In this document: positions 1 to 51,355 of the stretch, piece by piece | How positions within the stretch are numbered: the stretch's first letter is position 1 | How the letters are laid out: each line of letters starts with the position of its first letter | DNA from: a virus | Taxonomy: Duplodnaviria > Caudoviricetes | IMG/VR virus record: IMGVR_UViG_3300043540_000524 | Span: 1 to 51,355 of that record | Reading direction: 5' to 3' (one strand) | Length of the DNA: 51,355 nt | Position numbers and translations under genes: made by a program | Notes under the pieces: model-generated | What the model was told of the DNA's origin: nothing | Databases searched by the model: none | The model's input: the letters and a program-made list of their open reading frames with translations, nothing else

Positions 1-225
1 AGGCATTATAACCAAGAGCCATGGAATTGGTCAGGTTATTAACAGAGGCATCTGCGGACGTACCTAGGAATGTCATCTGGTTATACAAAACCTGAGCGCT
101 TCCTGCGGCCCAACCCATGATGGTATTTTGAGAGCCCGTGGTGGAAAGGACCCCCGTGTAAGATCCCAGCGATGCGTTATATGCTCCCGAGGTTAGGGCA
201 GCTAGTGATTTTCTTCCTAGAGCGA
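1..225. repeat. Terminal direct repeat, copy 1 (circular overlap)
   Basis: Identical to 51131-51355 except G98 vs A51228, a synonymous Ser codon change on the minus strand. Confidence 0.97.
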
Positions 226-1777
226 CGTTGTCGTGCCCTGTGGTAGCGGCAACTAAAGCCTGAGATCCTATTGCGGTATCAACGATAACTTCCCCAAAGG
301 AATTCGTTGTGCTAGGGACGGCAAGGTTTGCTGCTCTGTACCCAAAAGCCGTGTTGTTGGATTGGGTAGTGAGACTTCCTAAAGCACTTCGTCCCACCGC
401 TATGTTTTGAATACCCGTAGTTAGACCAAAAAGAGCAGATACAGCCATGGCCGTATTATCAGTGCCGTTAGTAGCGGTAAACAAGGCCCCCTCTCCGACA
501 GCAGTATTATTAGATCCGGTATTAATAGCTTGTCCGGCTAGTGTTCCTACGAGGGTATTGTTTATTCCGGAACTAACAGCGTACCCTGCCCTATTTCCAA
601 CGCCCACGTTGTTATTAGCGTTGTTGGTGAACAATGCCTGGTTTCCGAGGGCGGTGCTATTTAGTCCAGTGGTGTTGGTTCTTAAACTTTCCGCCCCGAA
701 GGAGGTGTTCCCAGATCCGGTAGTGGTGTGTTGCTGGGAGTTCCAGCCCACAGCGGTGTTATCGAAAGGGGTTGTCATTGACGAGAGGGCGTTTGTACCT
801 ATTCCTACTGCGCTGCCTCCCGTGTTCGTAAAATTACCTGCGTTATTGCCTAAATAAATAGCGTTGATACCAAAGGAATGCAGTATTGCCACCCCATCTT
901 GTACTAATTGTCCAACAGTACTAGTGGTAGTTGGGATGTTAATAACGCCTGTAGTGGAGATAGTCCCTTGGACGTCTAAGGAAACCGCAGGGGAGCTAGT
1001 GCCTACGCCTAATCTAAAGTTAGTGTCGTCCCAAAATAATTTGGCATTGTCTTGTGTTAGTCCCGTACCATTACCGAAAGGTATTGAGCCTGCGGTGAAA
1101 GCCTCTGACCCTGTAGTGATAGAGTGCTCTACTCCAGCAGAGTCTTGGTATACTAATAAATCGCCCGCTTTAAAATACAGGTAGTCGTTACCCGAGGGAG
1201 GGGGAGGGGTGGGTTTTGCTATTTGTGCAAACTGTATTGCCGCATTGGAAAGGGCTAATATTCCGGAGTTGGGTTGTAGGGTGAACTGTCCGTCCCCTAC
1301 GATTAGCAGGTCGTCGTTGGATTCTATTTTAAAACCCGTGCCACCTAAATAAAATAAGTTTAAATTGTTTCCGCTTCCGTCATTCAGGGAAAGTTCTGAG
1401 GCGTTTACAAGAGAGTGCTGGTTTAAATCGACGTCTTTATCAGCCCCACTAAAAGGAACAAAGGTGTCGCTATTTACTAGAATGGTAGCAGCGGCTACAT
1501 CAGCGGCAGTTTGTCCGCCTACTAGATTTACAGTGGTGGGAACAGATCCAGGACCTGTTGCAGTTACATCTCCAATGAGGGCATCAATAGCAATTGCGGC
1601 CCCGGGAGTAGCAATTGGAACCCATGAATGTGACGTTGTATTGTATGCGTATAGGGTATCGGTATCAAGTGCTATAGCTAGATCGCCACTATTTCCTACG
1701 AGAGGAAAATTGGCAGCCGTAGGGTATTTAGTGATAGAGTTTTCATTAGGATAGGACGAGTAAATTGGTGCAGACAT
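1..1777 (-). CDS. Tail fibre/receptor-binding protein, 5' part; continues across the join into 51130-50718 (~729 aa total)
   Basis: ATG at 1777 (MSAPIYSSYPNENSITKYPTAANFP...). Same frame as the 176 aa ORF at 51248 (= position 118). Contains [19 protein letters not shown] and many N-T-A-V-G-x-x-A-L beta-roll repeats. Absent from the ORF track because it runs off the edge. Confidence 0.85.
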   Translation of the reverse strand, partial: MSAPIYSSYPNENSITKYPTAANFPLVGNSGDLAIALDTDTLYAYNTTSHSWVPIATPGAAIAIDALIGDVTATGPGSVPTTVNLVGGQTAADVAAATILVNSDTFVPFSGADKDVDLNQHSLVNASELSLNDGSGNNLNLFYLGGTGFKIESNDDLLIVGDGQFTLQPNSGILALSNAAIQFAQIAKPTPPPPSGNDYLYFKAGDLLVYQDSAGVEHSITTGSEAFTAGSIPFGNGTGLTQDNAKLFWDDTNFRLGVGTSSPAVSLDVQGTISTTGVINIPTTTSTVGQLVQDGVAILHSFGINAIYLGNNAGNFTNTGGSAVGIGTNALSSMTTPFDNTAVGWNSQQHTTTGSGNTSFGAESLRTNTTGLNSTALGNQALFTNNANNNVGVGNRAGYAVSSGINNTLVGTLAGQAINTGSNNTAVGEGALFTATNGTDNTAMAVSALFGLTTGIQNIAVGRSALGSLTTQSNNTAFGYRAANLAVPSTTNSFGEVIVDTAIGSQALVAATTGHDNVALGRKSLAALTSGAYNASLGSYTGVLSTTGSQNTIMGWAAGSAQVLYNQMTFLGTSADASVNNLTNSMALGYNA

Positions 1778-1781
1778 GGTA

Positions 1782-2156
1782 TTAGATCACCTTTCCAGCA
1801 ACAGATACATTTAAAGTTCCTGAACCTGAGGTGAATACGTAGTGGAGTCGGATGAAAGCCGCTCCTGTACCGCGCACATCAAGCATCCCCATTCCAGCGC
1901 TTCCAGTGGCAGCAACGACATTAGTTAACACTAGAGGAACCCAGCTGCCCGTATTGTGCACATAAGAACCATCGGCATTATATTGGGCATCGTTACAAAC
2001 TTCGACGTTGAAAGTGCCTACGGGAACTCCGGTCCAATTTAAGTTGTAAGAGAGGAAGCTAACACCAGTTAAAATGGTGGGGGGGGAAATGACATCTGCC
2101 GTCATTGGGGCGTTTACGACTAGAGGGTGGTTTTTAATTAAAGGTCTTGACGACAT
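1782..2156 (-). CDS. Small beta-rich virion/tail protein
   Basis: 124 aa, AAGGAG RBS, directly upstream of the fibre gene. Confidence 0.6.
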   Translation of the reverse strand: MSSRPLIKNHPLVVNAPMTADVISPPTILTGVSFLSYNLNWTGVPVGTFNVEVCNDAQYNADGSYVHNTGSWVPLVLTNVVAATGSAGMGMLDVRGTGAAFIRLHYVFTSGSGTLNVSVAGKVI

Positions 2157-2207
2157 GTGGGGTGCTCCTTGTGGGTTAGCCGGGATCTCCGGGTAGCCTT
2201 AGTTATC

Positions 2208-2248
2208 TATAAAAGGGTGTTTTTGCAAGTTAGTTAATAATTATAATA
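2208..2248 (-). promoter_or_regulatory. 41-bp intergenic repeat, copy 1 (candidate late promoter/operator)
   Basis: TATAAAAGGGTGTTTTTGCAAGTTAGTTAATAATTATAATA, identical at 28313-28353; both copies lie upstream of minus-strand structural genes. Confidence 0.65.
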
Positions 2249-2250
2249 AC

Positions 2251-5094
2251 TTATCTAAGTCCTGAGGTGAGTTTTTGTCCTCTGGTTAGATAAGACTCTG
2301 AAATTGAAAGTTTTGTTAAAGAACCCTTATGTCCACCCTTCCCAATACTTTGTGGGGAAGGAGGGGGTTGTGGTATTGAATAAACTGATTGAATTTGCTG
2401 AATATTAAGTCCTTTGTTTGTCAAAGGAATTCCTAAGAACTTGCTAATAGTTACCTTGTTCTCGTAGGGCATGGATTGTAGTTTATCAGCCTTATTTGTT
2501 ATGTGTGTGGCAAGAGATTGCTGCATTTCTTTTAAGAGATCCGGATGAACTGCTTGAATTGCCTGCAACTTACTTTGATTGAGGATTCCTACTCTTAGAT
2601 CTTTAAGTATGGAGACAGGGCTTACAATGCCTTGGTAGGAATTTACAACGCGTGCTATTTCTTGAGGGTTTGGTTTGTATTCGGTGTCTAGGAGGCCTTT
2701 GGACTTACTGGGGATAACTGACGTCATGTACTGGTTTGCGTTGGCGATGGTTTGTTGCATGGCTTGTGTCACTTGAGGCATATGGGGATGCAACGCGGCG
2801 GTACTTCTATCCAGGTGCCCATAGAGCCCATCTGGACCGTCCTGCACCTTTTGTACATTGCCCACTATTTTATCATACTGATCTTGCATGTCATTTGAGG
2901 CAACTACTGAAGAAGCGACGGCATCAGAAAAGGGAACTGCGGAAGATACGAGGGCTTTTGTTCCGGCAGAAATAGCCCTGGCCGATTTGAGAGCCAGTGT
3001 TTCAACCTGCATGAGGGCACTGACTGTTCTAGTTTCAGTACCGCCAATGGCTTTCTGTACTGCCTTAAGCCCTGCCCAATCAGTGGCGTTTTGCAAAGCC
3101 CCTTTTACAGGATGTCTTATTAGATTAATTCCAGAAAGAACTGAAGAAGCAGGTTCTACTCGGTACCCGCCCTTACCAAAAGCATCTAGGTATGTTTTTG
3201 CTGCATTTAGCGTTTTAATATCTCCATCTGAAAACATTAAGTTTTTTACTTCTGGAGAGAACTTATTAATCTCTTTTAGTACTTTAGAGGGATCTATTCT
3301 TCCATCAAAAATAGCTTTCTCAACAATCTTTGATTTCTGATTGTCGAGCATTGAATTGAGAGCATCAGGGAATTGTTCTTGCATGAAGTTTAAAAACTCT
3401 GGGTCTTTCTTAGTGAAAAGACGGTTTGCAAGTTTGGTAGGAGTTAGATCGTTAATAAAATTTAGGAAGTCTTGGGGTCCATAGATGCGTTTCTTACCGG
3501 CAGCTTCCCCTACTTCACCAAACTTGTTCATGAGCTCTGAGTACTTTTGATTTACTAGAACACGTTGTGCTGGGAAGTTTTTTAAGTCTTGCAATAATTC
3601 TGGGGGGAAGTCAGGATCTGAGGAAAGGGCATCATGTAAACCATCAATTGTGGACTCTTCTAATTTAGCAACTGCATCGTTGATAACGTTAGCTGCATGT
3701 CGTAGATTAGGTTGTCCTAGAACTGCCTGATTAACACCAGTTCTAATAGCTCTAACTTGTGATAGGGTAGTTGCGTCTGCCAAACTCGAAGCGGCATTTT
3801 TTACAATCTGTGATGCAGGAGAGTTCTGAAGAGCGTGTATTTCTTCGTTACTAAGAAGGTCATTGACAGTGCTTTTAACATTTTCTGGATTAAGAGAAAT
3901 TGCTTTTCCGCTCGTCTCTAGTTCATTGAATAAGGGCTTTAGGGGTTCGTACTCGGATTGGAATTTGTCGGTCAAATCTTTTTGTAGCTTTTGTCCAAGT
4001 TCGTGGTCCGTTAAAGGGGCTTCTTTAGGAGTTACAATTTCCCCTACTTTATTCTCAACTGAGTCTAAGGATTGGTCAACGGCCCTAGCTCTAGACATAC
4101 CAATAGTCGTGGGTGAAGCTCTAAGATCTCTACCAAAGCTTTGGATACCAGGATCGGCAGCTAGTTGTTCTTCAAACGCAGGAACTCCTAATTGGGCCGC
4201 CGCGTCTTTAATCTCCGGAGCGTTGTCCTTCAGAGACGCCATCTTTTCTATATATGAGGATTTTTGTGAAGGAGGTAGAGCAGATTGTGCTATGACATCT
4301 ACCATAGAGGAAGGTTCTTTTCCAACTATTCCGTCCATGGTATTTTTGAGATCTCCGACGAGAGATCCCACTTCATTTTTGTATGGGTTTGGGAGGATTG
4401 AACCAAGGGCTGCACCAAAGAGAGCCGACTGTCCTATTTGTGAAAGAGCGTGCTGGGCAACGAGGTGTGGGTCCCCAAGGGCTGCTTCACTAACTTGATT
4501 TGCCCCGCCATAGAGAGCGCCCTCCAGAGCACTACCTGCTACTTTAGGGGCAACACCAGAGAGGATGCGGCTCGCAAGCCCTGCTTCCGGAGACGCAGCA
4601 ACAGCACCACGAACGGCACTGGAGGCTAGATTACCGGCTTTTGAAATAGCAGAAGGGGCTCCAACCCCAGAAAGAATACCTGCACCAATAGAACCCAACT
4701 CTCCGACACCACTGGCAATAGGGTTATACTCTTTTAATTTTGCAAGAGTTTCTTTATCAACTCCGAGATGTGGGAGGATAAGATCTGAGGTTCCAAAAGT
4801 TAATCCCCTAAGGGCTCCAGCACTTGTAGCGGCAGCAACATTTTGTGCCCCTTCCCCATATTGAATCTTCTCATTATGTGTGGTGATGTCTTTTGAAGTT
4901 GGGAAAGAAAACCCTTTTCCAATAACATTTGGAATTTGATCAGAAGGAACACTTACTAAATCCCCATCCTCATTTTTTAAAGGAAGGGAAGCATCTTTTG
5001 GTAGAGTGTGAGTTCCTGCTTGAAAGGTAGAGGGTAATTGATCGTAATCAATATTCTCTTGCTTCCCTGTCTGATTATTTATTAAATTAGGCAT
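2251..5094 (-). CDS. Large internal virion (ejection) protein
   Basis: 947 aa, Ala/Gly-rich hydrophobic N-terminal third (GALRGLTFG motif) and helical remainder; last of three genes after the nozzle, as in podoviruses. Confidence 0.65.
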   Translation of the reverse strand: MPNLINNQTGKQENIDYDQLPSTFQAGTHTLPKDASLPLKNEDGDLVSVPSDQIPNVIGKGFSFPTSKDITTHNEKIQYGEGAQNVAAATSAGALRGLTFGTSDLILPHLGVDKETLAKLKEYNPIASGVGELGSIGAGILSGVGAPSAISKAGNLASSAVRGAVAASPEAGLASRILSGVAPKVAGSALEGALYGGANQVSEAALGDPHLVAQHALSQIGQSALFGAALGSILPNPYKNEVGSLVGDLKNTMDGIVGKEPSSMVDVIAQSALPPSQKSSYIEKMASLKDNAPEIKDAAAQLGVPAFEEQLAADPGIQSFGRDLRASPTTIGMSRARAVDQSLDSVENKVGEIVTPKEAPLTDHELGQKLQKDLTDKFQSEYEPLKPLFNELETSGKAISLNPENVKSTVNDLLSNEEIHALQNSPASQIVKNAASSLADATTLSQVRAIRTGVNQAVLGQPNLRHAANVINDAVAKLEESTIDGLHDALSSDPDFPPELLQDLKNFPAQRVLVNQKYSELMNKFGEVGEAAGKKRIYGPQDFLNFINDLTPTKLANRLFTKKDPEFLNFMQEQFPDALNSMLDNQKSKIVEKAIFDGRIDPSKVLKEINKFSPEVKNLMFSDGDIKTLNAAKTYLDAFGKGGYRVEPASSVLSGINLIRHPVKGALQNATDWAGLKAVQKAIGGTETRTVSALMQVETLALKSARAISAGTKALVSSAVPFSDAVASSVVASNDMQDQYDKIVGNVQKVQDGPDGLYGHLDRSTAALHPHMPQVTQAMQQTIANANQYMTSVIPSKSKGLLDTEYKPNPQEIARVVNSYQGIVSPVSILKDLRVGILNQSKLQAIQAVHPDLLKEMQQSLATHITNKADKLQSMPYENKVTISKFLGIPLTNKGLNIQQIQSVYSIPQPPPSPQSIGKGGHKGSLTKLSISESYLTRGQKLTSGLR

Positions 5095-5097
5095 ATT

Positions 5098-6789
5098 TTA
5101 TTTTATGGGTGTAGTTATTTGTGGGAAATTGTATTTGGGAGCTGGACGATTATTTACCCATTGGTCTATTAAAGGGGTAGGCACTGATTGTGTTTGTATA
5201 TAATTTATAAGACCTTGCGTTTTCTTTTTAGCCGTCTCTGCATTATCTTTTAAACTTATTTCATAAGGTTGTATTTCAGCCTTAGCGCTATATTCTGTTA
5301 ATCTCTTGGATGGATTTAATTCCATAACTAAGGGATAAAGGCGAGCATTCAAGGCATCAATTTGTTCTTTAGATTGAATAGGGTTCAGCACTCTATTACT
5401 AACAGTTTGCAATTTATTAACTTGATCTTGAATATCTTGGGCCGCTTGAAGTGCATTCTGTTTTGTTTTGTAAGCAACATATTGCTTTTCTGCTTGTTCA
5501 GCAACAGGAGCTTGTCCCACTTGCCTTAATTGATTAATGCGCTGCTGAACGGCATCTTCTTGCCCGCCTTGTGCGCCCTTACCATTAATAAGATCCTGAC
5601 TAATACCATACATTGCTTGTTGCTGGGCAATACCTGCTTGTTGGGCTTTTAGCTGGCCATTCAAATTAATAGCATTCTGTTTAGAAATATCTGAATTCGC
5701 ATTAGCTGCCGCTTGTTGTATTTGTGACTGGGCCTGGGACAAGGACATCATTTTAGATAAGTTCATAGCCGTATCTAAATTACCTGTCTGTTTGTAAATG
5801 TTACTAAGGAGACTTTCTTTTCTACCAAGTTCTAGCTTTTGTCGTTGCAGGTCGTCATCAATTGCCTTATTAATTAATTGTAAGCCCATGTTTTGCGCGT
5901 CGTGATTGCCCCCGGCCATTTGCAAGCCCTGCCCAATAGCCCCGAGCCCAATAGTCAAAGCACCAGCAATTTTATTAGCCGTGGTTTGTTTAGACCAATA
6001 TGGCTCTATTTTATAGTTAGCAAGGTCTTGGGTGTATTGATCGGCAGCGTTAACTAGATGCGCATGCTGAGTTTGATATGAATCTTGTAGTTGTTTTTCG
6101 TTTTGAGCAAGATTTCCTAGAATCTGGGCCGTTTGTTTATTTTGAGTGGCTTGCGCTTGTCCTACAGCGGTATTAGCTCCGGCTCGTTCTGCAAAACTTT
6201 GGGCAAATAAATCTGAAGGATTCCCCATAGCTGTATTAGAGTTGAAGGGATTTTGAGACGCACTGGATTGATCTGCTTGTTCGGGAGCTTTGAAGGCTGC
6301 CCCTGGTTCTGCGCTTTCTTGCTCCGGAGCTCCTATACCAGGAAACATACCAGAACTCTGATCGGGCACAGAGGGCTGTGACAACTGGTCGGCGGGAACT
6401 TCTGTTTCTGGCAAACCGCCGTTGGGTTGTGATAAATTAACTCCATCGTCAGTACCAACAACTGCTCCTTTACCAACACCAACTTCAGGAACTACTTCCG
6501 CTTCTCCACCATCAGCAAATGCTTGTGACTTTGGTTTTTTGGGAAGTCCGAAGGAATTATTGAAACTATCTTGAACTTGCTTAGCTTTATTGGGATCAAT
6601 TGGTAATTGGGGGTCTTGTGGAGCTGTTGCTTCTCCCCCATCTGCCAGTTTAGGAATGGAGCGAATCTTTTTAAAGATCTCCTCACTCACGTGAGCTTTT
6701 GCAATATTGAGAGGTTTTCCCGTAGATTCATCATGGAGTTCAAAATGAGTTGGGTGTTCTTTAATTAATTTAAAAGATTTAATGTTCAT
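5098..6789 (-). CDS. Internal virion (ejection) protein
   Basis: 563 aa, Gln/Ala-rich helical, one hydrophobic Gly-rich segment, two ADGG motifs. Confidence 0.6.
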   Translation of the reverse strand: MNIKSFKLIKEHPTHFELHDESTGKPLNIAKAHVSEEIFKKIRSIPKLADGGEATAPQDPQLPIDPNKAKQVQDSFNNSFGLPKKPKSQAFADGGEAEVVPEVGVGKGAVVGTDDGVNLSQPNGGLPETEVPADQLSQPSVPDQSSGMFPGIGAPEQESAEPGAAFKAPEQADQSSASQNPFNSNTAMGNPSDLFAQSFAERAGANTAVGQAQATQNKQTAQILGNLAQNEKQLQDSYQTQHAHLVNAADQYTQDLANYKIEPYWSKQTTANKIAGALTIGLGAIGQGLQMAGGNHDAQNMGLQLINKAIDDDLQRQKLELGRKESLLSNIYKQTGNLDTAMNLSKMMSLSQAQSQIQQAAANANSDISKQNAINLNGQLKAQQAGIAQQQAMYGISQDLINGKGAQGGQEDAVQQRINQLRQVGQAPVAEQAEKQYVAYKTKQNALQAAQDIQDQVNKLQTVSNRVLNPIQSKEQIDALNARLYPLVMELNPSKRLTEYSAKAEIQPYEISLKDNAETAKKKTQGLINYIQTQSVPTPLIDQWVNNRPAPKYNFPQITTPIK

Positions 6790-6791
6790 GA

Positions 6792-7841
6792 TTATTTACT
6801 CATTTTTCTTTTTGCAGCAACCACTTTGCCAAAAGAACCCTTGGAGTTTAAAATAGCCTCTACGAATTTCTTGGCTTTATCTGGAGCATCAGAAGACATA
6901 GTAACACTTCTAGGAAGGACAATTTCTTTAGGAGATAGGACTGCAGGAATGGTGTCGTTCTTGTAAGAATCTCCTTTTACTTTAGCTTCTCCAGGGACGT
7001 GGCCTCCAGATTTCATATCTACTCGGCCGCCCTTGGCTAGAAGTGCTAGTAAGGGGAGGAGGCTGGCAAGTCCCCCGCCCGCCATGTGCGCTTCCCCGCC
7101 TTCTGCAAAAGCGGAAGCAAGACTCGATACTCCACTGTCGGACATATCGGCTATTCCTCCCTCCGCACTGCTATCACCGCCAACACCAATCATGCCTGCG
7201 CCGGCGTTTGAAAAGGGCGTGAGGGCATTAAAAATAGATCCTAGTACTTGGTTCCTTGAGGAGACGTTCGCTTTTTGGGCAGCTAGATTTTGGGAGTTTT
7301 GTCCACTAAGAGCATTTTGCAATAATCCTTGTTGTTGTAGATTTTGACCACCAACTAAGTTCTGCTGATTTTGTGTTTGCCTAATCTGGGAGTTATATAA
7401 ATTCCCAAGAGCATTCTGTGCTGCTAATTGCTGCTGAGCTCCTAAAGTACCTGCTTGTCCTGCTGCTTGTTGTTGAATTTGAGCTCCTTGCTGTGCCGCA
7501 AGTCTGCCAGCAAGTCCCGGATTAATACCCTTACTACCAGCAATTTGTGCTGCAGTATTTGCAACGTTTTGCCCAGTTGCCTGGTTGAGTTGGTTTAGTG
7601 CCGGGTTTGGTCCTCCGCCGGCCGCTTGTTGTTGCAAGTTACCAGAAAGAGTGTTTAACCCCTGTGTGGCCCCCTGTGCATTTTGAGTCAGGGCATCTAG
7701 AAAAGATTGCTGTTGCCCTGTAATACCTTGCTGGGTATTGTAGGCATTCTGTGCCTCTGAACCAAGTTGTGCTTGCCCTTGGTATGGGATGGTGCCTTGG
7801 ATTGTATTATTGCCTATGATGGCATCTGCTAAAAATCCCAT
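6792..7841 (-). CDS. Internal virion (ejection/pilot) protein
   Basis: 349 aa, Q/G/A-rich; C-terminal GGHVPG...DTIPAVLSPKEIVLP motif of the kind seen in phage tape-measure/ejection proteins. Confidence 0.65.
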   Translation of the reverse strand: MGFLADAIIGNNTIQGTIPYQGQAQLGSEAQNAYNTQQGITGQQQSFLDALTQNAQGATQGLNTLSGNLQQQAAGGGPNPALNQLNQATGQNVANTAAQIAGSKGINPGLAGRLAAQQGAQIQQQAAGQAGTLGAQQQLAAQNALGNLYNSQIRQTQNQQNLVGGQNLQQQGLLQNALSGQNSQNLAAQKANVSSRNQVLGSIFNALTPFSNAGAGMIGVGGDSSAEGGIADMSDSGVSSLASAFAEGGEAHMAGGGLASLLPLLALLAKGGRVDMKSGGHVPGEAKVKGDSYKNDTIPAVLSPKEIVLPRSVTMSSDAPDKAKKFVEAILNSKGSFGKVVAAKRKMSK

Positions 7842-7842
7842 A

Positions 7843-8229
7843 TTAAGATCTCCTATTAATTTCTTTCATGAATGTTGAGTAAGAGAGAAGGGTGAAATCT
7901 TCCCCATTTAAAAATTGCTTAACACTGTTATGTTGCGTAAGTGCCAGTAATTTTGTATACTGGGCGTTCTTTGCAAATTCTATAATCTTTGCGTATAGCA
8001 TGTCTATTGCTACATCCCTCTCTAACGGTGAGGCATCCTTATTCGAAATGAGTCCTTCAATGATCGCAAATGAAGAATCTGTTTGATAAAGAAAAACAGC
8101 AGCAACATCTTCAACGATAAAACCAATTTCTGGGTAGTCGTAAGGTTCTGGGGATCTAATTCCTCGATCTTCATACCACTTCTCCACTTCAAAGATATCG
8201 TCTGGTCTGATTTTTCTAGCGTCTCGCAT
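7843..8229 (-). CDS. GNAT-like acetyltransferase-fold protein
   Basis: ATG at 8229 with AAAGGA RBS; FLYQTDSSFAIIEGLISN pattern; position between nozzle and ejection genes is typical of podoviruses. Confidence 0.5.
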   Translation of the reverse strand: MRDARKIRPDDIFEVEKWYEDRGIRSPEPYDYPEIGFIVEDVAAVFLYQTDSSFAIIEGLISNKDASPLERDVAIDMLYAKIIEFAKNAQYTKLLALTQHNSVKQFLNGEDFTLLSYSTFMKEINRRS

Positions 8230-8239
8230 CTTAATCCTT

Positions 8240-11200
8240 TTAAGAAATAATTTGACTCGGTCCCACTTTGTTGAGACCTTGTTTAACACCGGCAATAACC
8301 GTAATTCCAGAAAGACTTAATCCTTCACCATAAGGGGCACTTTGAGAATCTTGTATTGTTAATTGAATTGCTTGGCACTTCTGTTGTATGAGATCCAGTC
8401 TCCATTGTTCAGTAGGAGCAGGGCCTCCGTAAAGTCCGTTGTTGCCATAAACATTACCTTGTCCGTAGATGTTTCCACCACCAAATAGGGCGGTTGCATT
8501 TGCGCTAACTTGCTGGGTAACTCCTGGATTAAAGTCATAGGCTACTGATACTACTAGGTTATGTGGGGACTTATACGTACCCAGGATATAGATCTTATAG
8601 CAGCGCTGATATCCTTGCAGTCCAGCTAGTTGAAGCCACGAGGTAGTTACCTTAAGTGGGATAAATTGCCCATTATCTGTGAATTGTCCAGGTGTTTCCT
8701 GGTACACAGTCCCATTAGGATTAAAGTAAGTAAAAAGATCTTGGAAAATAACTGCGTCTGATGCATGCTGATTAGTGAAAGTACTCCACTGCTTGTAGTA
8801 GTAGTCATACATCAACGTAGTGCCAGACTCTAGGGTAAACCTAACCTGGTTCGTATTGGGAATCAGAATAGAAGACGTAATCGTCTGGGTATTAAATGGC
8901 TCTACCTCAGCTCCGATATATGACGTACTAAGGCCGCGATCCAGAAGATAAATACCCTTGGAACTCTGAAACATTAGTCCTATGGGCATAGTGGCTATCG
9001 AGTTCTGGTTCTGGCAGCCGGCATCTGTTGTAATCAAGAATGGGGTAGAGAAGTCGTTGTTGTTTCCCGTTGAATTTGGTCCCTGCCCCGCAAAATAGAA
9101 GATAGAATTGGTTTTGAATACAATGAATTTATCATCCAGAGTGAAAATTGAGGTAATGAAACCCTCTCTTGGATCAATAAAGTTTGTAAGAGAATCATTA
9201 AACTGAACAGGACTTCCAGGAACTACCTGCTGAGAGTACCAGATAGTGTTTAAATCTTCTGCAGATACTAACATAACACGATTATTGTAGGTTGTCAAGA
9301 GATTTGTTGCAGGAGCACAAATATTTTCTAGTACTCCGCCCGTAGTATAGAGCAATTCGTTACCAATGAGAGCTAAATCGGGCACGTTATCTACGATTGT
9401 CACTGTATCAACAGTAGTGTCGTTATAAGTAGGGGTTTGTACTGGGTTTACTCGATAAAAAATGGTTCCATTGGCCGTGGTTCGGTAAAGTACTATATTA
9501 ACTGGGGTTCTTGGGGCTACTTTTTGGGTAATTCTAAGGGTGTCTATAACTACAGAATTAGAGTTAGTGTCTGTGGTTGAAATAGAGCTTAGGGCATTTG
9601 AGCTCATGGTGAGGGAGTTGGTGGAGAGAGTTGCTATCGTTGCACCGGGTTGAATTCCCGGCCCGTAAAGCATCATGCCCACATATAAATCACTAGTATT
9701 AGCAATATTAGTGAGGGAATTGGACCCTGAGGTTATTGTGGCAGTGAAAGTAATACTAGGAGTCTGCGTTAGGACAGTAACAGTATTGGGGGTAGATATT
9801 GCAGGTAGACTTAAGGTAACTGTACTGCCAGAAATAGCGGTAATAGAGGTCAGGGGTTGCAAATCAAGACCTGACAGGACCTGCCCAATAAATAGCCCTG
9901 CTGTTGAGGATACGGCAGTGAGCACCTTCGATCCAGGGGTAGAAGTTGCTGTAAACACTACCGGAGTTCCTTGTGCAAAGTTCACTGTTAAAGGAACACT
10001 AGGAGCACTTCTATGTATATTTCCTTGTTGATCAGTCCATTCGTACGTGGCACTATATTGCCATTGCGGCTGCTCTACTAAGGAACCCCACCCAATTCCT
10101 CCACCACTAGATGTGACAGTGTTGGTAGGGGTTTCGGGGTATAAGAAAAACCCGTGTTCAATCACCGAGACCCCATCATACATAGAGAGGATTCCCCCTG
10201 AGATATGTAAGTTGGAACCAAGAGTGACCGAACTAAAATTAGAATTAGAAGAGAAATCAATACTTGCTTGATTTACTCCTGTTTGTGTGTAGATATTTCC
10301 GCTTTGTGCCTCAAGAAGATCTTTTACTAGATAGGCAACTTCAAACTTTGTTGCAGAAACACTGTTTACTTGTGGTAGGAGAGACTTTGCAGTTAATCCT
10401 CCTGCGTTTTGGTAGGCAATTTTTGTAATTACCCGCCCTAAACTATTCACAATGAAATATACGGGTTGTAGCTGTGAACTATAAGTAACTCCCAAGTATA
10501 TTATCCCATTGTATTGAAAACACTTTGCCCATAGACCAACAGATCTAAGAAACACTGAAGGAGTTCCCACAGTTCCCGTAGAGGTCCCAGTGTTCATTCT
10601 CACTATAGTGTTATAAGATATGGTATTTGAAACTTCATAGAAGATAGTGCCAGTAGTACCTATTACTGTGCCCGTAATATTTCTAACATTTGAAAGAGTT
10701 TCCAACGTAGTCCAAGAACCAAGCGGAGGAGTTCCTTGCAGACTAATGTTTTGTACTGTATATGCTATTGTCGTTCCATCGTAGGCAGCAATCCAAACAT
10801 ACTGTGCCATTGGATCACTAAAAATATTTATTGCAATAGATGCACTGTGCCCTGGAACTACTAAGGTGGAGGACTCAGAAAGAAATGCATTGATATAGCA
10901 AGTAGAGACACTACCACTAGCATTATTCCAAGCAAAGAATACGTTTCCATTTTTGGGATTAAGAACTGCGGCATCATAGACCGGATTACCAGCATTTAGT
11001 GTGGTGGTTATATCAACAGGGGCTTGAGGGCTCATGGGAGTTGCCACAGGAATTGCAATTCTTCTAAGCCTATTTAAACTTGTATCTACATAGGAGATTA
11101 GAAAGTATAGGCCGACGGCGTTTACCTTAGGGCTTTTAGCAACTGATCCTAAAGAAACAGAAGATACTATGATTTGATCGGTATTAGAATCAATGATAGA

Positions 11201-11632
11201 GTACTGGGACGTCCCATCACCGTTTTCCCACACATAGCAGTAGTAACCTGATTGGTGGTAGGCAGAGTCTTGGGAGGTTTGTTGCACGGTATTTCTAACT
11301 ACCGGAATTACGGAAAGGGCTGCGGAAATTGCGGGGCCTTTTAGAGTCCAGCTCAATCCTGTTTGATTATAGGAATAGATGCTTGTTCCATCAAACTCTA
11401 GAAGCTCGTTTTGGAACGTTGCTCCGCCTAAAGAATTAGTAATGCTCGAAATAGTTCCGGCTATAGCAGTAGAGAAAGCATTATAGCCATATCGTTTGTG
11501 GATACTCATGCCTTCTGTAAAGATTGCGTTTTGTAGGACCTCTACTTTAGGGGGTCGGACTTGGTAGGGATCTGTCTTTAGATCCAGTCCAGCAGCAAAA
11601 GGGAGAGCTATGTTTTGTCTATTTAGTGCCAT
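8240..11632 (-). CDS. Tail nozzle / tubular protein B-like
   Basis: 1130 aa, beta-rich; N-terminal GLDLKTDP; propeller-like YNNRVML...IWYS, GLMFQSSKGIYLL and YDYYYKQWS segments; two tandem inserted beta domains. Confidence 0.75.
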   Translation of the reverse strand: MALNRQNIALPFAAGLDLKTDPYQVRPPKVEVLQNAIFTEGMSIHKRYGYNAFSTAIAGTISSITNSLGGATFQNELLEFDGTSIYSYNQTGLSWTLKGPAISAALSVIPVVRNTVQQTSQDSAYHQSGYYCYVWENGDGTSQYSIIDSNTDQIIVSSVSLGSVAKSPKVNAVGLYFLISYVDTSLNRLRRIAIPVATPMSPQAPVDITTTLNAGNPVYDAAVLNPKNGNVFFAWNNASGSVSTCYINAFLSESSTLVVPGHSASIAINIFSDPMAQYVWIAAYDGTTIAYTVQNISLQGTPPLGSWTTLETLSNVRNITGTVIGTTGTIFYEVSNTISYNTIVRMNTGTSTGTVGTPSVFLRSVGLWAKCFQYNGIIYLGVTYSSQLQPVYFIVNSLGRVITKIAYQNAGGLTAKSLLPQVNSVSATKFEVAYLVKDLLEAQSGNIYTQTGVNQASIDFSSNSNFSSVTLGSNLHISGGILSMYDGVSVIEHGFFLYPETPTNTVTSSGGGIGWGSLVEQPQWQYSATYEWTDQQGNIHRSAPSVPLTVNFAQGTPVVFTATSTPGSKVLTAVSSTAGLFIGQVLSGLDLQPLTSITAISGSTVTLSLPAISTPNTVTVLTQTPSITFTATITSGSNSLTNIANTSDLYVGMMLYGPGIQPGATIATLSTNSLTMSSNALSSISTTDTNSNSVVIDTLRITQKVAPRTPVNIVLYRTTANGTIFYRVNPVQTPTYNDTTVDTVTIVDNVPDLALIGNELLYTTGGVLENICAPATNLLTTYNNRVMLVSAEDLNTIWYSQQVVPGSPVQFNDSLTNFIDPREGFITSIFTLDDKFIVFKTNSIFYFAGQGPNSTGNNNDFSTPFLITTDAGCQNQNSIATMPIGLMFQSSKGIYLLDRGLSTSYIGAEVEPFNTQTITSSILIPNTNQVRFTLESGTTLMYDYYYKQWSTFTNQHASDAVIFQDLFTYFNPNGTVYQETPGQFTDNGQFIPLKVTTSWLQLAGLQGYQRCYKIYILGTYKSPHNLVVSVAYDFNPGVTQQVSANATALFGGGNIYGQGNVYGNNGLYGGPAPTEQWRLDLIQQKCQAIQLTIQDSQSAPYGEGLSLSGITVIAGVKQGLNKVGPSQIIS

Positions 11633-11635
11633 TAA

Positions 11636-12868
11636 TTAAATCTCGTTCACTAATATTCTGACGCCATTAACAGAAGCAACCCCTGTCAAAAAAGGGAGCC
11701 CAAAAGGAACTTGTAGCGTCATATTAATATTTATTGTGTGTGCTCCAGCAGATAAAGAAACGATTCCAGAAACTGCGCTGGGAGATAGTTGGTAGTATGT
11801 TTGAAAGATTGAGGGGGTCAACTTTGAGAATAAACCCGGGGAGGTTAGTATAAGTACTTCGTTTGAAGATACACCGTCAATAAAGATCTCAAACTCAACT
11901 TGCAGTCTATATAGTATAGGATCAAATGTAGTTTGTGTTGTGGTGAGCTGTATGGAGCTCGGTCCAAATCCAGCCCCAGGTATTAAAGAAATCTCTACTA
12001 GTTTATTGCCACTTGCTGTGAAAGATACTGGTGTTGCAAGTAAGGTTACCGGAGATCCTGGTGTGGAAGTACTATAATTTATAACCGATGATGTGACATA
12101 GTTAGTTGGGGCTAGTTTTGTATTTGGTATGTTGGCCGAGTTTGAAATTTGGTTAGTTGTTATTGTGTTTGGTGCTAGATAAGTTGCATTTATGCTTAAA
12201 GGAACAACTTGCAGATTATTAGATGCAACTTGAACGGTGGAATTATTTACGTCATACACATCCCCAATAACCCCGCTGGCATCCAGAGACATTATCTTAG
12301 TGGCCGCCGGTAGGGCAGTAGGGAAAGTGATTGTGTAGCTATTTGCCGGAGGTATTAGCTCTACTGTCACGTTCGTCGGGTTTGTTAAGAAAAGGTTTGC
12401 AATTTGTGAATTAGAAAACGCCCCAGAACTATTGGTATAGTAAAATAGATTGGAGGTGTTGTTGAAATATGCAACTGCAAACTGGGTTATGTAGTCTCCT
12501 TGAAACCCACCAGTACCAGCAATGTTAACCCCGCTACCAGAAGTTATTTGTACGTGTTGGGAAGAAGAAAAATTATACCAAAAGTCTCCGCTTTTTACAT
12601 ATACGCACCGAAGATCTGATGCAGTAGAGAGAACTGCCCCTTCGTTTACAAACCTAAAACTGCGAGTGGAAACGGAATTAAAGCTGCTGAAAGAAAGATC
12701 CGCATTGATATTAATTGCTGCAGTAGGGATTTGTACCCCATTACCTAGGGTATGGTTGTGGGCATCTAGTAAGGATAAATCATCTAGTAACTCTTGCGAC
12801 CACACGGGGTCTTGAGTTACGTGAAGGGTCGGGAGTTCTAATCCCATATTTGAGGTTGTTATTGGCAC
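11636..12868 (-). CDS. Tail fibre/spike protein, paralog of 12873-14072
   Basis: 410 aa, GTG start; N-terminal two-thirds closely similar to the neighbour (NMxLELP, HNHTxGxGVQIPTA, AVAYFNNTSNLFYYTNSSG). Confidence 0.7.
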   Translation of the reverse strand: MPITTSNMGLELPTLHVTQDPVWSQELLDDLSLLDAHNHTLGNGVQIPTAAININADLSFSSFNSVSTRSFRFVNEGAVLSTASDLRCVYVKSGDFWYNFSSSQHVQITSGSGVNIAGTGGFQGDYITQFAVAYFNNTSNLFYYTNSSGAFSNSQIANLFLTNPTNVTVELIPPANSYTITFPTALPAATKIMSLDASGVIGDVYDVNNSTVQVASNNLQVVPLSINATYLAPNTITTNQISNSANIPNTKLAPTNYVTSSVINYSTSTPGSPVTLLATPVSFTASGNKLVEISLIPGAGFGPSSIQLTTTQTTFDPILYRLQVEFEIFIDGVSSNEVLILTSPGLFSKLTPSIFQTYYQLSPSAVSGIVSLSAGAHTININMTLQVPFGLPFLTGVASVNGVRILVNEI

Positions 12869-12872
12869 TTAT

Positions 12873-14072
12873 TTAGATCTCGTACACAAAAAGTTTTACT
12901 CCATTTGCCGCTATACTGCTTGCAGAAGCGGCTCCTGGTTGCGCATTGTTCATTGTCATTGATATGTTAAAAGTATGTGCCCCTGCAGATGTAGCTATAA
13001 TTCCAAAGGCAGAGTCTACTGGAAAATCACAATATTCGCTTGCAGCTAAATAGCCTGAAGTAATTAAAATAGATTCATTCGTATCAATCCCATCAACAAG
13101 AATATGATAGTTGGCCCGAACATTTCCACCGCTCCCGTTAGCTGTTAGACGCAGACCGCTGGGCCCAAACCCCGCTCCAGGAAGTAGCTGAACCACCACT
13201 AACCTATTACCACTACAAGTGAGAGTAATATCCGCTACTAATATATTTACTGGGGTATTAAAAGTAGAGGTTGAGACAGTTACCGCACTAGAGATTGCGT
13301 AGTTGGTTGCAGCTAGCTGAACGTTTGTAATTCCGGCAGAATTTGAAATCTGATTAGTTGTGATGGTATTATTTGCTATTTGGGCAGCCGTAATCCCTAA
13401 GGGCTTTACTTGCAATAGGTTTGCTGCAATCTGCAGAGTGGAATTGTCAGCATCATAATACCCAAGGGACCCTGTACTACTGATATTTAATATCTTTGGC
13501 GATGCTGGTAGAGATGATGGTAGGGTTATTGTGTAGTTGGAGGCAGACGCGGGGTTTGCCGAGAGGGCAACGATATTGGAAGTTCCGTTAGTTAGAAGGA
13601 GCTGCCCTACTTGGGAGTTTGAATAAACACCACTAGAGTTTGTATAGTAAAATAAGTTAGAGGTATTATTAAAATATGCAACTGCATTAGAAGTTACATA
13701 GTCCCCTTTGAATCCGCCGGTACCAGAAACGTTAACCCCAGTTCCCGAAGTTATTTGAACTTGCTGCCCTGAAGAACTATTATACCAGAGATCTCCGCCA
13801 TTAACATATAAGCATCCGATGTCTGTTAAAAGAGATAGGGGGGCACTTTGGTTATTAAAGCGCGCACTTCGCAGTAGAGTTGCATTATAACTATTAAATG
13901 GGAAGTCGGCGTTGATTGCAATACCGGCTGTAGGAATTTGCACCCCAAGACCGGGAGTGTGATTATGGACGTCTAGAATATTAAAGTTGTCAAGAAATTC
14001 TTGTGACCATGTGGGATCTGGAGTTGTACCAATAACTGGTAATTCCAAGTTCATATTTGGGGTAAGGGCCAT
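12873..14072 (-). CDS. Tail fibre/spike protein
   Basis: 399 aa, S/T/N/G-rich, paralog of the downstream gene. Confidence 0.7.
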   Translation of the reverse strand: MALTPNMNLELPVIGTTPDPTWSQEFLDNFNILDVHNHTPGLGVQIPTAGIAINADFPFNSYNATLLRSARFNNQSAPLSLLTDIGCLYVNGGDLWYNSSSGQQVQITSGTGVNVSGTGGFKGDYVTSNAVAYFNNTSNLFYYTNSSGVYSNSQVGQLLLTNGTSNIVALSANPASASNYTITLPSSLPASPKILNISSTGSLGYYDADNSTLQIAANLLQVKPLGITAAQIANNTITTNQISNSAGITNVQLAATNYAISSAVTVSTSTFNTPVNILVADITLTCSGNRLVVVQLLPGAGFGPSGLRLTANGSGGNVRANYHILVDGIDTNESILITSGYLAASEYCDFPVDSAFGIIATSAGAHTFNISMTMNNAQPGAASASSIAANGVKLFVYEI

Positions 14073-14073
14073 A

Positions 14074-14394
14074 TTAAAAAACCTCTATATCAATTACAAC
14101 GTTCACAGAACTATTTAAAATTAATGTCTTTGTGGGATTGGGATTAGAATCCTGACTATCATAAATCTGAGAAAATGTATCCCGCATACGAGTTATCTTC
14201 CAACCCTGTAGGTTGCGTCCCAACTTGTGGTTGATGACATTAGTCCCAGAACTCAAACTCACACTCTTTAATACTTGCGTATTTAAAGTGGGAGACGTTA
14301 CAAGAGGGTTCAAAGAAATGGCAATATTGTCTTGCAATCTCTGTAGAACTGGATCTCCTGTTTGGAGCTTCGGGAAAATTGGGATCAGGGCCAT
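14074..14394 (-). CDS. Small virion/tail protein
   Basis: 106 aa, INHKLGRNLQGW motif, tightly packed in the structural operon. Confidence 0.6.
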   Translation of the reverse strand: MALIPIFPKLQTGDPVLQRLQDNIAISLNPLVTSPTLNTQVLKSVSLSSGTNVINHKLGRNLQGWKITRMRDTFSQIYDSQDSNPNPTKTLILNSSVNVVIDIEVF

Positions 14395-14396
14395 TT

Positions 14397-15134
14397 TTAC
14401 ATCCCGCCGTTCGGACCATCACTACCGTAAGAACCGTAGGCCCTATTCATTTTTTGGGTATCACTAACGGTATCTGGGAACCCTGCATCTCTGTTAACTG
14501 CCGACCCGTTAATACGCTTAATGAGCTCCGACTTTTGTTGAGCAAGGACTGTTACGTCCGACTCTTCTTTTTGCATAGCCCTAATCGCCGCATCCGTAAC
14601 AATGTACTCATTCCACTGCCCAGGAGTTGCCGGTACATCCGTACCAACAACTAAAGGTTGTGGGAAAGGAACATACCATAACCTCCAGGATTGGGAACCT
14701 GCAGGAAGGGGGATAAATCTAATACTATTATCAAGGATGCGGTATCTTAAATTAAGTACTCCCAAATAAGTAAGTGGTGTGTTACCGTATACGTACTTAT
14801 TCCGGTCGGAGAAATTATACTTACTTAAGGTAAGCCACGCGTCCGTAGGTCCTCCGACCTGCGCTGCTAACGAAAGGTCTACTCCTAGTACCTTATAGCA
14901 ATCGTTTGGCAGGGGGTATGTGTCAGTAAGTCCTGTGAAGTTATAAGTAGGGGGTGGAAGGACTGCGAAATAGTCTTCGTAGCACGTTACTAAAAGATCA
15001 TACAGCTCTAGGTATGAGGCGTTAACGTAGTACGTCCACTCTTCGGTAGTGATAAAATTTGAATTAACTAGGTCAGATCTCTGCTTTGCTTGCAGGATGA
15101 GTTGGTCTAGTGTTAAGGAATTTGGGTCGGCCAT
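14397..15134 (-). CDS. Head-tail adaptor / tail tubular protein A-like
   Basis: 245 aa; YVNASYLELYDLL, YPLPNDCYKVLGV, W-x-E-Y-I-V-x-D-A-A; located after the capsid genes. Confidence 0.75.
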   Translation of the reverse strand: MADPNSLTLDQLILQAKQRSDLVNSNFITTEEWTYYVNASYLELYDLLVTCYEDYFAVLPPPTYNFTGLTDTYPLPNDCYKVLGVDLSLAAQVGGPTDAWLTLSKYNFSDRNKYVYGNTPLTYLGVLNLRYRILDNSIRFIPLPAGSQSWRLWYVPFPQPLVVGTDVPATPGQWNEYIVTDAAIRAMQKEESDVTVLAQQKSELIKRINGSAVNRDAGFPDTVSDTQKMNRAYGSYGSDGPNGGM

Positions 15135-15288
15135 AGGGTTCCTTTAAGAAAAAGAATTGATGGAAGGAAGGAAAACGTTTTAAGTCTTCCCTCCCTCCCA
15201 CGCCTGCTTTGTATCGAAGCTAAGCGAATTGTGCTTCGCGCACCACCCAGTGCGATGTATAGTCGCGGGGGTGACACACTATTTGTGA

Positions 15289-15873
15289 CTACTCGTTACC
15301 GGCTTTAGCGGTAGAGTTCTTAAGGAACATGTCGAATCCTAGGACGGATCCGGCTGCGGGGTCCGTAGGGGCTCCCGAGGCATCCAGGCACTGCATGACT
15401 AAGGAGGGCAGGGCCGGATTGATGATGGTTGTATTTGCATCTCCCACTAATTCCACAGTCATGATTCCTGAGCTGGAAGGAACGCCTACTTGGGCACTTC
15501 CGCCGATCAGGGCTGACGATGTGGGGACAAACGTAACTCCAACCGCTGGGGTGACGCTAGCAGGAAGTCCTACTGCTTGGAACTGGGCCGGTGTGGCTGT
15601 CCCTAACGAAGCAATAACTTGCACTGCACCCGAGGTTGTCGAGGTAGAGAGGGAGGTGATCGGGCTAACAAACCCGGCTTGTCCGGCCAAATAGCGCGGA
15701 TATACTTGGTTCAGGACGATTTGGTACATACCTGCGCTGAGCCTATTAACAGCCTTAATGCCTGCACCTTTAACGGTGCCTACTTCCCCTGAGGGACCAA
15801 TAACAACGTTACCTTCAAGGTACGTGAGCATGGGTTGTGCACTATAGAGAAATTGATATTTAAGTCTTGCCAT
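15289..15873 (-). CDS. Probable capsid decoration/cement protein
   Basis: 194 aa, beta-rich, immediately downstream of the capsid gene. Confidence 0.5.
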   Translation of the reverse strand: MARLKYQFLYSAQPMLTYLEGNVVIGPSGEVGTVKGAGIKAVNRLSAGMYQIVLNQVYPRYLAGQAGFVSPITSLSTSTTSGAVQVIASLGTATPAQFQAVGLPASVTPAVGVTFVPTSSALIGGSAQVGVPSSSGIMTVELVGDANTTIINPALPSLVMQCLDASGAPTDPAAGSVLGFDMFLKNSTAKAGNE

Positions 15874-16029
15874 ATGATTATATTTTCTTCCAGTTCCGAA
15901 GCAACTGAAACTCTTCTATTAGTATCGCCCGAAGAGTTTAGGGGAGAGGGTGTCGTTCAGTTCTTACGAACCGAGCAGACGGTTTATCCATGTAAACATT
16001 ACATGAAACTTTTCAAATCTTTGTAAATA

Positions 16030-16061
16030 GGGACCCAAGTAAAATTATCTACTTAGGTCCC
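16030..16061 (-). terminator. Stem-loop after the major capsid gene
   Basis: GGGACCTAAGTA-8 nt-TACTTGGGTCCC followed by TATTT on the minus strand. Confidence 0.6.
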
Positions 16062-16071
16062 CATAATTTAA

Positions 16072-17193
16072 TTACGCACTAAGAGCGATGATGCAATTCC
16101 ACCCTGGGGCACTACATATTAAGTTCGCATAATAGCCAATTCTGAATTCCAACGCATCGGCATTACCAACGCGAAGTCCTTCAAGACCTTCCATACCGTA
16201 CGTGAGGATATGGGGCGCCTTTCCAAGCGACCGCAACTTCCACACAGACATATCTAACAAATAGGCAGTCTGTTGTTGGCAGTTTCTATCCGGCACAACC
16301 GTGATGGGGCCGTATGGAGCATGAACCGTGATGCCTTTGAAAGCGATATCGCCTTCTCCACCACGCACGTCAACATACTGAACCTTACTTCCCAACTCTT
16401 TTTCAAGAGCTGCATAGGAAGCGAAGTTCATAAAGCACATGTCGGGCTGTCCGCCTTCTCGTGCCGTTATGCTAGCGCCGTCAATAAGCGCTTCTTCGAT
16501 CGATTCGCCTGAACCATCGAACCGTACCCCTGCGAGACGGGTAACGTCTTGAGAGCGATCAACGCCCCAGAAGTTATCACCAGGAGCTGGAGCAACGGGA
16601 GGGAGCCAAGCAGCAAGTCCGCTAATCTTTAAGAATTGCGAAGTGTTTGCCGCGCCTGAAGCCCCGATGTCACCCTGTACGACCAGGAAGCTACCAACTG
16701 CGAATTGAGCAGAAGGAGTACCACTGGACGATTGGAGGATGAGCTGCGCGCTCGAACGGTTAATGTTCGTAACCACTGCAGTAGTAGTCGAAGGAACGCC
16801 ACCATCAGTAGACGTAGCAACTAAAGTCATTCCAACTTCGAATTGCACGATGTCTTGCTGATCGGAAAGAACGATCGTCATGGTCGTTCCAACTAAGGAG
16901 TAGCTTCCGATTTGACCGCGAGTACCAGTTCCACTTCGGAACAAGGCGGAAGCCAAGTCGTTCGAGATGGATCGGAACGCTGCGTCAACTTGCAACTTAC
17001 CTTGGTCTAAGAACGCACCAGCATTGTCACCAGTAGCAGCTTCCAAGAGCTCGTTACTGATAGAGGCAATGACATAGTTCGTTGTTCTGTAGACAAAGAA
17101 CGATTGCATTTGGGTAGCCGTTTGGTTGTTCTGTGCGTTCGAAAACGTAGCAGAACGTCCTTGCGGATCGCCATAGATAAGAGGCACGGGTAT
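16072..17193 (-). CDS. Major capsid protein, exon 2
   Basis: 373 aa starting IPVPLIYGDPQGRS after the intron's terminal G; follows the scaffold gene; P22-coat/HK97-like sequence character. Confidence 0.9.
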   Translation of the reverse strand: MPVPLIYGDPQGRSATFSNAQNNQTATQMQSFFVYRTTNYVIASISNELLEAATGDNAGAFLDQGKLQVDAAFRSISNDLASALFRSGTGTRGQIGSYSLVGTTMTIVLSDQQDIVQFEVGMTLVATSTDGGVPSTTTAVVTNINRSSAQLILQSSSGTPSAQFAVGSFLVVQGDIGASGAANTSQFLKISGLAAWLPPVAPAPGDNFWGVDRSQDVTRLAGVRFDGSGESIEEALIDGASITAREGGQPDMCFMNFASYAALEKELGSKVQYVDVRGGEGDIAFKGITVHAPYGPITVVPDRNCQQQTAYLLDMSVWKLRSLGKAPHILTYGMEGLEGLRVGNADALEFRIGYYANLICSAPGWNCIIALSA

Positions 17194-17853
17194 CAGTCTG
17201 TTATCGTAAGAGTTTTTTATCTCTTACTTCTTAAACTTTCGTAAGTATTTAATAGCCATTTCAAGTCTTTCTATAGAATCATCAAAGTATCCAAGTCCTG
17301 GATTACATTTGGTACATAGAAGGGCTCTTACCTGGCCTGTGCTATGGTCATGGTCTACGTGAAGCCCTCTTCGGAATTCAGTAGCGTTCCTACCACAGCA
17401 AGCACAACATCCTTTTTGCTCATCAAACATCTTGTAGTAATCTTCTACAGAGATGTTGTAGTTCTTCTTAAGATCTGATTTAAAATCAAGTCTCTTAATA
17501 ATCTCTGGGTTATCTTTTCTATGCTGTGTTCGCCATGCTTTTTTGCAGGGTTTGCACCAGCTCGATACTCCGGAGGATGTCGTGCCATCTTTCCCAAATT
17601 CAGACTCTTGCTTCTCTGACTTACATCTGGGACATACTTTTCGTTTAAGCTCAGCGTACATTATTAACCCACTAAAGGTTATTGGTCACTCTTGGTACTA
17701 TTATATTCCGTTGTTACATCGGGTTCAAGTACTACGCGTTACAGTGGCAGGAGGGTTTTGGTCTCCTGCTTACCACGGGGTTGGCATTTCAGCTTCCACC
17801 GTTTTTGACCAATTTGCTACGATAGGTTGCCCTACCGAGGTACATTATAGTTT
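17194..17853 (-). ncRNA. Group I intron (660 nt) in the major capsid gene
   Basis: Exon 1 ends in U and the intron ends in G. P1 GUAU/GUAC; P2 with GCAA loop; P3 TTGGTCA (17806-17812)/TGACCAA (17682-17688); P7 GCGTA (in 17732-17742)/TACGC (in 17652-17662). Splicing restores the frame (AAGKY|IPVPL). Confidence 0.9.
17224..17661 (-). CDS. Intron-encoded homing endonuclease, endonuclease VII-like HNH
   Basis: CPRC...CKPC Zn finger; CACC...LHVDHDHSTGQVRALLCTKCNPGLG. Confidence 0.9.
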   Translation of the reverse strand: MYAELKRKVCPRCKSEKQESEFGKDGTTSSGVSSWCKPCKKAWRTQHRKDNPEIIKRLDFKSDLKKNYNISVEDYYKMFDEQKGCCACCGRNATEFRRGLHVDHDHSTGQVRALLCTKCNPGLGYFDDSIERLEMAIKYLRKFKK

Positions 17854-18009
17854 ATACTTACCAGCCGCTCCTTCTTTACTTTCATCTTTTGGGATGATTG
17901 CAAGAAGAGGATTTCGTTTGTACACGAGGTCATTCATGTACTCTGTAGGATTGTCGTACAACTCTTTGAGCGACGCAATCTGGTTTGTAGCTGTATTAAA
18001 AATAGACAT
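17854..18009 (-). CDS. Major capsid protein, exon 1 (52 aa; spliced product ~425 aa)
   Basis: GGAG RBS, ATG at 18009, MSIFNTATNQIASLKELY...NPLLAIIPKDE...GKY. Confidence 0.88.
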
Positions 18010-18077
18010 TGTTTCTCCGCTTCGCTTCGCCACACACCGTAGTGCTAGGAAAAGAAAAGTCTTATATTGTTACTATC

Positions 18078-19109
18078 TTACTTGGGCATTCCATACTTCT
18101 GTAACAACATAGCTTTACGTTGCTCATAAGTAAGTTTTTCTTTCCCAGTTCGCACTGGGGCGCCTTCAGTAGATAATTGATGTGTTAGGGTACTGGGTAC
18201 CCACTTCGGTTTAGTTTTAACTTCTTGACTAGACTGTCCACTCGCAGTAGTATTATCAGTACTGGGCGAGCCACTAGCCGGGGTAGATTTAGGTGCAGAT
18301 CCTAACTTTGCCTGCAGTTTCGCTACTTTGAATAGATCGAGCGCTTGTTCTTCGAAGTACTCTTCGACTAACTTGCAGGCTTCCTCGATATTCATAATGC
18401 GACCCGTATTGTTGTAATGCTGATTCATTACCTCAAAGACGGTCTCACTCGCTTCATTCTTTTGGATAAGTGCGAAGTCATCTGGACGCGCACTAACAAA
18501 ATCTGTAATTTCTAACTTAACTTGGTTGGCCGCCTCAGCGTACTGACGTTGCGACTGCTCTTGCATCTGGAGCTGCTGAGTCTTGAAAGCTTCATCCCTT
18601 GCCTTCTGCTCTGCTTCCAGTCTATTCTTAATGGAAGTAATCTCTTGTTGTAATCTAGTCTCTACCAATTCAGGAGTGGGTCTATTATCGTTTAAAACGA
18701 ACTGTGTGAGCTGCTCATAGGTCAACCCTAGCTCTTTCATGGCTTCAAGGGGATTCGCCAAAGCACGAGCCTTTAAATCGTTTATAGTGGACGTCTTTAC
18801 CTGCTCTACTGGTGGGACACCTTTGAGTTGTTCTTCAAGTGCTGCAATACGTTTTGTGTACTCTTGGTTCTGCTTTGAGATCTGTTGAGCCTTTTGACTT
18901 AAGGATCTTTCTTTGGCAACCAGAGCATTAAAGCGTTTGTCTAGATCTGCTTTGTCTGCATCTACTACTTGGGGAACTGCTACTGGGGAAGGGGGAGTTG
19001 TTTGTTGGGGTTGGGCGGGGATGGGGACAGAACCACTCTTAGCTGGGTTAGCTGTGGGAGTAGTAGGAGTTACTTTGAAGTTATCACCAAGGACTGCTTG
19101 GTTAGACAT
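18078..19109 (-). CDS. Capsid scaffolding protein
   Basis: 343 aa coiled-coil with low-complexity ends, directly upstream of the capsid gene. Confidence 0.75.
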   Translation of the reverse strand: MSNQAVLGDNFKVTPTTPTANPAKSGSVPIPAQPQQTTPPSPVAVPQVVDADKADLDKRFNALVAKERSLSQKAQQISKQNQEYTKRIAALEEQLKGVPPVEQVKTSTINDLKARALANPLEAMKELGLTYEQLTQFVLNDNRPTPELVETRLQQEITSIKNRLEAEQKARDEAFKTQQLQMQEQSQRQYAEAANQVKLEITDFVSARPDDFALIQKNEASETVFEVMNQHYNNTGRIMNIEEACKLVEEYFEEQALDLFKVAKLQAKLGSAPKSTPASGSPSTDNTTASGQSSQEVKTKPKWVPSTLTHQLSTEGAPVRTGKEKLTYEQRKAMLLQKYGMPK

Positions 19110-19204
19110 TTATTTATTCCTTTTTGTTATTTGAGTTGTCTATTATTGGGAGATTATTAGATAAGATTTATTATATTAAGTAGTTATCTTTGTTATTGTT
19201 ATAA

Positions 19205-19725
19205 GAGAGCAGAGTATGGCCTACTTATATCATGTACTTGAACCTAGTGAACCCTGATGTACCGCCTATGGAGCGTGTGCTCGGAGGGGGAAGTGCAGGG
19301 CTCACTTGCAAGGGAGACTTGCTTCTAAAACATGATATAACAAACTTAAACAGTGCACCATCGGTATCTTAATCAACTATCCTTAGGGAGGTACCAACAA
19401 CGTCTATTCTCATCGAGGAAGATCGTTGATGGCATAGTAATCCCTTAGAAGATGTCTAATTCTTAATTCTTTTTCGAATTAAAAACAAACATCCCCCGTT
19501 TTACATTAGGATACCGGCAATACTTCTGCCTATGGACACATCTTAATCTCAGTGATGTGGAACCGGGTACAGCGTCTAGTTCAGTTATCACCATCACGGT
19601 CTGAACGGGGTAGGATTCCCCTTTTTATTATCTCTCGACTCTGTATCGTCCAGGGCGCCTTGTTAGTGATACGACTATTACGCGCTGGAAGCACTCCCCT
19701 CTTCTTTTTTTCCTTCTTAAGGGGC
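19205..19725 (-). ncRNA. Candidate large structured RNA or leader upstream of the scaffold gene
   Basis: No credible ORF; many nested helices whose mismatches read as G-U on the minus strand. Confidence 0.55.
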
Positions 19726-19791
19726 TTGTAATAGGGAGTATGTACTATTTCTGCTATAAATACAACACAACTTTGCAAAAATAGTGGTTTT

Positions 19792-19810
19792 GATAATGAT
19801 AATCATTCTC
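19792..19810. promoter_or_regulatory. Fur box
   Basis: GATAATGATAATCATTCTC, 18/19 match to the consensus GATAATGATAATCATTATC. Confidence 0.7.
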
Positions 19811-19895
19811 ATCTTTATATGTACAGTAGTAAAATATTAAACACACATAAGTCCTTATTATTATAGTTCTTATAGCAATTATGTAAAAGAATCTA

Positions 19896-19912
19896 TTTAG
19901 AATAATTCTAAA
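19896..19912. promoter_or_regulatory. Palindromic Fur-family (Irr ICE-like) box
   Basis: TTTAGAATAATTCTAAA, perfect 8-1-8 inverted repeat fitting TTTRGAAYNRTTCYAAA. Confidence 0.45.
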
Positions 19913-20019
19913 CGTTTCATTCAGACTAGTAATTACAACTAGTTATAAGGGATTGTAAAAAAGTCATACGAATTGTTTCTCTTATACAATCTACCAAGAG
20001 CAGCCCTGCCTACAAGGAA

Positions 20020-20035
20020 CGGCACCGAGATTGCA
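20020..20035 (+). promoter_or_regulatory. Sigma54 (-24/-12) promoter
   Basis: CGGCAC-CGAGA-TTGCA with exact GG-N10-GC spacing, upstream of the plus-strand gene block. Confidence 0.6.
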
Positions 20036-20378
20036 ATAGTATCTTTACATCCTTAATTATTAACAATTAAATTCGGCATTCTAAATTTAACCGAAGGGAG
20101 ACATTATTGCAACAGATAAGGAATGTACGCTTTTAACCGTTCAACGGGGTCTCAATCCGCGAATCGGTTTGGTACCAATTGGGTAGGACTGTCGCAAGTA
20201 CTATTTTTAAACCCGCGCAAAGAGCACCATAGGTGCGAAGCGCAGTGAGTGGAGTGAACGATGATACTTTACAAAAACATAGAAATTAGGCAGAATCTAT
20301 ATGATGGTTCTTTCTATTACTTTAAAGGAAAGAATATTGTTAAGACACAAACCTTAGCAGAAATGAAAAGGATTATCG

Positions 20379-20567
20379 ATGCAGAACTTAAAACGTAAGG
20401 ATTGGGGTCGAATAGAGGGTCTAATGGAGGGTTGGGTGCGGGGCACGACATGGTGTGCCCCCGTTCTGTCTGAAATGAGGTATCATCCACTGGATCAAGT
20501 GAGGACTCAAGTGTGGATTCAAGTGTGGATTCAAGTGTGGTCTCAAATTTACAGGAGTAGGAAATGA
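20379..20567 (+). CDS. 'KDW/QVW' tetrapeptide-repeat small protein
   Basis: AAGGA RBS; MQNLKRKDW...QVWIQVWIQVWSQ; 12-bp DNA repeats. Confidence 0.6.
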   Translation: MQNLKRKDWGRIEGLMEGWVRGTTWCAPVLSEMRYHPLDQVRTQVWIQVWIQVWSQIYRSRK

Positions 20568-20650
20568 ATCTAAGAGATAAGGATTGGAGTAGAGCATTCA
20601 AGTATGGTACGCATGGACTAAGCCGGATAAATTCGACGCTTGCTCGGTGA
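20564..20650 (+). CDS. MNLRDKDW-family mini-gene, probably truncated
   Basis: AGGAG RBS, ATGA overlap, TGA after 28 codons. Confidence 0.45.
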   Translation: MNLRDKDWSRAFKYGTHGLSRINSTLAR

Positions 20651-20881
20651 GCCTGTTACGGGCGATCCAGAGCAGATGTCTGGTTTTTTACCTTCGGATA
20701 GACAGGAATAATGAGAGCATTTATTAATAACGGCATCTTATTCATTATAGGACCGGATTCAAGGATCTTATTAAGCATACCTTGGGCTAAGGCGAAAGCT
20801 TACCTAGAGACGCGGCCCAATTGCACAGTAAGCTAGATCAAGAGCGGAACCGAATAAGAAAATAAAAACATAATTTATTTG

Positions 20882-20910
20882 TTGAATGAAAAATATAAAG
20901 CAACTATTCT
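20882..20910 (+). promoter_or_regulatory. Sigma70-like promoter
   Basis: TTGAAT-17-TATTCT upstream of the GGGAG RBS of 20933. Confidence 0.55.
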
Positions 20911-20932
20911 TAACTAAAGAGGGAGAACAAAA

Positions 20933-21814
20933 ATGAAATTAAAGGATATTAAGCGGTTAACAAAAGAACAAGAAATACAACTATCTGTATATGGTAAAAA
21001 GTGGTCAGAAATTAATAACTCCACTAAAGAATTAGATAAAAAAAAAGTTGAACAGTGCTTTAAAGATATGTATAAGTTTCATGGACTTGCAGAACCCAAG
21101 CACTTTGTGTATTTCGGCTCCCCCTTAGCGGGCGCGCAGGCAACAGGAAACACCACCAACATCCTATATGGGGCGCAAGACGCCGCTTGGCTCTGTTACC
21201 ATGACTTCTTTCGAGAAGAATTAAGCATCAAAGAGGAAACGGAAGCCTCCACTTTCCTTATCCGCCTTGCAAACCTTGCAGGCTGGTGTTGGGTTTCCGA
21301 CGACACAGTAGTAATCACCCCCAATCCAAAAGAGATCCACCTAATTGGGCCAGAGGATAACAAAATCTTGCACAATACTAAGGGCCCTGCAATTCTCTAT
21401 CCGGACGGATTCGCCCTGTACTTCCTAAACAACATTCAAATGACCGAAGAGCAGGTTATGACTCCAGCCGAACACATGACGGTTGAAAGTGTTATGAAAG
21501 AGCCTAACGTGGATGTGCGGCGTGAGCTCCTCAGAAAGATTGGGCTTGAAAAGTTTGTCCGAGATACTAAAGGAAAGGTATTGGACACCTATATGGCCAA
21601 ATACAACAATAAGGAGATTGAATATCAACTTATTGAAATTACCCTAAATATCTCAGAAGATGAGGTTACTACCGCCCGCGTCCTTAAAATGGACAACCCC
21701 TCCATCAATGCCCAGCACATCGAGGGAGTCGAAGACACTTGCAATACGGTTAAGGAAGCGCTAGCATGGAGACTAGGATTGGATGAGTATGTAGAGCCGG
21801 TCCAATTAACATAA
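20933..21814 (+). CDS. DUF6745-like phage protein
   Basis: LHNTKGPAILYPDGFALYFLNN; EPNVDVRRELLRKIG; TVKEALAW. Confidence 0.75.
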   Translation: MKLKDIKRLTKEQEIQLSVYGKKWSEINNSTKELDKKKVEQCFKDMYKFHGLAEPKHFVYFGSPLAGAQATGNTTNILYGAQDAAWLCYHDFFREELSIKEETEASTFLIRLANLAGWCWVSDDTVVITPNPKEIHLIGPEDNKILHNTKGPAILYPDGFALYFLNNIQMTEEQVMTPAEHMTVESVMKEPNVDVRRELLRKIGLEKFVRDTKGKVLDTYMAKYNNKEIEYQLIEITLNISEDEVTTARVLKMDNPSINAQHIEGVEDTCNTVKEALAWRLGLDEYVEPVQLT

Positions 21815-21833
21815 GTATCCAAAAGAAGTTATT

Positions 21834-22019
21834 TTGGAATTAACAATAAAATTTCTTGAGGGGTGGTTGTCGGAGGCGGAAAAGCTCGTAGGGATTTACA
21901 CAACCCTCTTATCAGAACTTAAAAAAACCGATACTGATTTAACAAAAACAAAGGCTAGTCAGAAGTTTTTATCACTTGTGGCGGGTGGCCAAATTAAGGA
22001 GAAAAAGGAAGATGAATAA
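21834..22019 (+). CDS. Hypothetical protein
   Basis: 61 aa, TTG start, fills the gap in the operon. Confidence 0.4.
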   Translation: MELTIKFLEGWLSEAEKLVGIYTTLLSELKKTDTDLTKTKASQKFLSLVAGGQIKEKKEDE

Positions 22020-22335
22020 GCTAATTGTAATTGAACAAGGGGACGTGGTTCTCATTCGAAGGGATGGGGCTACGCGGGGCGGGATTCCTAAAGCAAACCG
22101 CACTAACGTAGTACAAGACGGGGAACACACAGGGCACGCGCACCGCTTCACTACCGGCGAAGCCACTATCTATGAAACCAATGGTCTTGTAACCTCCCTA
22201 AAAGTCACTAGCCCTAAAGCCTTCTTAACCCACGAAGAGCATCTTCCAGTTGAGATTGAAGAGGGTGAATATGAGGTCCGCATTGTGCGACAAAAAGATC
22301 CGTTTACGAAAATGATTTCTAGAGTTGTCGATTAA
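22012..22335 (+). CDS. Conserved His-motif protein that usually partners DUF6745-like genes
   Basis: AAGGA RBS; QGDV...GEHTGHAH...LTHEEH...GEYEVRIVRQ. Confidence 0.7.
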   Translation: MNKLIVIEQGDVVLIRRDGATRGGIPKANRTNVVQDGEHTGHAHRFTTGEATIYETNGLVTSLKVTSPKAFLTHEEHLPVEIEEGEYEVRIVRQKDPFTKMISRVVD

Positions 22336-22535
22336 CTCATTGCGTTCGAGGCTCTAAGCAACATACTGTTGCATCGCTCGGAAAGAGGGAATGATGGATA
22401 AAATATCTGGGAGAACGAGAAAAATAGCAACTGTACGTAATGGTTTTGTAATCGTGTCGTGCGCGGAATCTCTAAAACTCCTGGGTATTTTTTCCATACC
22501 CCAGAGGCCGAAAAGATTCTGAAGAGGAGAATTAA

Positions 22536-22835
22536 ATGCCAAAGAAAAGACTGATTGGACTTGTTGTCAGTGATAACGAACAAATTGTTACAGAAGACGG
22601 GGATCTCTATACTTGTGCGGATAATTTAGAATATTCTGGAGATATTGTAACTAATAGTGTTGTCTCCTTCGAACCTGCAGGGATCTTTTTGGCTATTAAT
22701 CTCAAGACTGAAATTTCTGAATTCGATAAATGCATTACAATGGATTGCCTTAATAAAGTTGAGGACACTACCGGAGATGACTTTTGCATGGAATGCTCCA
22801 TGAAGAATGACGACGATTACCAAGGAGATTATTAA
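22536..22835 (+). CDS. Hypothetical protein with C-terminal Cys cluster
   Basis: GAGGAG RBS; C-x4-C...C-x2-C. Confidence 0.55.
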   Translation: MPKKRLIGLVVSDNEQIVTEDGDLYTCADNLEYSGDIVTNSVVSFEPAGIFLAINLKTEISEFDKCITMDCLNKVEDTTGDDFCMECSMKNDDDYQGDY

Positions 22836-22836
22836 A

Positions 22837-23205
22837 ATGAAACCTACAGATCAATTAATAACAGAATTAATTCGTATATTAACAAATACAAAAAATTTCG
22901 TGCTTGAGCAAGCACCAGATCTTACCAAAGAATTGGTACAAAAAGAAATCATAATGTCTAGTATTTATACAATTAGTTCCTTACTAGTTATAACAAGCAC
23001 CATTGTGATAACAAGAGTCATTTTTCTCCGCACTAAGGATGATAGTTTTGTTGATAGAGACTTTAAGCGAGTACGCGCATCCGCGATCGGCTTGACGATA
23101 GGAGTGATCGCCCTATCAGCTCTTTTTCGCTCATCAGAAGCCCTAATCACATGTATTTACGCACCTAAAGTATTTATACTGGAGTATCTTAATCATTTGA
23201 GGTAA
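22837..23205 (+). CDS. Two-TM membrane protein
   Basis: GGAG RBS; FVLEQAPDL; two hydrophobic helices; APKVFILEYL. Confidence 0.65.
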   Translation: MKPTDQLITELIRILTNTKNFVLEQAPDLTKELVQKEIIMSSIYTISSLLVITSTIVITRVIFLRTKDDSFVDRDFKRVRASAIGLTIGVIALSALFRSSEALITCIYAPKVFILEYLNHLR

Positions 23206-23207
23206 AT

Positions 23208-23384
23208 ATGAAATATGTATTCTTAATTCTATCCCTATTCGGTGTTATTCTGATGCAGGGTTGGACTCTTTATTATAGTTCTCAAATCAGATCGGATCTC
23301 TTTGTTCGTCCGGCAGTGTGCGATTCGTCCATAGGGCAATTTGAATTGTGCTTAAATAAACATAATAGAAAGATTGCTCGTTAG
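23208..23384 (+). CDS. Small membrane/secreted protein (58 aa)
   Basis: GAGG RBS; MKYVFLILSLFGVILMQG...; below the ORF-track cutoff. Confidence 0.5.
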   Translation: MKYVFLILSLFGVILMQGWTLYYSSQIRSDLFVRPAVCDSSIGQFELCLNKHNRKIAR

Positions 23385-23542
23385 TAAATTAGAAATATAA
23401 TTAGACTTAGAGGGATAGACTTTGTTTGCGTGGACTGCCTTAATTGTGGATTAACAGCACACGGTATGAATATTCCCTTTGGGACCGAAGTCCATAATAC
23501 GGATTGTCCAAACTGCGAGCGAGTGAGGGGATTGGAGGAAGA

Positions 23543-23788
23543 ATGAAGCTCGGTGATTTAGAATTTAGGGCAGAGGATTTTACCGCAGCGGCAACATTGG
23601 CCGAAGATTACGGCGAACAGGCAGGCACCGATTTTCTTAATCGCCTCCTCCACGAACGGTTGGAAAAGGCGCTGATTGTGTATGGTCGCTTAGAACCCAT
23701 AGATGGTTTATATACAGCGTGGGACAATATGAAAATGAGTAAAGATACCCATACCGCCCGCCTCGTTTGCGTGGAGGAAATAGAATGA
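23543..23788 (+). CDS. Hypothetical protein
   Basis: GGAGG RBS, ATG at 23543. Confidence 0.6.
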   Translation: MKLGDLEFRAEDFTAAATLAEDYGEQAGTDFLNRLLHERLEKALIVYGRLEPIDGLYTAWDNMKMSKDTHTARLVCVEEIE

Positions 23789-24189
23789 AAGGTTTTTTTC
23801 TATTCATAGGGATCTTTACAGGAATATGTCTGCCTCTTACTGTACTCGCAGTTTACGCTTTCGGGCCATACGGGTTCATCGTGGAACCAGTATTGATCCT
23901 TATTTGTTTATGCATTTCTGTAGTGGCCGCCGCAGATATTCTGCCCTCGAAGCCTACGAAGTTATCTGTAGGCGATAGGGTTAAAGTTTATGGGTTGTTC
24001 AGTCCCTCCGAGGGCGGCAGCACAATAATGCTTAATGGAAGGAAAGGGACTGTTATCAATACTATTATCGATACCGAGCTAGAAATAGATTTAGATAAAC
24101 CTTTTAAAGAACCCTACATTAGGTACCCGCATCGCATTGATTGTGTGCACCCTAAGCAGTGCCGTAGATTAGCTAGGAGAACTAAATGA
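23785..24189 (+). CDS. Membrane protein with SH3/KOW-like C-terminal domain
   Basis: GGAGG RBS; two TM helices then LSVGDRVKV...GTV...VHPKQCRRL. Confidence 0.55.
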   Translation: MKGFFLFIGIFTGICLPLTVLAVYAFGPYGFIVEPVLILICLCISVVAAADILPSKPTKLSVGDRVKVYGLFSPSEGGSTIMLNGRKGTVINTIIDTELEIDLDKPFKEPYIRYPHRIDCVHPKQCRRLARRTK

Positions 24190-24470
24190 GCTGCACCACC
24201 CATCACCATGCGTGCGATTGTCGGGAAGCTCAGTTTCAAAAAGATATTGAGCATTGGAAAATGATTGCTGAGAAATTTCAACAGCACCACATTCGGGTTT
24301 TGCGACAACGTGATCAGGCGCGCGAACAACTCGCCGAGAGTGCTGAAGCATGGTCGCAATTGAAAAAACAATTGCTTGAGGCGAAAGACATTTTAGAACG
24401 GCTGCAGAGTTTGGGTGTGACAGTGAGGGATATGCATACCCGTTTGCCGAAGAGGCCCGAGACCTTTTGA
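24186..24470 (+). CDS. Hypothetical coiled-coil protein
   Basis: AGGAG RBS; MSCTTHHHACDCRE N-terminus. Confidence 0.6.
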   Translation: MSCTTHHHACDCREAQFQKDIEHWKMIAEKFQQHHIRVLRQRDQAREQLAESAEAWSQLKKQLLEAKDILERLQSLGVTVRDMHTRLPKRPETF

Positions 24471-24622
24471 AGAAATGGGTGAGGTAATGACCAATGGTTC
24501 ATTTAAGAGTGTCCTCAAAAGAGTTACGGCAGCTTATGAAGCTGGTTGAAAAGAAAGAGAAGAAGTTTGGTAGCGCTTAGTCCAGATGTGTGCATATTTG
24601 TCTCTAATAAAGGGAGGAAGAA

Positions 24623-24829
24623 ATGAAAGCTCTATTAACTATAATTGCTGCTTCTTTACTGGTGTTTGCTTCTGCGGGAGTAGTGGTGTCCACAGCCCAA
24701 ATTCAGAAGCTCCATAAAGACCTTACGGACCAATCCGACCGCATGGTGGCCTTAGAGAATGAGGCTCTTTACGAGCATGGGCTACTCACCTCGTTTATTG
24801 AGCTATTAAAAGAAAGAGGTCATAGATGA
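24623..24829 (+). CDS. Single-TM small protein, paralog of 25847-26050
   Basis: GGAGG RBS; SDR...LE...LYEHGLLTSF. Confidence 0.6.
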   Translation: MKALLTIIAASLLVFASAGVVVSTAQIQKLHKDLTDQSDRMVALENEALYEHGLLTSFIELLKERGHR

Positions 24830-25104
24830 AGAACATTGAATTTAAGTATGCTCACGAGGGTGTAGTTTGTCTCTGTTGTGGCCGTGTACTCATCTCGTAC
24901 TTTACACACGATTACAAAACATGCCCCTGTGATCAGCAAACCATGGTTGACGGTGGGCAATTGGGTTACGTCCGTTATGGCGGTAAAGATCTGTCCCTAA
25001 TCCGACACGTTCTCATAGTTCCCGTCGTTAGAACCAAGAGCGGGAAAACCTCTAAGAGAAGAATTAAGACCTACCGAGAAGTGTACGCGAACAAACGACG
25101 CTAG
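24826..25104 (+). CDS. Conserved phage Zn-binding protein
   Basis: CLCCG...S...HDYKTCPC...VDGG. Confidence 0.65.
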   Translation: MKNIEFKYAHEGVVCLCCGRVLISYFTHDYKTCPCDQQTMVDGGQLGYVRYGGKDLSLIRHVLIVPVVRTKSGKTSKRRIKTYREVYANKRR

Positions 25105-25232
25105 GACAGGAACAAAGCCCGTTCCGCTTCCCGACGCCTTAAATGAAAACATTGTTAAAATAAAAGCACAATTGCAGGCTTCCCTATTAAAGCAACCCGC
25201 CCTATAATTAAAGAATAGAGGGAGAAAGCACA

Positions 25233-25628
25233 ATGAAAAAACTTCTGTTAGTACTAATAATTCTTTTCTTACTTATACTTAGCAATCAAACAACAAAAGA
25301 AGACACAAACGATTGGGACCACATGGGAACCTCGTTTGCAGTGCAAACACTAGTATATGGTATCTCTAGCAAGTTCTTAGGAATTGGCACGCATCAAAAG
25401 TGTGAGTATAGCCAATATTACAACACTTGTTTTTATACTGGATATGGGAAAGTGTTTAACCGGACTGAAGCAGTTATTTTTAGTAGCCTAATTACTTTTT
25501 TAGGAACCACCACCTATTCCTACCTAAAAGCCCAGCAATCCCATACAAATGTATCTGGTAGAGAGATTCTGATGAATGGTATTGGGCAGGCGGCAGCAAT
25601 CGGGACAATTTACACGTTTAAATTTTAA
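25233..25628 (+). CDS. Membrane protein
   Basis: GGGAG RBS; N-terminal signal/TM and further hydrophobic segments. Confidence 0.55.
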   Translation: MKKLLLVLIILFLLILSNQTTKEDTNDWDHMGTSFAVQTLVYGISSKFLGIGTHQKCEYSQYYNTCFYTGYGKVFNRTEAVIFSSLITFLGTTTYSYLKAQQSHTNVSGREILMNGIGQAAAIGTIYTFKF

Positions 25629-25643
25629 CAAAAGGAAGATAAA

Positions 25644-25850
25644 ATGAATACGTATTCTTGTAACTTCTGTGGTTTAGATATAGATACCGAAATCACTAAA
25701 ATCATCACTAATAATAATAATGTGAATATTTGCATTCACTGTTTACTAGTGGCAAATAAACACCTGGACAAACCTCGTAATGCAGCGTATGTTGAAAAGG
25801 CAGCAAATAAATCTTTTAATGAAGAAATGAAGAAAGGAAGAACAGCATGA
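25644..25850 (+). CDS. Stand-alone ClpX-type C4 zinc-finger protein
   Basis: YSCNFCG-x7-KII-x5-VNICIHCL resembles the ClpX N-domain CSFCG...KLI...VxICxECV. Confidence 0.6.
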   Translation: MNTYSCNFCGLDIDTEITKIITNNNNVNICIHCLLVANKHLDKPRNAAYVEKAANKSFNEEMKKGRTA

Positions 25851-26050
25851 AACATTATTTAGTAGACACAGCGTTTATTGTGGCCATAGTGTTTGTTATT
25901 ATTTCAGGAAGGGAGTTAAACAAAGCTCTTGAAACACACAGTGATAGACTAGATAAGCTCGAGGCTTCAAATATAGAACTAGTTAAGCAGTCTCTTTATG
26001 AGCATGACTTACTCACTGCTTTCTTGAGCTTGTTACAGGACAAAAAATGA
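25847..26050 (+). CDS. Single-TM small protein, paralog of 24623-24829
   Basis: SDRLDKLE...LYEHDLLTAF. Confidence 0.6.
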   Translation: MKHYLVDTAFIVAIVFVIISGRELNKALETHSDRLDKLEASNIELVKQSLYEHDLLTAFLSLLQDKK

Positions 26051-26148
26051 AAAACCCTCTAGCGGACTAACTTTACTGCCTGCGGGTCTTTATCAAAGTA
26101 CACAAACAGGAGCGCCCTGTGATTTCACTCTAACGAATGGATGTATTA

Positions 26149-28050
26149 TTAGCCCTGAGGGACATTAGGCAGGAGTTGTGAAGTCGGCCCTTGTTCAGGT
26201 TGCGCTTGCGGTTGAGGAGCTACCGGCTGTTGTGGAGGTATAGCTGCTTGTTGTAAGTCAGTTACATCGTGTATATACTGCCTTATGAGTTCCAATTTAC
26301 TCTCTTCTGCGTTGTCTCGTTTAGCACGTGCGTAGTACCATATGGCAAATTGAAGAGCTTGGGAGAGATCGTCGTAAGGTTCTGGAGGAGTGTAGATCCC
26401 TTCTTCAATCATCTTATCCAAACTCTCCTCAATGTAGTCAAGAGGGGCGTTTGAAATATCTTCGTAGAAGTCTAAATCAGGAAAATGTAAAAGCTGCTTA
26501 CCGATTTTGGGACTAATCATCCCAGCCTGCATAAGTTTCTGCACTTCATCCAACCTACCGGCCGGTTCTTTTGGCAATGAACTTTCAGGAAAGCATTGAA
26601 TGATGAAATCATCTTTTTCTAAGTTAAAATCTGGAAAGTCAATCTTCTTAACTGCGTTCTTTCCGGGGGCAACCGTAGAATAAGAACCTTCTTCTTTATA
26701 AATCTGCTGCGCCTTATCTATAATTTGATATGCAAGATCAATGAACATTTTCTCATAGTTCTGGGCCGTGATGGCAAACCTATCCGAAGAGATATTATCG
26801 TAGGCTTTGATAGCCTCGCCTGAATCAAGACCTGCGGGTTTCATAGCCGAAGCCTGCATCTCACTAATACCTGAAATACGATAGGAATATTGGACTAGGC
26901 GATCTCGTTCTTGATAAATCTCGGCAGGAACGCAAGGGGCCACTTCATAAATAGGCTTAGTGCCTTGGTATTTAACAATCGCCCCAATTTGATTATTGAT
27001 GTGGGCACTCACAACCTTAGACCCATCCTCAACGAATACGCGTGGCACCCCAATGAGATTTATGGACTGCTGGATAACGTAGCAAAGCTTATTAATCTCG
27101 TTTTGAAGTCCCATCAACTGCTCTGCCAAGCCCTGCGCCCAAAAGCCCAGAGTACGGGGAGCGTAATTAAAGAACACAAAAGGAAAACAGCTCTTTTCAT
27201 ACTTTTCTTCTAGAAGAACCCCATTATTGATTGAGATTACGTGCTTACCATCTTTGGAATCTTCACTACTACGAAGATGCCAAGATTCGACGACCATTAT
27301 CTGATCTGCAATACTGCGAGAGGCCTCCCCACTAGCGTCGAACTGCCCTGCCTCTGCCGCCATGATCATAACCTTATGGTCCGGAAACATACCACAAAGT
27401 TGACTTCGATCTATTAGTTTTAACTGATGTAACTGACGAGGATTGCCATATAGACTCTCGACTTCGTCTACAAATAACTCAGTGCATAGAGTGCGTTCAA
27501 TTGCAACCTTTTTATCTTTTTCAAAAATCTTAACAATACCTGTTCCTAGAATAAAGCTATCCATACAGACTTGTTGTAAGATCTCATTTGCCTTAAGACG
27601 GTATAACTCACCATCACAGAACTTATTTAATTCTTTAGATAGTTTTCTTTTCTTGTAGTCTCCTCCGGAGGTGAGGAATACAGGGCGGGGTTTGGATTGG
27701 GCAATTTTGGCTTTCAGCGTATCACAACACGATTGAATTACATTTAAAGTAACTCTGTCTGATGGGAACTTGTACTGGGCATTGATCTTATTGAGATTAA
27801 CCCCCAACCACGAGTATAAGGGCATGTTGCCGTATAGGCGGGCGAAGAGGGCTGCCTGTTGCTGCCGCCACGTTTGATTAGTTTTTAGATAGGAGACAAC
27901 AGAGAATATGGTTCCAACCATATCCCTTTCTTTCTTTAGATCCCACCACTTGCCCTGGAAAGCATAGTTATCTTTAATTTCAGGCTTTGAGCTCTGCCCT
28001 TTATTAGCGGCCTTAATTGGATCGTGCTTTGTAATTCTATCATTTGCCAT
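26149..28050 (-). CDS. Portal protein
   Basis: 633 aa; LNVIQSCCDTL, G-T-G-I-V-K, FPFV...FWAQGLAEQL...QNEIN, ISGISE; downstream of TerL. Confidence 0.88.
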   Translation of the reverse strand: MANDRITKHDPIKAANKGQSSKPEIKDNYAFQGKWWDLKKERDMVGTIFSVVSYLKTNQTWRQQQAALFARLYGNMPLYSWLGVNLNKINAQYKFPSDRVTLNVIQSCCDTLKAKIAQSKPRPVFLTSGGDYKKRKLSKELNKFCDGELYRLKANEILQQVCMDSFILGTGIVKIFEKDKKVAIERTLCTELFVDEVESLYGNPRQLHQLKLIDRSQLCGMFPDHKVMIMAAEAGQFDASGEASRSIADQIMVVESWHLRSSEDSKDGKHVISINNGVLLEEKYEKSCFPFVFFNYAPRTLGFWAQGLAEQLMGLQNEINKLCYVIQQSINLIGVPRVFVEDGSKVVSAHINNQIGAIVKYQGTKPIYEVAPCVPAEIYQERDRLVQYSYRISGISEMQASAMKPAGLDSGEAIKAYDNISSDRFAITAQNYEKMFIDLAYQIIDKAQQIYKEEGSYSTVAPGKNAVKKIDFPDFNLEKDDFIIQCFPESSLPKEPAGRLDEVQKLMQAGMISPKIGKQLLHFPDLDFYEDISNAPLDYIEESLDKMIEEGIYTPPEPYDDLSQALQFAIWYYARAKRDNAEESKLELIRQYIHDVTDLQQAAIPPQQPVAPQPQAQPEQGPTSQLLPNVPQG

Positions 28051-28052
28051 AA

Positions 28053-28310
28053 TTAGTTATTTTCTTCTATTTGAAAAGTGGACCAATTGAGAAAGTCAAT
28101 AGCCTCATCCGTTTTTATAGGAGGGTCTTTCTTTAGTGGGGTTTCCGCTGGGGAGGTCTTTCGGTTTCTGGTGGGTTTTGGGGCTATAGGCTCTAATTCC
28201 AGCTCAATAATTCCACAGTACGATTCTGCACTATTTTCGCTTAATTTGACCTTATTTACACCTAAAACACGTAAAAAAGACACTAATTGTTTTAATTTTT
28301 TCTTTTCCAT
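28053..28310 (-). CDS. Hypothetical protein upstream of portal
   Basis: 85 aa, 2-nt gap to the portal start. Confidence 0.6.
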   Translation of the reverse strand: MEKKKLKQLVSFLRVLGVNKVKLSENSAESYCGIIELELEPIAPKPTRNRKTSPAETPLKKDPPIKTDEAIDFLNWSTFQIEENN

Positions 28311-28312
28311 TA

Positions 28313-28353
28313 TATAAAAGGGTGTTTTTGCAAGTTAGTTAATAATTATAATA
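28313..28353 (-). promoter_or_regulatory. 41-bp intergenic repeat, copy 2
   Basis: Identical to 2208-2248; ends 2 nt before the ATG at 28310. Confidence 0.65.
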
Positions 28354-28398
28354 GGTTATGTAATAAAGATTGCTTTATTAGTAAAAAAGAGTTTATAA

Positions 28399-28545
28399 TT
28401 GGGAAATGGATTAAGATTTGGGGTCGGGCTAGGGGAAAAAATATGGTGGGAAATTTATTGGGCTCAAATGCAAGAGCAAATGCCGAGTAGAGTGCGGAAT
28501 CGAATATGTCAAATATGGAATCAAATACAGAAAGAAAAGAAATGA
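28399..28545 (+). pseudogene. Degenerate KDW/QVW-family copy
   Basis: ...IWWEIYWAQ...QIWNQIQKEKK*, ATGA overlap with the next copy; 5' end eroded. Confidence 0.35.
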
Positions 28546-28736
28546 ACATACGAGATAAGGATTGGAGTTCAATATGGTATAGGGTGCGGTATGAAGTGCG
28601 GAGTCCATTGCGGTATGAAGTGTGTGGTCCAGTCCGGTCTGAAGCGTGGTCTCAAATGCAGGGGTTAGCTGGGGTCCGATCCGGAGTGAAGTGTGGTTTC
28701 AAATTCACAGGAGTACGAAATGAATCTAAGAGATAA
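28542..28736 (+). CDS. MNIRDKDW-family mini-gene with apparent frameshift near 28669
   Basis: Alternative frame gives WGPIRSEVWFQIHRSTK*, matching VWSQIYRSRK* of 20379-20567. Confidence 0.5.
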   Translation: MNIRDKDWSSIWYRVRYEVRSPLRYEVCGPVRSEAWSQMQGLAGVRSGVKCGFKFTGVRNESKR

Positions 28737-28908
28737 GGATTGGAATTCAATATGGTATAAGGTTGCTAATAAAGTGTGGGGTCCAATCCGGAGTGAACTG
28801 CGGAATCAGGTACTAAATCAAGTATGGGATCAAGCACGGGGGCAAGTGCAGTATAAAATATTCATTAATTTTTATAAAACTCATCCCAAAGATCTGGCAT
28901 CTGATTAG
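28720..28908 (+). CDS. MNLRDKDW-family mini-gene
   Basis: AGGAG RBS; NQVLNQVWDQARGQV repeats; overlaps the 3' end of TerL. Confidence 0.55.
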   Translation: MNLRDKDWNSIWYKVANKVWGPIRSELRNQVLNQVWDQARGQVQYKIFINFYKTHPKDLASD

Positions 28909-30298
28909 ACTCTTCTTGATATTTTTGAATTTCGTGCTCTTCCATTTTACGAGCCTCTTCTTTCCAATAATCCTCAGAGCCGTATTTGAAAGAGGGTTTT
29001 ATAGCTGTTTCTAGAAAGGCATTGGCGACTTTAAATGCATATAAGACCGCATCCGCAATATCACTATGAAACCTCTTACTCACTACCAATTTATCGGGGG
29101 TGGATTTATCATAATCATATTCCATTTTGGAAGCGTCTTGCGCGAACCTAGACGTTGTGCCCGCCTTAAATTTACCCGTTCTCAAATAGTCATTAAGAAG
29201 GGCGATATTTTCTGCTTTCCTAACTTTATCGGCAGCCTCAACAGGAATTTGAAATCTTCTTTTGAACTCCTCTTCAATCTTCTTACCAAGAGCCCCTGCA
29301 TCCATTACAATCTTATATGGATTATATCTAGAGCGCATTCTCTCAATATCTTGAGCAAGGGCGGAGATATCTTGCTTTCTTGTAATCTTCTCTTCCACAA
29401 GATAAATGTCTTTCGATCCCTGTGCATATCCTAGAATTGCGAGGGCGTCCGCATCCTTATACCCAATATCCACCCCTAGAATGTAGTGTGTGAGTTGCGG
29501 GAGCTTTTCAAACCCATTTATTATAGGATCATAGTGAATTACTAAAGAATCAGAATCTAGTACCCATTCTCCAAAGTATTCTCTTCTAATAGATGGGTGG
29601 TCTCTAGTAACCCCTCTCTTTTTTAGTTCCGCTTGCAAGAGAGCTTCATGGGTTTTACCTGAAAGGGACTCAATAAACTTATTATCAAAATAGGTCCAGT
29701 GGTGGCGTGACCACTCCTGCTGTGGGTTTGTGCAGGCGTCGTAAAAGAATCCCGCCGGTATAGGGCCGGGGGTTCCTGTTATAATGAGAGAGCCATCTAG
29801 ATCCAAGAGAGCGGGAGAAATTACATCGTTGATAAGAGATGTGATGTAGTCGGGGAAGGCCTGTAGTTCGTCAATGAAGGCTTTCTTAAGGCGCATTATA
29901 CCCCTGAACTTCTCAATCTCAGTCTTATCGTGGGCGCCTGATATGTAGATCTTACTGTCGTTAGGAAAAGTAAAGCTCAATTCTGTTTCGTTTGTTTTAC
30001 CGCCAAGTTGGAATTCCCTATTATATTGTCTAAGAACAGGCCACAATATCATCTTGGCATGGGCACGAGAGGTTGTTATATAGAGTTGATTGCAGTTTGG
30101 GAATTGGGAGGCTGTTATAAGGAGTTCCAAACCTTCCGCGACTGACTTCCCCGATCTACGAGAACAGATGGCCAATTTATATTTACTTGTGTCCTCGATG
30201 AATGCTTTTTGTTTGGGAAAGCAAAGCACATCTAAATCAATTCGTTTAGTTGATCGTTTAGAGAGCTCTGTAATTACTTTTTTAAGTTTTTTTGACAC
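28865..30298 (-). CDS. terL: Terminase large subunit
   Basis: Walker A SRRSGKS, Walker B AFIDE, motif III TGTP, nuclease GVDIG and HSDIADA. Confidence 0.93.
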   Translation of the reverse strand: MSKKLKKVITELSKRSTKRIDLDVLCFPKQKAFIEDTSKYKLAICSRRSGKSVAEGLELLITASQFPNCNQLYITTSRAHAKMILWPVLRQYNREFQLGGKTNETELSFTFPNDSKIYISGAHDKTEIEKFRGIMRLKKAFIDELQAFPDYITSLINDVISPALLDLDGSLIITGTPGPIPAGFFYDACTNPQQEWSRHHWTYFDNKFIESLSGKTHEALLQAELKKRGVTRDHPSIRREYFGEWVLDSDSLVIHYDPIINGFEKLPQLTHYILGVDIGYKDADALAILGYAQGSKDIYLVEEKITRKQDISALAQDIERMRSRYNPYKIVMDAGALGKKIEEEFKRRFQIPVEAADKVRKAENIALLNDYLRTGKFKAGTTSRFAQDASKMEYDYDKSTPDKLVVSKRFHSDIADAVLYAFKVANAFLETAIKPSFKYGSEDYWKEEARKMEEHEIQKYQEESNQMPDLWDEFYKN

Positions 30299-30707
30299 TG
30301 ATTGGCCACACTGGAATTATGTTTACATTTCTAGAATATTTCTTTATTTCGTATTTAGACTTTGCACTCTTAAGGGGGACTTCGAATCCTATTTTCCACC
30401 CCCCTGCAAATTTACCATAATTCTCCCAGCACATCTCAGGGAGGAACTTGGCCTCAATATCCTTCTTAAATCTCCTATCTTTCTTAGAAAGACGCGTTCT
30501 CTTTTCTATCTGATACTCTTTAATCCTCCGAATGCGCATTAGTATCTGGTGGAGGGCGGATCTTATCTCTTTGTGATAGGGATTACTTTTCCTTTGCTTA
30601 CTGTAATAGGCACGCATCTTGTAGCGTATCAAAGGTAGGATTCTCTCTTGGCGAATCTTCTCCCATACAGTGTCATTGTGCCCTGGTTTACGGCTTATCT
30701 TTGCCAC
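30282..30707 (-). CDS. Degenerate HNH-like basic protein
   Basis: MCWENYG...WKIGFEVP...NIIPVW recalls the MxWxNYG..WHIDHIxP..NLQPLW HNH family but lacks the DH residues. Confidence 0.5.
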   Translation of the reverse strand: MAKISRKPGHNDTVWEKIRQERILPLIRYKMRAYYSKQRKSNPYHKEIRSALHQILMRIRRIKEYQIEKRTRLSKKDRRFKKDIEAKFLPEMCWENYGKFAGGWKIGFEVPLKSAKSKYEIKKYSRNVNIIPVWPISVKKT

Positions 30708-30903
30708 TAGCTACAACCATAGCCTTGATGTTTCCGTTTGGAATAATTACTTCCCCGTCTCCACACAAAACAGTTAAGTGCCCATCTTCGTAAAACATCT
30801 CAATGTCGTTACGTCTGTGCACATTTAATTGTGTTTCTGCCGCAATGTAAGGAGGGGCTTGGACCGCATTAATAAAGGACACAACTACGATTTTCTTTTT
30901 CAA
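30688..30903 (-). CDS. Hypothetical protein
   Basis: 71 aa, overlapping neighbours. Confidence 0.5.
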   Translation of the reverse strand: MKKKIVVVSFINAVQAPPYIAAETQLNVHRRNDIEMFYEDGHLTVLCGDGEVIIPNGNIKAMVVASGKDKP

Positions 30904-31121
30904 TTTTTACTTCCTTCTGTAATTGTTTTAGCCGCATCTGACTCGGAAACCATCTCCCAAGCCTGTTCTGCAGCCCTAAATAAGGCCAAACGGGAATTAG
31001 CAAGACTAACCTCAATCTCTCTTGTAAAAGAAGAGGTATCGTGCCATTTCTTAAGGAGTCTTTCGGTGGTTACAGACGCCTGTACCAATTTCAAAACTAT
31101 ATCTAATTGCTCTTGTGTCAT
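30900..31121 (-). CDS. Hypothetical protein
   Basis: 73 aa, AGGA RBS. Confidence 0.55.
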   Translation of the reverse strand: MTQEQLDIVLKLVQASVTTERLLKKWHDTSSFTREIEVSLANSRLALFRAAEQAWEMVSESDAAKTITEGSKN

Positions 31122-31123
31122 AG

Positions 31124-31573
31124 TTATCCTATAAAGTAAGGGTTATACTGCAGCCCTTTGATTTTATAAAGGAGTCGAACCCCTAGTTTTGTTAAATGAG
31201 AACAATAAAGCTCTTTATCCCCAGTATCCCCTAAAAAAGAAACCAGGAGGCGACCCACGCCTTTTTTACGGTAGGCGGGCTTAACATACAGATAATGAAT
31301 GACACTAACCGTAGGTCCTCCCTCGTGAGATAGGAAGCCCAGGATTACATCCGGCTTATCTTCGAATACCGCAACATAGGAGGAGCGGCAAGCCCTGCCC
31401 AGAAGGCGTTTTAAAAGCAAATGGTGATACTTAAAGTAGATGGAATTACTGACGTGCTTTGTGAAATCTGCACTGCCGTGGTAATAGTTATTAAGCCAAG
31501 AGGAGATAACAAAGTTATGATCTATATCGTGATCATAAGGTCGAACAATAACTACTTTATCCCCTAACTGCAT
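31124..31573 (-). CDS. GNAT acetyltransferase
   Basis: HYLYVKPAYRKKGVGRLL acetyl-CoA-binding motif A. Confidence 0.85.
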   Translation of the reverse strand: MQLGDKVVIVRPYDHDIDHNFVISSWLNNYYHGSADFTKHVSNSIYFKYHHLLLKRLLGRACRSSYVAVFEDKPDVILGFLSHEGGPTVSVIHYLYVKPAYRKKGVGRLLVSFLGDTGDKELYCSHLTKLGVRLLYKIKGLQYNPYFIG

Positions 31574-31990
31574 TTACCTACTAGCCCCATTTTTATTGAC
31601 TTCGTGAATCCAATTTTTAAACTCTTTTTTAAGTCTTGTCAAAATACTGTTAACCCGACTAACTCTTTGCTTCAGAGAAGCCCTTATCATAGGATCTAGA
31701 ACAATATCGATTGTATATAGACCTTCTGAGTGTAATTCCCATATTCTTTTATCCAATTCATTCTGGAATTTGTATTCATGAAGAAATATTCCAGCACTAC
31801 GATAGTATTCATAGGTATCTTGGTGGAGTTGGACAGAGTAATTAAATGCTATGTCTTTTGTTGGGTGCAGGGCTTTCGGTTGCATTAATCCGTTTTTCAT
31901 GTGTTCTAGATCGTTAAAGCCGGATCTCTTTAACTCCGAGTACCAAAACTTCTGTAGCTCTTTAAAACTAGGTTGTTTCTTTTTCCCCAT
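31574..31990 (-). CDS. Hypothetical protein, possible C-terminal HTH
   Basis: WYSELKRSGFNDLE; IWELHSEG... Confidence 0.55.
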   Translation of the reverse strand: MGKKKQPSFKELQKFWYSELKRSGFNDLEHMKNGLMQPKALHPTKDIAFNYSVQLHQDTYEYYRSAGIFLHEYKFQNELDKRIWELHSEGLYTIDIVLDPMIRASLKQRVSRVNSILTRLKKEFKNWIHEVNKNGASR

Positions 31991-32318
31991 TAATAGGGAC
32001 CACGTTATTCTCTGTAACTTCAGGTTTAGTTTCTTCTGCAGCTTTCTTTGCTGCCTCTTCTTCTTTTCGCTCTTTTTTAGCTTTTTGAATCACTGCGAAG
32101 AGGTGTTGGTTAAAAATCAGGCGGCGTATTGCCGCTCCCAATCGCTCCGGGTCAAATGAGTCGGCGTCCGCTTGTTCGTGCTGAAGCATTCCAGCTGCTA
32201 GTTCACGCATGGAGGCATTTACTTCCAACTTTTGCGAAACTAGAAAGTCATCAATTTGTTTAGCTACTGATTCAGCAGTTTGAGCGACCTTAGTTCTTTT
32301 AGAAGAAAAGAAAATCAT
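31968..32318 (-). CDS. Hypothetical protein
   Basis: 116 aa, GAGG RBS. Confidence 0.55.
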   Translation of the reverse strand: MIFFSSKRTKVAQTAESVAKQIDDFLVSQKLEVNASMRELAAGMLQHEQADADSFDPERLGAAIRRLIFNQHLFAVIQKAKKERKEEEAAKKAAEETKPEVTENNVVPINGEKETT

Positions 32319-32439
32319 TTTTTTACAAACCTCAGGTTAATAATTAATAGTAGTACTGCGACAGGAAATATAAATAGTGCAGACAACACTAATATTAGTT
32401 TACTGCCTTTGTACATAAAACCCATTATTTAGATGCCTC

Positions 32440-32634
32440 CTAGGCAAATAGTTTTTCTAACAAGTTCAGCAGTTGTTTAATGGAAGTAGCTACGTAGCTT
32501 TTTCCCGCGACAAAAATAGAAACACTAGTAGGAGTATTAACGATATAGCTATTAACGTTATTGTACCAATTGATAGGCTTAATATTTCCCGCCGTAGCTA
32601 AGTCAATCAATCCGTTTGCAGGTTTATCACTCAT
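32440..32634 (-). CDS. Hypothetical protein
   Basis: 64 aa, ATGA overlap. Confidence 0.5.
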   Translation of the reverse strand: MSDKPANGLIDLATAGNIKPINWYNNVNSYIVNTPTSVSIFVAGKSYVATSIKQLLNLLEKLFA

Positions 32635-32894
32635 GCTTTTGGTTCCTCTGCAGCGGGGGCGGGTGCCTCTGCTGCTGCGGCTTCTTTACCTTGTTTTGCA
32701 AGGTCTGTAAGCTGAGCAAAGAGGGTTTCAATGTCTTGTCCGAGGAGGCGAGATCGCAAGATCGCATCCCCCAATTGTGCACATTTTTGACCATATTGTT
32801 GTTTAAGTTCGTCTTGAGTCATTGTATTTACCTTTCGTAATTGTCCACTTGCTTCCGCAAGTCGGAGCCGTTTAGTATTAGAATATTTTGACAT
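32631..32894 (-). CDS. Hypothetical coiled-coil protein
   Basis: 87 aa; start may be the internal Met (MTQDELK). Confidence 0.55.
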   Translation of the reverse strand: MSKYSNTKRLRLAEASGQLRKVNTMTQDELKQQYGQKCAQLGDAILRSRLLGQDIETLFAQLTDLAKQGKEAAAAEAPAPAAEEPKA

Positions 32895-33349
32895 TAAAAC
32901 TTCACTCCTAGCATAATACCCACTTGAGGAGAGGTGGTTGCCTGCACCCCGATGGTAATGGGACCTAAGAATTGACGATTGATGTAACCACCGTAGCTAT
33001 AATTACCACTATGAAAATCGTATACAGCAAGAGCACCGACGCTGAGATAATTTTTATCGTAGTCTGTTTCTCGGCTCGAGCTTTCATCTTTTTCTGTTTT
33101 CTCTTGTGTGCTAGAGATACTATTTTCGACATTGTTATCCTTAATTAAAGTAATGGTTGTTCCGTCTGGCTTTTTAGTGATAATAGTAACGGTATTGTCT
33201 TTCTTTTTAACCGACGTATTGGTAACTACCTGAGTAACCGTCTTAATCTCAGTCTTTGTTATAATCTTAGCAGGAAGAGAGTAATAACCTATTGCTATCC
33301 CCACAACCAAAGAAACGACGATACTAATTATTGTGTTTTTAATACTCAT
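32894..33349 (-). CDS. Membrane-anchored protein, spanin-like candidate
   Basis: N-terminal TM, Thr/Lys-rich stalk, C-terminal amphipathic beta strands ending GVKF. Confidence 0.5.
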   Translation of the reverse strand: MSIKNTIISIVVSLVVGIAIGYYSLPAKIITKTEIKTVTQVVTNTSVKKKDNTVTIITKKPDGTTITLIKDNNVENSISSTQEKTEKDESSSRETDYDKNYLSVGALAVYDFHSGNYSYGGYINRQFLGPITIGVQATTSPQVGIMLGVKF

Positions 33350-33591
33350 TTTTGTGATATGAGCTTCTTAGCTTCTGCTTCCAATTCTTCTTTACTCATT
33401 TTGTTAAGCTTCTCTGCCTCTTCATCTGGTTGTGATTCTAATTCTTTTAAAGCCTTGATGTACGCTACTAGGTCTCTTGCTGGACCTGGATCTAACTTAC
33501 CCCTGGCAACTAGGACGAAGATGTGTTTTAAATCTCTTCGGAGGGACTCAGTAGCCGACTCCATAAGTGTATTTAGTAAATCTTTATCCAT
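33346..33591 (-). CDS. Hypothetical helical protein (possible small terminase), probably leaderless
   Basis: ATG at 33591 lies 7 nt downstream of a -10 box; first gene of the operon leading to TerL. Confidence 0.45.
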   Translation of the reverse strand: MDKDLLNTLMESATESLRRDLKHIFVLVARGKLDPGPARDLVAYIKALKELESQPDEEAEKLNKMSKEELEAEAKKLISQK

Positions 33592-33598
33592 ATACTGC

Positions 33599-33627
33599 AT
33601 ACTAGCAACTGCCTGTACTGTTGTCAA
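33599..33627 (-). promoter_or_regulatory. Sigma70 promoter
   Basis: TTGACA-17-TAGTAT with TGn extension. Confidence 0.75.
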
Positions 33628-33654
33628 GTGGTATTTTAATAAACTTGTGTAGCA

Positions 33655-34003
33655 TAGTAGTTGCGGGAATAGCACACCAATAGAGGCGGTACTATATACC
33701 TGCCTCAGCGTGTGTGGGGCTTGTGGGGCGATCGTTTATTACCATCTGTACCCTCTTGTTTGTACCGTTTTTAATACAGACAGTAATAAAGCTGTTCTTC
33801 CCTTTTCTCTTGTCCCCTAAAACAATCTCTTTTTTGGTAGGGTGTGCTAGCCTACCGGGCGGCCAGAGGTGTCTCAGGTGGCATGTGCCTCGCCCGCGCA
33901 TCTTATGTATTTAATGCGGGGCCAACTTTCGCTAAACCGAGGATTTCGATTTACTTTCAGTCTTTATAATAAAGCGGGGAAGACTGCTTAGAAGAAACCC
34001 GCT
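33655..34003 (-). ncRNA. Candidate ~350-nt structured RNA with pseudoknots
   Basis: Has its own promoter (34010-34038), a series of hairpins and loop-distal complementarities, and ends before the next promoter. Confidence 0.55.
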
Positions 34004-34009
34004 AGGTAC

Positions 34010-34038
34010 ATCTTAACAGAAGGGGGCGAATAAAACAA
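34010..34038 (-). promoter_or_regulatory. Sigma70 extended -10 promoter
   Basis: TTGTTT-17-TAAGAT with TGn; back-to-back with a plus-strand TGcTAAGAT at 34060-34068. Confidence 0.6.
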
Positions 34039-34074
34039 GGTAGTTTTTTGTAAAAGGTGTGCTAAGATATGAGG

Positions 34075-34176
34075 ATGTCCAGTTATAAAATGAATAAGAG
34101 CGATTGGTACGACATATATAACCTAATAGCAATTGCAATTATATTGGCAATAGTGTATGCCTTGAGGTATCTATGA
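34075..34176 (+). CDS. Small TM peptide (33 aa)
   Basis: ATG 6 nt after TAAGAT; hydrophobic C-half; followed by a second small TM ORF at 34173-34334. Confidence 0.4.
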   Translation: MSSYKMNKSDWYDIYNLIAIAIILAIVYALRYL

Positions 34177-34335
34177 CGTTCCTTTCGTACCTTGTAAACG
34201 AAACAATACAAGGAGTTAGGTATATGACCCGCTACCTAGCCCTGCTACTCGCCTTGTCAATCAGAAACATAGCCAGAAACTGGGAACTATTATTATATAT
34301 TGTAATTGGGATTATAATAGGGTATTATTTATAGT

Positions 34336-34542
34336 ATGTTTTTCTTTAAATGTCCTAGACAAAACTGTGATTTACTCTTTCCCACTCTGGATGAAGCTAC
34401 TAATCATTCTGAGACAGAGCAGCATTGTGCCATCTGCAATCTTTCGTACAGAAAACCAGTTACCCCCGTCAATATAAACAAAGTTTGTGATGAGTGTAGA
34501 TCTGACCTAAATAGAAATGATAGGAGGACAACTACAAAATGA
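34336..34542 (+). CDS. Small zinc-finger protein
   Basis: C-x4-C...F...H, CAIC, CDEC. Confidence 0.55.
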   Translation: MFFFKCPRQNCDLLFPTLDEATNHSETEQHCAICNLSYRKPVTPVNINKVCDECRSDLNRNDRRTTTK

Positions 34543-34829
34543 GTTCAATGGAAGAAAAATCAAAGAAGCTAGACTATTCCCTTTTGCCTCCTGAGCCTAT
34601 CGAGTCCGTGGTCAGGGTGCTTATGGCAGGGGCTAAAAAGCATTCGGATAACGATTGGAAAAACTATCCAGACCCTAAAGTATACTTGAATGCTTTGGAA
34701 AGACATTTAGCAGAGGTTAAAAAGGGGAATATAATTGATCCAGAGTTTGGGGAAAGCCATTACTCGCACATGCTCTGCTGTCTAATATTCTTGGAGTGGT
34801 TTAGGATAAAAGAAAGGAGCAACAAGTGA
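34539..34829 (+). CDS. DUF5664-like dATP/dGTP diphosphohydrolase domain protein
   Basis: KLDYSLLP...VRVLMAGAKKH...W...ALERHL...DPEFGESHYSH. Confidence 0.8.
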   Translation: MSSMEEKSKKLDYSLLPPEPIESVVRVLMAGAKKHSDNDWKNYPDPKVYLNALERHLAEVKKGNIIDPEFGESHYSHMLCCLIFLEWFRIKERSNK

Positions 34830-34990
34830 GGTACCTACTCATTGTATCAAATATTGCCTGTTTTGTTTATAATGTAAAAACCTGCAGCAGGCTAACAGGA
34901 CAAAAGCAATTTATTATGGCCATGATCCATGGGGTTGTAGGGCTTATTAACCTAGCCGTTGCCTTAATTTTGATTGGATGAGGATGAACT

Positions 34991-35572
34991 ATGAACACAA
35001 GTAACCATAGAGAAGTAGAGAAGAAATTTACAATCGTCGGTCTCTTACTAGACGATGTGTATGAGATCATTATGAACTATTTGCCGGCGTCCTTAATTAA
35101 GGGTTATATCAATCCTTGCGAGACCACAGATTTCTACTGGAAAGCCCCAGAGAACAGCGAGATACAGTTTGTGAGGTTGCGGGATTCTTGGGGCATTGGG
35201 AGCGATGGATTTAGTCGCCAGCTACAAGAAATTACGGTGAAGGCCAAGGATAACAATAATAATGTGGACCGATTAGAGCTTAACCTTGGTATTAAAGAGC
35301 CGAAAGAAGCAAAGATGATCCTTAATCTTTTATTCGGACCTTCCTATTCCATCAAGAAAGAAGAGATTGTCCTTTTTATCCGGGAAGTTGGGGCCTCTTC
35401 AGAAGTGGTGATTAGCTTGGCACAAGTGAATAATAAGGCCCCTATTTATCTTGAGATTGAAGCAAAGAACGAAGAAATAATTGATTTATATGTTGCAAAA
35501 TTAGAGAAAAAGTTTAAATTTAAGCAAGAGATGAAATCAATGTATGAAATTTACATAGAGAGTAAGTTGTAA
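34991..35572 (+). CDS. CYTH (triphosphate tunnel metalloenzyme) family protein
   Basis: EVEKKF (ExExK), D-x-Y, VRLR, ITVK, YLEIE. Confidence 0.75.
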   Translation: MNTSNHREVEKKFTIVGLLLDDVYEIIMNYLPASLIKGYINPCETTDFYWKAPENSEIQFVRLRDSWGIGSDGFSRQLQEITVKAKDNNNNVDRLELNLGIKEPKEAKMILNLLFGPSYSIKKEEIVLFIREVGASSEVVISLAQVNNKAPIYLEIEAKNEEIIDLYVAKLEKKFKFKQEMKSMYEIYIESKL

Positions 35573-35573
35573 A

Positions 35574-36509
35574 ATGGATATTATAGGAGCAATTAAGAGA
35601 TATTTTGAGGAGTTTAAATCCCCACGTTTTCGTGAAAGAAGGGAGCACTATGCCTCTTCTATCATGAGCGACCTTAGGGACCAATACTGGACCATGATCG
35701 GGGAACCAGAGACAAACCCCTCCGACACTGTCGGTAGGATGAAAATGTTTCTTGGAAATGCAATAGAAAAAGGGCTTAAGGATGAAATTTTTAATAACCT
35801 GCATTTCTTTGGCCTCCATTTACTTGGTGCTCAGATCCCTGCTGGACTGGACAATCCGAGTTTTAATATGTATTTCGATTTGGCGATTCGAGAAAGAGAA
35901 GGAAGTAAATGGGGGAAAAAATACGTAGTGGAGGTTAAGACCAAGAGCGGTATCGGTGCCGACATGTTCATGAAGAGCTTTGATCCAGGCGACGCCTACA
36001 TGGCCCAAATGGCCCTCTACCTCCATACAGCGCACTTGAAAGGGTTTACTGATGAGGGAGTTTTTATTTTTGTTCCTCTTAGTAATGATAGTATTGGGGA
36101 CCTTGTTGCTATTTACTGTAAATATGATGAGACCACTAGAAGCATTACTGCCTATCGGGCCTCTACCCTCAACGGTAAAAACAAAGAAATAAACTATAGC
36201 TTTTGTGTTGACGTTGCTATAAATCGTGCTAAACTCATTGATAGGGCGGTTCTTGAAAAAGTGGTCCCAAGAACAGAATTTACTTACAAATTCCCCGTTA
36301 CCGAGGAAGCACTTGAAAAAGTGTCTGATAAGCAGCTAGAAAGAGCCGCAAATGGGGAAATTGTCCTAGGGGACTGGCAGCCAAAATATTCTAGATATAA
36401 AGATAAAGCTTTGAAAGAGGACGGCATTGATCCTGGATACTCTGAGAAAGAATTGCAGCTTTTAAAAGAAATGTATAAACGAAGACACCCAAAAAGTAAG
36501 AAATTTTAA
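35574..36509 (+). CDS. PD-(D/E)XK / Cas4-like exonuclease
   Basis: YASSI...R, D...VVEVKT, AQMALY. Confidence 0.75.
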   Translation: MDIIGAIKRYFEEFKSPRFRERREHYASSIMSDLRDQYWTMIGEPETNPSDTVGRMKMFLGNAIEKGLKDEIFNNLHFFGLHLLGAQIPAGLDNPSFNMYFDLAIREREGSKWGKKYVVEVKTKSGIGADMFMKSFDPGDAYMAQMALYLHTAHLKGFTDEGVFIFVPLSNDSIGDLVAIYCKYDETTRSITAYRASTLNGKNKEINYSFCVDVAINRAKLIDRAVLEKVVPRTEFTYKFPVTEEALEKVSDKQLERAANGEIVLGDWQPKYSRYKDKALKEDGIDPGYSEKELQLLKEMYKRRHPKSKKF

Positions 36510-36525
36510 CAAAAGGAGAGAAAAA

Positions 36526-37002
36526 ATGAATAAGAGAGCAACAGCAAGTAAACTAGACGGATATGAAATGGTAGGCAAGCCTGCAAATACAGGAAAACGG
36601 GAGAAAAAACCCATTATTGCCTATTATCAAACCAATGAAAATAAGTCTAACCACCCTAAAGTGCGTGTTTTAAAACCAGGGGATGAGATAGTGGGTACTT
36701 ATGTCCACACTTTTGTTGACAAAGGAGAAGATGGGGAAAAGGATAAGTTAAATTATCTCATTGAAACCTCTAAAGGCAATGTCACGGTTAAAGGGTATAC
36801 GGTCCTCAATGACCGCATGATGCTTGTTACGCGCAACACCCCGGTTCGCATTGTATATGTCGGAGTCGGTGAGTCTTCTAAAAAAGGACGTAAACCTCCA
36901 TTTCTATTTGAAGTGTATCGTCAAAAGGCCTCCGATCTTCAGGATACCTCGGATTTAGATACTGAAAGTGATGATTCTGAAGATGAGAATGATCCCTTTT
37001 AA
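36526..37002 (+). CDS. Single-stranded DNA-binding protein
   Basis: OB-like beta pattern; acidic tail ending DENDPF; replication context. Confidence 0.65.
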   Translation: MNKRATASKLDGYEMVGKPANTGKREKKPIIAYYQTNENKSNHPKVRVLKPGDEIVGTYVHTFVDKGEDGEKDKLNYLIETSKGNVTVKGYTVLNDRMMLVTRNTPVRIVYVGVGESSKKGRKPPFLFEVYRQKASDLQDTSDLDTESDDSEDENDPF

Positions 37003-37048
37003 AAAGCTCCTCCTGGTCCCTTGGTCCCTCAGCTAGGGGATCCCTTGG

Positions 37049-37083
37049 CGCCACAGCAAGGATTAATCTGTGGCATCTTTTTA
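37049..37083 (+). terminator. Possible intrinsic terminator after SSB
   Basis: GCCACAG-11 nt-CTGTGGC followed by ATCTTTTT. Confidence 0.45.
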
Positions 37084-37110
37084 ATTTATAGAAAGGAGGA
37101 GAAACTCTCT

Positions 37111-37449
37111 ATGAATGCTTCTAGAGAACTTGTTAACTATTTTTGTTCCAATTGGAAAAAGAAATATAGCCTTCCTTACGTTCCAAATCTACACAGAGAT
37201 CCTCAAATATTTGATGACCTATTGCAAGAGTTCTCTTCTGATTCTATAAAGAGGATGATTTCTTTCTATCTTTTTCATTTAGAAAGTATGTTTGCAGAAG
37301 AAGGGGGGCATACGCTGGGTATTTTTAGAGCTATGCTTCCCACTGTGATTGCACAGATGAAAAAAGCAGAGAAATTAGAAGAAGAAGCAAAAGCAGCAAA
37401 TAAAACCGACTACCTAAGACTTATTCAGAAGAGAAAAGAAACCAAATGA
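37111..37449 (+). CDS. Helical protein upstream of helicase (initiator/loader-like)
   Basis: AGGAGG RBS, ATG at 37111, ATGA overlap with the helicase. Confidence 0.5.
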   Translation: MNASRELVNYFCSNWKKKYSLPYVPNLHRDPQIFDDLLQEFSSDSIKRMISFYLFHLESMFAEEGGHTLGIFRAMLPTVIAQMKKAEKLEEEAKAANKTDYLRLIQKRKETK

Positions 37450-38276
37450 AAACTTTAGAAGAAGCCTCTATTAAGAATAACTGGGATTATTTCATTAACT
37501 ACCTGGATAGGAGGGTTAATGGGGTTCTCACTGGTATTGAAGAACTCGACGCCTATCTTCTAGGACTGGGGAATGTCACGGTGTTCCAGGGCGATACGGG
37601 GACGAATAAATCCACCCTCATGCTCCAAATTGCCCTCCATCAATTGGAACAAGGGCACCCCGTACTTATGCTGGATAAAGAGAATGGGCAAGGTAGAATT
37701 AGAAGCCGCCTAACATGCCAAATGAACGCTATTTCTGAAAATGACCTTTTGGTGGCCGATCGAGCCCAAAGACTTAAATGGGTAAAGCCTGTTATGGAGC
37801 TACCTTTTTTCGTCTATACAGAAAGTGTGAAGGACTTTGAGGTTATTGAGAAAAGGATAGAGGAGATGTCCCGCGCCTTCCCTACTAAGCCCCTCATGTT
37901 CATGGTAGACTCCCTACAAGCCCTGACCCCCGTAACTGAGGACCAGAGAGTTAGCCTTGAAAAATGGCTTTATTGGGCGGATAGCATGAAGATACAGTAT
38001 GACGGCCGCCTTACTATTCTAATGACTTCTGAAGTAAGAAGAGCTGCCTACGAAGCGCAAGAAGCTGTTGGTAGGGCTAAGGGTACCAATGCGGTTGAGT
38101 ACAAAGCTGAGGTTCTTTTAAACTTAAAAGAAATGAAGGATACTGGACAAATCAAAGTTGAAATAGCTAAGAATCGTGATAATATCAAAGGAGGGGTTAT
38201 TAAACTAGAAAAGATGTTCTCTGATCCTTCTAACAATAGATCATTCATGTTTAAGCTTAAAGGGAGTTTGCGATAA
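37446..38276 (+). CDS. DnaB-like SF4 helicase, ATPase domain only
   Basis: GVLTGIEELD, variant Walker A GDTGTNKST, VDSLQ, IAKNR. Confidence 0.8.
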   Translation: MKTLEEASIKNNWDYFINYLDRRVNGVLTGIEELDAYLLGLGNVTVFQGDTGTNKSTLMLQIALHQLEQGHPVLMLDKENGQGRIRSRLTCQMNAISENDLLVADRAQRLKWVKPVMELPFFVYTESVKDFEVIEKRIEEMSRAFPTKPLMFMVDSLQALTPVTEDQRVSLEKWLYWADSMKIQYDGRLTILMTSEVRRAAYEAQEAVGRAKGTNAVEYKAEVLLNLKEMKDTGQIKVEIAKNRDNIKGGVIKLEKMFSDPSNNRSFMFKLKGSLR

Positions 38277-38277
38277 T

Positions 38278-38967
38278 ATGATTTGCCAAACTTGTAAATC
38301 AGATTGCATCAGGAACGAGGCTCTAGGGAAAGAGTTTTACTATTGCCGCTCTTGCAAGAAAGAACCAGAAATAGAAACTCCCGCCCATAGTACCACTCTT
38401 TCTGGGCACGACTTTTATTCTAGAGTGCAAACTACAGATCGTTCTTCTAGTTTAGTAGGAACCCATATAGTAATTCCTGTTATGCTGTGTAGCACTCAAG
38501 GAACAGGCGGTTTTCCTTTAGTACCGCCCATTTCGACTACCGCTTGGTATATACCCATTCCCAAAAGTAGAACTATAAAACCATATCTTCGTACTTGGAT
38601 TCCGGCTTTGGATCCTAATTCTAAGGACAGTCATTTTGGTGTTAATAGAAGTTCTGATATAGTACGGCTTTCTGGAACTAGGTATATTGTTGGCGCTTCT
38701 TTGGAAGGGACTCTGGTCGAGGCGTGTAATAATATTGGAAGAGCAGGGGGGGCAGTCGATTCCATTTACATTAACCCTTTTGATAAAAAACACTTTCTCT
38801 TTTTAAATGAGATACCCCATTCCTATGGAAGAGCTATCGTTTATGAGGATCTTTCCTGCCCACAAGGATTAGTATATTGTTGCCAGCAAGATACTTGGTC
38901 ATATGATAATCATCTAAACATTTTATTGTGTTCTGGTCCTTCGGCAAACGGGGTTATTATTTTATGA
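38278..38967 (+). CDS. Zn-ribbon plus truncated major-capsid-protein paralog
   Basis: CQTC...CRSC, then segments colinear with this phage's own capsid protein (WIP...D.HFGVNRSSDIVRLSGTR vs WLP...DNFWGVDRSQDVTRLAGVR). Confidence 0.8.
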   Translation: MICQTCKSDCIRNEALGKEFYYCRSCKKEPEIETPAHSTTLSGHDFYSRVQTTDRSSSLVGTHIVIPVMLCSTQGTGGFPLVPPISTTAWYIPIPKSRTIKPYLRTWIPALDPNSKDSHFGVNRSSDIVRLSGTRYIVGASLEGTLVEACNNIGRAGGAVDSIYINPFDKKHFLFLNEIPHSYGRAIVYEDLSCPQGLVYCCQQDTWSYDNHLNILLCSGPSANGVIIL

Positions 38968-39182
38968 AAAAGCCAAAATGCAAAGAATGTGGGTCGACAA
39001 AGAGAATTAAAAAGCTGCATGCAATCATTTGTGGAAAATGTCGTATTGTTCTCCCTAATGATGAGTACGCTGAAGAAATACGTTCGGTTGTACAAGAAAT
39101 TGTAACTTTGTTAAAGATTAATAGTTATTTAAACGATCGTGGATATAGCATTATTATTGCTCCCATTGAGAAAAAAGGGTAA
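38964..39182 (+). CDS. Small Zn-ribbon protein
   Basis: CKECG...CGKC; ATGA overlap. Confidence 0.55.
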   Translation: MKKPKCKECGSTKRIKKLHAIICGKCRIVLPNDEYAEEIRSVVQEIVTLLKINSYLNDRGYSIIIAPIEKKG

Positions 39183-39218
39183 GCAATGAAAAACTTGAAA
39201 GTACACTTCTAATCCAAA

Positions 39219-41279
39219 ATGAGACCTACTAATCCAAAATATATGTGTGTGGATGTCGAGACTACAGGTCTTGATTGGACGCGGGACACTTTGCACGGTT
39301 TCGCGGTTGCTTACGAAGAAGAGGAGGCTTTCTACGTTCCTTCTTGGAATATCCCTTCGTTTGTGAAAGAGGACCTGGAAAACCCTTCAATTAAAAAGAT
39401 TGGTCACAATTTCCACGGGTTCGATGCCAAATTCATCTTTAAGAGCGGGATTAAGATACAGGGAACTTTTATTGAGAATATGGGGATATGGCAGCTAGTG
39501 GATGATACCACGCCGTTGGGCTTGAAGTGGCTATCAGAACAGCACATAGGGGCTAGCTCCTTAGATAAGAAAAGACTTTTGGATCAGGCCATAGAAAGAT
39601 CCGGAGCTAAGAATATTGCAGGGCTCTGTTTCAAAGACCTGCACGACCCTTCCCACCCATACCTAAAGGTAATTGGGGATTACTGCGAAGAGGACGCGAA
39701 TAATACCCTGTCTTTGTCTCTTCTTGGCATGCAAAAACTTAAAGAGCTAGACCAGCAACTACGAAGTAACTACAGGGTTTCTAAAACCCCGTTGGATTAC
39801 TTCAAGGAAGAGTTCACCCCATTGGAGTACGTTCTCTTTAAAATGGAGACTAAAGGGTTCCGCGTGAATATTAAAGTAATTGAAGAGCTTAAAAAAGAGG
39901 CGGAGAAGAAGAAAGAAGAAATTACCGAACGGCTTAACAGAGGCTTTAAAAAAGAGATAGAGATCATTGAAAAACAGATCTGGGAAGAGGCGGTTTCTAG
40001 AGTTGTGACCCCTAAGGCAAAAGCATCCCGTGTTCAAGGGCAAGGGAAGCTGGCTTTTAGCTGGGAAAATAATAACCACGCCGCTAAGGTATTTTTTGAA
40101 CAAGGCAACATACCAGAGGATCTGGTCACCAGGACTGAAAAAGGGTCCTATGCAACAGACAAAACCACCCTGCAAAAACTCCTGCAAGAGTTACCTAAGG
40201 AACACAAAGTAAGAAGGGCTCTCCCTCTCTATGCCGAATACAAACTTAACCAAAAGACCCTCACCACTTACACTGGGGATACTAAAAAAGGTATATATTC
40301 TAAAATAAGACAGGGAGAGGATGGAAACCATTATATTTATCCTACTTTCAGACAAACAACAAACACTGGAAGACTCGCTTGTAAATCACCTAATATGCAG
40401 AACATTCCCAGAGGAAGTAAGATTAAAGAACTCTTCATTCCCACTAATGACAACAATGTATTTGACCACTTCGATTATTCTCAAATTGAACTAAGACTTG
40501 CTGGACATCTCTCTAAAGATCCCGCTATTATTAGTTCCTATCTAAATAAAGAGGATTTGCATAAGCAGACCGCAGCAACCATTTTTGATCTTCCGCTACG
40601 GGATATAAACGACATACAGCGCCAGGGCGGAAAAACTACAAATTTCCTAACAATTTACAAAGGATCCGCTTTTAGACTTCAAGAAAGCTTGAGAGAAGGG
40701 GTAAAATTAGATTTTAGTCTGGACGAATGCAAGGAATTTATATCTCGGTTTTTTGATAAATATAGAGACTTGGATCAGTATTTGAAAAACGTCCTTTCTT
40801 TCGTTGTTAAGAACGGGTTCGTTATTTCAGAAGCAGGGAGAATGCGTCGGTTGCCTGATATCTTCTACGGAGAAGAAGGTAATTTAGACTTTAGATTAAG
40901 GCAGTTTAATGGTTCCCAAGAACAGAGACAAAAACTTATATCTATCTTGAGAGATCAGCAAATTTATAATCCCTCTGAGCAAGACATTTTCTGGCTAGCT
41001 TATAAAAAATATAACCACGCTAGTAAGCAAGCCTTCAATTTCCCAGATCAATCTTTAGCGGCTTCCTTAGCTAAGAGGGCCATGATTCAACTTGATAAAG
41101 AAGGGTTCGATATTAGAAATCAAGTACACGACGCTCTTGATATTGAACGGGCTTTGTGCGATAATGAGGCTACTTCTAAAGTTAGAAACATCATGGAAAA
41201 TGTATTTCCAGAGTGCTTAGTTCCCTTAACTACTGATTATAAGACACTTAGGAGTTTTTCTGAAGAAGATAAAGCGTAA
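39219..41279 (+). CDS. polA: DNA polymerase family A with 3'-5' exonuclease
   Basis: DVETTG, TGRL...PNMQNIP, DYSQIELR, R-x3-KTTNF-x3-Y, QVHD. Confidence 0.95.
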   Translation: MRPTNPKYMCVDVETTGLDWTRDTLHGFAVAYEEEEAFYVPSWNIPSFVKEDLENPSIKKIGHNFHGFDAKFIFKSGIKIQGTFIENMGIWQLVDDTTPLGLKWLSEQHIGASSLDKKRLLDQAIERSGAKNIAGLCFKDLHDPSHPYLKVIGDYCEEDANNTLSLSLLGMQKLKELDQQLRSNYRVSKTPLDYFKEEFTPLEYVLFKMETKGFRVNIKVIEELKKEAEKKKEEITERLNRGFKKEIEIIEKQIWEEAVSRVVTPKAKASRVQGQGKLAFSWENNNHAAKVFFEQGNIPEDLVTRTEKGSYATDKTTLQKLLQELPKEHKVRRALPLYAEYKLNQKTLTTYTGDTKKGIYSKIRQGEDGNHYIYPTFRQTTNTGRLACKSPNMQNIPRGSKIKELFIPTNDNNVFDHFDYSQIELRLAGHLSKDPAIISSYLNKEDLHKQTAATIFDLPLRDINDIQRQGGKTTNFLTIYKGSAFRLQESLREGVKLDFSLDECKEFISRFFDKYRDLDQYLKNVLSFVVKNGFVISEAGRMRRLPDIFYGEEGNLDFRLRQFNGSQEQRQKLISILRDQQIYNPSEQDIFWLAYKKYNHASKQAFNFPDQSLAASLAKRAMIQLDKEGFDIRNQVHDALDIERALCDNEATSKVRNIMENVFPECLVPLTTDYKTLRSFSEEDKA

Positions 41280-41607
41280 AAAGTCTAGGAAGGCTAGCAA
41301 GTATCCTTGGTTCTATAAGTTCCTGTTTGCGGCCGCTCGTAGGACGTTTAGATGGTCTCCAGAAAGAAGGGCTGTTAAGGCTAGGGCGAAAGATAGGTGC
41401 GAGAAATGCCACAAAAAGGTAGCAGATATTGTGGTAGATCATATTGAACCTGTCATTAGTCCTTCTGCAGGATTTATATCTTGGGATACTTACTATTTGC
41501 GCTTGTTTGTGAATCAGGATCAAATGCAGGGTTTGTGTAAAAAGTGTCATTCTGAAAAAACACGGGCAGAAAATGCAGAAAGAAGGCTGAATGCAAAAAA
41601 AGAATAA
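41260..41607 (+). CDS. HNH endonuclease (115 aa, CTG start)
   Basis: AGGAG 5 nt before CTG; CEKC...VDHIEPV...QGLCKKCHSEKT; absent from the ORF track. Confidence 0.8.
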   Translation: MKKIKRKKSRKASKYPWFYKFLFAAARRTFRWSPERRAVKARAKDRCEKCHKKVADIVVDHIEPVISPSAGFISWDTYYLRLFVNQDQMQGLCKKCHSEKTRAENAERRLNAKKE

Positions 41608-42325
41608 GATTTTACTCTATGACATTGAAACCTCACCACTTATAACGTACAACTGGGCTCTGTATGACGAAAGACCAATTGCAATGGAACAGGATTGGCA
41701 ACTTCTAACCTTTTCGTATAAGTTTTTGGGTGAAAAAGAGGTTTTTGGCCATACCCGACTAGAGTTTAAAGATAAGACAGATAAATCATTAACAAAAAAG
41801 CTGTGGAGAGTATTAAATTCTGCCGATGTTCTCGTTGGCCATAATTCAATATCCTTCGACTCTAAGAAGAGTAATGCTAAGTTCGCAGAGTACGATCTCC
41901 CACCAATCAAATGTATGCAGATTGATACAAAAAAAATTGCAAAGTCCCTTTGCAATTTCACATCCAATTCTTTAGATGCTCTAGGGAAGTTATTAGGTTG
42001 CGGAGAGAAGAAGAAGCACAGCGGGTTTGACATGTGGAAGAAATGTATGCGAGGGGATAAGAAAGCATTTGCAGAAATGCTCTCCTACAACAAAATGGAT
42101 GTTATACTTCTGGAAAAGATCTACATGAAGTTGCGCCGCTATGGAAGAGCCCTCCCCAATGCAAGTTTGCTAGAAACGGGTAAAATGGGTTGTGCTGCTT
42201 GTGGTAATTCAAAGATAGTTTCTAAGGGCGTTTGGGTAACAGAAAAAACCATACAGGAAAAGTACTCTTGCTCTAAGAAAAATTGCGGATATATTTTCGT
42301 AGGTAGACGGGGGTTAGTGGGATGA
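41591..42325 (+). CDS. RNase H-like (DEDD/YprB-type) exonuclease with Zn ribbon
   Basis: YDIETS, GHNSISFD, YNKMDV, CAACG...C. Confidence 0.85.
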   Translation: MQKKNKILLYDIETSPLITYNWALYDERPIAMEQDWQLLTFSYKFLGEKEVFGHTRLEFKDKTDKSLTKKLWRVLNSADVLVGHNSISFDSKKSNAKFAEYDLPPIKCMQIDTKKIAKSLCNFTSNSLDALGKLLGCGEKKKHSGFDMWKKCMRGDKKAFAEMLSYNKMDVILLEKIYMKLRRYGRALPNASLLETGKMGCAACGNSKIVSKGVWVTEKTIQEKYSCSKKNCGYIFVGRRGLVG

Positions 42326-42813
42326 AACTAGTTCCTCTCACACAAGGCAAGTTTGCCAAGGTGGATAACGAGGATTGGATTAGGGTTTCCCAATATAATT
42401 GGCATTTCAACGCCAAGTATGCTAAAAGAAAAGTGCTGAGGGAAGAAACGGGCGGTTTAGTAAAAAGACAAGGGATGCATCGGTTTATAATGGGTATTGA
42501 TGATCCCTCAGTACTAGTGGATCATATAAATAATGATACTTTGGATAATAGAAAACAAAATTTGAGATTGTGTGGACATACTCAAAACTGTTTCAATAGA
42601 AAACCACGTAGTAAAATAGGTTTAAAAGGGGTTAATTTGGATGGTAGTAGGTACAGGGCTCGCATACAAGGTACTTCTCTAGGAAACTTTAGGACTGCCA
42701 AAGAGGCTGCTATGGCTTATAATAAAGCGGCTTTGAAATTATATGGAAGATTTGCTTGGTTAAATTATATTGCGGAGGATCATTATGAAAAACCCAAGAA
42801 GAAAAAAACCTAA
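42322..42813 (+). CDS. HNH-AP2 homing endonuclease
   Basis: MHRFIM...VDHINNDTLDNRKQNLR; LGNFRTAKEAAMAYNKAA. Confidence 0.9.
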   Translation: MKLVPLTQGKFAKVDNEDWIRVSQYNWHFNAKYAKRKVLREETGGLVKRQGMHRFIMGIDDPSVLVDHINNDTLDNRKQNLRLCGHTQNCFNRKPRSKIGLKGVNLDGSRYRARIQGTSLGNFRTAKEAAMAYNKAALKLYGRFAWLNYIAEDHYEKPKKKKT

Positions 42814-43039
42814 AATAGGAGATATTCTTCATATTATTTTAGTAGATCACGCCTCCACTGGTGGGGAGACCGAGCGCGGCGGTATTGAATTTGAAGTATT
42901 TGGAAGGTTGCTCTATGAAGATAAGCATTCCTATGAGCTGGCTTATTGGACTAAACCCCAGCCTCATCAGATAGAGCAGGATACTGAAATGATCGCGGTC
43001 GTTAAGAAGGCTATTATTTACTTAAAAATCCTATCTTAA
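42785..43039 (+). CDS. Hypothetical protein
   Basis: GGAGG RBS, 84 aa. Confidence 0.55.
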   Translation: MKNPRRKKPKIGDILHIILVDHASTGGETERGGIEFEVFGRLLYEDKHSYELAYWTKPQPHQIEQDTEMIAVVKKAIIYLKILS

Positions 43040-43207
43040 AGGGGGTTTTCTAATCCCCTCAACAATCTTTAAATCATCCCGAGTGAGCTTACGAGGTTTG
43101 GTGTACTTAATATCACCAAAGCTAACAGGCTCATTTTTGTCATTTACTGTAAATAAAAAAACTAAATTTAAAAGGAAAAGTATTAGGAAGGGAAGAAAGA
43201 AGAGCAT
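43031..43207 (-). CDS. Small single-TM protein with its own promoter
   Basis: MLFFLPFLILFLLNLVFLF...; downstream of the promoter at 43284-43312 and a GC-rich hairpin. Confidence 0.45.
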   Translation of the reverse strand: MLFFLPFLILFLLNLVFLFTVNDKNEPVSFGDIKYTKPRKLTRDDLKIVEGIRKPPLR

Positions 43208-43283
43208 TTGAGAGCCCTGCAAGGGGAAGACAGGCTATTTCGTCAGCGACGTCCCGCCTTCCCCCCTAATTTTGTATATACCT

Positions 43284-43312
43284 ATAATAGGGAGTTTCTA
43301 GTATTTTGTCAA
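43284..43312 (-). promoter_or_regulatory. Sigma70 promoter
   Basis: TTGACA-17-TATTAT. Confidence 0.75.
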
Positions 43313-43366
43313 GTAAAATAAATAGTTATGTTTTACACAATAATTACAAACAGTTATTAATTATAG

Positions 43367-43395
43367 TTGACATACTACAATAAATTAGTAATACT
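43367..43395 (+). promoter_or_regulatory. Sigma70 promoter for a leaderless clpP-like gene
   Basis: TTGACA-17-AATACT, ATG 6 nt downstream, no SD. Confidence 0.6.
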
Positions 43396-43401
43396 CTAAA
43401 A

Positions 43402-43929
43402 ATGAGTGTATTAACATTTGAACGAACAGTCACATTTTGTGGGCCTATAAATGACGAAACCACAGGGCTTCTAATCCACGCCCTGTCTTCACTAAACGCA
43501 TATGAAGATGAAAAACCCCTGCTCATCCTCAACTCACCAGGAGGCAACTTAGACGATGGTATTGCCTTATATGACTACATAAGAACCCTGCCCTACAAAC
43601 TCACCTGCCATATCTTTGGGCAAGCAAGCTCGGCCGCATCTGTTATGCTTCAAGCCTGCGATAAAAGACTCATTGCAGAAAACGGGGCGGTAATGATCCA
43701 TAGGGGTGAGCTAAGCATTCCTCCTACACATCCCGACGACGCAGAACGAATGTTGCAAGCTCAAAATAGACTACAAGAAATAATGTTGCAAATATACTTA
43801 AAACACTGTAAACTTTCTGAAAAGGACTTAAAAAAAGCTCTTTTATTTTCCTCCTACTTTCTCGGAGAAGAGGCGGTTAAAGCAGGGCTAGTTGATGGGG
43901 TACTGGCAAATGGAACAATTAAAGTTTAA
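43402..43929 (+). CDS. clpP: ClpP-like protease
   Basis: LNSPGG, GQASSAAS, MIH, EAVKAGLVD. Confidence 0.85.
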   Translation: MSVLTFERTVTFCGPINDETTGLLIHALSSLNAYEDEKPLLILNSPGGNLDDGIALYDYIRTLPYKLTCHIFGQASSAASVMLQACDKRLIAENGAVMIHRGELSIPPTHPDDAERMLQAQNRLQEIMLQIYLKHCKLSEKDLKKALLFSSYFLGEEAVKAGLVDGVLANGTIKV

Positions 43930-44350
43930 AAGAATTACAATTGGTGCTTCCCTTCCTAATAAACAAAAGACAGGAGATGCGGGGTTCGACTTAACAGTTA
44001 CGTCCCGTACCATAAGTATGCACTTTGTGGAATATTGGTTTGGGGTGGCTGTTGAAATACCTGAAGGTTACGTTGGCCTTCTCATACCAAGAAGCTCCAT
44101 AACTGATACCAATCTTTTTATGGGAAACTCTATTGGTGTTATTGATAGTAATTTTAGGGGTGAGCTACGGGCTCGGTTTAAGCGGGATGGGGGAGGGGGA
44201 AAAATGCCGTCCGTTGGCGATCGTATAGCCCAATTGGTAGTGGTACCTCTCCTCACTTTTGAGCCGGTATGGGAAAAAACCCTTTCTAAAACGGAAAGAG
44301 ATTCATTGGCCTTTGGTAGTAGTGGAGGAATTAATGATGAAGAAAAATAA
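43910..44350 (+). CDS. dut: dUTPase (trimeric)
   Basis: AGFDL, PRSS, GVIDSNFRGE, GDRIAQL, R-x3-FGSSG. Confidence 0.93.
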   Translation: MEQLKFKRITIGASLPNKQKTGDAGFDLTVTSRTISMHFVEYWFGVAVEIPEGYVGLLIPRSSITDTNLFMGNSIGVIDSNFRGELRARFKRDGGGGKMPSVGDRIAQLVVVPLLTFEPVWEKTLSKTERDSLAFGSSGGINDEEK

Positions 44351-44690
44351 GTTCCCGATAATTTTTAAAGGAGTAGAGGTTTTGTCTTGTGGAGGAACTT
44401 CTTTTGTGAGACCAACAGGGTTTCCCAAAGAAGTGGTCTGTTTTCTATCCAAAAAAGAAATAAAACAAAAAGAGCGAATAGTTATATCTAAAACAACATC
44501 CGTCTCAGGTATTTTTCTAGAAGAAAAAAGATCCTACCCCATAATTCATGCAAACATCTCAATGGGGGATTTGCGCCGCCTATTAAAACAAGCAGAAAAA
44601 AAAGACAAAAAGTTTAAACATGGATTCTTTCTTAACCCAAGCCCTGACCTCAGCCTATTTATCTTCCCCCAACAAAGGAACAAAAAATGA
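44334..44690 (+). CDS. Hypothetical basic protein
   Basis: GGAGG RBS. Confidence 0.5.
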   Translation: MMKKNKFPIIFKGVEVLSCGGTSFVRPTGFPKEVVCFLSKKEIKQKERIVISKTTSVSGIFLEEKRSYPIIHANISMGDLRRLLKQAEKKDKKFKHGFFLNPSPDLSLFIFPQQRNKK

Positions 44691-44881
44691 AATTTATAGT
44701 CTTTTATACCGAGGGATGTTCTCCTAGGGTAAAGAGCTTTACCTCTCTTGAAAAAGCAAAACTATTTTCATCCAAGTTTTTAGAAAAACATAAAGAAAAT
44801 ACTCTTGATAACTGGATAGATGTTATCATTGAAGGTAGAATAGTCTCCACCTATGAGGGATGGTATGGCCCAAAGAAATAA
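44687..44881 (+). CDS. Hypothetical protein
   Basis: AAGGA RBS, ATGA overlap. Confidence 0.55.
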   Translation: MKFIVFYTEGCSPRVKSFTSLEKAKLFSSKFLEKHKENTLDNWIDVIIEGRIVSTYEGWYGPKK

Positions 44882-45401
44882 ACTACCTATTGATCAGATA
44901 CAAAAAAATGAAAGAAAACGAGCAGCAGAAACAATTGTTAGGTTTTTGCTCAAGTACCGATCCACTCGCTCATATCCAGGATATAAAGATCTGGCCTCTC
45001 TTGCAAATAGAATTAAAAAAGTAGGTATCGGCGGGAGTTGGGGAAATGGTTTTCCATATTTTGAAGACGTAGATATGGCCGCTTACGAAATAGGAAACTT
45101 TTGCAGAAAATGGGGGCGGATATCAGTTTCCTCTACCAAGGAAAAATACGGCTCTGCCCGTGTGTACTGTAGTTTTGGGTGTCAAGACCTACACTCTTTA
45201 GTCTACCCAGGACATATTCACGTACGAGGATGGTATGCACTCACAACGTTTCCGTTTTTCCGTCCACTACAGTTTATTATTGTTCCTTGGCAACTGTTCA
45301 TTTATAGATGGGGCTATAAGCGAGCGTTAAGTAAATACCCATACATAAGAAACGAAATCCTTTGTTGTGCAGATTACCCTGAATATTTGAAAGGGTTGTA
45401 G
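44865..45401 (+). CDS. Hypothetical phage protein
   Basis: KEKYGSARVY motif common in phage hypotheticals. Confidence 0.6.
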   Translation: MAQRNKLPIDQIQKNERKRAAETIVRFLLKYRSTRSYPGYKDLASLANRIKKVGIGGSWGNGFPYFEDVDMAAYEIGNFCRKWGRISVSSTKEKYGSARVYCSFGCQDLHSLVYPGHIHVRGWYALTTFPFFRPLQFIIVPWQLFIYRWGYKRALSKYPYIRNEILCCADYPEYLKGL

Positions 45402-45402
45402 A

Positions 45403-45633
45403 ATGAAGAAGATAGTCTGCCAATACCCGCACGAGAAAAAAGGATGTTCCTTTTGTGGGGGATTTAGAGTAATCTTAGAGCGTGTGAAGTGCGGTAAGAA
45501 GGGCTGCAAGCGTTCAGGGTGGGTACGCCCCGGCCCTTACAGTGTTTATGAAGGGAAAAGTATATTTACTGTGGATGGACTACAGCTTATTTATCATACA
45601 AAAAGAATTAACTGTATTTATTGTGAGAAATAA
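45403..45633 (+). CDS. Small Cys-rich protein
   Basis: CSFC, CGKKGC, CIYC. Confidence 0.5.
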   Translation: MKKIVCQYPHEKKGCSFCGGFRVILERVKCGKKGCKRSGWVRPGPYSVYEGKSIFTVDGLQLIYHTKRINCIYCEK

Positions 45634-45783
45634 ATGAACTTAAAAGATAAAGATTGGAACCGAGTACTAGATCTAGTGAAGTATGTAGTGTATAACTCAC
45701 AAGGGCCTCGAATATAGTTCCCAGAGCCTATAGAGTTACAGGACCAGGTATGGAAAGGGATGAGGATTGGTCTTTCAACGTAA
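45634..45783 (+). pseudogene. MNLKDKDW-family copy with internal TAG (45715-45717)
   Basis: QDQVW motif continues in frame after the stop. Confidence 0.5.
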
Positions 45784-45855
45784 ATGATAAGATGTACTTT
45801 TTTAAAGGCTATACTAGCTTTACCTGGGTTAAAATTTTAAGGAAGGTTGTAGATA

Positions 45856-46020
45856 ATGAAACGAAAAGAAGCAATAGTTGAAACTCTTTTAGCTCTATTA
45901 CTAATGTTTGTTTTAATTCTAGCGTTGAGTGGGCTGCAGGGATGTGGGCAACAGACTTCTTTCATGGAAGTTTGCACTGTTAAGTACAACCAGAATCCTC
46001 CAGTGTGTACTTATCCATGA
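45856..46020 (+). CDS. Small lipoprotein (54 aa)
   Basis: Basic N-terminus, hydrophobic core, LQGC lipobox-like motif. Confidence 0.5.
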   Translation: MKRKEAIVETLLALLLMFVLILALSGLQGCGQQTSFMEVCTVKYNQNPPVCTYP

Positions 46021-46099
46021 CTAGTAGTAGTAGAGCAAGCTCTTGAAGAGATCGAAAAATTAATGTCTAAAGAGGATTGGGATGAATTATATGAGAAAA

Positions 46100-46531
46100 C
46101 TAAGGTTTAAAAAACCTATTGACAATTACGCTGTGGGTATCCACGTGGATCCAATTCCCCGTACCATTATCTTCCATCCTAATACCAAACTCTGCTAGTT
46201 TTGGAAGTAGGAGGGCTTTTGCCTCTGCGCAAGGGACAGAGCTGACTGTGAAATCGGCCGCCATTCCCATGGTGTGAACGTCTGTAGAGAAGCCCCCGAC
46301 CATAGGGCTGTACTTAGGAGGGCGGTACCCAGAATTGATGTTAATAGTCCTGTCTTGAAAGAAATCTCTAATAAGTTCCAATTTAAGGCACAAACTGGCT
46401 AGATTTGTTTTTATGGTGTCATTAAGACCATCCGCCTCGGTTGCCATACGGCCCCATAAATTGCAATAGAGCATCTCTTTAACAGTAAAATTAGGGCTCA
46501 CGCGAGCGTTTGGATCTGTCCAATCAATCAT
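46100..46531 (-). CDS. Endolysin, peptidase M15A
   Basis: SPNFTVKEM, INSGYR, H-x2-G-x-AAD, WIHVD. Confidence 0.88.
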   Translation of the reverse strand: MIDWTDPNARVSPNFTVKEMLYCNLWGRMATEADGLNDTIKTNLASLCLKLELIRDFFQDRTININSGYRPPKYSPMVGGFSTDVHTMGMAADFTVSSVPCAEAKALLLPKLAEFGIRMEDNGTGNWIHVDTHSVIVNRFFKP

Positions 46532-46535
46532 AATA

Positions 46536-47117
46536 TTACAAGCCCATTAAAATGTACATGAACAGCGCAACGACCATACCACCTAAATGCCCAGAATAGC
46601 CTACTCCCGTAGGAACGATCACAGACATACAGGTATTTTGATACTGTTGCAAGAAAATGAAACCAAGCATACAAGTACTAACTATCTTTATGATTAAATT
46701 TTCTCTAGTGGAGTATAGGAGGGCAAATGTCACAACCCCCATAATAGCCACGGAACTCCCAATCATGCCCTGCACCCCAAACAAAGAAGGAGTTACTGCA
46801 CTAAAAAGAGCTCCTAGTATCCCGGTGATGAAATAAATAGATAGGAATTTAAAACTCCCTATTTTATTCTCCAGGTACACACTTAGGGGGCCGCCAAAAA
46901 TAAAGTTGCCGGCTAAATGATTAAAATTAGCGTGTGCAAACATGTAGGTAAATAGCCCTAGGCAATCAAGAAGAGGTCCTCTACCAGGAACGAAGGCGAG
47001 GAAATCGGTGATTTGTGGGAAGAATAAAGTCAGTACATAAATTACTAAGTTTATTAAAAAAAGAGAGGCAAACCCGATGGGGAGTTTTTTTATTCGTTTT
47101 ATCTTAGGTTTTTTCAT
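46536..47117 (-). CDS. Rhomboid intramembrane serine protease
   Basis: TYMFAHANFNHLAGN, LENKIG, IGSS (catalytic Ser), GHLGG (catalytic His), ~6 TM helices. Confidence 0.88.
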   Translation of the reverse strand: MKKPKIKRIKKLPIGFASLFLINLVIYVLTLFFPQITDFLAFVPGRGPLLDCLGLFTYMFAHANFNHLAGNFIFGGPLSVYLENKIGSFKFLSIYFITGILGALFSAVTPSLFGVQGMIGSSVAIMGVVTFALLYSTRENLIIKIVSTCMLGFIFLQQYQNTCMSVIVPTGVGYSGHLGGMVVALFMYILMGL

Positions 47118-47515
47118 TAGTTACCGTCCTTATATGTACTCGATAGTTTATCAATTATCGTTTTGAGCAAGTCGCCACCAGATAGGATATTAATGTTCTC
47201 TAGGATGGATAGAAGCTCCGTAATACCTATAAAGGAACTAACAACGTTCATTACTGGTAAGAGATTGTTTGTTAAGTAGTTTTGTACGATGAAGGCTACT
47301 AGAATTGTAGTTTCGTATACAAAGAACTTAATAACGGACCTTTTCAATCCACCACTAGTGATAGGCTTTTTTTGAAATCTGGCTACAGCAACGCCAGAAA
47401 TAAGATCTATGAAGATAAGACTAAGTGCCGCTAAGCACATCGGCTCTGCTGGAGCAAATACCGAAAGAAGGGACATTCCTACCGTTATCAGTACACGAGG
47501 CATCTTGTCTATCAT
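47117..47515 (-). CDS. Holin
   Basis: IDLISGV...ITSGGLKRSVIKF...ELLSILEN, phage holin 4-type pattern, 3 TM helices. Confidence 0.8.
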   Translation of the reverse strand: MIDKMPRVLITVGMSLLSVFAPAEPMCLAALSLIFIDLISGVAVARFQKKPITSGGLKRSVIKFFVYETTILVAFIVQNYLTNNLLPVMNVVSSFIGITELLSILENINILSGGDLLKTIIDKLSSTYKDGN

Positions 47516-47521
47516 AAAATA

Positions 47522-48445
47522 CTACTTCTTCATTAGGTGTTTTTTAAGAGCCATCGCTCTGAGGAACTGAGCCTTCTTGTCCATTTTAGGGGATGTTTTC
47601 TGCTCCTCTTTAACATTTTCCATTTCTTCTGGAGGCATTTCTAGTTCTCCCCCATCTGCTTTATGAGCAAGTTTACTCATCTTTGCAGGGCCGTACTTCT
47701 TTCGTCCGATGAAGGCAGCGAGGGCTTTAGGGTCATGGGCGCCCTTACCTGCCAACTGGTGAGTGAGATGTTCAAATCTCTTCCCGCTACCAAGTTTTGC
47801 CATACCTCCCTTAGCAAACTCATCTTCTTCCGTATCCCCTTCTTCATCCTCTAATCTAGAAATTTCTGGGGCCATTTCGTCTTCTGAGTTAGCCATTCCT
47901 CCGTGAGCGTAACGAGGTTCCGAACCCATCTCTTCGTTGTAATTTTCTTTTAATCCTACTGTGTCGTCGTCTTCGTGTGGATTAGTGAGATCGTTGTCCA
48001 TCGTCTCAACTTTTTCGTCGTCATATTCAGAAGCTTTGTTAACAATTCCGCCTTCTGCGTAATAGCGTTTCAATACTCTATCGTGAAGGGGGCTTTTTGG
48101 ATCATTGAGAGCATCACTCTCTAATTTCTCAGTCTTTTTGTTAGACATATCCATGTGCTCCTTATTCCGCATAGCAGCCATATTTTCAGCTTGCTGCTGC
48201 GTCATATCGTCCTTGTAATCCTCATCCACTGTAGATCCGCCCTCAGCCATCATGCCGCAATGCACGCAATCGTCATGCTCAGCAGAGTCCGCCATAGATC
48301 CACCATGAGCCATGTGCTTCTCTTTGGACCTCTTGGCGTTTGAAAGGGCGGCAGCAATAGCCTGCTTCCTCGGATGACCTGATTTCATCATCTCTTTAAT
48401 GTTTGTACTTATTACTTTTTGACTGGAACCGTGTTTTAATGGCAT
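47522..48445 (-). CDS. Acidic low-complexity protein with six A-x-G-G motifs (probable internal head protein)
   Basis: AGGAG RBS; N-terminal MPLKHGSSQKVISTNIKEM..G.P.KQAIA module; MAHGG, MAEGG, YAEGG, YAHGG, FAKGG, KADGG. Confidence 0.6.
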   Translation of the reverse strand: MPLKHGSSQKVISTNIKEMMKSGHPRKQAIAAALSNAKRSKEKHMAHGGSMADSAEHDDCVHCGMMAEGGSTVDEDYKDDMTQQQAENMAAMRNKEHMDMSNKKTEKLESDALNDPKSPLHDRVLKRYYAEGGIVNKASEYDDEKVETMDNDLTNPHEDDDTVGLKENYNEEMGSEPRYAHGGMANSEDEMAPEISRLEDEEGDTEEDEFAKGGMAKLGSGKRFEHLTHQLAGKGAHDPKALAAFIGRKKYGPAKMSKLAHKADGGELEMPPEEMENVKEEQKTSPKMDKKAQFLRAMALKKHLMKK

Positions 48446-48537
48446 ATTTTCTCCTAAAAATTAGTTTTGGGTTGGGGCCATAGCATTTATACTGTAGTAT
48501 AGAGTTATAGTTCTTCCATACATATCGGGTTGCATTA

Positions 48538-49626
48538 TTAATATCCTCCAATAATGAGATAGCCTGTTGTAGTTGCCCCGGTCATTGTCACGGCAGTAGT
48601 GGATAGTGATGTAGCTACCGCCGCCCCTACTTGGTTTGTTGTTATAACTGCGGGGGTGTTGGAAAAAGCTGTAGGGAAGGTGTAGGTGGCGGTCCCTAGT
48701 AAAGCACTACAGTAAACAATTACTTTTTTGTAACTTGATCCAGCAAAAGGCTGACTGAACACAGCACTTCCAGATGTGGAGCCTGAAACGATAGTTTGTG
48801 TTGCCGTGCTGTTAAATACAGGAGATGTGTGTTTTCCACTGGAGTCTACTTTAGCAAGTATAGTTCCAGAGCTATCTTGCCACTCCTGGAGATCGGACGT
48901 TTGTGAAGCCGCTCCACGAGCAATCATGGTTACTGTGGAAGAGTTTTCAGATACTATACCAAGCATTCCCAACTGAGTCGTTGTATTAACTAGAATAGGC
49001 CCACTACCCATAATCTGATCACTTCGACTTGGACTCACACCAATGTATGTACCATAAGCCATGTAGGGGGTCTCTAGAAAATTTACCGGGTCTACATCAA
49101 AATGGCCTATAGTAAAATCACCAATTATCAGATTTCCGGAAGCGCCAATGTGCACCCTGGCAGTTGTCTGCATTTTAAAGTACAAGCCGTGTGATGTTTG
49201 CGCGTCAATAAAAGGGTACCCGGAGCCGTCCACTCCCAAATGAAGGTAGTTAGTAGCACTGCCGGAGTAAAACCTAGCATCTCCCCCCCTTATATCCAAG
49301 GCCGTTTGGGGAGTAGAAGTACCTATTCCTAATCTAAAGTTAGTGTCGTCCCAAAATAATCGGTTGTTATCCTGGGCTGGATTGCCAGATCCGTCGGAAA
49401 ATACAATAGATCCCTGAGTAAGACCTCCAGTGCCTGTGGTATTGACTGTAATAGCTCCAGAGGTATTTGAGAGAGTTATCCCAGAACCCGGTGTTAGAGT
49501 AGACAGAGAATAAGTAGAGCTTGTGGAATTTCCGATCAGTAACTGGCCATCTGTAGGTGAGGTAGAAGTACCCGTACCACCATCTGGTATCAATAGTACG
49601 CCGGTTGTAAACATTGTGCTACTCAT
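48538..49626 (-). CDS. Tail fibre-like protein, paralog of 49633-50712
   Basis: [25 protein letters not shown]; near-identical DNA blocks shared with the neighbour. Confidence 0.75.
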   Translation of the reverse strand: MSSTMFTTGVLLIPDGGTGTSTSPTDGQLLIGNSTSSTYSLSTLTPGSGITLSNTSGAITVNTTGTGGLTQGSIVFSDGSGNPAQDNNRLFWDDTNFRLGIGTSTPQTALDIRGGDARFYSGSATNYLHLGVDGSGYPFIDAQTSHGLYFKMQTTARVHIGASGNLIIGDFTIGHFDVDPVNFLETPYMAYGTYIGVSPSRSDQIMGSGPILVNTTTQLGMLGIVSENSSTVTMIARGAASQTSDLQEWQDSSGTILAKVDSSGKHTSPVFNSTATQTIVSGSTSGSAVFSQPFAGSSYKKVIVYCSALLGTATYTFPTAFSNTPAVITTNQVGAAVATSLSTTAVTMTGATTTGYLIIGGY

Positions 49627-49632
49627 GCTAGT

Positions 49633-50712
49633 TTAATATCCCTCTATGAGGATAAATCCTGTTGTAGTAGTTCCAGTAACTGTCATAGTGGAAGCAGATA
49701 GACTAGTGACTATAGCGCTGGCTACTTGATTGGTAGTTACAATGGCAGGAGTGTTTGCAAATGCAGTTGGGAAAGTGTAGGAGGCCGTACCCACCAGAGA
49801 TGAAAGTCTTACAATGACTTGCTTATAGCTACTACCAGCAAAGGGTTGGCTAAATATAGCATTTCCAGATGTGGAGCCTGAAACGGTAGTTTGTGTTGCC
49901 GTGCTATTTAGGACAGGGCTTGTGAGGTTTCCATTAGAGTCTATTTTAGCAAGTATAGTTCCAGAGCTGTTTTGCCACTCCTGGAGATCGGCCGTTTGTG
50001 AAGCCGCTCCACGAGCAATCATGGTTACTGTGGAAGAGTTTTCAGAAACAACACCCAGCATCCCAAGTTGTGTGGTGGTGTGGACCAGTATGGGGCCGCT
50101 GCCCATGATGCAGTCCGCTCTAGGAGCAAGTGTATTGGACCCGCAATACGTTCCATAAGCAAGATCTGGGGTTTCTAGATAATTTACTGGATCAGCCGTG
50201 GTGTTGCCTATTATAAGGCCACCGCTTAACCCAATGTGCATCCTATTCACACCTTGAGTTTTAAAAAGCAGCCCTAGGGTGGATTCAGAATCAATAGCCG
50301 GTCTTCCGGAACTGTCTACATAAAGACGTAAGTAGTTAGTGGTTTGGTTTGAATATATGAAAGTGTCACCACCACGAACCTCTAGTGCCGCCCCCGGAGT
50401 TGCGGTACCGATACCAAGCCTAAAATTAGTATCATCCCAGAATAATTTGGCGTTATCTTGAGAAATTAATCCAGAAGCATTTGCAAATAGCACTGAGCCC
50501 TGAGTAAACCCCGTTGCCAGAGTTGCGCTGAGTGTTATAGAACCTGGGGCATTGGTAATTGAAACCCCCGCCCCTGCTGTTAGCGTAGACAAAGAATAGT
50601 TAGAGCCAGCAGTACTCCCAATTAGAAGCTGGCCATTCGTGGGGAGAGTAGATAGACCAGTGCCTCCATCTGGTATTTTCAAAATTCCACTATTGAACAT
50701 TGTATTTGACAT
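49633..50712 (-). CDS. Tail fibre-like protein
   Basis: Colinear with 48538-49626 over the full length. Confidence 0.75.
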
Positions 50713-50717
50713 GTCGC

Positions 50718-51130
50718 CTATGCCTTCTCAATTAACTGATAAGCTACCACAGAAGTATCAGCGCTATCCGCAGAACTTATAGTAAACCCAGTTCCAGGAG
50801 TTGTGCTTGTCACGGCAACTGCCACAGGAATAGTTATAGTTCCCAGTGACTGAACAGTTAAATAAATAAGAGTGTTTGAAGTAACTGATGTATTTGACAC
50901 AACAACAGAACCCGCGGAAAGAGTGGCTGTTCCAACTCTAGCCCCAATTTGTACCTTGGTTCCGCTGGAATTTAAGTTGTATAAATTACCGTTGGAGTCA
51001 ATAAAGAGTCTGTTGTGCCCCGATGCAGGAGTTGCTGGGGTACTAGATTGAGGTATGTCTAAAAACCCAGGTAAACCAATTCCTGTTACAGAAGTATTAC
51101 CCATTTGTATAAAATTACTTACGGATACGG
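50718..51130 (-). CDS. 3' part of the origin-spanning tail fibre gene that starts at 1777
   Basis: In frame across the terminal repeat; C-terminal [18 protein letters not shown]...FTISS...DTSVVAY domain. Confidence 0.85.
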
Positions 51131-51355
51131 AGGCATTATAACCAAGAGCCATGGAATTGGTCAGGTTATTAACAGAGGCATCTGCGGACGTACCTAGGAA
51201 TGTCATCTGGTTATACAAAACCTGAGCACTTCCTGCGGCCCAACCCATGATGGTATTTTGAGAGCCCGTGGTGGAAAGGACCCCCGTGTAAGATCCCAGC
51301 GATGCGTTATATGCTCCCGAGGTTAGGGCAGCTAGTGATTTTCTTCCTAGAGCGA
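51131..51355. repeat. Terminal direct repeat, copy 2
   Basis: 224/225 identical to 1-225. Confidence 0.97.

What the first reader, a model, noticed from the sequence alone, without database searches (positions are those of the whole stretch)
38278..38967. Miniature capsid-protein paralog fused to a Zn ribbon, placed in the replication operon
Seen: the 229 aa ORF aligns by eye, in order, with this phage's own MCP. Matching segments (paralog vs MCP): HIVIPVMLCSTQG vs YIPVPLIYGDPQG; LRTWIPALDPNSKDSHFGVNRSSDIVRLSGTRY vs LAAWLPPVAPAPGDNFWGVDRSQDVTRLAGVRF; SLEGTLVEA...GRAGGAVDSIYIN vs SIEEALIDG...AREGGQPDMCFMN; YGRAIVYEDLSCPQGLVY...W vs YGPITVVPDRNCQQQTAY...W; LLCSGPSANGVI vs LICSAPGWNCII. About half the MCP is deleted, an N-terminal CxxC...CxxC is added, and the gene lies between helicase and PolA on the opposite strand from the virion genes. 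Established: some defence systems (CapRel, Lit) are triggered by capsid proteins. Inference: an assembly-incompetent capsid domain made before the real MCP could be a decoy for capsid-sensing immunity, a poison for competitor or satellite capsids, or a repurposed regulator.
Basis: partly seen in the sequence, partly recalled or inferred. Interest (0 to 1): 0.82.

Follow-up and report, generated by a model that had tools for sequence, protein, structure and literature searches.

The report
Zinc-ribbon mini-capsid protein of phages
An uncultured phage makes, alongside its DNA-replication genes, a small protein that is a cut-down copy of its own head-shell protein joined to a zinc-binding knob; it belongs to a conserved, undescribed family that probably imitates unassembled shell protein, but what it does has not been tested.

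Summary
ORF 38278-38967 (+, 229 aa) is a real gene. It starts 2 nt after the helicase stop and ends in an ATGA overlap with a small zinc-ribbon ORF in front of PolA.

Residues 104-229 are homologous to the C-terminal half of this phage's SU10-type HK97 capsid protein (BLASTP E 2e-11; profile-profile E 1.1e-39). The AlphaFold2 model (pLDDT 87) finds SU10 capsid chains first.

It keeps the axial (A) domain and an E-loop-like hairpin. It has lost the N-arm helices, spine helix, inserted domain and P-domain hairpin, so it should not be able to build a shell. A 4-Cys ribbon and a floppy linker replace the N-arm.

It is not a recent duplicate or a relic. I count 28 intact relatives in metagenomes, and the data favour one origin. 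A sister phage has it at the same place.

Between the two phages it is the most diverged of 43 shared proteins (29% identity; capsid protein 82%). Every strongly conserved column in its core is also conserved in true capsid proteins.

Best reading (about 0.4): a soluble mimic of unassembled capsid protein, perhaps an immune decoy. Assembly control is the main rival. Function is untested.

This scan earlier noted other capsid-piece plus zinc-ribbon fusions on unrelated phage DNA.

The parts
38278..38967 (+). Whole gene: 229-aa zinc-ribbon mini-capsid protein (stop TGA 38965-38967)
   Evidence: ORF. The sister-phage ortholog is in the same slot. 28 mini-type relatives. The public gene call (P0001) starts only at V50 and misses the ribbon.
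38263..38266 (+). GGAG ribosome-binding core, 11 nt before the ATG and inside the end of the helicase gene
   Evidence: Read from the sequence. The helicase stop TAA is at 38274-38276, so stop and start are 1 nt apart.
38278..38367 (+). Residues 1-30: 4-Cys zinc ribbon (C3, C6 ... C23, C26)
   Evidence: Two beta hairpins (E9-15, E18-23), pLDDT 93-95. Mean identity to 13 canonical family members is 47%, the best-kept part. The same module is fused to other C-terminal domains in L002-L011.
38368..38406 (+). Residues 31-43: flexible linker
   Evidence: pLDDT below 50 for residues 35-43. This region varies greatly in length in alignment A1.
38407..38586 (+). Residues 44-103: short helix plus beta hairpin. 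Weak, colinear counterpart of the capsid protein's N-arm end and E-loop strands.
   Evidence: Model elements H46-49, E63-68, E88-93 against capsid elements H35-39, E53-61, E81-88. HMM hits of 12 bits or less, always colinear.
38587..38964 (+). Residues 104-229: capsid A-domain core (WIP...GVNRSxDxxRLSG, GRAGG, DxxCP...DTW, CSGPSANG)
   Evidence: BLASTP E 2e-11 and 1e-13. hhalign E 1.1e-39. Foldseek top hits are SU10 capsid chains. 33 columns are conserved in both families and none is mini-specific.
37446..38276 (+). Upstream DnaB-like/RecA-fold helicase (276 aa)
   Evidence: Pfam AAA_25 and DnaB_C; PHROG 19. 74% identical to the sister phage's helicase.
38964..39182 (+). Downstream 72-aa zinc-ribbon ORF, whose start overlaps the mini gene's stop (ATGA)
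   Evidence: Sequence. A homolog sits in the same slot in G001, also with an ATGA overlap: 35% identity, E 3e-7.
39219..41279 (+). DNA polymerase I (686 aa)
   Evidence: tblastn hits to phage PolA. 66.5% identical to the sister phage's PolA.
16072..17193 (-). Major capsid protein, exon 2 (SU10_MCP family)
   Evidence: Pfam PF17236, E 4.9e-8. The frame reads ...IPVPLIYGDPQG. 83% (genome search) or 81.6% (BLASTP best hit) identical to the sister phage's uninterrupted 431-aa capsid protein.
17194..17853 (-). 660-nt insert in the capsid gene carrying an endonuclease VII-type ORF (17224..17661)
   Evidence: Pfam Endonuclease_7, E 2.4e-25. The sister phage lacks the insert. Rfam gave no group I intron match at E <= 0.01, so the intron class is unverified.
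17854..18033 (-). Major capsid protein, exon 1 (N-arm up to ...AAGKY)
   Evidence: ORF. Capsid-family HMM positions 5-46, E 3.9e-7. Compared by eye with the G001 capsid protein.

Best explanation
SHOWN. The gene encodes a conserved accessory protein with three parts: an N-terminal 4-Cys zinc ribbon, a disordered linker, and a cut-down copy of the SU10-type HK97 major capsid protein. The copy keeps the axial (A) domain and an E-loop-like hairpin. It has lost the N-arm helices, the spine helix, the inserted beta domain and the P-domain hairpin. It sits in a tightly coupled run of helicase, mini-capsid, small zinc-ribbon ORF and PolA in two related phages.

INFERRED. Without the parts that join capsomers it cannot build a shell, so it acts as a soluble look-alike of unassembled capsid protein, made together with the replication genes. 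Its conserved positions are exactly those conserved in real capsid proteins, and everything else drifts very fast. It therefore most likely works by presenting the conserved capsomer-forming part of the capsid protein to whatever normally grips it, and competing for that partner.

My preferred partner is a host immune sensor of HK97 capsid proteins, with the zinc ribbon on its tether holding or disabling the bound sensor. That would make it an anti-defence decoy. The last step is the least supported.
For: Homology to the capsid protein.

Fold: pLDDT 87.0, pTM 0.75. All 8 PDB hits with E <= 0.001 are SU10 capsid chains. Of the 8 BFVD hits with E <= 0.001, 6 are named major capsid or head proteins and 2 have no informative name.

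Lost parts: read from the secondary structure of the mini model against the model of the sister capsid protein (pLDDT 86.7), together with the hhalign gaps.

A real, selected gene:
- A single clade is favoured.
- A syntenic ortholog in G001 with the same overlapping starts and stops.

Accessory and fast-evolving:
- Lowest identity (29.0%) of 43 reciprocal-best pairs with coverage above 0.6 (median 53.5%). The capsid protein is the highest at 81.6%.
- Long terminal branches across the family.
- Present in 1 of 80 PolA-related IMG/VR loci and in 0 of 23 genome-contig loci that hold an SU10-type capsid gene.

Mimic-like constraint: column conservation correlates between 28 minis and 92 capsid proteins (Spearman 0.69 over 118 columns). 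33 columns are strongly conserved in both, 8 only in capsid proteins and none only in minis.

Tethered design: the ribbon is the best-kept part (47% identity against 29% for the core and 19% for the linker and N-part). It also occurs fused to unrelated C-terminal domains in related phages.

Plausible targets exist. A 2026 preprint (passages read) reports that Avs7, Avs8 and Avs10 wrap the HK97 capsid protein, and that Avs7 chiefly engages the conserved penton/hexon-forming region of the A-domain.
Against: No partner, host or defence system is known for this phage. No expression data exist.

The conserved columns shared with capsid proteins may simply hold the fold together rather than form a recognised surface. 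I could not map them on a structure, because model coordinates are not given and both VIA-align libraries were unavailable.

A decoy that binds an Avs-type sensor would be expected to trigger it unless something blocks oligomerisation. That step is pure inference.

Fast divergence also fits relaxed constraint.

The same plus-strand block contains a ClpP-family protease that PHROGs labels head maturation protease, so a morphogenetic role is not excluded by position.

Confidence: 0.4

Rival explanations
1. Assembly modulator. Through its A-domain and E-loop hairpin, the mini protein joins or caps capsomers of the phage's own capsid protein (to hold it unassembled until scaffold and portal are ready, or to set head geometry), or poisons capsomers of a co-infecting relative or satellite.
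For: The A-domain is the part of HK97 proteins that packs round the capsomer axis, and E-loops make intra-capsomer contacts (passages of PMC8569155). A capsid-protein homolog that redirects assembly is known: Ccm. The conserved columns are the capsid family's own. A ClpP-family or head-maturation-type protease lies in the same strand block.
Against: The supposed partner, the capsid protein, is the slowest-evolving protein of the pair of phages (81.6%), while the mini is the fastest (29.0%). That is not expected for a tight, essential interface with the phage's own capsid protein. The gene is missing from nearly all other phages with this capsid type that I could examine, including L003-L009, whose capsid proteins are close relatives.
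Confidence: 0.25
2. Regulator. The zinc ribbon binds nucleic acid or the transcription/translation machinery, and the capsid-like domain senses free capsid protein. Late-gene output or replication would then be coupled to head assembly.
For: The ribbon is the most conserved part, is tethered by a flexible linker, and recurs with other C-terminal domains. Weak, sub-threshold similarity of family members to TFIIB-type ribbons (Pfam E 0.027-0.039, below the curated cut-off).
Against: The proteins are near-neutral to acidic (median pI 6.05 in 28 members). No Pfam DNA- or RNA-binding family passes its threshold. 5 of 28 members have a different CxC..CxC cluster and 4 have no Cys module at all, although some of these may be truncated gene calls.
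Confidence: 0.1
3. Minor virion component, for example a special vertex or portal-proximal subunit present in a few copies.
For: It is a capsid-protein relative. Separate vertex paralogs exist in other phages (T4 gp24; recalled, not tested here).
Against: It lacks the spine helix and P-domain hairpin that make inter-capsomer contacts. It lies away from the structural genes on the other strand, coupled to helicase and PolA. It evolves far faster than any structural protein compared.
Confidence: 0.07
4. Replication accessory. The capsid-derived domain has been re-used as a helicase or polymerase partner, and the ribbon plays a primase-like zinc-binding role.
For: It is translationally coupled between helicase and PolA in both phages. 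No primase turned up among the 10 plus-strand ORFs I scanned with PHROGs.
Against: No column is conserved only in the mini family, so no new active or binding site is visible in the core. The fold is HK97, not a polymerase or primase fold. The gene is absent from 79 of 80 PolA-related loci.
Confidence: 0.05
5. Functionless remnant of a capsid-gene duplication.
For: It is the most diverged shared gene.
Against: The ORFs are intact in both phages at 29% identity. There are 28 intact relatives with the same architecture and motifs, a confident fold and conserved coupling to neighbours.
Confidence: 0.03

Closest known systems
SU10-type HK97-fold major capsid proteins (Pfam SU10_MCP PF17236; phage SU10 capsid, PDB 7Z45/7Z46/7Z48/7Z4A; PMC9509320)
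   Same: The C-terminal 126 residues are homologous (hhalign E 1.1e-39). The best structural matches are SU10 capsid chains. They share the motifs W-[IL]-P, GD-F-G-[VI]-[DN]-R-S-x-D-x-x-R-L-[AS]-G, REGG, D-x-x-C-P and Q-x-D-T-W, and the C-terminal strand.
   Different: About 185 of 431 positions remain. There are no N-arm helices, spine helix, inserted domain or P-domain hairpin. A zinc ribbon and linker are added. The Pfam model itself does not match the mini protein at E <= 0.1. The mini profile finds no PDB chain by sequence at E <= 0.01. The gene lies among replication genes.
Ccm of cos-type SaPIs (SaPIbov5), a capsid-protein homolog that takes the pentamer positions and redirects helper-phage head shape (PMC8569155; abstract and passages read)
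   Same: A diverged homolog of an HK97 capsid protein that is not the shell-builder itself and cannot form capsids alone. It shows that capsid-protein copies can act on assembly.
   Different: Ccm keeps the whole HK97 fold (N-arm, E-loop, P-domain with spine helix, A-domain), is built into the shell, and is encoded by a satellite against its helper. The mini protein is truncated, carries a zinc ribbon, and is encoded by the phage itself beside its helicase.
Vertex paralogs of capsid proteins such as T4 gp24 (recalled from general knowledge; not searched here)
   Same: A second, diverged copy of the capsid protein in the same genome.
   Different: Vertex paralogs are full-length, late-expressed virion proteins next to the capsid gene. 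This one is half-size, zinc-ribbon-fused and in the replication block.
Earlier notes of this scan: capsid-piece plus zinc-ribbon accessory proteins in unrelated uncultured phages (e1-5788320, e1-5594744, e1-5641533, e1-6179286, e1-6111358; AI notes, unchecked)
   Same: The same design principle: a fragment of the virus's own capsid protein joined to a small zinc ribbon and encoded among accessory or early genes.
   Different: Those copies hold other pieces (insertion domain, N-arm or Gol-like strip, last strand, a 35-letter paste) and belong to other capsid lineages. None shares sequence with this protein (one search found no look-alike). Here the piece is the whole A-domain and the family has 28 members.

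Membership tests
HK97-fold major capsid protein, SU10_MCP (PF17236) | Significant sequence or profile similarity to the family | tested here: met
   Met for the C-terminal half only: BLASTP E 2e-11 and 1e-13; hhalign probability 100, E 1.1e-39; capsid-family HMM domains i-E 1.4e-21 and 3.6e-5. The Pfam model PF17236 itself gives no hit at E <= 0.1.
HK97-fold major capsid protein, SU10_MCP (PF17236) | Complete HK97 fold: N-arm, E-loop, P-domain with long spine helix and beta hairpin, A-domain | tested here: not met
   The mini model has no long helix between residues 44 and 103 and no counterpart of capsid elements H100-136, E144-225 or 381-412. TM-score to SU10 chains, normalised to the query, is only 0.33-0.43 among the 8 hits with E <= 0.001.
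HK97-fold major capsid protein, SU10_MCP (PF17236) | Forms the virion shell | not testable with these tools
   No virion proteome exists; the phage is uncultured.
Ccm-type assembly-redirecting capsid homologs | Full-length HK97 fold able to occupy a capsomer position | tested here: not met
   Truncated as above.
Ccm-type assembly-redirecting capsid homologs | Encoded by a satellite that parasitises a helper phage | tested here: not met
   The gene is encoded in a 51,355-bp phage record rated 100% complete. The record has its own terminase, portal, capsid and tail genes.
C4 zinc ribbon | Two CxxC knuckles on two beta hairpins | tested here: met
   C3-x2-C6 ... C23-x2-C26. Strands 9-15 and 18-23, pLDDT 93-95. 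14 of 28 family members have the same pattern. Pfam ribbon models score only below threshold. PHROG 5602 and 13972 match the ribbon in 6 and 3 of 24 members. Metal binding itself was not tested.
Phage anti-defence decoys or mimics of a sensed phage protein | Binds and neutralises a host sensor of the mimicked protein | not testable with these tools
   Host and defence repertoire are unknown. Only the resemblance to the sensed protein class is shown.

The most novel reading that the evidence does not exclude
Phages of this lineage make, together with their replication proteins, a zinc-ribbon-tethered copy of the capsid A-domain. This copy pre-loads and disables host receptors that recognise the conserved capsomer-forming region of HK97 capsid proteins (Avs7/8/10-like or similar) before the real capsid protein appears. 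Together with the other capsid-piece plus zinc-ribbon fusions noted by this scan, it would define a general, undescribed class of 'self-mimic' anti-defence proteins.
Probability: 0.2. Interest if true: 0.9.

Novelty: new variant of a known kind. Interest (0 to 1): 0.62.

Why it matters
Capsid proteins are among the main things bacterial immunity recognises in phages, yet no phage-encoded imitation of a capsid protein is described in the papers I could search. Five full-text searches found nothing closer than the satellite protein Ccm.

This family offers a clean, testable case:
- a small, confidently folded protein that keeps only the conserved axial domain of the shell protein;
- a zinc knob on a tether;
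- a place among the replication genes;
- the fastest divergence in the genome, while its parent is the slowest.

If it is a decoy, it would show how phages blunt sensors of conserved folds. If it controls assembly, it would be the first phage-encoded counterpart of satellite capsid-redirecting proteins. Either way it gives a defined reagent for probing what binds unassembled HK97 capsid protein, and a new domain architecture for annotation.

Tried and rejected
Searches for relatives and context that found little or nothing:
- Megablast of 37446-41279 and tblastn of the mini protein, the capsid exon 2, P0005 and P0016 against 50,697 phage records: no match. PolA finds only relatives at or below about 30% identity.
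- The search for homologous proteins with the single protein found only the window's own 180-aa gene call. With profile A1 it found 8 proteins, none adding context.
- The search for related loci in viral contigs: the single mini protein and single PolA found nothing, and A2 found nothing. A3 found G001 plus 10 ribbon-only loci. A5 (PolA) gave 80 loci, of which only G001 has the gene.
- The metagenome scan with A3 gave the G001 contig again plus 8 matches to the ribbon end only.
- The genome-contig scan with A3 found none. A motif scan there gave 61 loci: 23 with capsid genes, 38 unrelated, no mini.
- Pfam and PHROGs: no family for the capsid-like body.
- ESM Atlas: best scores 0.75-0.76, below the level that counts as a lead.
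- PDB by sequence: none.
- Rfam on the capsid-gene insert: none.
- The promoter and terminator scan was not above shuffles (35 against 29.7; 14 against 11.0), so no operon boundaries are claimed from it.

P0002 (1737 aa, 12 stretches) is a leucine-rich-repeat NLR-like protein. I reject it as a repeat artefact.

Complex prediction on the sister phage's capsid protein plus its mini protein: no verdict (score 0.08, mark 0.32). This is neither for nor against binding.

The look-up of sequencing runs: one DNA holder, possibly the source sample; no RNA holder listed.

The free quick tree put the window protein next to a capsid protein on a long branch. I do not read that as a separate origin, because the constrained single-clade tree is better.

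I considered and rejected a link to the capsid-gene insert, because the sister phage has the mini gene but no insert.

dN/dS was not attempted. The only DNA pair is at 29% protein identity, so synonymous sites are saturated.

Supplementary files of the papers were not opened.
Full report
THE GENE

The window is a complete 51,355-bp virus record (CheckV 100%). ORF 38278..38967 (+) encodes 229 residues. Its ATG lies one base after the TAA of a DnaB-like helicase (37446..38276), with GGAG 11 nt upstream. Its TGA overlaps the ATG of a 72-aa zinc-ribbon ORF (38964..39182), which is followed by PolA (39219..41279). The public gene call for this contig starts only at V50 and so misses the ribbon. Relatives show that the ribbon belongs to the protein.

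THE CAPSID GENE

The capsid gene is on the minus strand and is interrupted:
- exon 1 ends ...AAGKY (to 17854);
- a 660-nt insert carries an endonuclease VII-type ORF (17224..17661; Pfam E 2.4e-25);
- exon 2 resumes IPVPLIYGDPQG... (17193..16072; Pfam SU10_MCP E 4.9e-8).

Rfam did not recognise the insert as a group I intron at E <= 0.01. The sister phage G001 has the same capsid protein uninterrupted: 431 aa, 83% identity over the 371 residues of exon 2.

IS THE LIKENESS REAL?

Yes.
- BLASTP of the ORF against exon 2 gives 49.3 bits, E 2e-11, 28 of 95 identical.
- Against the G001 capsid protein it gives 55.8 bits, E 1e-13, 37 of 131 identical.
- A profile of 24 family members against a profile of 35 capsid proteins gives probability 100 and E 1.1e-39 over 146 columns. 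Mini columns 99-244 align to capsid columns 232-418, with two deletions in the mini.
- Segment 1 is only weakly supported. The mini-family HMM gives a colinear hit on capsid residues about 20-105 in 11 of 24 capsid ORFs, never above 12 bits.

FOLD AND WHAT IS MISSING

AlphaFold2 on the 24-row alignment gives mean pLDDT 87.0 and pTM 0.75. Only residues 35-43 fall below 50.

Foldseek against the PDB gives 8 hits with E <= 0.001, all chains of the SU10 capsid. The best is E 4.5e-5, and one aligns 148 columns at rmsd 3.2 A. HK97 and other capsids follow. Against BFVD there are 8 hits with E <= 0.001. Six are named major capsid or head proteins, and two have no informative name.

The sister capsid protein's model (pLDDT 86.7, pTM 0.85) has these elements:
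- N-arm helices 8-39;
- E-loop strands 53-61 and 81-99;
- a spine helix 100-136;
- an inserted beta domain at about 144-225;
- the A-domain at 246-380;
- a long P-domain strand 405-418;
- a last strand 425-428.

The mini protein has these elements:
- two ribbon hairpins (9-23);
- a floppy linker;
- a short helix (46-49);
- a hairpin (63-68 and 88-93);
- the A-domain elements (104-228).

So the N-arm helices, spine helix, inserted domain, most of one A-domain helix and the P-domain hairpin are gone. Naming these regions is my reading of secondary structure against the standard HK97 plan (described in PMC9509320 and PMC8569155; passages). I had no coordinates and no aligned ranges.

A FAMILY, NOT A ONE-OFF

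An exhaustive HMMER search of 1.84 billion representatives found 212 proteins at E <= 0.001, of which 150 were listed. From the 151 proteins stored by then, I classed rows on the homologous core columns.

A row counted as mini-type if it was 300 aa or shorter and had at least 130 of 145 core columns filled. This gave 27 rows, and I added P0128 (125 columns) by hand, for 28 in all. There were 92 capsid proteins of 390-440 aa. Shorter capsid fragments were left out.

N-terminal modules among the 28:
- 14 have a CxxC...CxxC ribbon;
- 5 have a CxC...CxC cluster;
- 5 have other Cys patterns;
- 4 have none, and some of these may be truncated calls.

Tree results:
- The tree used 126 columns, the 28 minis and 45 capsid proteins. 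The other 47 capsid proteins were left out, the included ones being a few named rows plus a random draw. It is poorly resolved.
- The mini label needs only 3 changes, against 22.5 in shuffles.
- Mini branches are much longer than capsid branches.
- Forcing one mini clade gives a log-likelihood 70.65 higher than the free quick tree (p-AU 0.987).

One old origin is therefore the simplest reading. No member was found in 50,697 GenBank phage records with three different queries.

CONTEXT AND RATE

Only one other genome with the gene could be read: G001, a 54,925-bp IMG/VR contig. There the 270-aa ortholog again overlaps the helicase stop (ATGA), is followed by a 64-aa zinc-ribbon ORF (35% identical to the window's, E 3e-7), and then by PolA.

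Across the two genomes, 43 reciprocal-best pairs have coverage above 0.6 (49 pairs remained after I removed shadow ORFs). Median identity is 53.5%. The mini protein is lowest at 29.0% and the capsid protein highest at 81.6%. Helicase is 74.1% and PolA 66.5%.

The gene is in 1 of 80 PolA-related viral loci and in 0 of 23 genome-contig loci with an SU10-type capsid gene. It therefore behaves as an accessory gene.

WHAT IS CONSERVED?

Over 118 comparable columns, conservation in the 28 minis tracks that in the 92 capsid proteins (Spearman 0.69). 33 columns are strongly conserved in both, 8 only in capsid proteins (mostly in the shortened helix) and none only in minis. So no new site is visible in the core. 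The protein is kept as a faithful copy of the capsid family's own invariant features.

The ribbon is the best-conserved part. Against 13 canonical members, identity is 47% for the ribbon, 29% for the core and 19% for the linker and N-part. The same ribbon, at 48-55% identity, is fused to unrelated C-terminal domains, or stands nearly alone, in 10 of 11 viral loci found with alignment A3. Several of those phages have closely related capsid genes. The family is near-neutral to acidic (median pI 6.05).

HOW IT MOST LIKELY WORKS

Shown: it is a tethered zinc ribbon plus an assembly-incompetent capsid A-domain, conserved, fast-evolving, and coupled to the replication genes.

Inferred: it imitates unassembled capsid protein and competes for something that binds the conserved part of that protein.

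A host sensor is my preferred partner for three reasons:
- the rate contrast with the capsid protein;
- the patchy distribution;
- such sensors are now reported to engage exactly the conserved A-domain region (preprint 10.64898/2026.01.04.697583; passages read).

I give this about 0.4. The decoy sub-step alone I put at about 0.2.

The main rival is action on capsid assembly (0.25). It has a precedent in Ccm (PMC8569155), and a ClpP-family or head-maturation-type protease (43402..43929) lies in the same strand block. Regulator, virion component, replication accessory and relic are less likely, for the reasons given in their entries.

COMPARISON AND NOVELTY

The protein derives from the SU10-type capsid family, but it fails the family's defining complete fold and the Pfam model. 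It differs from Ccm and from vertex paralogs in being truncated, ribbon-fused and phage-encoded among replication genes.

Neither Pfam nor PHROGs holds the capsid-like body. Five full-text searches found no description of such a family. I saw only listings, except for the passages cited.

This scan's own earlier, unchecked notes report other capsid-piece plus zinc-ribbon fusions in unrelated phages. None shares sequence with this one. I did not test those notes. They suggest a recurring design rather than giving independent support.

VERDICT

This is a new, well-populated variant of HK97 capsid-protein derivatives, and its function is open.

Noticed in passing
window 17194-17853 (-), ORF 17224-17661: The major capsid gene is interrupted by a 660-nt insert with an endonuclease VII-type ORF. 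The sister phage G001 has no insert. Rfam gave no group I intron hit at E <= 0.01, so the class of the insert is unverified.
   Followed up: partly
L008/L009 5689-5907 and 6997-7920 with a GIY-YIG-like ORF at 8076-8678; L127 3256-4582; L118 798-2040: Capsid genes of this family also appear split in other phages and prophage-like contigs, sometimes next to homing-endonuclease-like ORFs. The capsid gene may be a recurrent target of mobile inserts.
   Followed up: no
window 43402-43929 and 43892-44350 (+): A ClpP-family protease (Pfam E 4e-26; PHROG 'head maturation protease' E 8.5e-26) lies next to a dUTPase in the plus-strand replication/nucleotide block, far from the other head genes. I found no other protease, though I did not scan every ORF.
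   Followed up: partly
window 38964-39182 (+); L001 10810-11004: A small zinc-ribbon ORF (72 and 64 aa, 35% identical) is conserved between the mini-capsid gene and PolA, with overlapping start and stop codons in both phages. Its function is unknown.
   Followed up: partly
L003-L010 (e.g. L005 9950-10561), protein P0146: The same zinc ribbon (about 51% identical over 45 residues) heads a different 188-203-aa protein with a second Cys cluster. That protein is seen on 53 contigs, in phages whose capsid proteins are close to the window's. The ribbon is a shuffled module.
   Followed up: partly
window 41431-41607 and 42322-42813 (+): An HNH-like fragment and a full HNH endonuclease (PHROG 99, E 7e-28) flank the exonuclease gene. 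Together with the capsid insert, this makes the genome rich in homing-type endonucleases.
   Followed up: no
L002 7347-7889 and 9020-9562; L003-L006 (e.g. L005 9036-9734): Proteins of 180-232 aa are made largely of GNAWVxGNAxV-type repeats of variable number, just upstream of the ribbon-headed gene in related phages.
   Followed up: no
window 20933-21814 (+): A 293-aa protein matches Pfam DUF6745 (E 8.4e-20) at the head of the rightward early block.
   Followed up: no
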